NCBI GenBank assembly: GCA_046483985.1
Contig: JAWOCD010000099.1
Location: forward strand, 68,648 to 132,647
Direction: 5' to 3'
Length of the DNA: 64,000 bases
From: Promethearchaeia archaeon
GTDB lineage: Archaea > Asgardarchaeota > Lokiarchaeia > Sigyniarchaeales > SOKP01
Shown: positions 1 to 64,000 of the stretch, piece after piece
Layout of the letters: each line of letters begins with the position of its first letter
How positions within the stretch are numbered: position 1 is the stretch's first letter
The notes under the pieces: model-generated
What the model saw: only the letters and a program-made list of their open reading frames with translations
Told to the model about the DNA's origin: nothing
Databases searched by the model: none
Program-made: the position numbers and the translations under genes

Positions 1-44
1 ATTAGATATTAATATATAATTCATTATTATCCTAACTGATTATT

Positions 45-818
45 ATGATTTCCGGAGGCCAATCAAAACGTTATGATCGCGCACTTACCGTGTTTTCCCC
101 CGAAGGACGACTATACCAAGTAGAATATGCTTTAGAAGCCGTTCGCCGTGGGACATTAGCCGTTGCGGTAAAGTCCGAAGCAGGCGTATGCCTAGCATCT
201 CAAGTAAAAGTTCCCAGCAAATTAATGGATCCAGATTCCATCGACAAGATATTTCAAGTAGATAATCATATCGGTGTGGCGATCTCGGGGTTACACGCAG
301 ATTCGCGGGCTTTAATTAATTATGCACGGACACAAGCGCAGTCCTTTCGTCTTACCTATGATGAACCAGTCCGCCTAAACATGTTGACAAAGACTGTCGC
401 CGACCTAAAGCAGCAATACACGCAATTTGGTGGTGTGCGCCCTTGGGGATGTGCTCTCTTCTTCATAGGTGTTGATGCGACCGGACCACAAATATTTACA
501 ACCTCACCGAGCGGTATCTATCGTTCCTTTAAAGCGTATGCATTGGGGAAAGGACAAGCAACCGCCCGTGAGTATATCCGAGAACATTACGAAGAGAATC
601 AGAGTTTTGACGAAGTTATCCAATTAGCTCTCCACGCAATCACAAAGTCCGTAGAGAAAAAATTGGATGAAGATTTACTCCGCATTGCTTATGTAAAAAG
701 TGAAGAGAAACAATATCATGCATGCGAAAAAAAGGAAATTGCGAAATTCTTAACAGAGTTCGTCCCAGATGATGAGGGTGCAGCCGATGAAGAGGAAAAA
801 GAAGAGTCCGAGGACTAA
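45..818 (+). CDS. psmA: Proteasome subunit alpha
   Basis: N-terminal signature YDRALTVFSPEGRLYQVEYA; GVAISGLHAD; QQYTQFGGVRPWG; acidic C-terminal tail. Confidence 0.97.
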   Translation: MISGGQSKRYDRALTVFSPEGRLYQVEYALEAVRRGTLAVAVKSEAGVCLASQVKVPSKLMDPDSIDKIFQVDNHIGVAISGLHADSRALINYARTQAQSFRLTYDEPVRLNMLTKTVADLKQQYTQFGGVRPWGCALFFIGVDATGPQIFTTSPSGIYRSFKAYALGKGQATAREYIREHYEENQSFDEVIQLALHAITKSVEKKLDEDLLRIAYVKSEEKQYHACEKKEIAKFLTEFVPDDEGAADEEEKEESED

Positions 819-1239
819 AATACCAAGGGAAAAACCTTCATAAAATTCATTCTCTTAATTTTTACAATCCTTTGCTGATTTTTATCAATATAGTCTTTTG
901 CTATAATAATTTTTAATCATATATATCCAGATATCCTGCTTCTTTTCAGAATTAAGGGTAGATATGATTAAAACCGGAATTATAAAATGTAAATAATTTT
1001 TAATAAAAATTGTGATTTGGGGATATTTTACCCATACGTCTTAAAAATATTATGGAAAAAGAGCCATCGGACGACATAGTTGGTTAAATTGTATAAGTTC
1101 TTAGAGTGAATATACAAGTCTTTTAAGATTTTTGATCTTTTTAACTGAACTTATTTAACAAACTTTATCTTACTTCTAAGTAAGGATTTTCTGCTATCTA
1201 AATGCTTTGGTCAATCCGTGTGGGGTAAGGATACACCAA

Positions 1240-1290
1240 AATTCAAGCTCTCCCTAAAGGACAGGGTTTTCTTTTGCCTTTAATGATAAA
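1240..1290 (-). mobile_element. Degenerate IS200/IS605-family end hairpin (orphan, left-end-like)
   Basis: CCCTAAAGGAC core shared with the IS end at 63816; imperfect hairpin CTCTCCCTAAAGGACAGGG; no transposase nearby. Confidence 0.5.
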
Positions 1291-1369
1291 ATATTAAAAT
1301 TAATAATTAATCTATATAATTAGTAATGTTCAAAAAGAAAATTAGAAATTATTAAACAGGTAGTAAGGT

Positions 1370-1765
1370 ATGTTCAAAAAAAGGAAGATAAGGGATAAGT
1401 TTGATAAGGTGTTTAAATCTGGCGATGAGGAAAAGATAAAAGCAATGTTGGATGAGAATCCGTGGCTGCTTGATGAAGTATCGGAAGAAATGGACGATAT
1501 GATGGGGGAACAAAGACAAACTATCGCCGCTCTCGGAGTGATGGAGGATGAATTGGGAGGTAAGGTTCCCATCGATGAGATCGTTTTTTCTTTACGAGTC
1601 GATTTTGATATCAAAAAAACCGAAGAGGAAGTCCTCGAGATTCTCAATAGTGTCGAAAATTTGGGGATGGTAAAAAGAGAGGGAAATGGATGGATCCTGA
1701 CCAGCGAAGGCGGGAAAGTATGTGATGATTTTCTGAACAAGAACCTGGAAGAAATCGAATTATAA
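1370..1765 (+). CDS. Hypothetical protein with C-terminal winged-helix-like domain
   Basis: ILNSVENLGMVKREGNGWILTSEG resembles a wHTH recognition helix plus wing. Confidence 0.7.
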   Translation: MFKKRKIRDKFDKVFKSGDEEKIKAMLDENPWLLDEVSEEMDDMMGEQRQTIAALGVMEDELGGKVPIDEIVFSLRVDFDIKKTEEEVLEILNSVENLGMVKREGNGWILTSEGGKVCDDFLNKNLEEIEL

Positions 1766-1912
1766 ACTCTTATTTCTTTATTGATTTACTATTATTTTCT
1801 CTTTAGTTGTATATCTTTCTGGAATATAGAATAATGAAATTTTAATTTTCTTTGGAACAAATATTATTTAAGTGGGATTTTTTAAATATTTTTTAGAAAA
1901 GGTTGGAAAGAA

Positions 1913-4900
1913 ATGAGTAATGAAGAAAACCGGGAATCCAAAAAACAAGAAAAAGAAAAGAAGGATCAAAGCCAAAAATCTACTGAGAATGATAAGGGGA
2001 CCTCGGCTGAGGCATACAATTATGTAGAGCATGCACTGTCATTGTTGGATTCTGGATATTATGATGATGCAATTGAAGCTTTGAAATCGGCTAAGGAGTT
2101 GTACTCACAGATCTCCAGAGAAGAAGAAATTTCCATGGTTAAACAGAAGATCTCCGATATTTACTTAATGAAGGAAGAAGCACTTGGTGAAGAACAAGCA
2201 GCAACAGAATCGGAGGGAGAAAAGGAGAAAAAAGATTTAAGTGAGGAAAAAGAATTTGAAGAAAAAAAAGAGAAAGAATCAAAAGAACAACAAAAAGTAG
2301 AATATTCCCGAAAAGATAAAGAAATAATACTCAATGAAGCCTATGAGTTTTTAGATAGAGGGGAAAAATTAGCTAACACAGAGTATTTTGAGGATGCAAT
2401 AAAAAATTTCAGGAAAGCAAAAAATTTATTTAAAAAAATTGGGAAAAGAACAGAAGAAACTAATGTAGAGGATAAAATCAATGCAATTTTAGCTGAAAAA
2501 GAGGAGAAGTTAGAAAAAAAAGAAGAGAAACAAAAGCTGGAAGAAGAGAAAAAGAAACACGCAGAGAAGCAATTAAAAGCTCGAATGAAAAAAGCAAAGC
2601 AACAAGAAGTGAAAAAAAAAGAAGAAAGATTTAAGAAAATCCAAGAATATGAAACAAAAAAGATTGAAGAAAAACGGTTTAGAAAGGAAATAGACCGATT
2701 AATTGATAAAGCCGAGAAATTAGCACGAGAATATGAAGTTCAAATTAGAAAAGGAAACTTCAAGCAAGAATGTATTTATCCACAAATCATTAACATTTAT
2801 ACGGAAGTTAGAAAAAAATTATTTAAAAGAGGATGGGATAAGGAAGCAAGCATGTATACCAACCAAATTAAAAAGTATAAGGATAAATTAGAAAAAGACA
2901 AAAAACTTAGAGAATTAGAGGAAGAAAAGAAGCAAAAAGATAAAAAATTTGAAGAATATTATAAATCTAGGGGAAAACCTTCTAAAAAAACTGAAGCAAA
3001 GGCGATTAAGGAGAAAAAACAGGATAAAAGACTCAGTGATAAGCGATTTGAGGAAAAAATTTCCAATATGGTTGATAAGGCCGAAAATCTGGCAGGTGCC
3101 TACGAACGGAATATTCGTAGAGGAAAATTTGAGGAACAATGTGTTTACCCGCAAGTAATTGATATTTACAAAGAAGTCAGAAAAAGATTGTTCGAACAAG
3201 GGTGGGATAAAGAGGCCCAAATATATACGAACCAAATTAAAATTTACAAGGAGAAATTAGAAAAGGACAAAAAGTTACGGAAATTAGAGGAAGAGAAAAA
3301 GAAGAAGGATAAAAAATATGAAAAATATTTTAAGAGTAAGAAAGGGAAAAAAGAAAAGAAAGCAGCTAAACAAAAAGGGACCAAAAAAACCTCCGAGAAT
3401 GAGCGTGGAGATAAAGCTTTTGATCTCATTAATAAAGCAGAAAATGCTGTAAAGAATTATGAACTAAAGCTGAAAAAAAATATTTTATTACATGACCCAC
3501 CATATGAAGAAGCCATAGAATTATACAGAAAAGCTCAAGATATTTTTAAGGAGATCGGGTGGAAAGAGGAGGCTACACGATTAAACGATACTATCAATCA
3601 TTATAAACAAAAACAAGCAAAAGACGAAAAACTGAGGGAGAAGGAACGTAAAGGATTAAAAAAAGAGCAAAAGAAAGAATTAGAGGAAGGGAAAAAAGAT
3701 AAAAAAGCCCAAAAAGAAAAGAGCGAGAAAGAAGAGATCCCTGAAAAGATTCTGAACAGCATAAATGAAGCAGAGAAAATTGCCAAAGAATACGAAAAAC
3801 AGATTAAAAGAAATAAGGCAATATTACAGATTGAATGCCCTTATGAAAAGGTCATTAGGATATACCGGACGGCAAAAAAACGTTTCAATAAGCTGGGCTG
3901 GGACGAAGAGGCTCAGAAGTTGATCCGCTCCATTAATTTCTATAAAAAAAAGTTACAAAAGGATAAAAAGCTCAGAGAATTCGAAAGACAGAAAAAACAA
4001 AAAGAGAAACGATTTGAAGAAAGGCTAAAGGCAATAAAAAAACCTGACGGTATCGCACAAGAACTGAAAAGGGAAAAATTAAAGGATGATAAAAAGGAAG
4101 GAAAAGTAAAAGCAGATGAGATTTTTGAGAAAATTAATAAATCTGAGCGAAAAGGAAAAAAATATGAGCGAGAAATAAAAGGAGGACAGATCCTTGACCA
4201 TAAATCCCCATATGAAGACATTATCCAGACTTATAGGAGGGCAAGAAAAGAATTAAAAGATATTGGATGGAACGAAGAGGCTCAGAAATTACTCAGTTCC
4301 ATCAACTACTATAAAAAAAAATTCCAACAAGATCAAAAACTGAGGGAATTTGAAAGGAAGAAGGAAAATCGGAAAAAAGAATTTGAGAAAATGGCGAGAA
4401 CTAAGCCTAAATCACCCAATTTAGAGAAGAGAAAGGAAAGATTGGCCAAAGAACAGAAAAAGACCAGAGAATCAGATATTCAAAGGGAAAAAGCGTTCAA
4501 ACTAATGGATAAAGGAAAATTAGAGTTCAAAAAGAACAATTTTGATAAAGCAATTAGACATTATAAAGAGAGTGAAGAGATTTTCGAAGAGATTGGATGG
4601 GAAAAAGGAAAAACAATGATTAACCAATCAATAGCTGTAATTAAACGAAAAAGGAAAGCACTGAGCCAAAAACAGCAAAAATTGAAAGAAAAAGAAAAGG
4701 AAAAAAAAGAGTTGGAAAAAAAATTAGAAGAACGAATAGCTGGACTAAGAGAAAAGAATGAAATAGAGAGGAAACAAAAAAGGGACAAATTTGTTCAAGA
4801 CCAAAAAGAAAAAAAGGAGGAAAGTGCACTCACAGAAAAAGCCTATGGCCTTCTGGAACAAGGTACAAAATTGGCTCAAAAGAAAAAGTTTGATGAGGCG

Positions 4901-5902
4901 CTTGAAAAATATAAGAATGCCCGGGAGATTTTCAGTAATTTAGGATGGAGCCACGAGATTAGTAGAATTAACAACGAACTTTTGTACAAATTGAAAAAAA
5001 AGGTGAGGGAAGCCAAAAAGCGGGAAGATTTCAAGAAAAAACAAGAGGAAAAAGAGAAAGCATTAAAAACCCTCTTAGATAAAGCAGAAAAAAAGCGAAA
5101 AAAGAAAAAAGAGCAAACTAAAAAAGAAAAAAGAGAAAGACTCCACCGATTATCTGGCGGTGAACGCAAGAAAGAAAAATTATTAAGAAAAAGTAACCAA
5201 GCAGAAGATCTCATTGAACAAGGACAGGTGAATGAAGCAATCTTACTACTTAAAAATATCCAAAAAATAAGCAAAAAGACGGAATTAATAGCTGAATTTC
5301 CAGATATAAGCAAAAAAGTCTCCAAATTAAAGGAAAATACAAATATCCCCATTATCACAGATTCAGCGGAAGAGGCAGATTTAAAAGATGATAACTTCCA
5401 ATCGGCTTATAGAGCGTTAGATAAGGCGAATCAGGCGATTGAAGAGGGTCACCTTATGAAAGCAGTTTCAGAACTAAATGAAGCAAAATTCAATTTACAG
5501 TCTCTTCCCGGCCAAGCGAATTCTTTATCATTAGTCGAGGAGAAAATCGAAGAATGGAAAGACCAATTAAGATCTGGGAAATCTCTTCAAAAGACTAAAA
5601 AAGAATCAGCTCAGAGCAATAAAAAAGATTTAGAGCCGACCAGCGATCTAGCCTACGAGTACATGGATAAAAGCAACAAGGAAAAGCGAAAGAATAACTA
5701 TAAGAAGGCAATCGAATTAGCCAACAAAGCACTGGAAGTTTTTGAGACTTTGGGAGCTGAATGGGCAAGAGAAAAGGCGATGGTCAATAAACACATCGTA
5801 CAATTAGAACAAAGTCAAGAAAAACGGCAAGAATTGTTCACATCTGCACGGAAAGAACAAGAAGAAAAAGCACGAGGACAAAAAAAGCAGAAAAAAGATT
5901 AA
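1913..5902 (+). CDS. Giant K/E-rich helical-repeat (TPR/MIT-like) coiled-coil protein
   Basis: About 11-12 recurring helical units (A[YF]xxxxxA...Y/FxxAxxxYxxAxxxFxxxGW) separated by charged linkers. Confidence 0.85.
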   Translation: MSNEENRESKKQEKEKKDQSQKSTENDKGTSAEAYNYVEHALSLLDSGYYDDAIEALKSAKELYSQISREEEISMVKQKISDIYLMKEEALGEEQAATESEGEKEKKDLSEEKEFEEKKEKESKEQQKVEYSRKDKEIILNEAYEFLDRGEKLANTEYFEDAIKNFRKAKNLFKKIGKRTEETNVEDKINAILAEKEEKLEKKEEKQKLEEEKKKHAEKQLKARMKKAKQQEVKKKEERFKKIQEYETKKIEEKRFRKEIDRLIDKAEKLAREYEVQIRKGNFKQECIYPQIINIYTEVRKKLFKRGWDKEASMYTNQIKKYKDKLEKDKKLRELEEEKKQKDKKFEEYYKSRGKPSKKTEAKAIKEKKQDKRLSDKRFEEKISNMVDKAENLAGAYERNIRRGKFEEQCVYPQVIDIYKEVRKRLFEQGWDKEAQIYTNQIKIYKEKLEKDKKLRKLEEEKKKKDKKYEKYFKSKKGKKEKKAAKQKGTKKTSENERGDKAFDLINKAENAVKNYELKLKKNILLHDPPYEEAIELYRKAQDIFKEIGWKEEATRLNDTINHYKQKQAKDEKLREKERKGLKKEQKKELEEGKKDKKAQKEKSEKEEIPEKILNSINEAEKIAKEYEKQIKRNKAILQIECPYEKVIRIYRTAKKRFNKLGWDEEAQKLIRSINFYKKKLQKDKKLREFERQKKQKEKRFEERLKAIKKPDGIAQELKREKLKDDKKEGKVKADEIFEKINKSERKGKKYEREIKGGQILDHKSPYEDIIQTYRRARKELKDIGWNEEAQKLLSSINYYKKKFQQDQKLREFERKKENRKKEFEKMARTKPKSPNLEKRKERLAKEQKKTRESDIQREKAFKLMDKGKLEFKKNNFDKAIRHYKESEEIFEEIGWEKGKTMINQSIAVIKRKRKALSQKQQKLKEKEKEKKELEKKLEERIAGLREKNEIERKQKRDKFVQDQKEKKEESALTEKAYGLLEQGTKLAQKKKFDEALEKYKNAREIFSNLGWSHEISRINNELLYKLKKKVREAKKREDFKKKQEEKEKALKTLLDKAEKKRKKKKEQTKKEKRERLHRLSGGERKKEKLLRKSNQAEDLIEQGQVNEAILLLKNIQKISKKTELIAEFPDISKKVSKLKENTNIPIITDSAEEADLKDDNFQSAYRALDKANQAIEEGHLMKAVSELNEAKFNLQSLPGQANSLSLVEEKIEEWKDQLRSGKSLQKTKKESAQSNKKDLEPTSDLAYEYMDKSNKEKRKNNYKKAIELANKALEVFETLGAEWAREKAMVNKHIVQLEQSQEKRQELFTSARKEQEEKARGQKKQKKD
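2678..4380 (+). repeat. Five tandem ~120-aa intragenic repeat units
   Basis: Recurring AE..A..YE..I.....[CP]xY..II..Y........GW..EA......I..YK.K...D.KLRE; units 1 and 2 are still similar at DNA level (e.g. AACCAAATTAAAA, AAATTAGAAAA). Confidence 0.85.
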
Positions 5903-6029
5903 CAAATAGGCGTGGAAACAACATAGATCAGATCGTCGAAAAAAGTTTAAAACCGTATGAAGAAAAAAAAGAAAAAGAAAATAAAACAAATTAAATTCTC
6001 TCCCATTATTTATTCTTTTCCCAATTATA

Positions 6030-6275
6030 TTACACTAACAACTCATCTTCTATTTTTCCACTAATTGCGGTTTCTACCTTATCTGTTCCGTCAGAATTAT
6101 ATTTTTCCTTTAATGTTTCATCAATCATATATTCTGTTTTAATCAGATCTCTAATCGCTACCCTAATTGCTTCACTTCGATTGGGAAAGCGGGATTGAGT
6201 AACTAATGTTTCTAATATATTCAAATACGACTCGGGAAGGTTAAGGGAAATCAATTTCAATATTATGTTCACCAA
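6030..6275 (-). CDS. Ribbon-helix-helix (CopG/NikR-like) transcriptional regulator
   Basis: KLISLNLPESYLNILETLV...FPNRSEAIRVAIRDLI is the typical archaeal RHH motif. Confidence 0.9.
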   Translation of the reverse strand: MVNIILKLISLNLPESYLNILETLVTQSRFPNRSEAIRVAIRDLIKTEYMIDETLKEKYNSDGTDKVETAISGKIEDELLV

Positions 6276-6317
6276 TTATTTTATTTTTAACTTATTTATT
6301 AAATAATATATCTACGT

Positions 6318-6344
6318 GATATTTAAGATATTTAAGATATTTAA
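6318..6344. repeat. Perfect 3x 9-bp direct repeat GATATTTAA upstream of the RHH gene
   Basis: Seen directly; minus strand reads TTAAATATC x3 (TATA-like). Confidence 0.8.
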
Positions 6345-6468
6345 GCATTTAGTAGAAATGGACCCTCAGAAACGCGACAAAATTATGAGCGTTAAAATAT
6401 GCTTTAAAAAAGAAATTCTGGCTGTGGTGTCACTGCTCGTCGTCAACGCTCACTTTCCATAAGCCTCA

Positions 6469-6496
6469 TTTAATTTTCACTGAAGTGAAAATTAAA
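6469..6496. repeat. Perfect 12-bp inverted repeat with 4-nt loop
   Basis: TTTAATTTTCAC-TGAA-GTGAAAATTAAA. Confidence 0.7.
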
Positions 6497-6544
6497 ATTA
6501 AATCCTTTTTAATTCTTTATGTTCAATATATAGGATGCTATCCT

Positions 6545-6588
6545 ACGGTCCATCTTTCACTAAAATTTTTTGAAAGATCTCATTCCAT
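6545..6588 (-). ncRNA. Candidate SECIS-like stem-loop
   Basis: Minus strand: AUGGA-AUGAG-AUCUUUCA-AAAAAUUUUAG-UGAAAGAU-GGAC-CGU. It has an AUGAN/NGAN core, an 8-bp helix and an A-rich loop, and lies downstream of a gene ending TGA-TGA. Confidence 0.35.
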
Positions 6589-6724
6589 TTTTTATTTCTT
6601 TATTTTATTTTCTCCTTTCCAAGTCGAAATAGTGGGCAAATGTTTCATTTGTTTTCCCATATTTTTTTAAAATAATCCGTTTAAAAGTTCCAAATCCCAA
6701 TCGTTTTTCCATGACAGTAGATCA

Positions 6725-7063
6725 TCAATCTGCATCTATTAAAATGTTAATTTTAGAATTTGGAATTAAATTTACTCTCACATCGTCTTTTATAGGCATA
6801 AATTCTCTATTGGGTCCATAGGCATCTATTCCAACATCATCATATATTTTATCTTTCTGTGGGTTCCAAATTAATTGAAGATAACTATGGATTTTACCTT
6901 TATAGAGTGGAAAACAAGATTCTTCTGGATGGTCAAACACATATTTATCGATTTCTGATAAAGCTTGTAAAATATGGGCATCATCACCGAGGTCAATAGT
7001 GAAGGTTTTCCCAGAAGTTAAATTCTCCAAGGGAATGCTGATCTCAAATGTTAGTTGTTTCAT
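6725..7063 (-). CDS. Small beta-grasp (MoaD/ThiS/ubiquitin-like) protein; possible UGA read-through
   Basis: Beta-beta-helix pattern (LTFEISIP..FTIDL..AHILQAL..ID) with a terminal strand (LIPNSKINIL); ends DAD-TGA-TGA; no GG. Confidence 0.6.
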   Translation of the reverse strand: MKQLTFEISIPLENLTSGKTFTIDLGDDAHILQALSEIDKYVFDHPEESCFPLYKGKIHSYLQLIWNPQKDKIYDDVGIDAYGPNREFMPIKDDVRVNLIPNSKINILIDAD

Positions 7064-7492
7064 TTTTAATATAAATTGAATCCTTTTTTATTGTGGGAAT
7101 TTATTCTTATGTTAGGCGTTTCTATTTTATATACATTTTTATCAAATTTAAGTTTATCGATTTGAATTCATCAATTTCGATTTGGATGGACTTAAGGACG
7201 CGAAGACAAGTAATGAACTTCCTTACGGAAAAAATTAATTCATCCCAAATATACAAAACTCATGCAAGCCCCCAAAGTGAGCTCTCCTATAACTCGGTCT
7301 CTCTCGAGACGGAGGTTTTTCATATCTTTGACTGGGAAGTTATTGCATAGGATACCACTCTGTAACGTACCTTAGATGGATAATACTATTTTAGAATGGT
7401 ACCATAGACCAAAGATATATAATATATGTCCATATATTATACACAAATATATAATTTTTCATTTATAAAATTGAAATTGTTGATAGTAGAAA

Positions 7493-7816
7493 ATGGCTGA
7501 TATAGAAGAACAACTAGCAGAGCATTTGGAAACAGCAAAGGATTGGGAAAAGATGGAAACTCCTATACCCGGCGTATTTGTCGTAAAAGTGCCCGCAACA
7601 AAAACAAGACCTGCATTACTTTTCTTGGAAATTAACCCGCTTAAGGAAAATGGGCGACCAATGAAACGGAAGGGACTTTTTGTTAAAAATAAAGAGATGC
7701 TCATAAAGTTTACAGAGGCTTTAACCGATGATAAGGTTTTTAAGCTCATCCAAAATTTAGATAGTGTCAACCCCAATACGAATAAAGGAAGCAAAAGAAA
7801 GAAATTGGAAATGTAA
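7493..7816 (+). CDS. Conserved-looking hypothetical protein
   Basis: Clean ORF with normal codon usage; no recognised motif. Confidence 0.75.
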   Translation: MADIEEQLAEHLETAKDWEKMETPIPGVFVVKVPATKTRPALLFLEINPLKENGRPMKRKGLFVKNKEMLIKFTEALTDDKVFKLIQNLDSVNPNTNKGSKRKKLEM

Positions 7817-8262
7817 TTGTATCTGCTTTTCTCAATCTTATTATTTTGTGTCTAAAACGCGTATGGGATTCAGTGAGATATGAAACCTATCAACCTGTGT
7901 CACTTTGTGGATGTATTGCGGCAGAAGAAAGAATGGATTTACGGATTGCGAATACAGATGTAGGAGCTCTTTCTTAAGGAGATTATCCCCGTTCAAAGGG
8001 TTCCTTAAACTTCTTGTTATAAAAATGGTTCAAATAGCCGTGTTTAACTTTTTAGAGAACGAAGGACTATTATTTTTATCTTCTTACTAAAATATAACCC
8101 TTACTCAAGATGATACATCCTAAATAAAAGCAAATCTTTTATTTGGAAAAAATTAATTTTATTTAAGAAAATTATATTATTAAAACTAATAACATAAAAA
8201 AGATAATAATTATTATATAATAAAATTAGGAATTAAGTAATAAGTTTTTAAATGGTGATATT

Positions 8263-8547
8263 GTGTCAGATATTGAAGAAGATGGAGATCATTGCATAGT
8301 GTGTGGCTGCACAGATTTTAGAGGTGTTAATGATGAGTGGATGAGTCGTACTTTCCGATTTGTCGAAAATGGACAGCTGAAAATGTGCGAAGAGTGTGGT
8401 GCAAAGTTTTTGGTATGCAAAAGTTGTGGAGGATTATTTACTCGAGTTCATCCTGCATTAGAAGCATGGGAAGTAAATCAAGAGTGTCCAAAATGTGGAT
8501 ATGTTGATGAAGACGTAAAAGCATGGGACGGCGTGTCTGCTCGTTAA
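8263..8547 (+). CDS. Double zinc-ribbon protein
   Basis: Four CxxC motifs (CIVC, CEEC, CKSC, CPKC); GGTGA RBS before GTG. Confidence 0.8.
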   Translation: MSDIEEDGDHCIVCGCTDFRGVNDEWMSRTFRFVENGQLKMCEECGAKFLVCKSCGGLFTRVHPALEAWEVNQECPKCGYVDEDVKAWDGVSAR

Positions 8548-8734
8548 AGAATAGTCTTTTTAGCACATATACTATGCAGAATTACAAATTTTCTTTTCTT
8601 ACCTTTTTATCGAAAGAATGAAATGTATTTAAAACAAAACCAATCTATTCTAATAAGATCGTAAGAGATTGGAATAAATTTTAATGAAAATAGAGATTAA
8701 TATTATTCAATATATAAAGAAAAGTTGATGAGAA

Positions 8735-9238
8735 ATGGCAGATGTTAAAATTGAAGTTGCAACTCCAGATGATATAGAAGATTTAGAAGATTTAACCAGA
8801 AAATTAGTAGAGGGGTTAGGGCAAGAATTTATCCCAAAACGGTTTGATTGGGGAATTCGGAGGCGTTTGTTCGATCCGCTGCAAAGGCACGGGATCTTAG
8901 TTGCGAGAGAGCAAGAATCTCAGGAAGCAGTTGGAATGATTATTGCAGAGCTCAGAATCGATCCTTACGGGGCATCAGAAGGTTACATTAAGCAAGTCTT
9001 CCTCAAGAAACCATATCGAGGGAAAGGATTAGGCAAAAAACTGATACAGAATGCAATTGATCATCTCAAAAAAATCAACGTGGAAAAGATTAAGGTAAAC
9101 GTGAAGGAAGAGGCCCAAAAAGCGATGAATCTTTACGGGAAAATGGATTTCAAAAAAGTATATGAAGTTTTAGAATTAAAATTAACCGAAAACGAATCGG
9201 AACAAGAAGAAAAGAAAGAAAAAAAGCAAAAAATATAG
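8735..9238 (+). CDS. GNAT-family acetyltransferase
   Basis: Motif A VFLKKPYRGKGLGKKLI; AMNLYGKMDF. Confidence 0.92.
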   Translation: MADVKIEVATPDDIEDLEDLTRKLVEGLGQEFIPKRFDWGIRRRLFDPLQRHGILVAREQESQEAVGMIIAELRIDPYGASEGYIKQVFLKKPYRGKGLGKKLIQNAIDHLKKINVEKIKVNVKEEAQKAMNLYGKMDFKKVYEVLELKLTENESEQEEKKEKKQKI

Positions 9239-9263
9239 ATAGAGTTTTAAGCAGTTATTTCTT

Positions 9264-9858
9264 CTATAAATCAACACAAAGCCCATAGAAAAAAACGCAT
9301 AATCCCACAAGGGCAACGAGAGGAAAGATTTTATTAGGGGGACTAAATAAAAACTTATTCTTTGGTTCAAAAATCGTTCGATCCCCGACAAAACCCTAAA
9401 ATGCTTATGGTTAATCTCCTAATAATATAAGGGGGCAAGTTTATCCTCATTCTTCACTTGAAACACAAATCGAAAGATGATAATGGTCCAAATGAGGATG
9501 AAAATTACCAGAGCAGAAAAGGGCAATCCAAAAATATTCCTAAGAATAAATAAAATGACTAAAATTATCGAAATGATCAAGAGGAGTGTTCTTCTTGACC
9601 ATTCTTCTTGATAAATGATCATAATCGCTACAAAAAATATGAAGGAAATTCCCCCGAATATTATAGTGGCTGCCATTAGATATTTTCTATTGTAATGGAA
9701 TTATTTCAATGGGAAAGGGGTCCAAACAACGTAAATAGCCAGAGAAGGCTCTATAGCTTTTTCTCTTGCTGAGTTGTTGATCGGTACTTAAAAAACAGAA
9801 TCACAAAGGCAAACCCCGAAATTGCCAGCAATATATCTGTGATCGCTGGAACGGGTTC
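9264..9858 (-). pseudogene. Decayed multi-TM membrane protein gene (includes ORF 9419-9676)
   Basis: Collinear hydrophobic fragments EPVPAITDILLAISGFAFVILFF / MAATIIFGG... / NKIFPLVALVGLCVFFYG separated by stops and frameshifts. Confidence 0.5.
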
Positions 9859-10047
9859 CTATCAACTACATATTTATCTGTTAATTTAATTGTTTTTATA
9901 CTTAGATGAATAATAGAATATAAGCCATATAAATTTATTAGAAATGGTTGATTTAACAATATGAAGTGTAAAGAGTCCGCAGAATTATCCCATTCTTTAC
10001 ATACTGGATTTTATTAGATGAAAAATTAATAGGAGTTTGATAATACT

Positions 10048-11034
10048 ATGAGTAAAACGATTGAAGTCCCGTGGGTGGAGAAGTATCGCCCAAAAGCGTT
10101 CGATGACATTGTCAGTCAAAATATCGCCATAAATAATTTAAAACAATTCGTAAAAAGCGAGGATATGCCTCATATGATATTTTCTGGACCCGCTGGAACG
10201 GGAAAAACCAGTACTGCGTTGATCATCGCCGAATATTTATTAAAAGGAGAGGATTATCATCGAAATGTCTTGGAACTTAATGCCTCTGACACTGTACGAA
10301 TGGACTTTGTACGGAGCGCTCTTAAAGATTTTGTAAATCAGAATATGATCATCGGAAATGAGAACATGAAATTAGTGATCATGGATGAGGCAGACAATAT
10401 CCCAAAACAAGTACAACAAGCATTACGCCGGATTATTGAAAAAGCCCCCACTAATATCAAATTTATCTTGATGTGTAATTATATTAATAAAATAATCGAT
10501 CCCATCATTTCTCGGTGCGCTGTATTTCGATTTGTACCATTGCCAGAAGAAAAAATTGTCAAGAGATTGAAATTCATCGCAGAACAAGAAGGTTTGAAAA
10601 TCCCAGAAGAACAAGCCGAAAGATTTTATAAAACGCTATATTTTATATCCGCTGGAGACTTACGGAAAGCTATCAATACCTTACAAATGGCGGTGGCACT
10701 GGATTTATTAAAAGATCTCAACATTAATGAAATGTTAAGAGTGTCGGGCTTTCTGGATGAAGATGTGTTAAGTAATTTGATTGACCACCTGAAAGAAGAG
10801 AATTTTCAGCAGACAAAAGAGATTTTTGATGAGATTCGTGCAATTGACAGCCGAAACTTGCTCCGGCAGATGGTGGAGCGATTATCATCTGATTTTGATC
10901 TTAAGGTGAGTCAGAAAAACAAATTAACCGCCTATATAGGAGATATCGATTTCCGTATAAGCCAAGGGGGTGACGAAAGAATCCAGATTACTGCTTTATT
11001 ATCTGAAATAATTCAATGTATTAAACAAAGTTGA
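10048..11034 (+). CDS. rfcS: Replication factor C small subunit
   Basis: PWVEKYRP, GPAGTGKT, ELNASD, DEAD, QQALRR, SRC. Confidence 0.97.
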   Translation: MSKTIEVPWVEKYRPKAFDDIVSQNIAINNLKQFVKSEDMPHMIFSGPAGTGKTSTALIIAEYLLKGEDYHRNVLELNASDTVRMDFVRSALKDFVNQNMIIGNENMKLVIMDEADNIPKQVQQALRRIIEKAPTNIKFILMCNYINKIIDPIISRCAVFRFVPLPEEKIVKRLKFIAEQEGLKIPEEQAERFYKTLYFISAGDLRKAINTLQMAVALDLLKDLNINEMLRVSGFLDEDVLSNLIDHLKEENFQQTKEIFDEIRAIDSRNLLRQMVERLSSDFDLKVSQKNKLTAYIGDIDFRISQGGDERIQITALLSEIIQCIKQS

Positions 11035-12113
11035 ATAAGCGAGTAAAAAAAAAGAAAATGATATCGCAAGATCTTGAACCGCCTGTGTGGCGTTTAAAAT
11101 ATTTACCTGAAAGCTTGGATGAAATTTGTGGGAGAGAGGATCTTATCACTAGATTAGAGGATATTATTAAGCGGAAAAATTTTCCTCATATGCTCTTTAT
11201 CGGGTCTGAAGGAATTGGAAAAACGACTATCGCCCGGTTATTTGCAAAAGAGTTTCTCGGGAGATATTATGATGCAAACTTCAAGTTAGTATACGCGGAT
11301 GAACCACTTACATCAGAAGAACGAAGAACAGCTCGCTCTGAATCGTATATTTCCACCAGCAGGATCGGATCCACTGCCGGAAAGAAGATGAGAATGCCGG
11401 CGTTTTTACAGATCAAAATTAAACCCTTTGTGGAACTGAAGGCGTTAGGGGGAGCAGATTTCAAGATTCTCATCGTCAAAAATTTCGAAACATTAGGATC
11501 CAATCAAGAGGGTTTTCGCAGATTAATGGAAACGTATGGGAATAATTGCCGCATGATATTAATATCAACCAAAATTTCGGGAATAATTGACCCCATTTTG
11601 AGCCGCTGTCAGCTGATGTTAGTTCCGCAGCCAAGTTATAAATCTTTTGACCAGTTGATAAATAAAATTGCCGCAAAAGAATCGCTAAAAGTGGAGGAGG
11701 AGATAATTAAAACATTGTATCAAATAAGTGAAGGAAAGCTCGCAAAAGCAATAGACTTATTGCAACTATGCAGCTTGAGTGGGAATACCGTTACCTTGGA
11801 CAAATTACAATCATATTTGAAGGAATACAGAAATAAAGAGATAAGAAAACTTCTTAAAATTTGTTTACAAGGAAACTTTAAGGACGCACGAGAACAACTC
11901 AGAGATATTATCTCAGAATATAAATATAACCCACATGAATTATTCAGTATGCTCTTAGACGAAGTAGATAAAAGTCCCATATCCAGGTTTGTCCAGACAC
12001 AATTGATTGAAATGATCTCCAAGGCTGATTTCAAAGCAGTCGACGGCAACGATGATGATATCCAGATGTCCGCCTTAATAGCAAACATATGTAAATTTTC
12101 AGAATATATATGA
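11031..12113 (+). CDS. Second, divergent RFC small subunit
   Basis: WRLKYLP, GSEGIGKT, QEGFRRLME, LSRC; Walker B replaced by ILIVKNFE. Confidence 0.88.
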   Translation: MNKRVKKKKMISQDLEPPVWRLKYLPESLDEICGREDLITRLEDIIKRKNFPHMLFIGSEGIGKTTIARLFAKEFLGRYYDANFKLVYADEPLTSEERRTARSESYISTSRIGSTAGKKMRMPAFLQIKIKPFVELKALGGADFKILIVKNFETLGSNQEGFRRLMETYGNNCRMILISTKISGIIDPILSRCQLMLVPQPSYKSFDQLINKIAAKESLKVEEEIIKTLYQISEGKLAKAIDLLQLCSLSGNTVTLDKLQSYLKEYRNKEIRKLLKICLQGNFKDAREQLRDIISEYKYNPHELFSMLLDEVDKSPISRFVQTQLIEMISKADFKAVDGNDDDIQMSALIANICKFSEYI

Positions 12114-12126
12114 ATGGTGAGCAACA

Positions 12127-13497
12127 TTGTCAAAAAACGAAAAAATAAATAAGAAACCATGGGTAGAAAAATATCGCCCTAAAAGCATTAAAGAGATGGC
12201 ATTACCAAAAGCAAAATACCAACGGCATACAGTCAGTCTGGCGGAAGAATTACCTAAATTTATAGAGCAGTTTTTCAAGAAACGGAAAATTATCAATAAA
12301 AAGAACAAAAAGATCCGGGCTTTTAACAGAACTGCAGTAGAAAAGGAACAAAAAGAATTAAAAAGTATGGACCCCAAAGATGCTGCAATTCTCTTAGAAG
12401 GGAAACCTGGAATTGGGAAGACCTCTATCGTATATGCCTTGGCGAACGACTTAAACATGCAAGTGGTGGAGACGAATGCTTCCGATACCCGGACTCGAGA
12501 TGCCTTAGAAAGTAAACTAAAGGAAACCACAAAATCTCGGGGGATTATGGATTTTATCACAGAATCAAAGCGAAAGTTGATTTTAATTGACGAGGTCGAC
12601 GGAATTTATGGAAATAAAGACAGGGGTGCGGTGCCAACCATCATCGATTTAATTGAAAATACGCAATATCCCATCATCATGTGCTCAAATGAATACCAAT
12701 CAAATCTTCGATCACTCTACAAACGAGTCCGTAAATACGAAGTGCAGCCGCTCGCAAAAGACGAAGTTATGAAGATTATGAAGCGGATCTTAAAGAAAGA
12801 AAATATTGAAAGTCTGAGCCCTACTGAGTTACAGCAGATTGTCCAAAAAAATGAAGGAGATCTACGAGGCGTGATAAACGATCTTCAGGGTGTTGCTCAA
12901 GGAGCTTCAAAATCAACAGATACAAAAGAGTTAATCGGTAATTTGCGGAGGGACTCAACGCAAGAAATATTTCAGTTAATCCGTGACCTTTTTCAAAAGG
13001 CATCCACCTTAATGGAAGCAAAACTTATAACCGATAAATCCGATGTGGACTACAATTTCTTGTATAAATGGGTAAACGAGAACTTGCCCAGTTTTTTAAA
13101 TGTGAACCATGACATTGCTTTGGGTTATAAATATTTATCCGATGCCGATCAAGTTTATGGACGGATCCGAAAAAATATGAATTGGTCGTTGTTGCCCTAT
13201 TTCTATGATTTATTTGCTGGTGGGATGGTGGTTGCCCAAGAAAAAGGACGGCGGAGTAAAGGATTCCGGAAAATTTCATTTCCACGATATTCTTCATCTG
13301 CGTCTTATTCGCTGACAAATGCAGAAAAATCATTAGTAGAAAAAATTAATGAACATTATGAGGTATCTGAATCCGAAGCCGTAAAAACACTTCTACCATT
13401 TTTACGCATTCTCTGTTCAAGGTCCAGAAGAACGCTTAAAATTGTAAGTGACTGGTTCGATCTCAACGCAAAAGAAAAGAGATTACTTAAGAAATAA
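12127..13497 (+). CDS. rfcL: Replication factor C large subunit
   Basis: PWVEKYRP, GKPGIGKT, ETNASDTR, LILIDEVDG, GDLRGVINDLQ, WVNEN, ADQVYGRI...WSLLPY. Confidence 0.95.
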   Translation: MSKNEKINKKPWVEKYRPKSIKEMALPKAKYQRHTVSLAEELPKFIEQFFKKRKIINKKNKKIRAFNRTAVEKEQKELKSMDPKDAAILLEGKPGIGKTSIVYALANDLNMQVVETNASDTRTRDALESKLKETTKSRGIMDFITESKRKLILIDEVDGIYGNKDRGAVPTIIDLIENTQYPIIMCSNEYQSNLRSLYKRVRKYEVQPLAKDEVMKIMKRILKKENIESLSPTELQQIVQKNEGDLRGVINDLQGVAQGASKSTDTKELIGNLRRDSTQEIFQLIRDLFQKASTLMEAKLITDKSDVDYNFLYKWVNENLPSFLNVNHDIALGYKYLSDADQVYGRIRKNMNWSLLPYFYDLFAGGMVVAQEKGRRSKGFRKISFPRYSSSASYSLTNAEKSLVEKINEHYEVSESEAVKTLLPFLRILCSRSRRTLKIVSDWFDLNAKEKRLLKK

Positions 13498-13736
13498 TTT
13501 TGATCTAACCTATTTTTGGGTAGGAACAAAGTTTAATTTTATTTCTTTATTTTGTTGATTCAGCTCAATTACATAAAAAATTATTATACCCATGAATTAG
13601 ATCTATGATTCTTTTTTCAATGTTTATTTCCTAACTATATATCTGGGCTTGAATCCCTTTCTTAAGATATTGGATTACTCATCATTTATAAAAAATAGAT
13701 ATCATTATCTAATATAATAAAATTAGAAATAAAAAA

Positions 13737-14369
13737 ATGAATATGAGTAAAGCGGCAAATAAAGAAGAAGAATCACAAAATATCGAAAAAGAATCAGGAA
13801 TGTCCAAACGAACCCAAATTACATTGCAAATCTCGGGATCTGCAATTTTTGCAGCATTATCTATCACATTGGCTCCACTTACATCATTTATACCTCGATT
13901 TGGAGCGGGTATGGCCTATTTTGACCCTATATCCATTATTTGGATATCTGCATTTTTAATCTTTGGTCCGTGGGCAGGAATTTTTTGTTCAATTATCGGG
14001 ACTGTTCTTTTATTTCCTTTTGATCCCTTCGCACCCATCGGCCCCTTAATGAAATTTGTGTCAACTGTAATACTTATCTTGGTCTATACCATCGGTTTAC
14101 GATTATATAGGGAGGATGGAACAAGTAAAAAACTCAAAAAGATAAAGAATTTTTTAATTTGGGGAATAATAGCCACAATAGCAAGAGAAATTATTATGAT
14201 ATTATTGAATATTCCAGCCTATATTGCAATAACTGGAGGGACTCATGGGCTTGGATTCTGGCTCATTGGGATAGCAGTAACTAATCCTATTCAGAGTTTA
14301 GCTGATTTAGCTATTCCTTACCTCTTAGTATATACAACAAAACTCGACGAAAAGTTTGAGCTTTGGTAA
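13737..14369 (+). CDS. ECF transporter S component
   Basis: About 6 TM; SAIFAALS...YFDPISI...LIFGPWAG pattern. Confidence 0.75.
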   Translation: MNMSKAANKEEESQNIEKESGMSKRTQITLQISGSAIFAALSITLAPLTSFIPRFGAGMAYFDPISIIWISAFLIFGPWAGIFCSIIGTVLLFPFDPFAPIGPLMKFVSTVILILVYTIGLRLYREDGTSKKLKKIKNFLIWGIIATIAREIIMILLNIPAYIAITGGTHGLGFWLIGIAVTNPIQSLADLAIPYLLVYTTKLDEKFELW

Positions 14370-14463
14370 TTTTAATACTTTCAAAAAAAATTTTTTTAAA
14401 TTTAGGAATGCCCAAAATTAGATGTCTTTGGTATTATCATAATTTTTATTTTTTAGATTTCAA

Positions 14464-16161
14464 TTAAATTAACATATGAAGCATTGAATTAATGCCCATC
14501 ACATTCGAAACGGCGGCTCCGAAAAATAATTGAATGATGAGAAATGAACTTAATATTACGGAACTAAATTGTTCTGTCTTAGTATAGATGATTGCATTTA
14601 AAATGACAACCGCCAGTGAGATTAAATGGGTAACTAATATGGCTTGGGTTATAAAAATATTCCATGAAAGTAGCATAAGAACTCCGTGATGGATTATGGA
14701 TAAGTATGTCATTATCATCACTTTCCTTCTGCGTGACTTAACGAAATTTAATTTAGGAAAAATAATTTTTCTGTAGAATATCTCCATATTAAGATACAAT
14801 GGGTAAACCGTATATGCAAGGATAAAACTGACGAAATCTGAAGGCCAGAAAAATGCGAATGGATAACTAATCGCATTAATTGCATATACACCGATAAAAA
14901 TTAAAGTAGAACAAAAAGAATAAGCTAAAAAATGCAATTCAAATTGTAACTCAACTTTTTCAATCTGAAAATAACGCTGTCTTTCGGGTTTTGGCTTTTT
15001 AAGAAATTTAATGGCCTTGATAATTCCAAAGGCGATTAAAAGAAAGACCGGTGCCAAGATAAAGCCTAAAAGTTCGAAAATAGAGATAAAAATTTGATAG
15101 AAGGCCACAAAAAAAGCGAAGTATAAAAGGATGTTTACAATCCGTTTCTTTTTCTGTTTTTCTGAAAGTTCAACATATTCGACTCTTAAATTCTGTTCTT
15201 GAAAGGTGGGGTCAACTGCAAATAGCTTTGAGATGGAAGATACAACGGCAAGGACAAAAAGGAAGCCCATAATATAAGTTAGGATTAAAAGGGAGTAATT
15301 AAACATATAAGAGAGATTTATAGGTCCCCTTAATGAACCATGGAAATAAGTTTCAAACCAAATAATCGTTTCTTTTACCGCTTTATCGGATGCTAATAAA
15401 TGAGCCCCCCCTATTAATGGTTTCTTTATTTTAAGCGATTCGCAATCTGTTAATTCTTTAGCAACGGGAATATGCTCCTCATAGGGTAATGTGGGGTCAT
15501 TTTGATGATGAACGACAAACAAGTTTTTCGTATTGTTTTTATTTATCAAATTCTGTGGAAAATAATCGACAAAGGGATGATCTTTTGGTAAACTAAACAT
15601 TTCAGGTTTTGGATTTATAAGTCCAGACCATAATACGGTAGCTTTAAAACGGCTATCTAATGCTTGATTCATTAAAGCCACCATTCCTCCTAATGAATAC
15701 CCAATTAAACCCACTTGGGAAAAATTAATCTCCCCAATTTCCGATTCTACTACCGTATCCAGTAATCTTGAGCAGTCTTGAGCCAATGCCGGCTTATCTC
15801 TTCCTGGAACTTGCTTGGTTAAGTATCCTTCGCTATCCCCATGACCTTGATAGTCAATTGAGGCAACAAAATATCCCCGTTTTGTGAGTTCCATGGGTGC
15901 ACGGAGGTCTAAATCTCTTTGGCTTCCCAACCCATGAACAAAAATAATTAAAGGTCTTTTTTGGTCAATAAGAGGATAATCCGCTGGAAAGTAAAGATTT
16001 GCGTATAATTCAGAGCCAGCGGATTGAAATTCAATTTTTTTATATTCGTTATAACTAAAGGAACGAAAGGTATAGAGGGCCGCTGTCGAAATTATAAATG
16101 CAATAAAAGCAACGATGAGAAAATTTTTTCTAAAGTTTTTTCGAAATTTTCTTAACATCAA
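14464..16161 (-). CDS. Membrane-anchored alpha/beta hydrolase with C-terminal multi-TM domain
   Basis: HGLGS, DYQGHGDS, nucleophile elbow GYSLGG, Asp/His candidates (NDP, GGAH). Confidence 0.85.
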   Translation of the reverse strand: MMLRKFRKNFRKNFLIVAFIAFIISTAALYTFRSFSYNEYKKIEFQSAGSELYANLYFPADYPLIDQKRPLIIFVHGLGSQRDLDLRAPMELTKRGYFVASIDYQGHGDSEGYLTKQVPGRDKPALAQDCSRLLDTVVESEIGEINFSQVGLIGYSLGGMVALMNQALDSRFKATVLWSGLINPKPEMFSLPKDHPFVDYFPQNLINKNNTKNLFVVHHQNDPTLPYEEHIPVAKELTDCESLKIKKPLIGGAHLLASDKAVKETIIWFETYFHGSLRGPINLSYMFNYSLLILTYIMGFLFVLAVVSSISKLFAVDPTFQEQNLRVEYVELSEKQKKKRIVNILLYFAFFVAFYQIFISIFELLGFILAPVFLLIAFGIIKAIKFLKKPKPERQRYFQIEKVELQFELHFLAYSFCSTLIFIGVYAINAISYPFAFFWPSDFVSFILAYTVYPLYLNMEIFYRKIIFPKLNFVKSRRRKVMIMTYLSIIHHGVLMLLSWNIFITQAILVTHLISLAVVILNAIIYTKTEQFSSVILSSFLIIQLFFGAAVSNVMGINSMLHMLI

Positions 16162-16266
16162 AAATAAAAATTAACCTAACTTAAAAAATATAATTTTAGT
16201 GGTGGAGTGATCAAAAGAAATAAGAACTCAAAAAGGAATATTTATCTTTTTGGTCAAGTTCAATCT

Positions 16267-17154
16267 TCAGCTTGGTATGTTTAACTTTTTAGTTAAGTTT
16301 TTGTAACGGGACCGGAGCGTTACTTCAGTTACACCCACTAAATCAGATATTTTCTTTTGAGTTATGTGGATATCTAATATTTTACAAGCAATATAAAGTG
16401 CTCCAGCAACAAATCCTTTCGGATCCTTTCCGCTCGTTCGGAATCGGGAAAAATATTTTTGAATGATCTCCCTTGCAATTTTTTCGGCTTCTGTTCCTAA
16501 CCCTAGTTCAGATACATACCTCGGAATTAAAAAGCTGGGATTTGTTGTAGGAACATGTAATTTTAGTTCTTTAATAATAATACTATAGCACTTTCTAACA
16601 TTTCTCGGGCTTTCTGAGGATTCCTCGATAACTTCTTGGAAGGTTCGCGGGATTTTTTTCTTTCTAATTGCATAGTAGAGTGAAGCAGCAACCATTCCAT
16701 TAATGGATCTTCCGCGAAGTAATTTATTTTTAAAGGCTTGTCTGTAAATTCTCATCGCTTCTTGCTTCACGTGAGGAGGTAAATTCAAGTTTGTGGCAAT
16801 TCGTTTGAGTTCTGTAGTGGCAATTAACATATTCCGTTTATCCCATGTCATACGGGAATTCCACTTCGTCGCTCGCTTCAAATCAGGATTTTTGATTTTA
16901 CTGCGATTGATCGTTGTAGTAAAAGCCATATCGGGCAATAAGTTCGAGATCGGTGAACCAGTTCTTTTCCTCTTCTTTTTCTCTTCTTTACTGTAAGATC
17001 TTCTCCCAGAATGCGCATAATCAATAGCTCGCTCGGAAAAGACTAACCCACATTGACCGCAGACAACTTCTCCTGTCTCTTCTATGGATATCAAAGACCC
17101 ACCACATTCGGGACACCTTCTTATGTCTTGTTTTTTATTTGCAGTCTTTTCCAT
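16267..17154 (-). CDS. tfb: Transcription initiation factor IIB
   Basis: Zn ribbon CPECG...CGQCG; LLRGRSI, GKDPKG, GVTEVTLRSRYK cyclin repeats. Confidence 0.96.
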   Translation of the reverse strand: MEKTANKKQDIRRCPECGGSLISIEETGEVVCGQCGLVFSERAIDYAHSGRRSYSKEEKKKRKRTGSPISNLLPDMAFTTTINRSKIKNPDLKRATKWNSRMTWDKRNMLIATTELKRIATNLNLPPHVKQEAMRIYRQAFKNKLLRGRSINGMVAASLYYAIRKKKIPRTFQEVIEESSESPRNVRKCYSIIIKELKLHVPTTNPSFLIPRYVSELGLGTEAEKIAREIIQKYFSRFRTSGKDPKGFVAGALYIACKILDIHITQKKISDLVGVTEVTLRSRYKNLTKKLNIPS

Positions 17155-17229
17155 ACTCTACACCTCCTTTTATAAATAAATCTTTATTAAATAATAAAGT
17201 TAAGAGTTAGAAATTATAAATTAAAAAAA

Positions 17230-19842
17230 TTAATTACTTATATGTCCTATTTTTTCAAACGTTAATTCAGTAGAATTTGATTCCACTCTAATCAAATCTT
17301 CCTCAGTAAATTTACCCTCCAACAATTTTAAAGATAACGGATCTTGTATGTATTTTTGAATTGCTCGTTTTAATGGTCTTGCGCCATAATCGGGATCAAA
17401 TCCTTTTTCCGCTAAAAATGCTTTTGCTCCTTCGGAAAGTTCCACCTTGATGTGTTTATCAGCAAGAATTTTATTCAATTCTCGTATTTGAATGTCTACG
17501 ATATCCTTGATTTGCTCCTTTTCTAAGAAGTTGTAGATAATTATATCATCCACTCGATTCAAAAATTCTGGTTTAAAATGATGTCGTAGGGTCTTCATAA
17601 TTCGTTCCTTGTCAATTTCTTTATTTTCATCTCTTGCCTCTAAGATGTATTGACTTCCTATATTGCTAGTCATAATTAAAATAGTGTTCTTAAAATCCAC
17701 TGTTCGTCCATGGCCATCTGTCAATCGTCCATCATCCATAATTTGTAATAAGATGTTAAACACTTCCGGATGTGCTTTTTCAATTTCATCAAGTAAGATA
17801 ACTGAGTAAGGTCTTCGCCTCACCGCCTCAGTCAAATATCCTCCTTGCTCATAACCGACATAACCAGGTGGCGATCCGATCAATCTTGCAACGCTATGTT
17901 TCTCCATAAATTCCGACATGTCTAATCTTACCATTGCCTCTTCATCATCAAACAGAAATTCTGCTAGTGCTTTTGCGGTTTCCGTTTTTCCCACTCCCGT
18001 GGGTCCCATAAAAATAAAGGTTCCTATAGGTCTATTCGGGTCTTGTATTCCCGTCCGCCCTCTTCTAATTGCATTTGAAATGATATTTAATGCTTTATCT
18101 TGACCAATTACTCTTCTTTTTAGTCTTTCTTCCATATGAAGGAGTTTCTCTCGCTCTCCCTCCATCATTCTCGATATGGGAATTCCAGTCCATTGTGAAA
18201 CGATTTGTGCAATATCTTCCTCATCTACTTCTTGTTTCAACATCGGATGATCATTTTGTAATTCTTCTAATTCTTCTTGGTTTTGTTTCAACTCTTTCTT
18301 CAGTTCGTTCATTTTTCCATAAGTGAGTTCTGCAGCCTTATCTAGCTCTCCCCGTTTTTCCGCTTTCTCGGCCTCAATCTTGGTTTTTTCCATTTCTTCC
18401 TTTATTCTTCGAATATTTTTGATCTTTTCCTTCTCATTTTTCCATTGAAGCTTCATTTTGCTAATTTCTTCTCGCAAGTTATGCAATTCTTCATCGATGT
18501 TTTCTAATTTTTCCTTCACCGCCTCATCGTGTTCTGCTTCTTTCTTTAATGCTTCCCGCTGAATCTCTAATTGAATAATTTCTCGCTCAATTTCATCTAT
18601 TTCTGTTGGCATACTATCAATTTCAATTCTCAACCGCGATGCGGCCTCATCCATTAAGTCAATCGCTTTATCGGGCAAAAATCTGTCCGATATATAACGA
18701 TTTGAAAGAGTTACTGCGGCAATAATCGCGGAATCTGTAATACGAACTCCGTGATGGACTTCATATTTTTCTTTGATTCCTCGGAGAATCGCCACTGAAT
18801 CTTCAACAGAAGGTTCTGCAGTAAATACAGTCTGAAACCGCCGAGTAAGAGCTGCATCCTTTTCAATATGCTCTCGATATTCATCTAATGTAGTAGCGCC
18901 AATACACTTCAATTCTCCTCGAGCTAATGCTGGTTTCAACATATTTGATGCATCAATTGCTCCTTCTGCAGCTCCAGCACCCACTAAGGTATGAAGTTCA
19001 TCAATGAAGAGTATATATTTCCCCGCACCTTTTTTAATTTCTTTTAATAAGGCTTTCAGTCGGTCTTCAAATTCACCGCGATATTTTGCTCCCGCAATTA
19101 AGGATCCCAAATCAAGAGTCAATAATTCCTTATCTTTTAGAGATTCTGGTACATCATCATCTGCAATTCTCTGGGCTAATCCTTCTACAATCGCAGTTTT
19201 TCCCACTCCTGCTTCTCCGATCAGGACGGGGTTATTTTTTGTCCGTCGGGATAATATATGCATTAACCGCCTGATCTCATCATCTCGTCCAATAATGGGA
19301 TCGAGCTTGCCACGACGGGCTAAGTCGGTCATATTGATACAATATTTTTGAATTGTCCGATATCTGCCCTCTGCATTCTTATCTGTTACAGTCTGTGTTC
19401 CTCTCACACTTTTTAATGCTTTGAGCAGTCTATCCTTCGAAATGCCGTATTTTTTTAATAATTCATGTAAACGTAATGAATCTTCTTCTGCCATTGCAAT
19501 TATAAGATGCTCAGAGCTCAGAAATTCATCATTTAATGACTCTGCCTCTTCCCACGCTTTGTCGAAAACTTGCTTACTGTTACGGGAGATCCTCACATCG
19601 GTAGCGCCAGGACCCGTCACTTGCGGTAATCTGTCTAACTCTCGATGTAAGTCTGAAAGCAACCGTTCTACTTGGATTCCCAGTTTTTGAAATAAGGGAC
19701 GGGCAATCCCATCTTCTTGCTCTAATAGTGCTAATAAAAGATGAACTGGTTCGATTGATTGATGATCGTTTGTTTGGGCAATTGAACGGGCTGATACAAT
19801 CGCTTCTTGCACTTTGATAGTAAATTTATCATATTTCATCAT
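17230..19842 (-). CDS. clpB: ATP-dependent disaggregase ClpB
   Basis: Clp N-domain, [15 protein letters not shown], coiled-coil M domain, [18 protein letters not shown]. Confidence 0.98.
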
Positions 19843-19860
19843 TTTTTTAATCTCCCCTCA

Positions 19861-20925
19861 TTATAATCCGGTTTGTTTTAATTTTTCTAATAGGCGTTTT
19901 TGCTTTGAATTGACCTTTTGCGGAACTTTAATTTTGATCTTTACCAATTCATTGCCGCGTTGCTCGGTGCCCACCTTGTAAAAACCTTGATCTTTCAAGC
20001 GTAGAACTGTGGAATCCTTAGTTCCAGGAGGGACAGAAACAGTTAAATCTTTCTCTATCCCTGGGACACGGATTTTCCCCCCTAATGCTGCGGTCGTAAA
20101 GGGTATTTCCTTTTCCACGCGGATATCATCTCCGTCGCGTTCAAAGGTCGGGTGGTCACGGATATGTACGGCAATATAAAGGTCCCCGGCTTTTCCGCCA
20201 TGTTCCCCAGGCATTCCTTTTCCTTTTAATCGTAATTTTTGGCCATCTTTAATTCCTTTGGGAATTTTGACTTTTAATTGTTCTTGTTCACCTGACATGG
20301 GATTTCGGTATGAAATCCTTCGCTCTCCGCCATAGAAGGCATCCATAAATCCGATCTCCATATCGTATCTGAGGTCATCACCTTCGCGAGGGTTTTTTCT
20401 CCGACGCCCTCCCGTTGATCGGGCCCTTGTACTTCCTCTTCCTCCTTTTGAGAAGACATCGAATATATCGCCTAAGTCATTAAAGAAATCGAAACCTCCA
20501 AATCCAGAAGACCCACTTCTTCCTCCTCTACTTTTTCCTTTCGAACCACCAAATATATCGCTGAAATCAACCCCACCCTTACCAGATCCGCCAGTAGAGG
20601 TATAATATACGGTACCATCCGGTCCTCGATAAACTCTTCCACCACCAGGTGCCCCTCCGGGGCCTGCCCCTCCAGGGCCTGCCCCTCCAAAATTAGGCGC
20701 TTCTCCTCCCGTGACTCCAAATTTATCATACATTTTTCTTTTCTTCTCATCGCTTAATACCCGATACGCTTCATTAATCTTCTTAAACCGTTCACCAGAG
20801 CGTGGCTCATCGGGATTTACATCAGGATGGTATTTTCTTGCCTTCTTTCGAAAAGCTCGTTTTATGTCATCTTGCGTGGCGTTCTCATCAACGCCTAATA
20901 TTTTGTAATAATCTTTTTTCGGCAT
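19861..20925 (-). CDS. dnaJ: DnaJ co-chaperone, class B (no Zn finger)
   Basis: J domain with HPD, long G/F region, C-terminal domain; no CxxCxGxG repeats. Confidence 0.92.
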
Positions 20926-21133
20926 TATTCTCTCCTTCCTTTTTTATATTCTTCTATACTTATATACTTCCTTTTTTTCTTAGTTAAATGTAAACGGTAA
21001 AATGGAAAATTAATTCCTATGAAATGATACATAATTCCTAAATGGTACATAAATGTTCATATATGATAATGAAATAAAAAATAAAAAAAAATTTGGTTGT
21101 CCTATATTTTTAGGAATTCTAACTTCTATTTGC

Positions 21134-23080
21134 CTATTCTTCGTAATCAGCGTCTATGACTTCATCTTGTCCCGTGGCACGACGGAAATGCTCTTCTTCC
21201 ATCTCATCTTGCGTTTTGGCGCGTTTTCCTTGTGCCCCACTGGTACCTTGTCGTCCTGCAGCTGCATCGCCCCTTCCCCCAGGTCTTGCTGCACCATATG
21301 CTCCTTGTGGTCCAGCTTGTGGTCCAGCTTGTGGTCCTTGTTGACCATACATTTTGCTAGACACTTTATGAAGGGCGTTTTGTAACTCATCCATCGCATT
21401 TTGAATCCTTGTAGTATCATCAGTTTCAAGCGCATCTTTGACTTCCTTGATTTTCCCTTCAATTTCGCTCTTAATGTCTCCAACTATATCTTCGTTTTCT
21501 CTCAGAATCTTCTCGGCTTGATACATGATCGATTCAGCTGAGTTTTTCAATTTTGTCAGTTCTTTGAACTTCTTGTCTTTTTCCGCATGACGCTCTGCTT
21601 CACGGATCTTTTCTTCGATCTCTTCATCAGACATCTTCGTGGACGCGGTAATTGTAATCGACTGCTCATTGCCAGTTGCTTTATCTCGTGCTGAAACATT
21701 CAATATCCCATCGGCGTCAATATCAAAGGTAACTTCAATTTGCGGAACTCCGCGCGGTGCAGGTGGAATTCCAGTCAAGTGGAACTTCCCTAAACTGATA
21801 TTGTCCTTTGCTTTCGGCCGTTCTCCTTGTAGTACATGAATCTCTACTGCAGTTTGATTATCAGCTGCAGTTGAAAAAGTCTCCTTTGCGCTTGTCGGAA
21901 TTGTCGTATTACGATCGATTAGTTTGGTAAACACTCCGCCTAAGGTTTCGACACCTAAGGACAATGGCGTAACGTCCAACAGAAGCAAGTCGTCAACTTC
22001 ACCAGTTAAGACACCTCCTTGGATTGCTGCTCCTCGAGCAACACACTCCATTGGATCAATGCCACGTTCCGGTTTCGTGCCTAGGAATCGCTCAAATTTC
22101 TCCTTGACCGAAGGCATTCTCGTTGGTCCACCGACCAAGATTACCTTGTCCACGTCTCCTTTCGACATCTCGGCGTCGTCAAGGGCCTTTTTAATCGGGT
22201 GATCTAACCGTTTTAACACGGGCTGAATTAATTGTTCTAATTTTGCTCTTGTAATGGTCATTTCCAAGTGTACAGGGTCACCGTCTTTCTGACTTATATA
22301 TGGTAAGTTAATGTCTGTACTAAGGGTATTCGATAATTCAATCTTTGCCTTTTCCGCGGCCTCCGTCAATCGTTGCATCGCTTTTTTGTCATCAGTTAAA
22401 TCTACTCCTTCTTTCTTTTTGAATTCGTCAACAATGTAATTTACCAGTTTTTCGTCCATATCCCGTCCACCGAGTTGGGTGTCTCCAGCGGTCGAAATAA
22501 CTTCAAAGACTCGCTCTTCCATTTCCATGATGGTAACATCAAATGTTCCTCCACCCAAGTCAAGAACTGCGATGGTCATTTTTTCATCTTCCTTATCCAG
22601 ACCATAAGCAACTGCGGCGGCTGTCGGTTCGTTAATGAGTCGGCGTACGTTCAATCCAGCAATTTTACCAGCATCCTTTGTTGCTTGGCGCTGATTATCA
22701 TTAAAATATGCGGGTACTGTAATGATGGCATCCGTCACTTCTTCGCCCAAGTAATCGCTGGCGTCTCGTTTAATTTTCCTGAGAATCATCGCTGAGATTT
22801 CTTGCGGAGTATATTCTTTCCCTTCAATTTCTACCTTGTATGAAGTACCCATCTTTCTTTTAATTCCCGTGATTGTACGCTCTGGGTTCGAAATTGCTTG
22901 GCGTCGTGCAGGTTCTCCGACTAATCTCTTTCCATCCTCTGTAAATGCAACAACAGATGGAAATGCTTTTCCGTAGAGGGTTACACCTTCTGCACTCGGA
23001 ATAATCTCTGTGCTTCCACCACTTAATACAGCGGCGGCCGAGTTAGAAGTTCCTAAGTCAATACCTATTATTTTTCCCAT
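21134..23080 (-). CDS. dnaK: Hsp70 chaperone DnaK
   Basis: [36 protein letters not shown]. Confidence 0.99.
21305..21337 (-). repeat. 12-bp tandem repeat encoding [11 protein letters not shown] in the DnaK tail
   Basis: TTGTGGTCC(AGC) x3 on the plus strand. Confidence 0.8.
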
Positions 23081-23199
23081 AGATTTTTCACTTCCTTTTG
23101 TTATATTTTTTCTTTTTATTCTAATTTTTATTTGATTTTTTTAGATTATTTTGTTAATCTTGATTGTTTATTTGAGTTTGCTTCAAATCTGCTCGAGAT

Positions 23200-23880
23200 T
23201 TAATTCTCTTCCCGAGGTTTTTTTGAAATTATTACCCTTGCGGGCCTCAATACATTTCGTGGATCATTCACATAATAACCATTTTCTACTACTTCCAGTA
23301 TCTCGTTATTTGGGAGATCTTTGTTTTCTTGAACCATCACCGCTTCATGCTTATAGGGATCGAATTTCTCTCCGTTGCACTGTATCTTTTTGACCCCTTG
23401 ATCTTCCAGCAGCCTTTCGTAGTTTTTCATAACCATCTGAAATCCGCGTTTTACTTGTTCATTTTCGGTCTGTTGAATGGCTTCCCACCCACTCTGTAAG
23501 GTGTCGTAATGGTTTAGTAGTTTTTTCAGGAGCGTGTTTTTATAGCTTTCCCGGTCCCTCGCTTTCTCCTTGTCCACTCTTTTCCGATAGTTATCGAGGT
23601 CCGCGCGCGTGCGGCATAATGCTTCATAATATTTCTTGGAATCTTGCTCCAATTTTTTGACTTTCTCCTCGTTTCCTTTTAGTTGTTTAATTTTATCTTC
23701 CAGTTTCTCTGCTTCCTTTACGAGCTTTTTATATTCTTGCTCAAGGGAATCACATTTCTCGGCTTTCTCCAGCAGTTCTTTCAGTTTCTTCTTCGTGATT
23801 TCCACTTTTTGCGTTGTTTTTTGGTTTCTTGATCTTGTTCGGTTATTCATAAAATCATCCACATGGTTTCCAAATACCAT
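23200..23880 (-). CDS. grpE: Nucleotide exchange factor GrpE
   Basis: ADLDNYRKR, FDPYKHEAV, GYY...LRPARV; adjacent to dnaK. Confidence 0.95.
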   Translation of the reverse strand: MVFGNHVDDFMNNRTRSRNQKTTQKVEITKKKLKELLEKAEKCDSLEQEYKKLVKEAEKLEDKIKQLKGNEEKVKKLEQDSKKYYEALCRTRADLDNYRKRVDKEKARDRESYKNTLLKKLLNHYDTLQSGWEAIQQTENEQVKRGFQMVMKNYERLLEDQGVKKIQCNGEKFDPYKHEAVMVQENKDLPNNEILEVVENGYYVNDPRNVLRPARVIISKKPREEN

Positions 23881-24305
23881 TTTTTAATATCTCCCACTTT
23901 CTTATGTGTTTTTTTGGGTTTTTTCGCTCAAGTCAATCTGAGTTTGTAAACCTCTTATTTACATATACTTTATTATAAAATTATAAATTGACATATTTAA
24001 ATGTTTGGTTTTTGGTTTATAAGTGAGCAGTACTAAAAAACTATAATCGGGAAGAGAAAAGATGAAAAAGTTTATAAGCATAAGATGCTCTAAGAAAAAC
24101 TACATAAAACATTCCATAACCGAGAGCATATCGATGATGCACGTTGTGGAAAAGTTTTCTGATTCTTTTAAGCTCTCCTTTTTGATGATCTTTGCAGATG
24201 GGATCTCGTTTGGTCTTGGTTATATGACGAGGCTATTTAATCTACCTCTCTCTCAGTAAATTCCAGAACGAAAAAAGAAAACCTTTTTTTTCCTCGCTTT
24301 TTATC

Positions 24306-25898
24306 ATGGATATGGAAAAAAGCAGAAAGAGAAAGTGGACTCAATTTCTTTCAACCTACATTTATTTAATTGACACTATCATAAGTTTTGTATTTTTTTC
24401 TTATCTTTTAGGATCATGGTTGTTTAGCGTGGCATCATATAGCCATTTATTTTTTTCCATTTCAATAACTTGTGTAATTATATTGGTCTTGTCGCTATTA
24501 TTAATTGACTTAGTGTTGAATAGAAAAAAGAAGGCATTTTCTCTGCAGATATTTTTCAATTTAGTATTATTTCTATTATATGCGATTCTTTTATTCCTAC
24601 TCCTTTATACTTTACATAATATATTTACCCTTGGGGGCATAATTTTTTCTGCTTTGATACTGTTTAAATTCCTAAGAATAGGCTGTCTTATCTCTTCGAG
24701 AACAAAGGATAAAAAAAAATGGAAAGAAAGTAAAATCACACGGATTCATCTCAAAAGGAGAAAATTCTTAGGGCTCGCATTTGTGGTTTTGTTTTGCTTA
24801 CCCTTCATTGTTTTTATTTTGGGGCTTACTCCCTACACTGCTGCCGTTGTTGAAATCGATATAAACGATCAACAAGGGAATGGAAAAGGGTCAAATGAAC
24901 TTCAATTATCGTTCTATGCAACCTTAGAAAGTTACAATTACTTAACGGACTCTAAAATATTATCTGGCTTGAACGGGTCAGATGTGGAAAACGGTGATCT
25001 TTCCCCAGTGGAGATCTTATTGCTGGTATCAGACTCCCAATTAAATCATTCAGATTCCTCCCGTAAACTTGCACAAATGGTGAAAAATTGCACAACAAGT
25101 GGACTTGAGATATGGATTTGGTTTGTGTATGATGAAGTAGAGGGTCATTACCCTTCTTATATGAATTACGAGTATATGGACGATTTTAAAGAACTATTTG
25201 ATGATTGGGTAAGCGATTTTAACATCAAGATAAAAGGAATCTTATTTGATAATGAAATGGACGAATTAGATATCTCAACTGAAGATCTATTTGGTTCTTT
25301 CAAAAAATTAATGGAACATAGAAAAGAAGTTAGTAAAGATTGGGATAATGCGGTAAAGGCTTATAAAAACGCTGCAAAGAGTTGGAGTAATGAAGGATAT
25401 GACATAGCCTTAGTAGGGATGGATTTAACATTATTAGATACGGCAGATAGTGATCCTGACATTCAGCAACTTTATGGAATCGTAAACAATCCCCCCGATA
25501 TCTGGGAGCGAGTGAGTTTTATGTTTTATAGGGGTTGTGAATATCACTCCAATCCATGGGGGCGAGATTATTTATATAATATGGCAGAATATCACAAAGA
25601 GGTCTATAGGGGGAGAGCAATTGTTGCGATTGGATGTATGGCATATGCTGCATATAATACGCTGGGAGATATTCTAAAAGATATTGCAATTCTCAAGTAT
25701 TTGAACTACGATAGAACGGAATTGTTCGAGTTTAGAGCCTTCTATGAGGAGTTTGGTTATAGCGGGCTCATTGAAGTGCTAAAATCCTCTTTAAAAGGAT
25801 GGAAAATTAAAAAATTTACAATTCACTTTTACACACTCGAATATCTTTCAAGGAGTTTGCTTTTCTTAGCAGATATTTTATTAAATCTTTATAAATAA
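24306..25898 (+). CDS. Membrane protein (5 TM) with extracellular TIM-barrel/glycoside-hydrolase-like domain
   Basis: N-terminal TMs, then alternating beta/alpha elements with GILFDNE and FMFYRG motifs; fold is inferred. Confidence 0.55.
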   Translation: MDMEKSRKRKWTQFLSTYIYLIDTIISFVFFSYLLGSWLFSVASYSHLFFSISITCVIILVLSLLLIDLVLNRKKKAFSLQIFFNLVLFLLYAILLFLLLYTLHNIFTLGGIIFSALILFKFLRIGCLISSRTKDKKKWKESKITRIHLKRRKFLGLAFVVLFCLPFIVFILGLTPYTAAVVEIDINDQQGNGKGSNELQLSFYATLESYNYLTDSKILSGLNGSDVENGDLSPVEILLLVSDSQLNHSDSSRKLAQMVKNCTTSGLEIWIWFVYDEVEGHYPSYMNYEYMDDFKELFDDWVSDFNIKIKGILFDNEMDELDISTEDLFGSFKKLMEHRKEVSKDWDNAVKAYKNAAKSWSNEGYDIALVGMDLTLLDTADSDPDIQQLYGIVNNPPDIWERVSFMFYRGCEYHSNPWGRDYLYNMAEYHKEVYRGRAIVAIGCMAYAAYNTLGDILKDIAILKYLNYDRTELFEFRAFYEEFGYSGLIEVLKSSLKGWKIKKFTIHFYTLEYLSRSLLFLADILLNLYK

Positions 25899-25963
25899 GA
25901 AAATTAAAAAGAGAAAAATCGCCCCAAAAATCCATAAATGGATATAGCCTTATTTTCTCTCTA

Positions 25964-26581
25964 TTAGCCTCTAAAAACACGCGGAATAAACATCGGAACC
26001 TTTTCCGTGTATTTTTTATAGTCTTCTCCAAATTCTTTTTTTAATTCTTGTTCCTCTTTCCAAGCAGTTATGTAATTGTATAATATAATTACAGGGGTAA
26101 CAAATAGAGAAAAAAGGGCAGATAAAAGAAGGGAAAAGCCTAAATGGGCAAGTATAGCTCCCAGATATTGAGGATGGCGAACCTTAGAATAAACTCCGGT
26201 GTCAACCACATTATTTGCTCTATGGGTTTCCGATACTTCTAAGGAAAGATCCTTCACTCCTGCAATACCTAACCAAGTACTTAACAGAATGAATGGTAAA
26301 GAGAGGATTACATGTACAAGCGATATCGAGATTCTCAAGAGAGGAATTTGAAAGGTTGCTTTGGGAAAGAAAGGGAAGTAAAAACGCGGTTGGAAGGAGA
26401 ACCAGATTCCAAATAGACAAATAAAGAACCCCCAGCCTGAAATCATCCCAAGGATTTTTCCCAAGGTCTTACCTTTCTCTTTACCAAACTTCTCTTTTAA
26501 TTTAATGTGACTGACTGAAAGAAAATGTACTGGGATAAATATTAAAAGGACAATTAAAGATATAATGAAAATAATTGACAT
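25964..26581 (-). CDS. Isoprenylcysteine carboxyl methyltransferase/PEMT-family membrane methyltransferase
   Basis: GVYSKVRHPQYLG, EEQELKKEFGEDYKKYTEKVPMFIP. Confidence 0.9.
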   Translation of the reverse strand: MSIIFIISLIVLLIFIPVHFLSVSHIKLKEKFGKEKGKTLGKILGMISGWGFFICLFGIWFSFQPRFYFPFFPKATFQIPLLRISISLVHVILSLPFILLSTWLGIAGVKDLSLEVSETHRANNVVDTGVYSKVRHPQYLGAILAHLGFSLLLSALFSLFVTPVIILYNYITAWKEEQELKKEFGEDYKKYTEKVPMFIPRVFRG

Positions 26582-26639
26582 AGTTAACTCTCTTGATGGT
26601 TTTTTAAGAAATAATTATTTTTATATTAAATATTGAAAA

Positions 26640-27902
26640 CTATGATGCAACATCTTTTACTATTTTCTTCATCGCCCCGCTTACAAGGTAGAGTTGGATA
26701 TTCCGCGATCCGCCTATGATTTCTTGCACCTTACTAACCTCTAACGCTTTATCGATTCGAAGGTTATCTGTAAACGCTATCCCTCCGCATAATTGTTGAA
26801 CTTCATAGGACAACCTTTGTGCCAGATTAGATGATAAATATTTCGTACCAGAACTGAATGCTGCATTATACTTGATAAATTTAGTTTGCTCCGGGTACTT
26901 CAATGTTTTTCGATATTCCTTGGCTGTGGTCAAGCCAAATTCGGTGGCAGCCATTAATTCTGTAAATAATTTGGTAATGGGGAATGAAACGGCTTGAAAA
27001 TCGTAGACGGGTTTGCCAAATTGTTCTCGATAATTCGTATAGATAAGAGCCGTAATTGCCGTGAGCCAGCTAATCCCTAAACTGGACCCGATGATTGCAT
27101 CGCGTTCCGCCACTAACCCTGCAAAGAGGTTTTTATAGCCTATTCCTTTTTTGCCTATTATATTTTTTTTGGGGACCTTCACATCGTTAAAGATGGATTG
27201 TCCGACTTGAACCCTTGGAATCGATTGAATTCCCAGCCTATGGGTTTCTACGCCCTCAAAATCTCTTTCCACTATTACTTGATACATTGTTTCGCGGGGG
27301 CGCGCCGGGTCAGAGACTCCAAAGACAATAAAATAATCTGCCACCGGTCCATTCGTGGTATAAACTTTTTCACCATTTAAAATCAAGTGATCCCCTTTGT
27401 CCTCAATTTTCGTTTTCATGTTCACCGCATCAGAACCTTGGGTGCGTTCTGTAATACAGAGACTACCAACTTTCTCTCCGCTCATTACTTCACCTAAAAT
27501 CTCACTTACATGATCATTTTCCCCATATTGAAAAAGAGGATTAGCAAAAATTACCCCAGAAACCACTCGGGCTAAATCTAACTCAGGATCAATAATGGAA
27601 GTGGCCATCGCTAAAAGCATCTCATAGCGCATACCGTATCTATCTGACTCGGCAAATTGGTTCAGTCGTTGGATATAATTCCGTTTTCCTAAAATTGGAA
27701 AGAGATCATACACTTCTTTGTTTAAATCTATATTCGGTTCCACTTCCTGAATAAGGAAATCTTCCAATTCTTCTAAAAATTTTTGCTCTTCTTTCGTAAT
27801 AAGGGGGATAATAAAATTGTTAAAAATCTCGTAGATATTTCGGGTGGAGAGTTTATCTTCGATATCCTTCTCTAAGATCTTAATACCAGTTATTTTTTTC
27901 AT
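26640..27902 (-). CDS. Acyl-CoA dehydrogenase family protein
   Basis: CITERTQGSD, LNGEKVYTTNG, REQFGKPVYDFQAV, QQLCGG. Confidence 0.93.
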   Translation of the reverse strand: MKKITGIKILEKDIEDKLSTRNIYEIFNNFIIPLITKEEQKFLEELEDFLIQEVEPNIDLNKEVYDLFPILGKRNYIQRLNQFAESDRYGMRYEMLLAMATSIIDPELDLARVVSGVIFANPLFQYGENDHVSEILGEVMSGEKVGSLCITERTQGSDAVNMKTKIEDKGDHLILNGEKVYTTNGPVADYFIVFGVSDPARPRETMYQVIVERDFEGVETHRLGIQSIPRVQVGQSIFNDVKVPKKNIIGKKGIGYKNLFAGLVAERDAIIGSSLGISWLTAITALIYTNYREQFGKPVYDFQAVSFPITKLFTELMAATEFGLTTAKEYRKTLKYPEQTKFIKYNAAFSSGTKYLSSNLAQRLSYEVQQLCGGIAFTDNLRIDKALEVSKVQEIIGGSRNIQLYLVSGAMKKIVKDVAS

Positions 27903-28028
27903 ATATAGATTTAATTTTGGATCTTAAAATAAATTGACCTCAACACTAACCTTAATACTAAAAATCATAGGAAATCATTCGGCTAATTATTGAATTATTG
28001 AATCTATGGGACAATGAGAAAAAGACTA

Positions 28029-28190
28029 GATTGGAATAAAGGAAGATTTTCTAAAACATTAGACGATTTAGGAGTGAAAGATAATACGATATTCAAACTT
28101 TTTCCCCAATAATGAAGGTCACTTCTACAGAGAAACCTCTCAAATACAATTATCGGATAAGGGAGGGGAAAGGATAGATTTATGAAGGGG
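28029..28190 (+). pseudogene. Highly decayed sulfatase gene remnant
   Basis: Fragments DWNKGRFSKTLDDLGVKDNTIF and IREGKG*IYEG resemble arylsulfatase motifs GxILxxLDxLGxxDNT and RGGKGxxYEGG. Confidence 0.45.
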
Positions 28191-28446
28191 TTATCCCTTA
28201 TCTTCAAGGAGAAAAAAAAAAAGATCGAACAAGAGTAATCTATTAGCATATCGGGGCCAAATCAGAAATTGCTAACCAATTGTGGGAAATATTATAAAAG
28301 ATTCATAGACATTTTGCATAAAATTATGGCAATCGAATATTGGATATATTCAAGATTAAGTCCTCATATTCCTAAAAATTTTAAAGAAAACGATAAATGA
28401 TGAAAATCTGAGTTAAGTATTTTTTATATCAATTCTTTGTTATTAT

Positions 28447-29901
28447 TTATGACTTTTCCAAAATTTCCCCCACATAATACATTCCAACCAAGTTTCCACG
28501 TCTCTGAAACTTACGCGAAACTAATAAAATAATTACATGCTCATTTTCGTCCAATATATCAGCTTCAACCGCAAACTTTACAGATTCTTGAATGATACTC
28601 TCCGCATCTTTTTTAAAAAAATCTTTATCCTCAATATGGAATGGCTGCACGCCCCAGACTAATTTCAGTAATCGTGCAGTATTTTTATAAGCGGTAATAC
28701 CAATAATCGGTAAAGGGGGTCTATATTTAGAAATCATGCGGGCACCATATCCACCTCTTGTAATTACCAAGATTTTTCCACGAAAATTGAGTTCTTGCAT
28801 TTCTTTTGCTAAAGCATAAATTGCATGTCCAATTGTTTGTGTATGAGTTAATCTATCAGAATCGTAATCATCTGGTTGCCGTAAGGGCATATTTTCAGTG
28901 GCAGTGAGCGCAATTTTGTTCATATACATCACTGCATCAATAGGATTTCTACCAACAGCTGTTTCAGCACTCAGCATCACTGCATCGCATCCATCAAATA
29001 CCGCATTAAAGACATCATTCGCTTCCGCCCGGGTTGGAATGGGTGATTTTGTCATCGATTCTAACATCTGTGTTGCAACAATTACCGGCTTTCCTTCCTT
29101 GTTACATTTGTAAATTAATTCTTTCTGACGGAGTGGAACTTGGTCGGGAGAAATCTCAACCCCTAAGTCTCCTCTTGCAATCATTATGCCGTCGGATACA
29201 TTCAATATTTGATCAAAATGATCAAGTGCCACCCGGCGTTCTATCTTTGAAATAAGCTTTATCTCATCATTTCCGTAATTTTCCAGAATCTTTTTCACAT
29301 GAAGGACTTCTCCGCTGTGAGAAACAAACGAGATAGCAACATATTCTGGGGCCAATTCTGCGATTAATTCGAGATCTTTAATATCTTTCTCCGTGGGAAC
29401 GGACTGGTTTAACTTTCCCGAAGGTATATTAACGCCTTTATTATTACTGATAATACCTCCCGTGATAATCTCCCCGACAATATGATTCTTTGTCTTTTTC
29501 TTAACTTTAATTTTGATTATACCATCATTGATATAAAATACATCGCCCTTATTCATTAAGTCTAAAAAACCAACTAAGGGGATTGAAAACTTATGTTCAT
29601 CCCCTAAAATCTCTTTTTCATAAACCTCAACTTCTTGACCCACGTCTAAGTGGTAGGCATTGTCATCCTTAAATTCCCCCACTCTTATTTTGGGACCTTG
29701 AATATCTGTTAAAATTGAAATATAATCATCAACTTCCCGTATTCGCTTAACAATATTTCTTATTTCTTCATGTGAGCCATGGGAAAAATTAAGGCGGAAT
29801 ACATCTACACCCTCATTAATGAGCTTTTTTATCATTGACTTAGAATCTGTAGCTGGACCTAAAGTGCTTACTATTTTGACGGTATTTTCTCTAATTGTCA
29901 T
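28447..29901 (-). CDS. pyk: Pyruvate kinase
   Basis: KIVSTLGPA, RLNFSHG, DIQGPKIR, IMIARGDLGVE, ATQMLESM, PTRAE. Confidence 0.98.
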   Translation of the reverse strand: MTIRENTVKIVSTLGPATDSKSMIKKLINEGVDVFRLNFSHGSHEEIRNIVKRIREVDDYISILTDIQGPKIRVGEFKDDNAYHLDVGQEVEVYEKEILGDEHKFSIPLVGFLDLMNKGDVFYINDGIIKIKVKKKTKNHIVGEIITGGIISNNKGVNIPSGKLNQSVPTEKDIKDLELIAELAPEYVAISFVSHSGEVLHVKKILENYGNDEIKLISKIERRVALDHFDQILNVSDGIMIARGDLGVEISPDQVPLRQKELIYKCNKEGKPVIVATQMLESMTKSPIPTRAEANDVFNAVFDGCDAVMLSAETAVGRNPIDAVMYMNKIALTATENMPLRQPDDYDSDRLTHTQTIGHAIYALAKEMQELNFRGKILVITRGGYGARMISKYRPPLPIIGITAYKNTARLLKLVWGVQPFHIEDKDFFKKDAESIIQESVKFAVEADILDENEHVIILLVSRKFQRRGNLVGMYYVGEILEKS

Positions 29902-29953
29902 TTTTCATTTTAAAAAGAATATGAATTAAATAAATTTAACTAAATTAAGTAAT

Positions 29954-30406
29954 TTAATCCTCAGCTATCCTTTTAATTTTTTCCATTTTTTTCGAGAGCC
30001 TCTTTTTGTAGGAATTAAGTAAATCAACAGTTTCTGGGTAACTATTTCCATCCGGTAAGCGCTTGAGCGCTAGTAAGTTGACCCGGCGCGTTTGAGGATG
30101 GAGGGGAAATTGAACTAACTCGATATCATGTTCTATAGCAAATTCTTTGGCAAGCAAGACAATCAGATCTGAACTCTGCGAAACAAGCCGTTTACCTAAG
30201 AAATAAAGATATTTAGGGGTTTTTTCATAATTCCTTACCTGAAGTAAGAAAAACTTAGAGTTTTTTTCCTTAAAGGAGTAGATCTTCTTAATTTTTAAAA
30301 TAACTTGCTTGCCTTGGACAGTTCGCGATAAATTAGGTAATTTGCTACGAATTTTTTCTGCATCTTTTAAGATATTGTCAATGAATTTTTCTAAGTTTTC
30401 ATCCAT
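29954..30406 (-). CDS. Hypothetical protein
   Basis: Clean ORF, GAGGT RBS. Confidence 0.65.
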   Translation of the reverse strand: MDENLEKFIDNILKDAEKIRSKLPNLSRTVQGKQVILKIKKIYSFKEKNSKFFLLQVRNYEKTPKYLYFLGKRLVSQSSDLIVLLAKEFAIEHDIELVQFPLHPQTRRVNLLALKRLPDGNSYPETVDLLNSYKKRLSKKMEKIKRIAED

Positions 30407-30534
30407 GTATTAGCTTACCTCGATTAACTTATCTCTCTAAATTCTTTAGTTTGGACTAAAGATGGAGTTCTCTTTTGCTTTTTTGATAAAACAATATTGA
30501 ATATAGGGAAAAAGAAAAAGAAAAATTCTATTAT

Positions 30535-32493
30535 TTATAGGTCATCTGCTACGAATTCTAAATTAAGAGTCTGAAGAGTTTCTTTCTTCGGGTAAGCATT
30601 TTCAGGATCCCAGCCCATCTCTTTGCAAAATTCCTTGTAAAAATCCTTATAATCGACCGTTTTACCTTTATGGGGGCCTTTCTCGTCTGGTGGATGACCC
30701 GTAGTTCTCCCAGGAAGTTCATTTTCGGCAATTTCAACTTCTTCCCTGAGAGTAAATGCTTGCCTTAAGGTTTGAATACGATATCCGATGCTTAATAGAT
30801 CGTCAACATCTAAATTCCATCCCGTATAAGCATTAATTAAATCTCGGAATGGATATTTGCCGAATAAAGTGGAAAACATACATAATCCAACGCTACATAG
30901 GGTTTGATAAAAGCCAACAGTCTTCTTCTGGGCAATTACCTTCTGTTCATCATCCTTTTTCCATTTTTTGGGTAACTCAAATCCTTCTTGAAATTTATCT
31001 ATAGGTCCTATGTCTATGAAATCTACACTTGCTGCCGTATGACGTCCAGGTGTGGGATCATATGCATAAGTGGTAGCTAAAGATGGAAATGATCGTGGAT
31101 TATGCATCGCAATTTCTTGACCAAGGGAAGTCATTGCAAATTTTTCACTCCCTTTCCCTATCTTTTGAGCCGCTACTTCACTTCCATCAGCTAGGATATC
31201 TCCAATTCCCTCTCTATTAATTATTTTTTTTGTAATCTCTAGAACTGCTTGTGCATTTCCCCACGTCAAGTCGATTCCGTCTGTATCCTCCTTCGTTAAA
31301 ATTCCCTCTTCATAACATTCCATGGCAAACGCAATAGTAGCACCTGTAGAGATTGTATCAATCGCTGCACGATTACACATGTCGTTAATTTTAAAAAGCG
31401 AGATCAGATCATCATTAAGTAAATCTGTCCCAAAAGAACAGCATGTCTCATATTCTGGCAGATGAGTCTCTTCCAGATCTGCTTCAGGAACTTTCATTAT
31501 ACCCCCGCACTGAACGGGACAACTATAACAGCCGTAATCTCGAATCTTGTATTCATTAAGTTTATTGGAAGAAATCTTCTTAGATTTATTGTATGGAAAA
31601 TCATACATTCCTATTCCCTTCCAATTTTTAACTGGAGAATCGCCTGTTTCGGCACTAAGAGTATTCGCAACGCTGGTTCCTAAGTTGTGATAAACATTTC
31701 GCATAAATCCTGCGGGTCCTGCCATTCCCATTCCAATCCAACGCATAAACTTTGCTAACTTAGGAACTTTATTCAGAATAAACTTCGTGATTCTACCAGG
31801 TTCTTCGGCCCGACCACTTTCGTTGTATCCTTTCACTAAATCCATAAATATCTCTTTATCATGTATTGGAACTTGGGTTCTTCCTTTTAATACGAGGGTT
31901 TTTAATTTTTTTGCCCCCATTACAGCTCCAAAGCCAGATCGAGCAGCAATACGACCCTTATCACAGGCAATTCCAGAGATTAAAGAAAGATTTTCTCCAG
32001 CTTGCCCTATTGCCGCCGTTTTAATGAATTTATCATGCTTTTCCTTTAATTTTTCTTCCGCTTCAATAATATCTAATCCCCAAATCTCAGAGGCATTATG
32101 AAATTCTTTCTTACCTTCTATGATTGTTACATAGGTGGGTTCCTCAGCAGCCCCCTTAATTAAAATAGCATCGTATCCACATTTTTTGATTGCAGGTCCA
32201 AAAGTACCACCGCTATTTGAATCCCCCCATGTGCTGGTTAAAGGAGATTTTCCAGCTACCATATATCTCCCAGAAAACGGTGCAGCTGTTCCAGTAAGTA
32301 AGCCAGGGAAAAATCCAAAAATAGCTTCAGGACCTAGAGGGTCATAGTTTGCCTCGGTTCTTTCATAGATTAACTTGGCAGCCAAGCCGTATCCCCCAAT
32401 ATATTGCTTATAGACACTCTCGGGGATTTCCTCTTCTTCAAATGTTTTATTTGTAAGATCAATCCATAAGACTTTTCCAAACATTTTTTTCAC
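30535..32493 (-). CDS. Aldehyde:ferredoxin oxidoreductase (W/Mo-pterin AOR family)
   Basis: YIGGYGLA, KSPLT, DSNSGG, AARSGFGAVMGAKKLK, CYSCPVQC, EYET, DTISTG. Confidence 0.95.
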   Translation of the reverse strand: MKKMFGKVLWIDLTNKTFEEEEIPESVYKQYIGGYGLAAKLIYERTEANYDPLGPEAIFGFFPGLLTGTAAPFSGRYMVAGKSPLTSTWGDSNSGGTFGPAIKKCGYDAILIKGAAEEPTYVTIIEGKKEFHNASEIWGLDIIEAEEKLKEKHDKFIKTAAIGQAGENLSLISGIACDKGRIAARSGFGAVMGAKKLKTLVLKGRTQVPIHDKEIFMDLVKGYNESGRAEEPGRITKFILNKVPKLAKFMRWIGMGMAGPAGFMRNVYHNLGTSVANTLSAETGDSPVKNWKGIGMYDFPYNKSKKISSNKLNEYKIRDYGCYSCPVQCGGIMKVPEADLEETHLPEYETCCSFGTDLLNDDLISLFKINDMCNRAAIDTISTGATIAFAMECYEEGILTKEDTDGIDLTWGNAQAVLEITKKIINREGIGDILADGSEVAAQKIGKGSEKFAMTSLGQEIAMHNPRSFPSLATTYAYDPTPGRHTAASVDFIDIGPIDKFQEGFELPKKWKKDDEQKVIAQKKTVGFYQTLCSVGLCMFSTLFGKYPFRDLINAYTGWNLDVDDLLSIGYRIQTLRQAFTLREEVEIAENELPGRTTGHPPDEKGPHKGKTVDYKDFYKEFCKEMGWDPENAYPKKETLQTLNLEFVADDL

Positions 32494-32691
32494 TTCTATT
32501 AGATTTTACTATGTTATTTAAATTAATTCTTTCCATTTAAAAATATATATTAATATTTTAAGGAAAATAAAGGATATGTATTTAAATCAAATATGAGTTT
32601 CAATACATCGATCGAAAGTTATTTATATCCTACTTTACATTAATTTGTTGTTCAATCGAAATCTTAAATTGAAAATTATCAGCTTTAAGTA

Positions 32692-32736
32692 TTAAGTTTA
32701 CTTACCACAGTCGCTAATTGTGGTAAATTAACTTAA
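32692..32736. promoter_or_regulatory. Extended imperfect inverted repeat between divergent AOR and small ORF
   Basis: TTAAGTT-tac-TTACCACA-N9-TGTGGTAA-att-AACTTAA. Confidence 0.45.
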
Positions 32737-32768
32737 TTAATCAAGATAAAATCTGTATGATCCAATAG

Positions 32769-33002
32769 GTGGTATTTATGTTACTCGAGAAAGCTAAAAA
32801 AAAGGATTTTTCGATAAGTAAATTTATTGATTATGAGCGTGAGAAATGTGTGTTCTATGACAACATTTATTTAGATGAAGAAAAGCTGGTTATAAAGCAG
32901 GCTATCGTTTGTAAGCGTTCTGTTCGAGATGAGATTTGCAAGGGAATAAAATTGGAAAAATTTAATTTGGCAAAATATACTTTTCTTACATCATATGAGT
33001 AA
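32769..33002 (+). CDS. Small hypothetical protein
   Basis: 77-aa ORF; AGGTGG RBS precedes the internal ATG at 32778. Confidence 0.55.
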   Translation: MVFMLLEKAKKKDFSISKFIDYEREKCVFYDNIYLDEEKLVIKQAIVCKRSVRDEICKGIKLEKFNLAKYTFLTSYE

Positions 33003-33060
33003 GTTTCTATTTTAGTCTATTTGTTTTAGTTGGACTTTTTAGCAAGGAATGTCCCAAAAT

Positions 33061-33195
33061 TTAGTTTTTTTTATCTTCTTGGTTTTCCGCATTCCATAAA
33101 TTCCAGCAATGAAAACATATATAAGTGCCATCGTCCAAATGGACTAAATCTTTTTTGCTGCGGAACATGCCGCACTTTTTACATCTTATTTTCAC
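33061..33195 (-). CDS. 44-aa zinc-finger microprotein (not in ORF track)
   Basis: MKIRCKKCGMFRSKKDLVHLDDGTYICFHCWNLWNAENQEDKKN; two CxxC motifs; GGGGT RBS-like sequence before GTG. Confidence 0.75.
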   Translation of the reverse strand: MKIRCKKCGMFRSKKDLVHLDDGTYICFHCWNLWNAENQEDKKN

Positions 33196-33722
33196 ACTTA
33201 TGACCCCATGTATGAGGTTAGTTTGATATTGAGATAGTTATAAAGTATTCCATTTTAATTATATTATTGAAAGGAATACCCTTAAAAGTAATGGTTATAT
33301 TCCACTCAATCTTAATAAACAAGTACATATCCCCGACTTGATTTTTAAGTATAAAGAAAAAGAAAGAGTACCAAGGGATTTAAAAACCGAGCCAAATTTT
33401 TTAAAAAGGGAGAGAAATAGGCTAAATAGCCTATAGAGGGCGAAATCCAATGTGGGCTCAGTTTTCAACCCTTTAGACGTTACATTTGAGATCCAAATTC
33501 AAGAACTTGTATCCCATTAATATATTTAAATTACCTAGAATTCTTTATAAAGGGAAAGGAAAATATATTAATTTCGTGATATAAGAACAAAATAAAATTT
33601 AAAAATGAATTCAATACCCGTTAACAAAGTTTTATGCGCTTGAATCCCTTCAGTCATTAAACGTTTTATATAATATGTTTAGATTCACGCACTTAGAGCC
33701 CTTTGGACTTTGGAGCCGAGAT

Positions 33723-34535
33723 TCAGATCCAATCATCAAGCCGTGATGCAGGGATTCGGTTCTTTATCCGTGTTAAGCGCTTTTTGGCAGATTGCACATA
33801 TTTTTCATTTTTTTCTATGGCGATGCAAAACCTATTTAATTTTCGACATGCCGCGTTTGCTGTTCCCGTCCCTGCAAAGGGATCAAGCACTAAATCCCCT
33901 TGATTGGAAGACACCTTGAGTAAATGCTCGTACAATGCCATCGGCTTTTGAGTGGGATGCAATGTATGAACTTCTTTTTCGTTTGAATCCGATGCGTATT
34001 CAGAGATTTCTTGTCTCAACCGTTCCTCTCCCATACATATTGGGGTGGTAATGAGATTATGCATCTTATTTTGACCGAGAAAATGAAAGGGGGGATTTCC
34101 TCTAACCATAAAAAGGATCGCTTCCGTCGAGGAAAGGTACCCGCTTTTCCGAATTTTCGGAGCCGGATTGGATTTATGCCAGATCAGAACGCCTTTATAC
34201 TTCATATCATAGGAAAGACAGATCTTCATTAGATCGGTAATGAATTGCACCGCGAAAAAGACATAAATGGACGAATCTTGTTTCATTTTTACAGAAATCT
34301 CCTTTATCCACTTTTCTGTAAACTCAAGATATGCAGGATAAGATTCGAATTGATCAAATGATACTTTTTGGGTTATATCCGCACGATGCTTAAATTTCAA
34401 ATCTGTTTTATTCATCACGTTAAAGGGTGGGTCTGTTATAATGAGATCAATCGAATGCTCGGGCAATTTAGGGATGATATCCAAACAATCACCATGGATA
34501 ATGGTATTGACATCAAGATCATCAAAGAGAGTCAT
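33723..34535 (-). CDS. Orphan N4-C/N6-A DNA methyltransferase, beta class
   Basis: Motif IV TDPPF precedes HPTQKP and motif I DPFAGTGT. Confidence 0.93.
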   Translation of the reverse strand: MTLFDDLDVNTIIHGDCLDIIPKLPEHSIDLIITDPPFNVMNKTDLKFKHRADITQKVSFDQFESYPAYLEFTEKWIKEISVKMKQDSSIYVFFAVQFITDLMKICLSYDMKYKGVLIWHKSNPAPKIRKSGYLSSTEAILFMVRGNPPFHFLGQNKMHNLITTPICMGEERLRQEISEYASDSNEKEVHTLHPTQKPMALYEHLLKVSSNQGDLVLDPFAGTGTANAACRKLNRFCIAIEKNEKYVQSAKKRLTRIKNRIPASRLDDWI

Positions 34536-34605
34536 ATTCGTCCAAATATAAAGAAGATTAGTTCATAAAAAGAGTTTTTCTTTTTTTCCCCTTTTCATTT
34601 CGATA

Positions 34606-35799
34606 TTAGAAAATGAGCGAGAGAAGCGGATATGAAATCAATAATAAAAGAAAGCAGAAAAATATTGGTTTTACGATTATTTTCAACGTGGTTTTATAAT
34701 CTGTTTCCAAATAATTGATTGAGTAGGAAACGCAAGGATGAATAGGCGTAATTAAATATCCTAAAAAGATGGCACAATAAAGAAAAATAAATTCTATTAG
34801 CGGCATTGCAAATAAGGCATATTGGATTAAAAAGATAGGTATGAGAATGGAAAGCGGTAATTGCATCCTGCCCGTTGCATAGCCTAAAAAAAATGCAATA
34901 CCAATAAACAACAGAAAAGGAAGATTTAAGGCTCCAATGGTGTCGGCAACTCCAGAGTTCGTAAACACTTCCAAGAAGAGGAACATCGCCAAGATAAGAA
35001 GGGGGAATCGCCAAAGTTTCATTTCTTCAGAAATCTCCCTAACATCCGAAAAGTTTAATTTACTCATATAGAGGGAAATAAAAATACTAATGATAAGGCC
35101 GGTCAGTAAATAGAGTTCTTGTGTCTCAATGGGAAATAGCCACCTGCCGATAAAATCAATCAGAGGGGCTATGATTAGGGGGATAAAGTTATGAAATACA
35201 CGCTTCAAGTCCCGATCGCTCTCTTCCTCTCTAGGCGTCACATTCTGGAGCATAAAAAGATATCCCACCAAAACTAAGATAAAAAACGGAATAATTAGGG
35301 CCGCAACCAGAACATAGAGAGAAATATCCGCAAGTACACTGGCAACAATAAGCGCAGGAGAGAGAGGATAAATGAGAATTAACACATGCCGGTACCAGAT
35401 ATTGATACTCACTTTCAGTGGGGGAGATAAATCGGGATCAATTTGGTCTATGATGGGGGCAGACATTAACGCTCCCCCAGCAAGCGGTAACATCCCAAAA
35501 AAAGCGGGACTCACCATCAGAGATGCTTTTTTCGAAACCTTCATTTTTTTTATAAGTTCGATCATTAACCCTGACTTTTCCATTATCCCCCCTAAAATCG
35601 GAATTAATGTTACTGCAATTGCTAGGACAATAATTGAACGGTCCAAAATAACATTTAGGGACGCGGAAATTAAATTAACCTCAGCAAGGAGCGCAAAAAT
35701 GGCTGCGGCAACTAATAGTACGATACTTAACTCTTGTTTAGATAAAAGCAGAATGAAGGCAACAACCAATAAAAAACTTAACCACGCTGGTAACAACAC
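34606..35799 (-). CDS. DUF401-like / ion-transporter superfamily membrane protein
   Basis: GMLPLAGGALMSAP, NIWYRH, ITPIHPC. True start is probably the GTG/TTG of VLLPAW; the longer ORF start lies inside the IS end. Confidence 0.8.
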   Translation of the reverse strand: MLLPAWLSFLLVVAFILLLSKQELSIVLLVAAAIFALLAEVNLISASLNVILDRSIIVLAIAVTLIPILGGIMEKSGLMIELIKKMKVSKKASLMVSPAFFGMLPLAGGALMSAPIIDQIDPDLSPPLKVSINIWYRHVLILIYPLSPALIVASVLADISLYVLVAALIIPFFILVLVGYLFMLQNVTPREEESDRDLKRVFHNFIPLIIAPLIDFIGRWLFPIETQELYLLTGLIISIFISLYMSKLNFSDVREISEEMKLWRFPLLILAMFLFLEVFTNSGVADTIGALNLPFLLFIGIAFFLGYATGRMQLPLSILIPIFLIQYALFAMPLIEFIFLYCAIFLGYLITPIHPCVSYSINYLETDYKTTLKIIVKPIFFCFLLLLISYPLLSLIF

Positions 35800-35847
35800 A
35801 ATTAACTTAATATTGTACCATTTATAAGTTCCTTTATTACATATACG

Positions 35848-36370
35848 TTGAACTACCACGCCCTAAAGGGCGGTGGATTCGTGCTCCCTAATGTGCTATA
35901 TACACCTTAGACAACACAGGATGGTTCTCCACCCCGATATGATCGTCATTCGGTTTTACCTTAGCATTACACACAGGACAGATCGATGAGGTATGGCGCT
36001 CATATATTACGATTAACTCAATTCCGTATTCTTCGCACTTGTTCTGTATTTTCTTTTTGAATATATCGAAACTCCAGAAGTTCTGAATCATTTGGTTGAT
36101 CTTCTCCTTATTTTTGATTTGTTTTGGAATTTTACAGTCCCTTATTCCTTTGAGGTCGCCTATGATGACCTTTAAAACCTTATACTGCTTCAGTTTACGG
36201 AATAGATGAGCGATAATGTTGTTCATATAGTTTTCCAGCTTTCTCCTTCTTTTTAGGAAAAGTCTCCTTATACGCTTGGTAGAGTATCTGTTATTGTCTT
36301 GCTTGGCTATTGATTGGTATCTGGCTATTTTCTTAGTTATTTTGGTGTATTCATCAAATATATGTTCTGA
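35848..36370 (-). mobile_element. tnpB: IS200/IS605 remnant: truncated tnpB plus intact right end
   Basis: IIGDLKGIR (RuvC-II), WSF...IQNKCEEYGI, ERHTSSICPVC. Frame is open to 36370; RuvC-I and RuvC-III are missing. Right end GAATCCACCGCCCTTTAGGGCGTGGTAGTTCAA. Confidence 0.9.
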
Positions 36371-36377
36371 CTAATTG

Positions 36378-36821
36378 CTATTCTTCCTTCAGCTTTTGGA
36401 GAATAAACTCTAAAATCTCAATCAAATGCTCTTTATAGCTTTTTTGTTCGGGATATTTATAACTAAATTCTCGCCAGTTTGGTCGTTTATGCCCCATCTT
36501 AAATTTAATTCCTTTCATTGAAGTATTATACGTATTTGCATTTAATTTTGTTGTAATTTGATCTGCTAATATATACCAATGATACTTTGTATTTACTTTT
36601 GCACCACTGTGCCGAGGTGCTTTATGTGCTCGATGTTTCACACAATCAAATTTTATTACCCATCTATCAGGTGCTTTTTTCTTTTCAATCCATGTCCCAT
36701 CTTTATAAAACCATTTGTGAGAAGAACCTATTTTCATACCAGTGTAAACTTTTCCATCATAAGTCTTTAACGAGTCATAGGAATCATACATTTTTTTTAT
36801 GTCACCTTTTACTCTAATCAA
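36378..36821 (-). CDS. Conserved hypothetical beta-rich protein
   Basis: YTGMKIGSSHKWFY...W...APDRW...KYHWYILADQ looks like a conserved family of unknown function. Confidence 0.7.
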   Translation of the reverse strand: MIRVKGDIKKMYDSYDSLKTYDGKVYTGMKIGSSHKWFYKDGTWIEKKKAPDRWVIKFDCVKHRAHKAPRHSGAKVNTKYHWYILADQITTKLNANTYNTSMKGIKFKMGHKRPNWREFSYKYPEQKSYKEHLIEILEFILQKLKEE

Positions 36822-36905
36822 GATGAATAATATAGTTAAATATTAAAAGAAAGAAAGAGTGGTGATTTTTTCTTAAAAAATAGGAGAAAATAGGAGATAC
36901 TTGAA

Positions 36906-37493
36906 TTATCTTGATCCAAGATTTGCTTCTAATTTTTGGTAAAATTCTAAGATAAAACGATGTTTCTCTTGAGCCATTTGTTTTGTCTCGTCTAAATAAA
37001 GTAAGTCCTTCAATTTTAATATCTTATTCTCCAAGTGGTCAATTACTTGAGCAAGCCCCCCACCATTCTTTATAGTGAAACCGATGGTTCGATACAGACC
37101 AATGGACCCAAGAGCATCCAATTTATCGGCATCAGAGAGGATTTTTGCCTCAATTGTCTCGGGAAAGACCCCATTAGAAAATGAATGAGATCGGATACAA
37201 TGAATAATTCTTTCTTCGGCAAGTTTCGATAATCCGAGGTTAGTTGAATTGAGGAAAGATTTAGTCATTTCTGCCGAGAGTTCAGCATGATTTCTATTTT
37301 CCGTATCTTCTCTTACTCGACCTGTATCGTGTAAGAGGGCAGATATTTTCAATATATCCAGATTTACATCAAATAGGTTAGCCAGTTCCATACAGGTAGT
37401 ATAAACTCGCATTACATGAGGAAATCCATGAATATCTTCCTGCTTAGAATTTTGGCGGGCAAAGGTTTTAACTTTCTGGATAGTCTCGGACAT
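36906..37493 (-). CDS. HD-domain phosphohydrolase
   Basis: HGFPHVMRV, ALLHD, HAELSA, HSFS, DADKLDALG; likely start MSETIQ. Confidence 0.92.
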   Translation of the reverse strand: MSETIQKVKTFARQNSKQEDIHGFPHVMRVYTTCMELANLFDVNLDILKISALLHDTGRVREDTENRNHAELSAEMTKSFLNSTNLGLSKLAEERIIHCIRSHSFSNGVFPETIEAKILSDADKLDALGSIGLYRTIGFTIKNGGGLAQVIDHLENKILKLKDLLYLDETKQMAQEKHRFILEFYQKLEANLGSR

Positions 37494-38058
37494 TCGATTA
37501 TTTAAACCTAATTTTGCAACGATTAAATCTACTAATTGAGGAAAAGTTTTATAAATCAAAAACCTTATCATTGTCAAAAAGATTCTGGACATATCGGGAC
37601 TGAGCCGACGGATTTTTTTACTACTGAGGAATGCAAAAAGCTTTTGGAAAGTTTAAGTTTCTCCTGGAGGGTATGCTCACCCGCGATTCGCAAATATTGA
37701 ATTCGATGGCATTTATCCCAACACCGAAGGTTTTTCCGCCAGAAATCAATTTATTTCCCTAGTAACTTTTAGTGATTACCGGAATAGTTGGGTTGATTAT
37801 TATCATTATTTACCTCATATATTCCATAAAACTCTTTCTAAAAGAGAGAACCTCAAGAGAATAAACAGAAAAACATCACTCTCAGGATTTTTATAAAATA
37901 GAACGAATTTATTTCACTAGCAGAAAAAGTGAAAAAATTATAAATAAGCATTTAAAATTAGTTAACTGTCCTAAAAAACCACATATTTAAATGTGTGTAT
38001 TTTGTCGTTATGTGTATGCCGTAATTTCGAATCCAGCATTTAATAGAAAAAATTTTAT

Positions 38059-39399
38059 ATGCATAGTTTATATAAAATTCATAGAAAAATCAAATTTAAA
38101 AGAAAAAATATGAGTGAAGAAAAATCGAATTTGGGCGAACTCAAGTGTTTTACTAAAATCCCTTCATCCGAAATAACAATCCAAGAAGAGGATATTTTTT
38201 ATCGCCCCAAATATAATGAAGTAATCAATTATTTCAAATATCTTCTCACTATCGAAAAAAATGAATTAGAATATGGTCCGAATGGTCTTTTATTAATCAC
38301 TAGTCCGTACGGTACTGATATTGTAGACTATCTTAAATTAATCTCTCAAAATTATTATTTAGATTTCTTTCAACTCAATTTCAATACTATTCAGAAGGAA
38401 AACAAGAAATTTCCTCAAAAATTAGGAGATTCTCTTAAAAAATTGAACAAAAAAGAGAAGATTCAAGAGGAAACTCAAGAAAATAAGGAGGAAAAAAAAG
38501 AAGAAAATAAAAAAGAGAAAAAAACCGAAGAGGGTAAAGAAGAAAAGAAGAGGATTAAACTATTAGTCATTGATGAAAAAGTCTTATCTGAGAAGACCAA
38601 AGGAAAAAGATCTTTTTTGGAGAAATTTTTCATTTATCTTGCTAATCAACCAAAAGGTTCAGATTTATTAAAAAGAAAAGTTATTATGGTGTGGGTAAAT
38701 TATGATAAACGCTCAATTTTAAGAACTGGCAGCGAATTGTTTCAGTTTTTTGATTTGTATTTGAAAATTCCCAAATTAACTGAATCTGAGCGAGAAGTTA
38801 TTCTTAATACTTATATCGATCAAAATGAAATGATGAAGATAAATATTGAACAAGTGCTCCCCTATATGCATGGATGGGAAGTAAAGGACATTAACAACAT
38901 TCTAAAAGTGGCAAAGTTAAAATATCAAATTAATTCCGATTTAACCGATGAGACCGGTGATATTACCTCTATTATTATCGATTTAATCAAATCAGGAGAA
39001 TTTTTCCCTATTTCTATGAGCACTGAAAGTAAAGTAAGGTATACGGAAAAAAAGGAAGGTAATCATTCCAATCAAGCAATATCAGATAATAGAGGGAAAA
39101 AATCACATAAAAAAGAAGGAAAAGAGGAGAGAATCAAGACCTATATATCAAGTATGAAGGAGCAAAAACATTCCGAATTTATGCTGAACCAATTATATGA
39201 AGATGCGGCTTCTAAGAATTATGACGAGTTACTATTAATTATCGAAAAAATGAAGGATAATGAACCTCTGGGTGAAAATTCAAGAAAAATTTTAGGAAAA
39301 TTTCCTTTTATCTTAAATGATCCGCCAAAACAAGCTTTGGTAACTTTAGAGAAAGCAAAAAAGAGAATCGACCATATACGAGGAATTTATAAGGAATAA
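38059..39399 (+). CDS. Degenerate AAA+ ATPase-like protein
   Basis: PNGLLLITSPYGTD (Walker A lacking GKT), LLVIDE (Walker B), FDLYLKIPKLTESEREVIL lid; likely start MSEEK at 38110. Confidence 0.65.
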   Translation: MHSLYKIHRKIKFKRKNMSEEKSNLGELKCFTKIPSSEITIQEEDIFYRPKYNEVINYFKYLLTIEKNELEYGPNGLLLITSPYGTDIVDYLKLISQNYYLDFFQLNFNTIQKENKKFPQKLGDSLKKLNKKEKIQEETQENKEEKKEENKKEKKTEEGKEEKKRIKLLVIDEKVLSEKTKGKRSFLEKFFIYLANQPKGSDLLKRKVIMVWVNYDKRSILRTGSELFQFFDLYLKIPKLTESEREVILNTYIDQNEMMKINIEQVLPYMHGWEVKDINNILKVAKLKYQINSDLTDETGDITSIIIDLIKSGEFFPISMSTESKVRYTEKKEGNHSNQAISDNRGKKSHKKEGKEERIKTYISSMKEQKHSEFMLNQLYEDAASKNYDELLLIIEKMKDNEPLGENSRKILGKFPFILNDPPKQALVTLEKAKKRIDHIRGIYKE

Positions 39400-39416
39400 A
39401 GGAGGAGACTATTAAG

Positions 39417-42400
39417 TTGGTAAGCAAAGCAGAGCAAGTGGAAGGGGATCATTATTATATCGAACGAGTTAAATTAGAGAATTTCCTCTCTTTTCAAAAG
39501 GATGAAGTCTATTTCGGTGGTAAGGAAAATAAATTTATTATAGTTATTGGTCCGAATTGGTCTGGAAAGACCTCTATTTTTCAAGCTATAAAATTCGCAT
39601 TAGGAAGTAACGAACGGGGAAAACGATATCCAAAATGGTCTGATTTTATTCGGCATAATCAAGACTATGCTAAAGTTGAATTGCAAATTAAAGACGAGAA
39701 TGAAAAAAATATTAAGATCAAAAGGACTGTTATCAGAGGAAGGTCACCATTTTTTGAGGTTCAACGAGAAAATGAAAAAGAGTTTACTAAGGTTCGTGCA
39801 AAGGAGGTACGAGATATCGTCAAGCAGATGGATTTTAATCCGGATAATCAATTTGCAATAGTGAGCCAAGGGAGAATAGATGAAATTAAAAATTTAAAGC
39901 CAGAAACGTTGTGTTCATTCTTAGAAGAGGGTGTAGGACTTAAAAGCTTAAGGACGGAAATCTTGGACCAAAAAGAGGGTGTGATGAATTTAAAAAAGAA
40001 ATTAAGCTCATTGCTTACCGAACAGAGCACATTGAAGGTTCGATTAAAGATGTTACAACCCAAATTAGAAAAATTGGAGAAGAAAAAAGAATTACTCAAA
40101 GAAAAGCAGAAATATGAAGATGAGCTCTTGTTCGCAAACCGAAAGAAAGTAGAAAACGAGATTAAAGAATTAAAAAAAAGACAAACTCAATTGAGTGATA
40201 AAATCGAAAAACTGCTCCAAAAAAAGAAAAAAAATGATAAAGAGATTAAAAAATATCAACACAAATTAGACAAGATAGAACAAGAAACAAATGGTTTATC
40301 GAAAGAATTAGGGATTCAAGAAGAAAAAAAAACCACTCTGGAAAAACAAATCAATCAATGGCAAAATGAAAAGAAATCAATGAAAAAAGAATTAGAACAT
40401 CTCGTTGATGAAATCTCGAAGAAGGAAAAAACCGTGGATAATTACTTGGAACAAAAAAAAAGCCTTGAAAAAGAAAGGAAAATCATTCAAAATGAAAAGA
40501 AGAGAATTGAAGAGCAATTCGATAAATTAATTGAAGAACAATCCGATTTGAATGAAAAAATTAAGCAAAATCAAAAACTCTTGAAAAAATATAAATCCTT
40601 AGATTCCAAGCGTGATAAAAAACGAAAAAAGATTGATAAAAATGAAGAAAAAATCGAAAAAATCAATAAGAGGATAGAGCAGAAGTTCGAGTTCTTAAAG
40701 GACGTTAATCACAAATTGAAGCAGAACAATTGGTTTATGGAAGATCCTACCGCGAATCTCTTAAAAAAATTGCAAAAGAAATATAATGAAATCATCTCTC
40801 AACAGAATAAATTGGAGAAGAAAAAGAAAAATTTAAATTCAAGAAAGTTCAGAAAGCTCCGGCGGTTGAAACATCTTCAAAAGTCCGTTAGGGAGAGAAA
40901 GATCGCCCTTCCCTCAAATATAGTCGTATTAAAAGAAGAAATCGAGAAAAGAGAATTAAATGTGAAAGGCCCCATCATTGATTATCTAAAATACGATGAC
41001 AAGCTCAGTTATGCCATTGAATCGGTGCTTGGGAAAAAATTATTATTCAGTTTTATTGCACAAGACTGGGACACGAAAACAATTCTGAATAGGATTAAAA
41101 ACAAATATAATGCCTATTGTAATTTATATGTGCCAAAGAAAAGGAGAATAAAAACTTTTCAAAAGATCTCCGGCAAGGGAGTTATAGGATATTTGGCGGA
41201 ACTTATTCAGGTGAAAGGAAATGATAAGGCCGTCAAAAAAGTACTTTACTCCAAGATTAAGAATTGTTTAGTCGTGGAGGATTATCACTCTGGCAAAGAG
41301 ATGCACAATTCCCATAATTTTAGAGGAAAATGCGTTACTCTAGATGGAAAACAAATCATTTCCTATCGATATGCTTACGAAACACCCTTTAAGAAAAAGT
41401 TAGATGGACTTTTAAGTGCGGGAACACAGAGAGAACAAGTCTCCGACCTTGAAACGGAGATTGAAGAATTGAATGACGCACTTTCTGAGCTAAAAGTGAA
41501 ACAGTCGAAATTGGACAACAAGCAACGAGAAACGAAAAATAAAATGGATTCATTCAAAAATTTGGAGTATTACTTTGAAAGAAAACAGAGACTTACCAGA
41601 GAGAAAAATGAATTATATGAACAACGAAATTCTTTGGAAAGGTCAAATGAGTCTATTGAAGAGGAAATCCAATCAATCAGCCAACAGATTAAGTCGTTAG
41701 AAAAAAAGACAGATCCTGATTTTTTTAAATGGAATAACCGTATCAAAGAAATTCCAGGAGAATTAAATGAGGTTAATCAAAAAAAGAAAAAATGGAATAA
41801 AAAACTCGATGAAAACTCGAAAATTTATAAAAACGTTAAATCAACCTATAATTCCCATCAGAGCGAGTTAAAAGAGAGTAAAAAGGAAAAAAAGCGAAAA
41901 GAAAAGGAATTCCACAAGGCAGATAGAGAGGCGTTCGAGTTATACAGACAATTAGATAAGATCGGGGAAAAATTATTAGAGATTAAAGAGAAAATCTCAG
42001 AAAAGCAAGAAGAGCGTGAAAAAATCCAGAAGAAAAGGGAAGAGTTTGATCAAAAAAGCATGGAATTGAAACTCCAACTGGATAAAGATAATATGAAGTT
42101 AAAGTCAATTAAACAAGAACAAAAGTCAAAAGAAAACGATTTAAAGCGAATTAATAAGAAATTAAAACCTCTTATCGCGAAAAATGAAGTTGCTCAGCGA
42201 CCAGTTGAAGAGATTAAACGAGACATAAAAGAGCTGAATAATGATTTACTGGAATATACCGACGTCAGCGATGATCTTTTAGTTCAAAAGGATAATATTC
42301 TTGCATCTCTAAAAGAAATTACCAAAAATAAAAAAAATGTCGAACAAGATATTAATGCAGCGTTAAAAACAGAAAAAAAGTTAGAACATAAGTATTACGA

Positions 42401-42917
42401 ACGGTTCGAAAAAATATTAGAAAAATTGGAAGGAAAAATTAATGAAAAATTCCAGTCATCTGATATAAAATCATATTGCTCGCTTACACTGAAGGGAGAT
42501 TTTAAGCATCTCGGGATTGATATTAAAGCTGCCACCTCAAAGGAATTGGTAAAATCGTGTACCGCCTTAAGCGGAGGACAAGTATCAATGGTTTCAATCT
42601 GTTTAATCCTTTCATTGCAGGAAATTAAACCTTCTCCGCTATGTATGTTTGATGAGGCTGCAATGTTTTTAGACGATAAAAACTCCGAAGCTGTATACCA
42701 ATTAATTAAATCAACCTTGGACGAGCATCAAAACGTACAAATGATATTATTCCTACCGAAATCTTCAAATTCCTTATTTTTATTGGCTGATAAAATTATC
42801 GGGATTGCCCGGGCCGGCAAAGAGGAAGTATCTCATGTATTTGAACCCGTAATTATTCATGAGAAGGATGAGCAGAAAGAAAATAAAAAGATCAAAATTA
42901 AAGACGATAAAAAATAG
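39417..42917 (+). CDS. SMC-family ATPase, Smc5/6-like
   Basis: GPNWSGKT, Q-loop VSQG, long coiled coils, central hinge, LSGGQ signature, PLCMFDEAAMFLD. Confidence 0.92.
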   Translation: MVSKAEQVEGDHYYIERVKLENFLSFQKDEVYFGGKENKFIIVIGPNWSGKTSIFQAIKFALGSNERGKRYPKWSDFIRHNQDYAKVELQIKDENEKNIKIKRTVIRGRSPFFEVQRENEKEFTKVRAKEVRDIVKQMDFNPDNQFAIVSQGRIDEIKNLKPETLCSFLEEGVGLKSLRTEILDQKEGVMNLKKKLSSLLTEQSTLKVRLKMLQPKLEKLEKKKELLKEKQKYEDELLFANRKKVENEIKELKKRQTQLSDKIEKLLQKKKKNDKEIKKYQHKLDKIEQETNGLSKELGIQEEKKTTLEKQINQWQNEKKSMKKELEHLVDEISKKEKTVDNYLEQKKSLEKERKIIQNEKKRIEEQFDKLIEEQSDLNEKIKQNQKLLKKYKSLDSKRDKKRKKIDKNEEKIEKINKRIEQKFEFLKDVNHKLKQNNWFMEDPTANLLKKLQKKYNEIISQQNKLEKKKKNLNSRKFRKLRRLKHLQKSVRERKIALPSNIVVLKEEIEKRELNVKGPIIDYLKYDDKLSYAIESVLGKKLLFSFIAQDWDTKTILNRIKNKYNAYCNLYVPKKRRIKTFQKISGKGVIGYLAELIQVKGNDKAVKKVLYSKIKNCLVVEDYHSGKEMHNSHNFRGKCVTLDGKQIISYRYAYETPFKKKLDGLLSAGTQREQVSDLETEIEELNDALSELKVKQSKLDNKQRETKNKMDSFKNLEYYFERKQRLTREKNELYEQRNSLERSNESIEEEIQSISQQIKSLEKKTDPDFFKWNNRIKEIPGELNEVNQKKKKWNKKLDENSKIYKNVKSTYNSHQSELKESKKEKKRKEKEFHKADREAFELYRQLDKIGEKLLEIKEKISEKQEEREKIQKKREEFDQKSMELKLQLDKDNMKLKSIKQEQKSKENDLKRINKKLKPLIAKNEVAQRPVEEIKRDIKELNNDLLEYTDVSDDLLVQKDNILASLKEITKNKKNVEQDINAALKTEKKLEHKYYERFEKILEKLEGKINEKFQSSDIKSYCSLTLKGDFKHLGIDIKAATSKELVKSCTALSGGQVSMVSICLILSLQEIKPSPLCMFDEAAMFLDDKNSEAVYQLIKSTLDEHQNVQMILFLPKSSNSLFLLADKIIGIARAGKEEVSHVFEPVIIHEKDEQKENKKIKIKDDKK

Positions 42918-42946
42918 AAAAATTATTACGATTTTAGGAGGATTAT

Positions 42947-43594
42947 ATGGACATCATTAATAAGTCACAGAGTATCATTCACCAAATTGATGAGATTAAG
43001 CAAAATTTCATTGAGGGAAATATTACATTATTAGATTTAGAATTAGTCCCCTTTTTTGAGGAGATAGAGCAAGCAATAAAACCTACTAACTTAGATAATT
43101 ATTCCGAATCATATAAAAAAGCTTGTGAGTTATTAAATGAAAAATTTAAGGAATTAAAGGAATTGGTAAGCTCTTTTGAGTCTGAAAAAAGGTTTATCGA
43201 TTTCTTGCACCACGAACCTACCGATGAAGAGATTTCTCGCTTATTTAAGGGTTGTTGGATAAAAATATTCAAAGTAAACCAACTCTCTGCTCAATTTTTA
43301 AAGGAGAGTAAGGAGAAATTATGCTCCAGGAAAAAAAGCAAACAAAAAGTATTTGAGACTCAAGATGTCGAGGTATCCGATGAATTTCGATTGGAAATCC
43401 CCAGAAAGAAATTTACTGAAAAAATGATGAGTTTTTTCAACATTGTTAAAGATCAATTACCATGCTCCTACAAGGAAATATTCAAGCACGAAGAGGATCA
43501 AATAGAGATCTATGAAAAATTCATTTATTTATTACATCTACTCCAAATGGGTAAAATTAAATATCAAAAAGAAACGAATTATTTGTACAAATAA
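42947..43594 (+). CDS. Kleisin (ScpA/Nse4-like) subunit
   Basis: Directly after SMC; C-terminal winged-helix motif IYEKFIYLLHLLQMGKIKY. Confidence 0.7.
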   Translation: MDIINKSQSIIHQIDEIKQNFIEGNITLLDLELVPFFEEIEQAIKPTNLDNYSESYKKACELLNEKFKELKELVSSFESEKRFIDFLHHEPTDEEISRLFKGCWIKIFKVNQLSAQFLKESKEKLCSRKKSKQKVFETQDVEVSDEFRLEIPRKKFTEKMMSFFNIVKDQLPCSYKEIFKHEEDQIEIYEKFIYLLHLLQMGKIKYQKETNYLYK

Positions 43595-43598
43595 AAAG

Positions 43599-44159
43599 GT
43601 GAGTAAAATAAATCAATTATCTATTCTTATGCATCTTTTAAGTAAGGAATATAAGGATTCAAATAAGATCGGAGTTACCAAAAAAGAAGCTCTTGAATAC
43701 CTTAACGTCCCATCCCGAAATAGTGATCTGTTTTTTCAAGAATTACTCACTCATTTAGCAAAATATATACAACCAATAGGACTACAAATTCGATTCAATC
43801 CGATTAATGAGCATTGGTATCTTAGCTATGATGATAATATCTCTGATCTAATCCAAGCTAATCCGTTTTCGGACAAACCACGGTTACCAGCAACTTTATT
43901 TTGTATTCTCACTGTGGCAATGAGACATACTGGGGAAATTAGGGCAAAAAATGTAAAAGAGTTACGGAAAAAAAAGGGGATCCATCGGGACCTACGAGAT
44001 TTAGAAGATTTAGGGTATATAAGCCTAGAAAAGGACAATAACGGAATGGAACTCATTAAATTAACCCCACTGATTGGATATCAACTGGATTTAGAAAAAT
44101 TATCACTTAATTTAGCGTTACATACAAAGAAAAAAAAAGAAGAAGGAACACAGAATTAG
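43599..44159 (+). CDS. Kite (ScpB/Nse1/Nse3-like) tandem winged-helix subunit
   Basis: LAKYIQPIGLQIRF...WYL then ATLFCIL...LRDLEDLGYI; GTG start 4 nt after the kleisin stop. Confidence 0.65.
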   Translation: MSKINQLSILMHLLSKEYKDSNKIGVTKKEALEYLNVPSRNSDLFFQELLTHLAKYIQPIGLQIRFNPINEHWYLSYDDNISDLIQANPFSDKPRLPATLFCILTVAMRHTGEIRAKNVKELRKKKGIHRDLRDLEDLGYISLEKDNNGMELIKLTPLIGYQLDLEKLSLNLALHTKKKKEEGTQN

Positions 44160-44804
44160 TTACTTTCCATGCGGTTTTGTCGTGATATCCAAGATCATTT
44201 CCGCCACGTGATTATTATAAGTCTCAACTTCCTCAAAGTCTTTTATTTCCTCTCCACATGTGATAAATAATCCCTTCACTTTGATATTTCTCTCATCAAA
44301 GAAATTATGAATTTTTTCTTTTACTTCCTTCAATTTCTCATCGATGTTTCCTTCCACCAAATCGATTTTGTTCACGCACACATAGATTGAATTGGGAAAG
44401 AACCTTACATCATTAAAGAAATTAAACTGTGTTTCTAAATCACGATCCATTGAAAATACGGCTACAACTTGGGTGGCAATTCTACTAATGGTGATTATGC
44501 CCATTTTCACTACTGCTCTTTCTCTATCTCCGCCTGGAGCAAATATTGTATGTGCTTTTCCTCCTTCATTTTCACGGAAGACTACTCGATTGGGATGAAT
44601 AGTTTTCGTCGGTTTTTGATTCAGATCATTATCTTTTTTACCATCGGGCAATGTTGCTTCTCCGCTAAAGTCGGTTTTTACAACTGCACACTTCATCCCG
44701 CCTTCCACATTTTCAATCTCTCCTTGATTTAAATACTTTACAAATAGTCTAAGGATAGAGGTCTTACCTACTGAAACATCGCCTAATAATCCGACGTTTA
44801 CCAT
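44160..44804 (-). CDS. Small Ras-superfamily/MglA-like GTPase
   Basis: G1 GDVSVGKT, G2 TKTI, atypical G3 FAPGG, G4 NKID. Confidence 0.85.
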   Translation of the reverse strand: MVNVGLLGDVSVGKTSILRLFVKYLNQGEIENVEGGMKCAVVKTDFSGEATLPDGKKDNDLNQKPTKTIHPNRVVFRENEGGKAHTIFAPGGDRERAVVKMGIITISRIATQVVAVFSMDRDLETQFNFFNDVRFFPNSIYVCVNKIDLVEGNIDEKLKEVKEKIHNFFDERNIKVKGLFITCGEEIKDFEEVETYNNHVAEMILDITTKPHGK

Positions 44805-45613
44805 TAGATGTCACTCTCCAAGAGTTTATTTAAAAGTAATTCATAATCTTCGACCAGGAATTGTTCCAAAAATGCATTATTATATGAATGAATCAGCGCA
44901 ATCAACACTTCCTTTAAATTTCTTGCATTTTTTGCGTATTTTAGCAAATTTTTTGGTGTTGGATCGTCATTGAAATCTCTGGGATCTTCTTCAAATCCAA
45001 ACTGCTTACGGGATGGTAAAGAATTAAAAAATCCAAAAGCAGAATAACTTTGATATTGGAAAAACACAAAAAATCGAGATTTAATCGATTTTATTACCCT
45101 GCTCAAGAAAACAGAAGGATATAACTCCCCTAACGTAAGGAGATTATCTTGTCGGATAACAAAATACGGTGAGATTGGAGAGTCGTGATCTCCGTACATT
45201 TCTTTCGGTGGTAAAGAGATAAACGGTAATTTTTCTTCTACGATTGACCATAAATCTTCCCGATTTTTCTCCAAAAGAATTTTTTTAATCTCATCGTAGG
45301 CATGATAAAAATCAGACTGTAATGAAAGTAAGGAACTTAAATATACAGATAAAGATGCAAAAGTTGCCTCTAATAACGGACGACGACTTGAATCGCTTGA
45401 CGGTTTCGCCGCACCTCTCCAAGCACGTAACGCAGAATAACTAAATCCCTTTACATCAAAGAACCCACCAGAGAGGAATATAAACGAGGGGGCTTCTTTT
45501 TTTTCACTGGACAAAAACTCATCCGCTTTTTCAATCAACACGTCTTCCAAATCGTCCTCATTGAATTTGGAATGGACCTTAGGCATTTTTAAAAATTTAT
45601 ATTTTTTCGGCAA
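44804..45613 (-). CDS. Hypothetical protein translationally coupled to the GTPase
   Basis: TAATG stop/start overlap with the GTPase. Confidence 0.75.
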   Translation of the reverse strand: MPKKYKFLKMPKVHSKFNEDDLEDVLIEKADEFLSSEKKEAPSFIFLSGGFFDVKGFSYSALRAWRGAAKPSSDSSRRPLLEATFASLSVYLSSLLSLQSDFYHAYDEIKKILLEKNREDLWSIVEEKLPFISLPPKEMYGDHDSPISPYFVIRQDNLLTLGELYPSVFLSRVIKSIKSRFFVFFQYQSYSAFGFFNSLPSRKQFGFEEDPRDFNDDPTPKNLLKYAKNARNLKEVLIALIHSYNNAFLEQFLVEDYELLLNKLLESDI

Positions 45614-45790
45614 TTTAAATCGAACTCTTCAGTATTTTACCTATCTATTTTATTAGAATATTAACAATTGTCGTATTTATTTAATGAATGTATTGAAGCT
45701 ATATAATTTTTTGTTAAAAAAAATATAGATAATAAGTTTCAAAATCGCACCTAAAGCAAAATTGAAACATTTTTTGTCTAAATTTTGAAT

Positions 45791-46429
45791 TTAGGGCTTT
45801 TCCGATTTTTGGACCTCTAAAAGAAGATCTTGAACTTGAGAAGTTATTAAATCATATTCCTCTACATTTTTTACATTAAGGATTTCAATCCTCTGAATTA
45901 AGTCTGTTTCTTTATAGTAATGATATTTTATATCTAATTCGGGGTTAGTCTCCTTAATTTTAACTAACGCACCTTTAAGAAATATTTTGACGAAAGGTTC
46001 TGAGGATTCTTCAATAGGAGTTAATTCCGGATGAAGTATTTTCACAGTAACCTTACTGAAATTAGGAAAATTTAGGATACATAGGAGCTTCCGATCTTGT
46101 TTAGTCTCACTTGAGAAAATCTTTCGTTTTATATTGGTGCCTTGAGCTTTCTCTTTTTGTAGGCCTTCTTTAAAATACTCGTCAACATTCTCTTCTTGCT
46201 TCGGTTTCTCCTTTTCCTTTTTTATCATAGTATCCGCACTCACGAATGACTTTGGAGAAATTACGGACTTAAGATCTTGTATTACCTCTTTAATACGTTC
46301 TATTTCATCTTTCAAGTCTTCAAGTTGGTCCTTTTTTTTGTAATAAAGGTCTTGCAAGACGGAGAGAATGTTGGTTAATTTTACGATTTCCGATTCATTC
46401 TCTTTCTTCTTTGAAGGGTTCATATACAA
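45791..46429 (-). CDS. Hypothetical protein with N-terminal coiled coil
   Basis: Heptad pattern LQDLYYKKKDQLEDLKDEIERIKEVI. Confidence 0.7.
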   Translation of the reverse strand: MYMNPSKKKENESEIVKLTNILSVLQDLYYKKKDQLEDLKDEIERIKEVIQDLKSVISPKSFVSADTMIKKEKEKPKQEENVDEYFKEGLQKEKAQGTNIKRKIFSSETKQDRKLLCILNFPNFSKVTVKILHPELTPIEESSEPFVKIFLKGALVKIKETNPELDIKYHYYKETDLIQRIEILNVKNVEEYDLITSQVQDLLLEVQKSEKP

Positions 46430-46511
46430 TATTATAAAAAATTAAATTAATTTAAATATTAATAGTAGAGTAATATAGTAATTTATATTCTTTTAATATG
46501 AGGTATTCCTC

Positions 46512-47372
46512 TTGAGAACATTAGTTATTACTCCTAAACCAGACGATCCAGAAGTACAAATTTTAGCAAATGAGTTAAAAAAACGAAATTACAAAGTCGA
46601 TTACTTTGTTCCCGGTAGCATAAATGTAAAAGTTAAGATTGAAAACTTCGAGGATCGTTTCAAAGACTTAGAACCGAAGAAAGCATTGGTACGTGGTTTT
46701 GGAGCCGAACCGATACAAAAAATCTTTTTTCGACTCGATATCCTTCGGTCCATAGAAGAATACGGCATACGTCTAATAAATTCCCGAGAATCCTTAGAAA
46801 TTGCCAGCGATAAATTTTTAACCTCAATCTTTTTGGAAAAACACGGTATACCGACGCCGAAAACTACAATATGTGAAAATGTAGAAGATGCTCTTCAGAA
46901 TTTTGATATATTAGGAAGGGATGTAATCCTGAAACCTCTTTTCGGCTCGAAAGGAATTGGTGTGACACGTATAAACAATAAAGCGTTTGCAGAAAACGTA
47001 TTTTATACATTAAACGATTTAAACCATGTTTTCTATTTACAGGAATTTATTGAACATTTCAATCGAGACATTCGAATTTTAGTATTAGGAGATGAAGCGG
47101 TTGCGGGTATGTATCGGGTAAGTGAGAGTTGGAAAACAAATATCCATGCTGGAGCGAAATCTAAGCCTTTAGAGTTAACTCAAGAACTAGCCCAGTTGGC
47201 AATAAAAGCTGCAAGAGCAGTAAGAACAGAAATTGCCGGTGTAGATATCATCGAAAGTAAGAATGGTTTATATGTTATTGAAGTAAACTCCATCCCAGGC
47301 TTTACTGCATTACAGAAAGTCACTGATATAGATTTAAGCGAGAAAATAATTGACTATTTTTTAAAGTGTTAA
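46512..47372 (+). CDS. RimK/CofF/MptN-family ATP-grasp glutamate ligase
   Basis: DKFLT, IPTPKT, KPLFGSKGIG, QEFI, DIR, WKTNIHAG, GVDI, EVNSIPGF. Confidence 0.93.
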   Translation: MRTLVITPKPDDPEVQILANELKKRNYKVDYFVPGSINVKVKIENFEDRFKDLEPKKALVRGFGAEPIQKIFFRLDILRSIEEYGIRLINSRESLEIASDKFLTSIFLEKHGIPTPKTTICENVEDALQNFDILGRDVILKPLFGSKGIGVTRINNKAFAENVFYTLNDLNHVFYLQEFIEHFNRDIRILVLGDEAVAGMYRVSESWKTNIHAGAKSKPLELTQELAQLAIKAARAVRTEIAGVDIIESKNGLYVIEVNSIPGFTALQKVTDIDLSEKIIDYFLKC

Positions 47373-47535
47373 AAGTACAAATAGAGAGAAATCCTTTAAA
47401 ACCGCCGATAAGAACTCCAATACACCGTCCAAAACATATACGAATATATAAAACAAGATAAAGATTGTAATAAATTTCATTTTACACCTCCAATTTTTTT
47501 ATTATTAACATAATTTTTCAACAATGTGAATACAA

Positions 47536-48285
47536 GTGAAGAAAAAACAAGAAATAAGAGCTGCATTACAACCTTTTGGGGAAGCATTAAATGATTATGT
47601 TAACGGAAAAAGAGACGCGGTTCTTTTCTTAGAGAGAGAAGATGGGTTCACGGAGGAGCTGCCAGTGAAATCATTTTTTCGGGGATGGAATGAGTATTCT
47701 AAATTGGAGAAGCAAGCAATTCATCTTTGTAAGGGAAAGATACTCGATGTAGGGGCTGGAGCTGGGGCACATAGTTTACACTTGCAAAAAAAAGGGTACA
47801 CCGTCTATGCTTTAGACATTCTTGCCGAAACATGCAGAATTATGGAGCAAAGAGGGGTTGAGAATGTCATCTGCTCCGATTTTTGGGAGGTAGAAGGAGA
47901 TAAAATGAACTTCGATACAGTATTGTTACTTGGACGGTCAATTTGTATGATAGAAGACCTTGAGGGGCTTGAAAGATTCCTTTCGCATACTTATCATTTA
48001 CTCAAGGAAAATGGAAGGATTATCCTCGATTCAGGTGATGTAACGAAAACTCATAATCCCTCACATCTTCAATATCATCAATTTAATTTAAATTCAAATC
48101 GATATATCGGTGAAGTTCGGCTGAGATTCCGCTATAAAGGAAATACGGGTAAGCCCTATCAGTTGGTTCATATCGAGCCTAATGTGCTAATTGAGTTTGC
48201 TTTAAGAAATAAGTTTTCTTGTGATATCGTGGATGAGAGGGAAGAGGGCGGGTCCTATTTGGCTTGTTTAAGAAAAGAAGCATAA
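47536..48285 (+). CDS. Class I SAM-dependent methyltransferase
   Basis: ILDVGAGAG; FDTVLLLG. Confidence 0.9.
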   Translation: MKKKQEIRAALQPFGEALNDYVNGKRDAVLFLEREDGFTEELPVKSFFRGWNEYSKLEKQAIHLCKGKILDVGAGAGAHSLHLQKKGYTVYALDILAETCRIMEQRGVENVICSDFWEVEGDKMNFDTVLLLGRSICMIEDLEGLERFLSHTYHLLKENGRIILDSGDVTKTHNPSHLQYHQFNLNSNRYIGEVRLRFRYKGNTGKPYQLVHIEPNVLIEFALRNKFSCDIVDEREEGGSYLACLRKEA

Positions 48286-48334
48286 GATCAAGGATTTTCA
48301 AATAGTTATACAATTATGACTCAATGCGCTTATC

Positions 48335-48577
48335 CTAATTCTTAGGTCTTTCAAACCGTTTGCGAATGTCATTAAACACATCTTCACCTGAAATTGGTTT
48401 AACTTCTCCCGAATTGATTTCGGAAACTCACTTCTCTGCCTCTTGACTCCATAATTCATCAATTTCCTTCTGAATTGGAAGATTAAGACTTTTTATCAAT
48501 CTATCAACCAATTTCGCACGCAAGTTTGAGGGAAGGGATAAGATCTCATCCAGCATTTTTTCACTAAGCTCAGCCAT
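48335..48577 (-). pseudogene. Addiction-module antitoxin (TIGR02574-like) with internal TGA
   Basis: MAELSEKMLDEILSLPSNLRAKLVDRLIKSLNLPIQKEIDELWSQEAEK*VSEINSGEVKPISGEDVFNDIRKRF; TGA at 48428-48430; not in ORF track. Confidence 0.8.
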
Positions 48578-49201
48578 AATTAATTATCCTTGAGGTTGTA
48601 TTTCATACAAATAATATAAACTCCCACTTTTATAATTTTTGTTAGATATTTCGAAATGCTTAATCTGTTCTTTTTTTCGGTTGCAGGACGGTTATTCCAG
48701 TGGCGCTCTCGGAAATAAGATGCTTTAAGTAAGACATTTTATTCTCTTCATTTTTTAAAAAGAATATCTAAAAAGATTTTCGTTATAAGGCGATCCGCAT
48801 CTAACCGATCATTTATTAGTGTAAAATTAATTAAAATTGCAGATATCGCCACATTTATGACGATTAGAATGCATAGTAGTAACATCAAATAAAATCTTAG
48901 CTATTATGAGGTGGATGAAATGGTGTACGCCGGATGTCTCTATGAAACGCTGGAGAAAAGTCAATTAATGTAAACTCCGCTATATCTTCTCTTGGTTCCA
49001 TCTGTTGTTCGGTAAAGAATTCTAAACAGACTTTTATATCTTTTTTTGTCTCTTTGTAGTATTAGAAAGGTTTTTTAATCTTAGCCACTTCTGATTTCTG
49101 ATATAAAGAATTTTAGGAATGAATAAATATATTAAGTAAATTTGTTATTTATTTAGTGATATTAAAAAAAGATAAGTAAATTATATATATATTTATTAAA
49201 A

Positions 49202-49456
49202 ATGAGTATCGAAAAAATGATCAAGGAAAAGCCCGTAAAAGTAACAAATAATGGGATGATTACCATTCCTGCGGCCTTTAGAAAGAGATATAATTTAAAT
49301 GATGGGGATAAAGTCCTAATTTTAGAAGATGCGGGGATGTTAAAGATTGTCCCAATCCGAGATATTTCAGAATTGCGAAAAGGATCATACTCCAGCGAAG
49401 ATATGAAAGTTCTTTCCAAAAAGCTGAAGTCCGAAGAACTAAAGAGGGAACTATAG
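49202..49456 (+). CDS. AbrB/MazE-type antitoxin
   Basis: VKVTNNGMITIPAAFRKRYNLNDGDKV. Confidence 0.92.
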   Translation: MSIEKMIKEKPVKVTNNGMITIPAAFRKRYNLNDGDKVLILEDAGMLKIVPIRDISELRKGSYSSEDMKVLSKKLKSEELKREL

Positions 49457-49870
49457 ATGAAAAACGCGGCATGTTTGGATACGGGAATAGTAACGCAATT
49501 TTATTCAAAAAATCCGCCAAAGAAAATAGTGAATGTGATAAATAGGATTAAAAAAAAGGAACTGAAGGCTTCTCTACTTTATCCAATCTTAGTTGAAATA
49601 TATTTTCACATATGTAAATTATTAGGGAAAGATGCTGCCGAGACGCGAGTTGCCTCATTTCTCAATAATTATTCCGTGAAAGTGATCAACTTAAATTATT
49701 CGTTAATCTTTAAGGCGGGGGGGCTAAAATGTCGGTATGCCCATATATTGTCTTATAATGATTGTCTCCTTATAGCTTATGCATTGAATAAAAAAATCAC
49801 GTTATACACCACTGAAAAGGACCTTAAAAAAACTGTTCCCTCCCTCAAGGTCAAGGAATATACTTTTTAA
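49457..49870 (+). CDS. PIN-domain VapC-type toxin
   Basis: LDTG, LVEI, LSYNDCLLIAYA, LYTTE; directly follows the antitoxin. Confidence 0.88.
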   Translation: MKNAACLDTGIVTQFYSKNPPKKIVNVINRIKKKELKASLLYPILVEIYFHICKLLGKDAAETRVASFLNNYSVKVINLNYSLIFKAGGLKCRYAHILSYNDCLLIAYALNKKITLYTTEKDLKKTVPSLKVKEYTF

Positions 49871-49907
49871 TGTATTTTCTTTTGAATTTGAGATTGCGGT
49901 TAGAAAT

Positions 49908-50420
49908 TCACGAATGTCCGTGACATTCACGTATGTCATAGATGATCCCGAGTAAGATTTCGAAGTTAGGTCTTACATCCTTATTTTTATCTTTAATGAA
50001 GTATCCATCAATATATCCCTTTTCATATATCTTTTCTTTGCTTCTAAAGATGACTTTCGACAATAATTTATTGGTAATCTCTACTTCGGAATATTTGGAA
50101 TTTATTAATTCTTTCAGATTTTCTAATAAGCTCACTTTTGAACCAGCACCAGTTTCTAATATGCCTAAGAATGAAAATTTTGCATTTCCAATGATTTGGA
50201 ATTGTCGTCTTACTTTTTCAAAAGTATAATCAGAGGAAAGTTCTTCACCTTGATATACCAGACTGTGTCTTTTGGCGGGAACCCCTAATCTTTCCGCGAT
50301 TATTTCCGAAAGTCGCCCGATTTTAAAATAATCCTTGACTTTAAGTGTAAATTCAGTTCCAGTTCTGGTATCTTCCACTGTTATATAAAATTCTGAATCC
50401 TCTTTTTTCATTAAATCCAA
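49908..50420 (-). CDS. Ubiquitin-like domain protein (possibly a gene remnant)
   Basis: ITVEDTRTGTEFTLKV...IAERLGVPAKRHSLVYQGEELSSDYTF matches the eukaryote-type Ubl pattern; GAG at the domain end. Confidence 0.7.
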   Translation of the reverse strand: MDLMKKEDSEFYITVEDTRTGTEFTLKVKDYFKIGRLSEIIAERLGVPAKRHSLVYQGEELSSDYTFEKVRRQFQIIGNAKFSFLGILETGAGSKVSLLENLKELINSKYSEVEITNKLLSKVIFRSKEKIYEKGYIDGYFIKDKNKDVRPNFEILLGIIYDIRECHGHS

Positions 50421-50546
50421 AAACTCATTCGATTTTCACTATGCTTCAAATTCAATGGCGTAAATTCTTAAATCTCCGTTTACTGGTCCCTTGAATTCTT
50501 TTTATTTCCATTTAAGTTTTTAAAGGGTGATGTTTAATATGTAGTA

Positions 50547-51251
50547 ATGGACTTTGAAACAGAATATGAAAACTATCACCTCCACGTCTTCTGGTCGAGG
50601 GAGATAACCGACTTAATTAAAAAAATGACGAGCGGATTGGCAAAATCTTACGCCACCCAACACGACTTGGTACTACACTTTATTAACGAGACTTTATTTG
50701 GAGGGACGGGGGAATTGAACAAGGAATTTCGCCTTAAAGGCGGCAAATATCCCGACTTGAAGGTTCCCACGGATGATCCCGAGAAAGAGTTCGAGAATGT
50801 GGAATTAAAACTGAGGACCAGTCAGTTAAAATATCTGAGGGACGAATTAAAGAAGCGGGACACGGTTTTTTCCACCAGCGACCACTTGTATTTTAGTTAT
50901 TTACTTCAGCTAAAATCGCGACACGAAGACAAACCTATATTAGAGAGAAATTGTATCTATTATTTAGTTATTATAAAAATTTCAAAACCTACTTTATCCA
51001 TCCCCATAAACAAGCTGATAAGTGATATAAAAATGGGCACCAAGCATTTTACGGAAGAATTAAAGGAAAAAAGCGGAGTTGACGAGGAGAAGGAAGAGCT
51101 GTTAGGCGTGGACAATATTATTAAGGCGGTTGATTTAGAACGGAAACTCAAGGAGAAAGAATACCAACTAAAAGAAAAAGAAAAACAATTGGAAGAAAAG
51201 GAGAAGGAAATAGAGCGTCTGAAAGCTCAGTTAAGGAAGAAAAAAGATTAG
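50547..51251 (+). CDS. PD-(D/E)xK-like protein with C-terminal coiled coil
   Basis: YPDL...NVELK; tail KEKEYQLKEKEKQLEEKEKEIERLK. Confidence 0.6.
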   Translation: MDFETEYENYHLHVFWSREITDLIKKMTSGLAKSYATQHDLVLHFINETLFGGTGELNKEFRLKGGKYPDLKVPTDDPEKEFENVELKLRTSQLKYLRDELKKRDTVFSTSDHLYFSYLLQLKSRHEDKPILERNCIYYLVIIKISKPTLSIPINKLISDIKMGTKHFTEELKEKSGVDEEKEELLGVDNIIKAVDLERKLKEKEYQLKEKEKQLEEKEKEIERLKAQLRKKKD

Positions 51252-51365
51252 ATTCTCCTTTATCTCGTTTTCTACTCAGAAAATTTCAATAGTGGGTGAA
51301 TTTTTATGAAATCATTTGAAAAAAATGAATCTTTCTCCGAGACGGCGGTTTGATTACTTCCCAGC

Positions 51366-51862
51366 CTAACTGTTCAAATTCTCTTTCAGCCTCTCTTTGG
51401 CTTCTTGGTTTCCTGTGTTGGCCCAATTTATTAAGAATTGCAATTCGGACATTCTTTCGCTTAACGCGCTTAATCGTTTAAGTTCGGGAACGGAGTCGAT
51501 TTCTTCTTGCGTTAGATATTCTAAATAATCATATTTCAGGAAATGCCCAACAGTTTGATAGTCGTTTTCTTGAAATCTAAGCCGAATGTTTTTAATCAAT
51601 TCCTTTCTGGCTTCCAGAAATATTCTCCCAATGATTTGCGCGCTTTTTAACTTTGTGGCCTTTTTCTCTCAATCTTTCACGCTTCTCGCTTCCCAGTGGA
51701 AGTTTGTGTGCCTCATGGATAATATGTGAGGCTTCTTCGATTTCCAACCCCCTTCTCGAAGCACGCCCGTCTTAGGACACTTCGCAAGTTGTAGCAGAGG
51801 TTGCGGATGAGCGGGTGGCGGTGCTCGATGATGCGGCCGAGTTTCATTGCTGGGTTCTTCAC
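51366..51862 (-). pseudogene. Hypothetical gene broken by two homopolymer frameshifts
   Basis: Removing one base from the G5 run (51748-51752) and one from the A5 run (51661-51665) joins three frames into one ~165-aa ORF. Confidence 0.6.
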
Positions 51863-51970
51863 ACTCCTTTTTTGTTCGGTATTTTGTATTTTATATTTTG
51901 CATTTAGTTTTTTTTTTTTTGCTCCCTACTCTTTTAGAGGGGCGGCGGTATTTAAATCTATGGTATCTGA

Positions 51971-52450
51971 TTACTTTTCTCGCTCTTCCAAATAATAGTC
52001 GGCAAACGAGTGCTTCATCCATAGATACTGTCCCCACTCGATGTTATCCGCCGGGACCTCGTTTAACCTCTTCCAGTAGAAACTGCGGGTATAGCCGGGT
52101 AAGCGCGGACGGAGGCGTTCAAAGGCTATGGGATAGCTGCCCTCTTCGTAGTGGTGCTTGAGCCCGCACGCAAGCCACGTCTCTCTGTCGCCCATCAGCA
52201 TCTTCTTGGTAAAGGCGTAGTGGAGTAAGGAGGCAACAATCTTGCCTTCCCCTATGTTCTCAATTTCTGGATGGTTTTCCACCAAGTTCTCCGCTTCCAA
52301 GTAGTGGACTTTGTAATTTTCATCGAGCCACTCATCGGGGTCCTTGTAGAACTTTAGAACGCTCTTGTGTTCCTTTTGGAGTGTATCGGTAATCTCTTTA
52401 CTATTGAAGTGTTTCTCGATGAAATTTAGGAGATCATCGAAGGTCTTGAA
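51971..52450 (-). pseudogene. 5'-truncated hypothetical gene
   Basis: Frame is open without a start up to the IS-end scar at 52446-52458; codons visibly more GC-rich than the flanks. Confidence 0.65.
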
Positions 52451-52458
52451 CTACCACG
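52446..52458 (-). mobile_element. IS200/IS605 right-end scar
   Basis: TTGAACTACCACG is identical to 35848-35860. Confidence 0.6.
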
Positions 52459-52687
52459 TTAGAGGGGCAAAGGAAAAAACACCCCGATGAATTATTTGGC
52501 TATATAAAGAAGGACGATGAGTATACCTTAATTGCTCATTCAAAAACAGAAAGTGATCCCTTAGCTCAGATTGACCCACTTTTAGTAAAGAATATTATTT
52601 CTCAAGAGGATATTGTTTTTTTGTTGCTAAGTCAAAATTTTTTATATATCAAAAAATTGAAATTTTTAAATTGTTTTTATATAATTA

Positions 52688-52941
52688 TGATATCTTTAGA
52701 AGATGCATTATTCAATGCTAAGAAATTTATTGCGAAATTGAAAGGATTGGATCAAGAACTGAGCGGCAGACCATTAATCGATTATTTAGATTTTACTCCT
52801 CTAAAAACAGAAGAAAATCCCAATAATTATTTATTATATGTAGAATTGCTTTCAGGATTATTTAATCAAAACCGCAATAAATTCAAAATTAAGGTAAATA
52901 AAGAAACGGGGAATGTAGAAGACATTGAAAAGGTTGACTAA
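52688..52941 (+). CDS. Small protein coupled to a PIN gene (putative antitoxin)
   Basis: Likely start MISLEDA; overlaps the downstream PIN gene; KIKVNKETGNV is PepSY-like. Confidence 0.6.
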
Positions 52942-53386
52942 GAATAAAATTATCATTGATACAGGCCCCTTATTAGAATATTTCAAATTGATTGTTGAAG
53001 ACCACTACAATAGATTAACGACTTCGAAAAGGAATCGACTGGTACAATTTTTAGAGCTATTTAAGGGAAAAACATTAATTATTGTTCCTCAGATAATGGC
53101 AGAAATATATTCCTTGTTAAAGCGCGATGCAAATGACTCTGAATCTCAATTACAGAATTGGCTTGAAATATTGGAAAACCCCCATCTTATGAATCTCTTC
53201 GAAAATTATATTGAAAAAGGAGATATCTTAAAAGATAAAAAATACCGAGAATTTGGTTTTACCGATATAGCTCTACTAAAGAATTTAAATGAACAGAATT
53301 TTCTTCTAACTCTTGATTTTTCTCTTGCTAAATACTGTAAATATAAAGGATTTGAAGCCTATCATCTCGAAGAGGTATTTTTCTAA
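52925..53386 (+). CDS. PIN-domain protein
   Basis: IIIDTGPL, IMAEI, FGFTDIALL, LLTLDFSL. Confidence 0.88.
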   Translation: MKRLTKNKIIIDTGPLLEYFKLIVEDHYNRLTTSKRNRLVQFLELFKGKTLIIVPQIMAEIYSLLKRDANDSESQLQNWLEILENPHLMNLFENYIEKGDILKDKKYREFGFTDIALLKNLNEQNFLLTLDFSLAKYCKYKGFEAYHLEEVFF

Positions 53387-53434
53387 GTTATATTTATTTG
53401 CTCGAATAGGCCCAAATTATAGTGAAAAGCATTT

Positions 53435-53548
53435 CTATTCAGAAGAGTTGCTTATACCATTATGCCATGTATAGAAGATATCTATTCCCTCAATTTCTTC
53501 CAATAGGCGGATTAGTATCACAGCATCAAATAACTTCTTGATACTCAT
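53435..53548 (-). pseudogene. Truncated PIN toxin N-terminus
   Basis: MSIKKLFDAVILIRLLEEI... starts by ATGA overlap with the upstream HTH gene and stops after 37 aa. Confidence 0.5.
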
Positions 53549-53817
53549 CTAAGAATCACTTTCTTGGCATTCTGCTTCACAAACTCATAGGCTCGCTCGT
53601 AGGACCAGCCCATTAATTCGGCAATTTTGGAAATTCCAATTTTACCCTCCTCATACATCTTAAGGAATATCTTTTTATAATTAAGTTTATCCGCTTTTAT
53701 GGATGGCTCCACATACTCTGGAAAGCTCTTATAAATAAATGCCAGGATCTCATCGGTAGTAAATTCATTAAAATCTTGCTTAATATTTTCCATAACTCTT
53801 TCCAGTTTTTGGTCCAT
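53545..53817 (-). CDS. Antitoxin-like protein with UPF0175-like HTH (probably 5'-truncated)
   Basis: EILAFIYKSFPEY; MYEEGKIGISKIAELMG. Confidence 0.6.
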   Translation of the reverse strand: MDQKLERVMENIKQDFNEFTTDEILAFIYKSFPEYVEPSIKADKLNYKKIFLKMYEEGKIGISKIAELMGWSYERAYEFVKQNAKKVILR

Positions 53818-53900
53818 CTTCTTACTCTCTTCATCTTGAAGTTGGCGGTATTTTATCCATTGCTCTTTAAAGAAATAAAATTCTAAAGGATGATTTAGTT

Positions 53901-54047
53901 TTAAGAAGTTAATCCAAATATTTCCTCATCACGGATAATTTGGTGAGCATATCGAAGGACTGCAAGAATATCCTTCATTTCAAGATCATATTCTTCTTGA
54001 ATTTGTTTATAACTCCACCCTGAGGCAAGTAACTCTAAAATAAAATC
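53901..54047 (-). pseudogene. DUF433-family antitoxin, C-terminal fragment
   Basis: DFILELLASGWSYKQIQEEYDLEMKDILAVLRYA; no start; not in ORF track. Confidence 0.75.
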
Positions 54048-54067
54048 TTTTCTAAAACTGTTCTCAT

Positions 54068-54274
54068 TTATCCCGACCTAGTGGAGTAAGCATGAACTGC
54101 GCGATTTTTGGCCCCCTTGATAATTTTCTCCATCCCAATTGGTTGATCCCCCACTCCAGAATTAGCATCAATATGAAAAAGGGAAATTTGCTTAAAATAC
54201 TTAAGGAATGCTCGTTTAGTCCCTTTTATTTTGGTTGGATTCTGGGATCTAACGGAGATATGAACCTTTTCCAT
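54068..54274 (-). pseudogene. yjjX: 3'-truncated inosine/xanthosine triphosphatase (YjjX/DUF84)
   Basis: SQNPTKI...AF...SGVGDQPIG...KGAKNRA is the YjjX N-terminal third, then a premature stop. Confidence 0.8.
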
Positions 54275-54282
54275 TGTTTAAG

Positions 54283-54903
54283 TCAAAAATTTAATAAATC
54301 AATACTATAGGTATTCTTAACTAAAGAATATAATTTATGCATTGGAAATCCTATAACGTTCGATGGACTGCCTTCAATTTTTTCTATGAATAAGCTTGCT
54401 TTTTCCCGTATAGAATATGCCCCCGCACGGCCTTTCCATTCATTAGATTGTATATAATACCGAATTTGCTCGTCTTCCAGACTTGAGAACGTGACTTTTG
54501 TGATATCATAATCGGTTAAAATCTCATCTTTCTGTGAATGTGTTATGGCGATCCCAGTAAGGAGTCTATGGTCTTTTCCCATTAATTCTTTTAGAATTGT
54601 AAATGCATCCTCTTTGTCTTTCGCTTTTCCGATTACCCGATTTTTATACTCCACTATTGTATCAGCTGCAATAATAAGTGACGCTGGTTCTTTTTTAGTA
54701 GTTTTTTTGACATTTATCGCCTTTTGTTTTGCAAGCACCTTGACTAATTTAATTGGATCAGTAACTTCTATTTTATATTTATCCTCATTGATATTCGAAA
54801 CTTTAATTTCAAAAGGAATTCCGATTCTCTGTAATAATTTTTTACGGTCTCGAGATTGAGAAGCAAGGATTACTCGGACGGGAAAATCTTTATTTTCTTC
54901 GAT
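54283..54903 (-). CDS. maf: Maf-family nucleoside triphosphate pyrophosphatase
   Basis: ILASQSRDR (upstream of the ORF-track start), AADTIV, IGKA, GRAGAY, GSPSNVIGFP; start proposed at ATC 54903. Confidence 0.92.
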   Translation of the reverse strand: MEENKDFPVRVILASQSRDRKKLLQRIGIPFEIKVSNINEDKYKIEVTDPIKLVKVLAKQKAINVKKTTKKEPASLIIAADTIVEYKNRVIGKAKDKEDAFTILKELMGKDHRLLTGIAITHSQKDEILTDYDITKVTFSSLEDEQIRYYIQSNEWKGRAGAYSIREKASLFIEKIEGSPSNVIGFPMHKLYSLVKNTYSIDLLNF

Positions 54904-55780
54904 CGTGGGGTTCCACCTTATCGGGATATAGCCTAATGATATATTTCTGAATCCTTCTAATAAAATTTGTATCAGAGAATGGATATTTTTTTTTGGCTCG
55001 TTTCTTTACATCGTCAAAAATTTCAATAGCAACTTTTTCTGGTTCAAAGAATTTACCCAACTTATCAATATGTTCTTTAAAATCACCATCTTTGAGAGGA
55101 ACAACGAAATATTCTTTAAAAATGTTGTCGGCATGATTTTCTTTATAATTCAATATTAATTGTTCAAGTAATTTTGATTTCTCATCAATGGCTAATATAG
55201 CATTCTTTTCTTTTTCAATCGATGGATTAAATTTTATACGCTCCGGATCCAGAGTACGTTGATACTTCTTAAGACTCTTTAAACTCTCTTTCTTAAGGAA
55301 TTTAAGAGACATATCTAAGACTTTGTTTGCTTTTTTACTTAAGCGTTTTCTAAGAAATGAAGGAATGTCTTTTGAAGCATCTGTAAACGATATTTCTTTT
55401 TTTCTCTCTGGTTCTGATCGTGCAGAGATAGTTTTTGATTTTGCAGAACTACTGGTCCTTGATTTAACTTTTTTGGTTGGCTTTCTCCTTGGTGAACTGG
55501 TTTTTGATTTGCGTTTCTTGATTGACTTTTTTTTACTCTTGGAAGACGTTGGCTCTTTGGATACCTTTTCTGTAGTTGACTCGGACGAGATTTCTTGAGC
55601 CAAGGATATCCACTTATTTGCCGATTTCCTTCCAATACCTTTTATTTTAACCAAATTATCCTTGGAACTTTTGGCTAATTCCTCAACATTCGCTATGCCC
55701 GCATCCTTTAATTTTCCTGCTGCTGTAGGGCCTATACCCTTAATTTCTGTAAGCGGGTGCTGTTTCGACATATTCCCCAT
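54890..55780 (-). CDS. Helix-hairpin-helix DNA-binding protein with K/S-rich linker
   Basis: LTEIKGIGP..AGKL..AGI and LVKIKGIGRKSA tandem HhH motifs. Confidence 0.8.
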   Translation of the reverse strand: MGNMSKQHPLTEIKGIGPTAAGKLKDAGIANVEELAKSSKDNLVKIKGIGRKSANKWISLAQEISSESTTEKVSKEPTSSKSKKKSIKKRKSKTSSPRRKPTKKVKSRTSSSAKSKTISARSEPERKKEISFTDASKDIPSFLRKRLSKKANKVLDMSLKFLKKESLKSLKKYQRTLDPERIKFNPSIEKEKNAILAIDEKSKLLEQLILNYKENHADNIFKEYFVVPLKDGDFKEHIDKLGKFFEPEKVAIEIFDDVKKRAKKKYPFSDTNFIRRIQKYIIRLYPDKVEPHDRRK

Positions 55781-55905
55781 TACATTATAACATAACTTTA
55801 TTATGTTATAATTTTTTATTTTTTCTAAATTTTATTAATCAACTTGTTTAAATATTAATAATTTCTAACTCAATATTATTTTTAAAACAAAATAAACGAT
55901 CATAA

Positions 55906-57012
55906 ATGATTTCATTTAATTGGTTCCTCTTACTTATATTTTCCTATTTTTTACTGCTCTTTGGTTATTTACACTTTTCTGATATAGAAGATATTAAGAA
56001 CAACTTTTTAGGGTTTGGTGCGCTATTTTTTGTGTTCATTCATCTCCTAATCTTTCTGAACTTAATGTATCAAGACCCCCATTTAATGTCAAATATTACC
56101 CGAATGTGGGAGTTGATCTTAGGTATGCCACTTCTTTTTATTGGTTCACTCATGATTATGTGGAGTGGCCTTGTTTTGGTCTATAAAGCAATATTTGGAT
56201 CTAAGGATTTTTCGAAGCTTGAAGTTAAATCACAAGAAAAAATGATGAAAATGGAAAAAGCAAAAAGGGATTCTTATCGTAAAATTAGCCACGTCTTAAT
56301 TTTTATTGGTTTGTTCATTGTCTGGTATTTAGCAGTGGATTATGTGAAAAATTCTGGAGAACCGTGGGTGGGTATGACTCCTGCTGAGAACAATATGTTG
56401 AAATTATATTTTCGGATTATTTCAGAACGGTGTGTCATTAAAGATATTATTCTTTCATTAGGATGGTTTTATACTTTAATTTTCGTCTTTTTCTATAGTC
56501 TTTGCATGCTTTTTTTAGTCAACGAAATTACCCGAAAAACCAAATATTTCCGATTCCCCTTTAATTTACTCCCAAAAATGGTGATGACGGAAGATGAGAT
56601 AAAATCATATGGTACTTATTTGTATTTTGCAATCGGACAAATGTTTGCCGCTTTCTTATGTCCTCCTATGGTCTATTTTGCTATTTTAGGTATGAGTAGT
56701 ATTGGAGATCTTATGACAAGTCAAATAGGAATTAGATTTGGAAAGAGAAAAATCTTGTGGAATAAGAAGAAGACTTGGATGGGAAATATTGCTGGCACTA
56801 TTACTAGTTTTTTAATCTGCTATATTTTTGTTGGATTGTGGTGGAGTTTAATTTTTACCATTGCGTTTATATGCATTGACCTTTTCACAAACGAACCATT
56901 TAAAGTATCGGATAATCTGCTTATACCTATTGGATGTACCATTTTATTTGTTCTTCTGAGGTTTTATCTTGATTTGAATTATGTTTCATTAATCCTTAAT
57001 TTTGTGAAATAA
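55906..57012 (+). CDS. CTP-dependent dolichol/phytol/diacylglycerol kinase-family membrane protein
   Basis: RKISH, GDLMTSQIGIRFG, KKTWMG, DNL. Confidence 0.85.
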   Translation: MISFNWFLLLIFSYFLLLFGYLHFSDIEDIKNNFLGFGALFFVFIHLLIFLNLMYQDPHLMSNITRMWELILGMPLLFIGSLMIMWSGLVLVYKAIFGSKDFSKLEVKSQEKMMKMEKAKRDSYRKISHVLIFIGLFIVWYLAVDYVKNSGEPWVGMTPAENNMLKLYFRIISERCVIKDIILSLGWFYTLIFVFFYSLCMLFLVNEITRKTKYFRFPFNLLPKMVMTEDEIKSYGTYLYFAIGQMFAAFLCPPMVYFAILGMSSIGDLMTSQIGIRFGKRKILWNKKKTWMGNIAGTITSFLICYIFVGLWWSLIFTIAFICIDLFTNEPFKVSDNLLIPIGCTILFVLLRFYLDLNYVSLILNFVK

Positions 57013-57134
57013 GATTATTTTACTATTTTTAATATTTGGTTTACTCTTGAAGAGTATTTAAATTTTACAGAGATCTAATAAAATAATTGTTTGTTTAGTT
57101 AAATGAAAAATTAGGTATACAAAAAGGATATAAT

Positions 57135-58175
57135 ATGTGGTTTCTACCAACTAGCATTATTATGATAATAGGGGGACTTGCGGTCTTTATCTATTCCTTA
57201 CAACACATAAGGGAAAAAAGACAAAAACATCTCTTTACTAATGAGCTGTTAGTAGGATTTTTATTTGTCCTTTCAGGTATTCTCTTTCCATGGACATTTC
57301 AATCTCATTCACAGAATCTACCTTCATCTACTTTAAATTTTCTCTGGTTTTCAACCTCTTTATTATTAATTGTAGAAGTTGTTATTTGGACTACGGTGTT
57401 AATGATAAATAAGAAAAAATCCAAAAGAAACCAGAATTTAATGAAAGAAAGAAATTACAAAGACTTTTCTGAATATTTTCTCGAAAACTGGAAATATAAT
57501 TTCAAAAAGGATGTGGAGCGTAAATTTCTTCATTTATTACCGGTATTTGTAATCTTCTTCTTTTGGACTTTAGGAATGATTCTAAATTCCTTAGATATAC
57601 TTGCCGTATGGGGACTTGATGTCTATAGTTTTGCATTTTGGCTCATCATTACAGTAGGATATGCTTTTTGTATTATGTTTTTGATGGCAGACCTAGCACG
57701 ACTCAATCGTTATCATTGGCTTCCCGACTGGGCAAGAGCTTGGTATAAAAAATCTATGAAACCAAATGAACTTAATACATTTATATCATCTGCTCCGTTA
57801 GTACTCTCGTTTGTCCCATTTGTTTTCGCCCCATTTCCAATTTTTGCTGCTGTTGCATTGATCACCTCTGTTGCTGATGCGGCCGCATCCTTGATTGGTA
57901 AAAGATATGGAAAACGTAAATTTAACGAAAATTCTGTAAAGACGATAGAGGGTTATATTGCGGGAGCAAGCATGACTTTTTTGATTGTTATTATTATTTC
58001 GGGGGTTTATATTCAATGGTTAGCAGTAAATTTAGTTATTATTATATCTATGGCTTTAGTTGCAAGTGTAATTTTCTTTTTGGTTGATGCCTTCTTCTCA
58101 AAAAACATTACAGATAACATTTTAAATCCCCTCGGATGTGGGATTGGAATGTGGTTTATTGTTTTGATCCTATAG
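57135..58175 (+). CDS. Second dolichol/phytol kinase-family membrane protein
   Basis: RKFLH, ADAAASLIGKRYG, KTIEG, DNI. Confidence 0.87.
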   Translation: MWFLPTSIIMIIGGLAVFIYSLQHIREKRQKHLFTNELLVGFLFVLSGILFPWTFQSHSQNLPSSTLNFLWFSTSLLLIVEVVIWTTVLMINKKKSKRNQNLMKERNYKDFSEYFLENWKYNFKKDVERKFLHLLPVFVIFFFWTLGMILNSLDILAVWGLDVYSFAFWLIITVGYAFCIMFLMADLARLNRYHWLPDWARAWYKKSMKPNELNTFISSAPLVLSFVPFVFAPFPIFAAVALITSVADAAASLIGKRYGKRKFNENSVKTIEGYIAGASMTFLIVIIISGVYIQWLAVNLVIIISMALVASVIFFLVDAFFSKNITDNILNPLGCGIGMWFIVLIL

Positions 58176-58186
58176 AATAAGAGTAC

Positions 58187-58480
58187 TTATCCTCCGAAAT
58201 AGCCATAGAAGAGCGAGATATCATCTCCCTCTTTTAGTTTCCTATCTAAAAAATTTTCATCTCTAAAGGTCCTTCCATTTATTATAATACAAAGAAAATT
58301 GTTTAAATCATCTGGGTTTTTATCATCATATAAAAGTTCTTCAAAATCCTCCCCGTATTTCTCAGAGAGATAATTAAAAAGTTCTCTGAGCGTTATTCCA
58401 TCTTCAACCTTTAGGGTTTCATGGTGGCTTTTTGCTACTCTGTCAAATGGAGATTCATAATGAAGTTTTAAATTTATCAT
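58187..58480 (-). CDS. MoaD/ThiS/SAMP ubiquitin-like protein
   Basis: TLRELFNYL..KYG, IIING, LKEGDDISLF, C-terminal GG. Confidence 0.92.
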   Translation of the reverse strand: MINLKLHYESPFDRVAKSHHETLKVEDGITLRELFNYLSEKYGEDFEELLYDDKNPDDLNNFLCIIINGRTFRDENFLDRKLKEGDDISLFYGYFGG

Positions 58481-58601
58481 TATAAGGAATTTCCTTAAAG
58501 TTATCTGTTTATTTAGTTATATAAACTAAAGGTTTATATTTTTTTCCTTAATCATTTATAACTTTGAAATGAATATATATTAAAAAAAGATAAATAAAGT
58601 T

Positions 58602-59750
58602 TTAATCTTCCGCTTTTCCCTTTCCAAAATAGTAGAACTCCAATATTAAGGCAATTGCAAAAAAGGTGCCTATAGGAAACACTACAAGAAGGATTACCGA
58701 GGAAATTATGATCAAAGTTCTAATAATTCGAAGATCAATTGATTTAGTTTCCTCTCCAAGTGCAGAGGAAAACTTTTTCGACCAGAGCGAGGAAAGAAGT
58801 AGGATTACTCCCGGGATTAGATTTACCCATCCTAGAATAGTAATGAATGTCACAGTATCGTAAGTCACATAAGGGAAAATCAAATCTATAGCATCATAAA
58901 GTAAATCAGGAACAACAAAGACAAAGAGAAAACCGAGAAAAGTATGAATAATGCCCGCGAAAAAAAGAAAGAGGAAATAGTACAATGTTACGGTTTTCTC
59001 CTTTAACTTCCATCCATATTTATCCGCCAAGTTTTTCCGCAAGTTAACACTGATTAGTAAGCCAGCAGGCAATAAAATGAATAATGAAATCGGACCAAGC
59101 ATAAAAGGTAATTTAAAATTTCCCCCAATTAGTAGGCCCACGCTTAATCCTAACAAGATGCTGGTAAGGATATAAACGAGTTTTTCGATTATAAGATAGC
59201 GGAAACGCGAATTTCCCGTGAGAAGATTAAATTTATTGATTGTCCCTGAATCTCTAACTTCTTGATAAAGAGCCAGCCCCAAAAATAGGCCAATTGGAAT
59301 CAAAAATAGTAAAATTACAGAATTAAAAAATGCTAATACCCAGATAAGTGTTAAGATCTTTGAATTCTCATCCAACCACTGCTTTATTAGAGGGATTAAA
59401 CAAGTGGTTATCCCAAGGATAAATATTACCCACCCCACTATTTTAAATGCCCAAAGCATAGTCGGATTTAAAAAAGGATAAGCCATAACAATTGGGAGGG
59501 CGATTAGAAAGCTCGTTAGGAAAGTAGATCCCATTCCGAGAGCGATCTCGTATAACCCCGCACCAAGATAAAGAGAAAAGTTAGTCTTTTGGTGAAGAGT
59601 TCTTAGTCTTTTCGCAGATTTTTGAAGTATATTTTTTTTTCTTTTTCCTTCTTCTTTTTGCAAGCTCACTTCTTCTCCTTTAGCGTCTTCCTTTTGATCT
59701 GCTTTATTTTTCAATATCTTCTTTTCCTCCTTATGATCATTTTTGTTCAA
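58602..59750 (-). CDS. Multi-TM membrane protein with internal duplication
   Basis: Two similar blocks (GW..[FL]I[LP]G ... [IF]PIG[LT]F). Confidence 0.75.
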   Translation of the reverse strand: MNKNDHKEEKKILKNKADQKEDAKGEEVSLQKEEGKRKKNILQKSAKRLRTLHQKTNFSLYLGAGLYEIALGMGSTFLTSFLIALPIVMAYPFLNPTMLWAFKIVGWVIFILGITTCLIPLIKQWLDENSKILTLIWVLAFFNSVILLFLIPIGLFLGLALYQEVRDSGTINKFNLLTGNSRFRYLIIEKLVYILTSILLGLSVGLLIGGNFKLPFMLGPISLFILLPAGLLISVNLRKNLADKYGWKLKEKTVTLYYFLFLFFAGIIHTFLGFLFVFVVPDLLYDAIDLIFPYVTYDTVTFITILGWVNLIPGVILLLSSLWSKKFSSALGEETKSIDLRIIRTLIIISSVILLVVFPIGTFFAIALILEFYYFGKGKAED

Positions 59751-59751
59751 C

Positions 59752-61815
59752 TTACCACCACTCTCCTGAACCTTCGCCTACATCTGCTAATCGATTTGCC
59801 ATAGAGGAATACATAGAATAGACCTCATTTCCTTGAATTAAGGATGTGTTTTTACTTACAATCCAAGGAGGATGCACATTAATTCGGTTGGCAAAATGAA
59901 GGGCTTTTTCAATTTTAATATCCTCGATAATATAAAACTGATGATGGGCATCCATATGGAGTCCTTCTGTTTCCAAAACTTTGATTGAGTAATATTCCCA
60001 CAGCCAACTTGTGTGTCTTTGCGTCACATTTTTAATGATAGCAGTTCCGATATCTCCCGCTCTTTCATTCGGGAGAAAAACCATTCCATTACTTAGGGGC
60101 AAAAAGATATATAAGGGATCGTATTGGTAATTATATCGATAAATCCTTTTCGTTTCATTTTCGAGTAATGAAGGAGAATATTCTATTTCTTTTGTTGTTT
60201 TTCCTTTTTCCTTGGGTGAGAACTTTATTCCAATGGATCGTATGGAGTCATTAGCCCAGTCATGGCTTCCTGCGAATGTGACATCTAACCGAGTAAGATT
60301 ATATACTTCGTTACCAGTATCTGAATTTGAAGAATTATATTTCACCAAAGAGACATTTACCTCGGGATCCAGTTTCCCGCTTGTTACATGACTCGAAAAC
60401 TCTGCATTCAGAGGAAGGTCTTCTAATTCTAAAGATTTTTGGGTTTCTATCAACGAGAGAAAGTCATTAGAATCATTAAATATTTGGCCATTCCGTAAAT
60501 CCACTTGTAATTTAGGAGAATCTAATTCATCTGGAAAATTATCTGCTAAAATCGAGAGAATCTGAGAGCAATTTCTCTCTGCCGTGAGTACATTCGACTC
60601 TGCAGTTACACGTTCAATTGGATCTGGACCAATCCCCGTGGCATCTGTACACGTTGCTTGAAGCCATAATTTTTCTGCTTGTTTAAATTTTTCTTCAATG
60701 AGGGTTTTATTTCCATCATCTAAATTCTCATTATATTGGTCATAGACTTCACGGGTTGCAGAAATAATTTGGCGGGCCCGATAATTATTTGCAAGCATCT
60801 CTCCGTCATCTGTTGAATCTCCATTATTGGCTGCCCAAATATAACTTGAGTTGTATTTTGTAGTCCCCCAATTACATTCTGGTATATAATAATCTAATTC
60901 TCCAACCGCATCTACTTCTTTACAGTGTTTAGCCCAATCAGAACATTTCATAAATTCGTTTCCCTCTTGTTCTAACATTTCTAGTTCTTCCTCATATGCC
61001 GCAAGTTTTTCATCAGAAACTGTAAACTCTTCCTTTGCGTTCTGATCCTCAAAGCCGAGTTCTGCGTCTAAGAGAAAATTCCAAGAATGATAGTACCCTG
61101 CTTCCCATTGTGGTAAATAATCATATGTAAGAAGATTAATCTGTTTATCTGTCTCAGGATTTTCTAAAGTATGAACAGGATAATGCTCTCCGGGATATTT
61201 TGGCTTTTGGAAATCTTTTATTTGTTGGGCTGAAACTAACACCGTATCAATATTACCTGCATATTGACTATTTAATGCTGTAGCTAATCCATAGCCATAT
61301 TGCCCTTCTTGAAACAAGAGGGAGTTACTTCGCTTTTCCAATAGATTGACGTCCGAACTCATATTTTTTAACGTTTCATTCGCGTATTTTAAATTTAATT
61401 CTAAGACATCTGCAGGATATGAGTAAAAGAGTTGACTAAATTGAAGGCCGCAGATCAATTCCATTTGGTCTCTCTTTACTAATTTATCTGTTAATTCTGC
61501 TATATCCGAATACGCCTCATTGGTATAAATCTTATAAATCATTTCTGCCTGACACTCCACAGTAAAATCCCAATTCGGATGTTTCTCATATAATTGCAAT
61601 AATTTATGATATGGTTCTTTAATAATTCGATCCTCTACTTCCGTTTTTCCCAACCGATAATCTATGTTAAAATGAAAATAATTTGTTGTACACCGAGGAC
61701 CAATCCAAAAAAATCGGCTGAAAATACCCATTACCCCGACAAGTATAATTCCAATTAACGCCGCTGAAATACCTATTCGTTTCAAAAATTGTTTTTTATT
61801 TTTCCGAGATTGCAT
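59752..61815 (-). CDS. Membrane-anchored GH57/GH38-like (7-stranded barrel) protein
   Basis: N-terminal TM; FHFNIDY, PYHKLLQLYEKHPNWDFTVE, QMELICG, FQEG; family inferred. Confidence 0.6.
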   Translation of the reverse strand: MQSRKNKKQFLKRIGISAALIGIILVGVMGIFSRFFWIGPRCTTNYFHFNIDYRLGKTEVEDRIIKEPYHKLLQLYEKHPNWDFTVECQAEMIYKIYTNEAYSDIAELTDKLVKRDQMELICGLQFSQLFYSYPADVLELNLKYANETLKNMSSDVNLLEKRSNSLLFQEGQYGYGLATALNSQYAGNIDTVLVSAQQIKDFQKPKYPGEHYPVHTLENPETDKQINLLTYDYLPQWEAGYYHSWNFLLDAELGFEDQNAKEEFTVSDEKLAAYEEELEMLEQEGNEFMKCSDWAKHCKEVDAVGELDYYIPECNWGTTKYNSSYIWAANNGDSTDDGEMLANNYRARQIISATREVYDQYNENLDDGNKTLIEEKFKQAEKLWLQATCTDATGIGPDPIERVTAESNVLTAERNCSQILSILADNFPDELDSPKLQVDLRNGQIFNDSNDFLSLIETQKSLELEDLPLNAEFSSHVTSGKLDPEVNVSLVKYNSSNSDTGNEVYNLTRLDVTFAGSHDWANDSIRSIGIKFSPKEKGKTTKEIEYSPSLLENETKRIYRYNYQYDPLYIFLPLSNGMVFLPNERAGDIGTAIIKNVTQRHTSWLWEYYSIKVLETEGLHMDAHHQFYIIEDIKIEKALHFANRINVHPPWIVSKNTSLIQGNEVYSMYSSMANRLADVGEGSGEWW

Positions 61816-62021
61816 AAAAAAATATTAATTTAAAAATTTATAATTATTGTTCAAAAATTCCGATATTACGAGGAAATGAGATATTTAAATCTACTGGAAA
61901 CCCTTAAAGTTATGTCCTTACGAGAATATCGGGGGAATTATTTAGAGTTTAATAATTAAATTATATTGCTTTAAATCCAATTATTTTACTATCAAGAGTA
62001 GGATCTAAAAAAGTGTAAATT

Positions 62022-63029
62022 ATGGCTCAAGTTTTTTATATTTCAGAAAATAACGTAAGAGAAGCATGGTTATCAGCTGTTGCCAAAGTATATTTCCAAG
62101 GTGACGATATTAAAACAGAATATGATGACAATGATGATAAACTTTCAAAAGATGCCACAGTAATGATCGAAATCAAGAAGCCGATGAGTCATCCAATAAA
62201 ACGCAAAGATCGGCTTATTAAGATTAACACCAAATATGGAAACCGATATGAAGTTTACGGGTGTATGGCCGATACTTATCTTATTGGCTCGATTCAGAGC
62301 GGTTATATTGAAGAGATCATGGACGGAAAAAATGACCATTATATTTGGGACTCAGGGCAGAGTTTTCCGTATTCCTATCATGACCGGATTTTTAGTTATA
62401 AACCCTATTCGTTAGAAGACACGATACATAAGAACTATGATTTAGGGGTGGTTGATAAGGAGTTTGTCAGGGACCATCAAAAATTAATAAAATCCGAAAA
62501 AGTGGTGGAGAAAGAAGGCTCAATTGTATGGAAACTTAAAAATGGGATAGAATTCGAGTTAGATAAGGAGATCTCGGAGCAAATCGATATAAACCGGATT
62601 CCCATGGGAATACTTCAGTTCCCCGAGGTGGACCAAATCTCATATATCATCAAAAAACTCAAGAAATATCCTTATAGCAGACGGGCTCAAGCTATCACGT
62701 GGAGACCCCTTGTTGACCCTTATCATAATGATCCTCCGTGCTTACAAAGGATTTATATGAGAGTTAAAAATGGTAAATTAATAATGCAAACTACATGGAG
62801 AAGCCGAGACCTCTTCAGAGCATGGGAAGCAAATGTAAATGGAATGCTCCGGATACAAAAATATGTCGCGGATGAATTAGAAGTAGAAATGGGACATTAT
62901 TTAGACTTTGCAAATTCATTACATATCTACGGGGATAGTTTCAAAGAAGTGGAAGATCTGTTCGAACGAATGAGAAATAAGGACGAACTGCCTGAAGATA
63001 TCATACAGATGGTGGAAAACTACAGCTAA
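62022..63029 (+). CDS. thyA: Thymidylate synthase, archaeal ThyA type
   Basis: SRRAQAITW, DPPCLQ, WRSRD...N, SLHIY. Confidence 0.9.
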   Translation: MAQVFYISENNVREAWLSAVAKVYFQGDDIKTEYDDNDDKLSKDATVMIEIKKPMSHPIKRKDRLIKINTKYGNRYEVYGCMADTYLIGSIQSGYIEEIMDGKNDHYIWDSGQSFPYSYHDRIFSYKPYSLEDTIHKNYDLGVVDKEFVRDHQKLIKSEKVVEKEGSIVWKLKNGIEFELDKEISEQIDINRIPMGILQFPEVDQISYIIKKLKKYPYSRRAQAITWRPLVDPYHNDPPCLQRIYMRVKNGKLIMQTTWRSRDLFRAWEANVNGMLRIQKYVADELEVEMGHYLDFANSLHIYGDSFKEVEDLFERMRNKDELPEDIIQMVENYS

Positions 63030-63044
63030 TTATTGGCGTTATCT

Positions 63045-63800
63045 TTAGAAAATCCGGGGAAAGACTTTCTCTGTATTTTTCTCAATTATTTCTTCTACAT
63101 CTACAAGTTTTTTGTCTTTAATTTTGGAAATCTTCTGAGCTACACCTTTAACCATCCCCGGCGTTCCTGATTTACCCCGGTATTCCACGGGGCCATCACT
63201 TTCCAAGAGTATTTGATGGATATCCACCTTTTCGGCATAGGATTGTATCCTTTTTGAAAAATTAATCGCGGGATTAAACGAGAAATAATAACCACTTTCA
63301 ATGCCTTGTTGTAAGAATTTTTTGGGTCCTGAATACCAATGAATATTTATTTTTGAAAGATCATATGACGGAAGGAGTTCAAAAATCTCTTTTTCCGCCC
63401 CCTTTGTATGCAAATTGACTGGTAATTTCAGTTCTTGAGCAATTTCTAGCATCTTTAAAAATATTTCCTTTTGCAAAGGATATAAATTCTTATTTTTTAC
63501 AAAGTGATGATCAAGACCGATTTCGGCAATTGCACAGATTTTCTCCGCGTTCTCTCTTATCAAAGCAATTATTGATTCTAAATCCTGTTTAATTTCATTA
63601 TTTTCTTCCACCTCTTGCGGATGGATTCCTAACGCAGGAAAAATTTGATCGTACCGTTCGCAAAGTTCCAAAGTACGTTTTTGACTGACGACACTCATTC
63701 CCACAGATATTATCTTTTCTACGCCGTTTTCTTTTGCTTGTTTTAAAACTTTATCAAGTACCATATAGAGATTCATATGGCTATGTGTATCGATGAACAT
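63045..63800 (-). CDS. tatD: TatD-family deoxyribonuclease
   Basis: IDTHSH, GIHP, AEIGLD, LPVNLH, IHWYSG, LLESDGP. Confidence 0.95.
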   Translation of the reverse strand: MFIDTHSHMNLYMVLDKVLKQAKENGVEKIISVGMSVVSQKRTLELCERYDQIFPALGIHPQEVEENNEIKQDLESIIALIRENAEKICAIAEIGLDHHFVKNKNLYPLQKEIFLKMLEIAQELKLPVNLHTKGAEKEIFELLPSYDLSKINIHWYSGPKKFLQQGIESGYYFSFNPAINFSKRIQSYAEKVDIHQILLESDGPVEYRGKSGTPGMVKGVAQKISKIKDKKLVDVEEIIEKNTEKVFPRIF

Positions 63801-63815
63801 AGGCTAATCATATTA

Positions 63816-64000
63816 TTGAAGTCTCCCCGCCCTAAAGGACGGGGATTCCTACGAGTCCACTAAGCGTTAGCTGGTGGGCATATCTTAGGGCTGTGTGTCG
63901 TAGAAAACCCGTTCCATTGCTTTAGAAAGGATTCCTCCTTCAAAGAGGGTTGATGCGATAGGTCAGCAGATGTGAGAAACTTTACCATAATATTAACAGC
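63816..64000 (-). mobile_element. tnpB: IS200/IS605 element right end with tnpB 3' end (runs off the window)
   Basis: AVNIM...* (63860-64000) matches the TnpB RuvC-III tail; end GGAATCCCCGTCCTTTAGGGCGGGGAGACTTCAA. Confidence 0.85.

Follow-up and report, generated by a model that had tools for sequence, protein, structure and literature searches.

The question raised by this locus is whether four adjacent genes of a Lokiarchaeial genome encode an archaeal relative of the eukaryotic Smc5/6 complex, and what role the first of these genes might have in it. No closer relatives of eukaryotes than the Asgard archaea are known, and among the eukaryotic SMC complexes Smc5/6 is the one least well understood. 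The genes lie in a 64,000-nucleotide stretch of DNA from a Promethearchaeia archaeon, which is referred to in its entirety as the window. We consider it likely, with a probability of about 0.8, that they are the Lokiarchaeial copy of a second, SMC5/6-related archaeal SMC complex, in which a homodimeric SMC, a kleisin bridge, a kite dimer and a catalytically dead AAA+ accessory protein would have a housekeeping role.

The open reading frame coordinates confirmed what the first-pass annotation described: four genes in one direction, separated by 17, 29 and 4 nt (Table 1). The true start of gene 1 is probably the ATG at 38110, because, in the alignment, the N-termini of its orthologs coincide with residue 18 of the long open reading frame. 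The element TTTATATAAAA may be an archaeal promoter from which the operon is transcribed. The longest open reading frame of gene 4 starts at 43512 and overlaps the kleisin gene; the start given in the table agrees with a 186-residue protein-database entry that is identical to the query. The arrangement is far beyond chance; the identical four-gene order recurs in approximately 80 Lokiarchaeial species and is also present in other Asgard families at 20-30% identity.

Table 1. Features of the SMC operon, in window coordinates.
Feature	Position	Strand	Length	Remarks
Gene 1, predicted catalytically dead AAA+	38059..39399	+	446 aa	
Gene 2, SMC	39417..42917	+	1166 aa	TTG start behind AGGAGG
Gene 3, kleisin	42947..43594	+	215 aa	ATG behind AGGAGG
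Gene 4, kite	43599..44159	+	186 aa	GTG start
TATA-box-like element TTTATATAAAA	38067..38077	+		~30 nt before ATG 38110; read from sequence

The product of gene 2 showed the organization of the SMC family, with a split ABC-type head and a central hinge (residues 515-629) between two long coiled-coil arms. The strings that had been read in it earlier (GPIIDYL, YAIESVLG, LFSFIAQD, DGKQIISYRYAY and ICLILSLQEIKPSPLCMFDEAAMFLD) were all found in the translation. The head contained a Walker A motif (GPNWSGKT), a Q-loop (Q151), a signature (LSGGQ), a Walker B motif (CMFDE) and a D-loop (MFLD), and the motif columns were invariant across 32 orthologs. The H-loop histidine was replaced by proline (FLPKSS). 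The Smc of P. furiosus likewise has no H-loop histidine, which makes this a weak distinguishing feature. Pfam SMC_hinge (E 5e-7; 30.5 bits with a cut-off of 22.5), AAA_23 and SMC_N all matched the protein, which could be aligned over its full length to Smc2, Smc3 and Smc4 chains.

We found that this SMC is distinct from canonical Smc. As had been noted earlier, its hinge is devoid of the glycine motif, reading VTLDGKQIISYRYAYETP with no G..GG end, whereas the canonical SMC of the same genome reads VTLGGDTVNSSNLMTGG; the eukaryotic Smc5/6 hinge is also without this motif. The protein reached 229 bits with TIGR02168 (cut-off 567) and 205 bits with TIGR02169 (cut-off 729), below the thresholds of the canonical prokaryotic Smc equivalogs, while the canonical copy of the genome scored 851 bits in the same NCBIfam test. 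In a tree that took in Asgard paralogs only, the window-type SMCs formed a clade apart from canonical Asgard Smc on a long branch (SH-aLRT 100 and 94). The variants SGGQ, MFLD and FLPK also set the protein apart from the SMC of Smc-ScpA-ScpB. The separate canonical Smc that the first-pass annotation proposed to look for was found elsewhere in the genome with ScpB beside it, and an operon for a 1483-residue SMC and an ScpB-like protein is likewise located elsewhere.

Single-sequence Pfam and NCBIfam searches with genes 1, 3 and 4 were empty. In the kleisin model (pLDDT 78), a helical bundle at the N-terminus is joined by a low-confidence linker to a C-terminal winged helix (residues 155-215). 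The N-terminal domain is a predicted three-helix bundle, for which Foldseek and VIA gave generic helical matches only. The winged helix was superposed on that of P. furiosus ScpA (4i99_C) with a VIA Z-score of 7.7 and an rmsd of 2.2 over 60 of 70 residues, and a broad kleisin profile matched two ScpA C-terminal winged-helix chains, 4i99_C (E 0.009) and 5xns_C (E 0.029). The top Foldseek rows, all weak, were Brn1, Nse4 and ScpA; the match to Nse4 (7qcd_F) was non-rigid, with a Foldseek E-value of 0.29, a VIA Z-score of 7.4 and an rmsd of 20.8. Pfam ScpA did not match the protein, and a Loki-only kleisin profile found nothing relevant among PDB sequences. Homology of the family extends across Asgard (hhalign 99.8%, E 5e-29), and one JGI homolog of the 215-residue protein carries the name kleisin. 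Marginal but concordant, this support points to a C-terminal winged helix of the ScpA/Nse4/Scc1 type in the modeled protein. The earlier description of a kleisin-like gene is upheld by these matches, which are marginal (profile E ~0.01, VIA Z 7.7) and go to ScpA, not to Nse4.

The kite model (pLDDT 79) contained tandem winged-helix domains (residues 1-86 and 88-166) followed by a C-terminal helix. Foldseek returned ScpB (1.5e-4), MAGE-A3/A4 (~2e-4), Nse1-Nse3-Nse4 (4e-3) and, weakly, JetB, and the E-values for ScpB and MAGE were equal (1.5e-4 vs 2.2e-4). Each winged-helix domain aligned to ScpB with a VIA Z-score of 9.8. Pfam SMC_ScpB was matched by 6 of the 28 family members (best E 2e-15); the Pfam matches listed were ScpB and DUF4194, with MAGE and Nse1 absent among the 25 Pfam families listed. 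A Loki-only kite profile found nothing relevant among PDB sequences. Model, Foldseek, VIA and Pfam thus agree with the tandem winged-helix kite of the first-pass annotation, but its resemblance to ScpB is at least equal to that to Nse1/3.

Eukaryotic Smc5/6 has in common with the window operon its SMC-kleisin-kite architecture, and differs in that the window has a single SMC gene and a single kite gene, the kite carries no RING, and Nse2 and Nse5/6 are absent. The SMC head had been described as closer to Smc5 and Smc6 than to Smc1-4 or prokaryotic Smc, and the scores of the C-head profile were opposite: 102 bits for P. furiosus Smc, 85 for Smc3, 80 for Smc4, 54-64 for Smc6 and approximately 51 for Smc5. 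In absolute terms, the window SMC is most similar to archaeal Smc and Smc1-4, not to Smc5/6. The window-type profile nevertheless scored Smc6 higher than a canonical Asgard profile did (64 vs 38 and 54 vs 34 bits). This gain is relative only and may be owed in part to profile breadth, because the Rad50 score was also raised (46 vs 33 bits); the score comparison is only suggestive of a placement with Smc5/6. Smc5/6 may resemble the window clade in having TP(K/Q) in place of the H-loop and a D-loop of the form F/Y-(M/L)-D; our literature search found no paper stating that Smc5/6 is without the H-loop histidine.

The operon is the ortholog of DSAG12_00496-00499 of Promethearchaeum syntrophicum (MK-D1), where DSAG12_00496 and DSAG12_00498 flank the SMC gene at the matching position and orientation. 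DSAG12_00497-00499 correspond to the GTDB genes NZ_CP042905.1_495-497, and the distance of approximately 320 kb to the other SMC operon of that genome agrees with genes 495-497 versus 808-810. The last three P. syntrophicum genes were labeled as an SMC5/6-related SMC, an Nse4-related kleisin and an Nse1/3-related kite by van Hooff et al. (bioRxiv 10.1101/2024.01.07.573240), whose assignment follows Yoshinaga and Inagaki 2021 (PMC8665677). Two independent published phylogenies join the clade to Smc5/6. On the grounds of the orthology to P. syntrophicum, we assign the window SMC to the archaeal clade that stands beside eukaryotic Smc5/6 in published phylogenies. An SMC-kleisin-kite operon of Smc5/6-related type, as first proposed, is complete here, distinct from canonical Smc and part of the published clade, but the idea had appeared in print before (Yoshinaga and Inagaki 2021; van Hooff et al. 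2024/25). The window shares gene family and order with the published operons, and it too coexists with canonical-type SMC operons.

It is possible, although we consider it doubtful, that the clade is a fast-evolving archaeal SMC paralog of ancient origin, which has ScpA/ScpB-type partners of its own, and that its placement with Smc5/6 is a long-branch effect. The profile scores above, including the rise for Rad50, are consistent with such a paralog, as are the matches of the kleisin to ScpA and of the kite to ScpB. Smc-ScpA-ScpB is the source of the best sequence and fold matches for both small proteins. The window operon would resemble it in its SMC homodimer, in its kite of two tandem winged helices and in the shortness of its kleisin, which likewise ends in a winged helix; the missing Pfam ScpA match and the additional AAA gene are differences. 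In the published SMC tree, a single origin of all eukaryotic SMCs was not rejected (p-AU 0.317), whereas in the published kleisin tree the monophyly of eukaryotic kleisins was rejected (p 0.002). The latter result argues against the paralog, as do the two independent phylogenies, the relative score gain towards Smc6 and the H-loop and D-loop variants that Smc5/6 and the clade may have in common.

Gene 1 had been left uninterpreted in the first-pass annotation. We found that it encodes a Cdc48/p97-type AAA+ module that has a K/E-rich insert and a lid; the helical domain at its C-terminus (residues ~368-446), hereafter the C-domain, is specific to the family. The family profile matched the D1 and D2 domains of Cdc48/p97 (E 2e-49), and Thorarchaeial orthologs matched Pfam AAA PF00004 (7e-11). 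The family retains the α/β core and lid of classical-clade AAA+ proteins; unlike Cdc48/p97/VAT, it has a single AAA module, no N-domain and a unique C-terminal domain. The Walker A region reads SPYGTD, with GTD in place of GKT, so that the lysine is absent; GxxxxGK[ST] was present in 0 of 72 orthologs and GTD[IFLV] in 59 of 72. In the Walker B column, the orthologs carry N, E, D, P, A or S, and the next residue is Q or another one; the DE of the window protein, and with it the Walker B glutamate, is not conserved. The arginine fingers have been lost with the replacement of the R-x-G-R segment. Judged from these motif changes, gene 1 is catalytically dead, and its predicted product cannot be an unfoldase motor.

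Gene 1 could be a co-transcribed neighbor with an unrelated function, or a decaying gene, rather than a partner of the ring. In one lineage (L093/L094), the AAA part is reduced to lid and C-domain, and in another (L110/L111) a different AAA gene with an intact Walker A motif takes its place, as would suit such a neighbor. We regard this as unlikely. The open reading frame is intact in all 72 full-length orthologs, and the C-domain is conserved, with a mean column identity of 52% across Asgard. In a scan outside the GTDB family of the window, a C-domain gene lay directly upstream of SMC in 23 of 25 loci, L110/L111 being the remaining two; the spacing to SMC ranges from -11 to +24 nt, and the linkage to the SMC start is kept even where the kite has moved away. 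The C-domain was found in only 108 protein clusters of 1.84e9 proteins, all three distant carriers checked (3/3) precede an SMC gene, and no other genomic context was seen in the cases checked. A homolog search with a Thorarchaeial gene 1 protein returned Thorarchaeota only and has no bearing on TACK archaea. Complex prediction of gene 1 (residues 36-446) with the SMC N-head, the SMC C-head and the kleisin gave a score of 0.00, which speaks neither for nor against binding.

The papers on archaeal SMC5/6-related operons give three genes, and the window adds the dead AAA+ gene in front of them. This gene (DSAG12_00496 in P. syntrophicum) is the new part and is described in no paper that we found; the van Hooff et al. 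preprint (bioRxiv 10.1101/2024.01.07.573240) does not mention it, the words AAA and upstream being absent.

For the SMC5/6-related complex favored here, the following arrangement may be proposed. The SMC would form a homodimer, because only one SMC gene is present, and its heads retain every motif for ATP binding and hydrolysis apart from the H-loop histidine. The kleisin would bridge the heads by placing its C-terminal winged helix on the cap and its N-terminal helices on the neck; it would also bear the tandem winged-helix kites, as a dimer. By analogy with Smc-ScpAB and Smc5/6, the ring would go through an ATP cycle in which it entraps DNA or translocates along it. The AAA protein would be made from the same transcript as the ring subunits and would contact the ring; most likely, it is a non-catalytic accessory subunit that acts as an adaptor, loader or ATPase regulator via its lid and C-domain. 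A more specific and tentative proposal is that it is a stoichiometric fourth subunit of the ring, and that this pseudo-enzyme, docked by its C-domain, loads the ring or brakes its ATPase in the role that Nse5/6 has in eukaryotes, with the live-AAA lineages (L110/L111) representing the ancestral ATP-using state.

The complex would be a housekeeping chromosome or repair factor alongside canonical Smc. The kite gene is present in 143 of the 161 genomes of the class (37 of the 40 high-quality ones), and the operon has a fixed syntenic place beside housekeeping genes, a distribution that looks like that of a housekeeping system. It is very improbable that the operon is a Wadjet/Mks-like defence restricting plasmids or viruses: JetB is among the weak fold matches of the kite, and Smc5/6 and Wadjet both restrict extrachromosomal DNA, but neither the operon nor its flanks hold a nuclease or JetD-like gene, PADLOC gave nothing beyond generic SMC/ABC cross-matches, weak coiled-coil matches to JetC and, for genes 1, 3 and 4, one chance-level DndD match, and the constant locus, distributed like a core genome gene, is unlike patchy defence islands. 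Wadjet JetABCD and MksBEFG also have an SMC-kleisin-kite core with a fourth protein, which in the window is a dead AAA and not a Toprim nuclease. The restriction of extrachromosomal DNA suggested for this locus at first found no support in the core distribution or with PADLOC.

The SMC-kleisin-kite part of the operon confirms published work only, and at least three SMC operons are present together in one Loki genome. A dedicated, conserved pseudo-AAA partner, if true, would represent an SMC accessory factor of a new type and could show how SMC rings gained loaders and regulators before eukaryotes arose.

The source genome is 4.06 Mb in size and 97% complete, and the operon lies on its contig C18, where four co-directional genes are separated by gaps of 17, 29 and 4 nt. 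Both this layout and every peptide string quoted in the first-pass annotation were present in the window sequence. Running towards the kite stop codon from the other side are two overlapping genes, one for a small GTPase whose G3 motif is atypical and one for a 269-aa orphan. Of the neighbours, the GTPase is the best conserved: its identity among the Loki loci is 64-76%, and in most of these its gene lies immediately past the kite. Upstream, a 112-aa ORF matched the Cas12f1-like/TnpB TNB domain (E 1.7e-8) and is probably the remnant of a TnpB transposon gene. In four related Asgard loci (L107, L108, L109 and L135), a GH77 4-alpha-glucanotransferase gene is directly upstream of the operon, the GH77 assignment being confirmed in L107 and L135, and both P. 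syntrophicum and L. ossiferum have ORFs of the same size there. Farther away in the window, G+C content reaches 0.39-0.43 in one segment (about 0.33 in the remainder); GC skew and AT skew are both negative in this segment, and no Rfam family matched it.

Coordinates of the operon, its surroundings and the related loci
Feature	Sequence	Position	Strand	Details
Gene 1 (AAA)	window	starts 38059	+	446 aa
Gene 2 (SMC)	window		+	1166 aa; TTG start; AGGAGG site before
Gene 3 (kleisin)	window		+	215 aa; AGGAGG site before
Gene 4 (kite)	window	43599-44159	+	186 aa; GTG start at 43599
Small GTPase and orphan gene	window	44160-45613	-	overlapping
TnpB-like ORF	window	35888-36226	-	112 aa
G+C-rich segment	window	18000-24000
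GH77 gene	L107	1816-3399
1483-aa SMC (contig C50)	L009	5813-10264	-
Other genes of that operon	L009	3874-5794
AAA preceding SMC	L110	4034-5656	-	540-559 aa (both loci)
AAA preceding SMC	L111	6936-8615	-

The same four genes in the same order were found in about 80 Lokiarchaeial species, in the other families of the class, in Thorarchaeota and in further Asgard families; the kite was present in 143 of the 161 genomes of the class (37 of the 40 high-quality ones). 'SMC5/6-related' archaeal SMCs were defined by Yoshinaga and Inagaki (PMC8665677), and van Hooff et al. reported whole SMC5/6-related operons, comprising an SMC, an Nse4-related kleisin and an Nse1/3-related kite, in TACK and Asgard archaea, with P. 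syntrophicum genes NZ_CP042905.1_495-497 as one example (bioRxiv 10.1101/2024.01.07.573240). In P. syntrophicum MK-D1 (genome G139), the SMC of the window type is flanked by the proteins DSAG12_00496 and DSAG12_00498, and some 320 kb, or roughly 313 genes, separate its plus-strand operon from that of a different, 1483-aa SMC on the minus strand, an orientation and spacing that agree with 495-497 (+) versus 810-808 (-) in the table of van Hooff et al. Since the flanking tags, strand and distance all match, the window operon is an ortholog of the published example. The earlier interpretation as an SMC5/6-type operon was mostly right, but the idea was already in print.

The window SMC matched the Pfam families AAA_23, SMC_N and SMC_hinge (hinge E 5e-7). 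Against the curated models for prokaryotic Smc it reached only 229 and 205 bits, where the cut-offs are 567 and 729. Its hinge lacks the terminal glycine motif, whereas the canonical SMC of the same genome has it. Invariant residues across 32 window-type orthologs are G/GK in Walker A, Q in the Q-loop, SGG in the signature motif, DE in Walker B and LD in the D-loop, and the H-loop histidine was replaced by proline. P. furiosus Smc reads QFIVITLRD in the C-head profile alignment (PDB chains 1xew_Y and 4i99_A); because it also lacks this histidine, the loss is not diagnostic for Smc5/6-like heads.

The first-pass annotation had placed the head closer to Smc5/6, a claim that is unsupported as worded, as raw similarity was higher to Smc1-4 in both comparisons. 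The full-length profile of the window-type family scored 337 bits for Smc3, 319 for Smc2, 314 for Smc4, 256 for Smc1, 203 for Smc5 and 196 for Smc6, and the C-head profiles were compared against PDB targets.

Scores (bits) of the two C-head profiles against PDB targets
Target	Window-type profile	Canonical Asgard Smc profile
P. furiosus Smc	102	219
Smc4	80	131
Smc1	about 66	123
Smc3	85	104
Smc2	74	85
Smc6 (9lwi_A)	64	38
Smc6 (7ylm_B)	54	34
Smc5	about 51	38-47
Rad50	46	33

Relative to canonical Asgard Smc, the window type is, at the level of sequence profiles, less similar to Smc1-4 with some gain towards Smc6. Because the Rad50 score rises too, this gain may partly reflect profile breadth, and a specific Smc5/6 link therefore depends mainly on the published trees, which for the SMC itself cannot reject that all eukaryotic SMCs arose once (p-AU 0.317; bioRxiv 10.1101/2024.01.07.573240).

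The genome carries two more SMC genes. One belongs to a separate canonical smc locus, which the first-pass annotation had proposed to look for; this SMC scores 851 bits and is followed by ScpB. The other, on contig C50 (locus L009), encodes the 1483-aa SMC; after it come genes for a 333-aa protein and a ScpB-like kite of 293 aa. The 1483-aa SMC has canonical head motifs and no Pfam hinge match, and the head-domain tree described next makes it the sister of canonical Smc; by position its operon corresponds to the 'condensin/cohesin-related' genes 808-810 of P. syntrophicum. In a tree built from the head domains of 43 SMCs, all from Asgard archaea, the window type formed its own clade (SH-aLRT 94 as one split), parted from the canonical and 1483-aa types by a long branch (SH-aLRT 100), and is therefore not nested within canonical Asgard Smc.

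Two winged helices are present in the kite model (pLDDT 79), each aligning with ScpB at Z 9.8, and Foldseek matched it to ScpB (1.5e-4), MAGE-A3/A4 (2e-4), Nse1-Nse3-Nse4 (4e-3) and JetB. Pfam SMC_ScpB was matched by 6 of the 28 kite family members (best 2e-15); MAGE and Nse1 were absent among the 25 Pfam families listed for these members. In the kleisin model (pLDDT 78), a floppy linker joins a helical bundle at the N-terminus to a C-terminal winged helix, which aligns with the P. furiosus ScpA C-WHD at Z 7.7 and rmsd 2.2. The Asgard-wide kleisin profile matched two ScpA C-WHD chains (E 0.009 and 0.029), and Brn1, Nse4 and ScpA were the top, weak Foldseek matches. Homology of the kleisin and the kite extends Asgard-wide (hhalign 99.8% and 100%). 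Their named homologs come from Promethearchaeota, Lokiarchaeota and similar, which marks the source as an Asgard archaeon of the Loki type.

The gene 1 family profile matched both AAA domains of Cdc48/p97 (E 2e-49), and Thorarchaeial orthologs matched Pfam AAA. At the Walker A position it reads GTD in place of GKT, a Walker A motif is present in 0 of 72 orthologs, and neither the Walker B glutamate nor the arginine fingers are conserved. Conservation is highest in a helical domain of about 77 residues at the C-terminus, found in only 108 clusters among 1.84 billion representative proteins; all named ones among 10 members checked were Promethearchaeota. Three of three distant carriers examined directly precede an SMC, and in the two complete loci among them a kleisin and a kite follow. 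In the lineage of loci L093 and L094, the protein is shortened to the lid and C-domain, and the gene before it, of 557 aa, gives a weak VWA match; in the Thorarchaeial loci (L096-L100), a MoxR-like AAA_5 gene is divergently upstream of the dead AAA. In loci L110 and L111, from two genomes belonging to the same class, the window-type SMC is preceded by an AAA whose GKT Walker A is intact, whose N-terminus is a long coiled coil and which has no family C-domain; this AAA is the dead one's live counterpart or else its replacement. The preprint of van Hooff et al. makes no mention of an AAA or upstream gene (bioRxiv 10.1101/2024.01.07.573240), and a full-text literature search found no description of the dead AAA, a putative partner of the SMC and the undescribed element of the operon.

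A defence role is disfavoured, because no nuclease was found in the operon or its flanks, a PADLOC scan of the operon gave no specific match, and the distribution is wide, syntenic and core-like. All three observations argue instead for a housekeeping function, either chromosomal or in repair. Judging from the families involved, the SMC would form a homodimeric, ATP-driven ring that entraps DNA, and the non-catalytic AAA may serve as an accessory of this ring.
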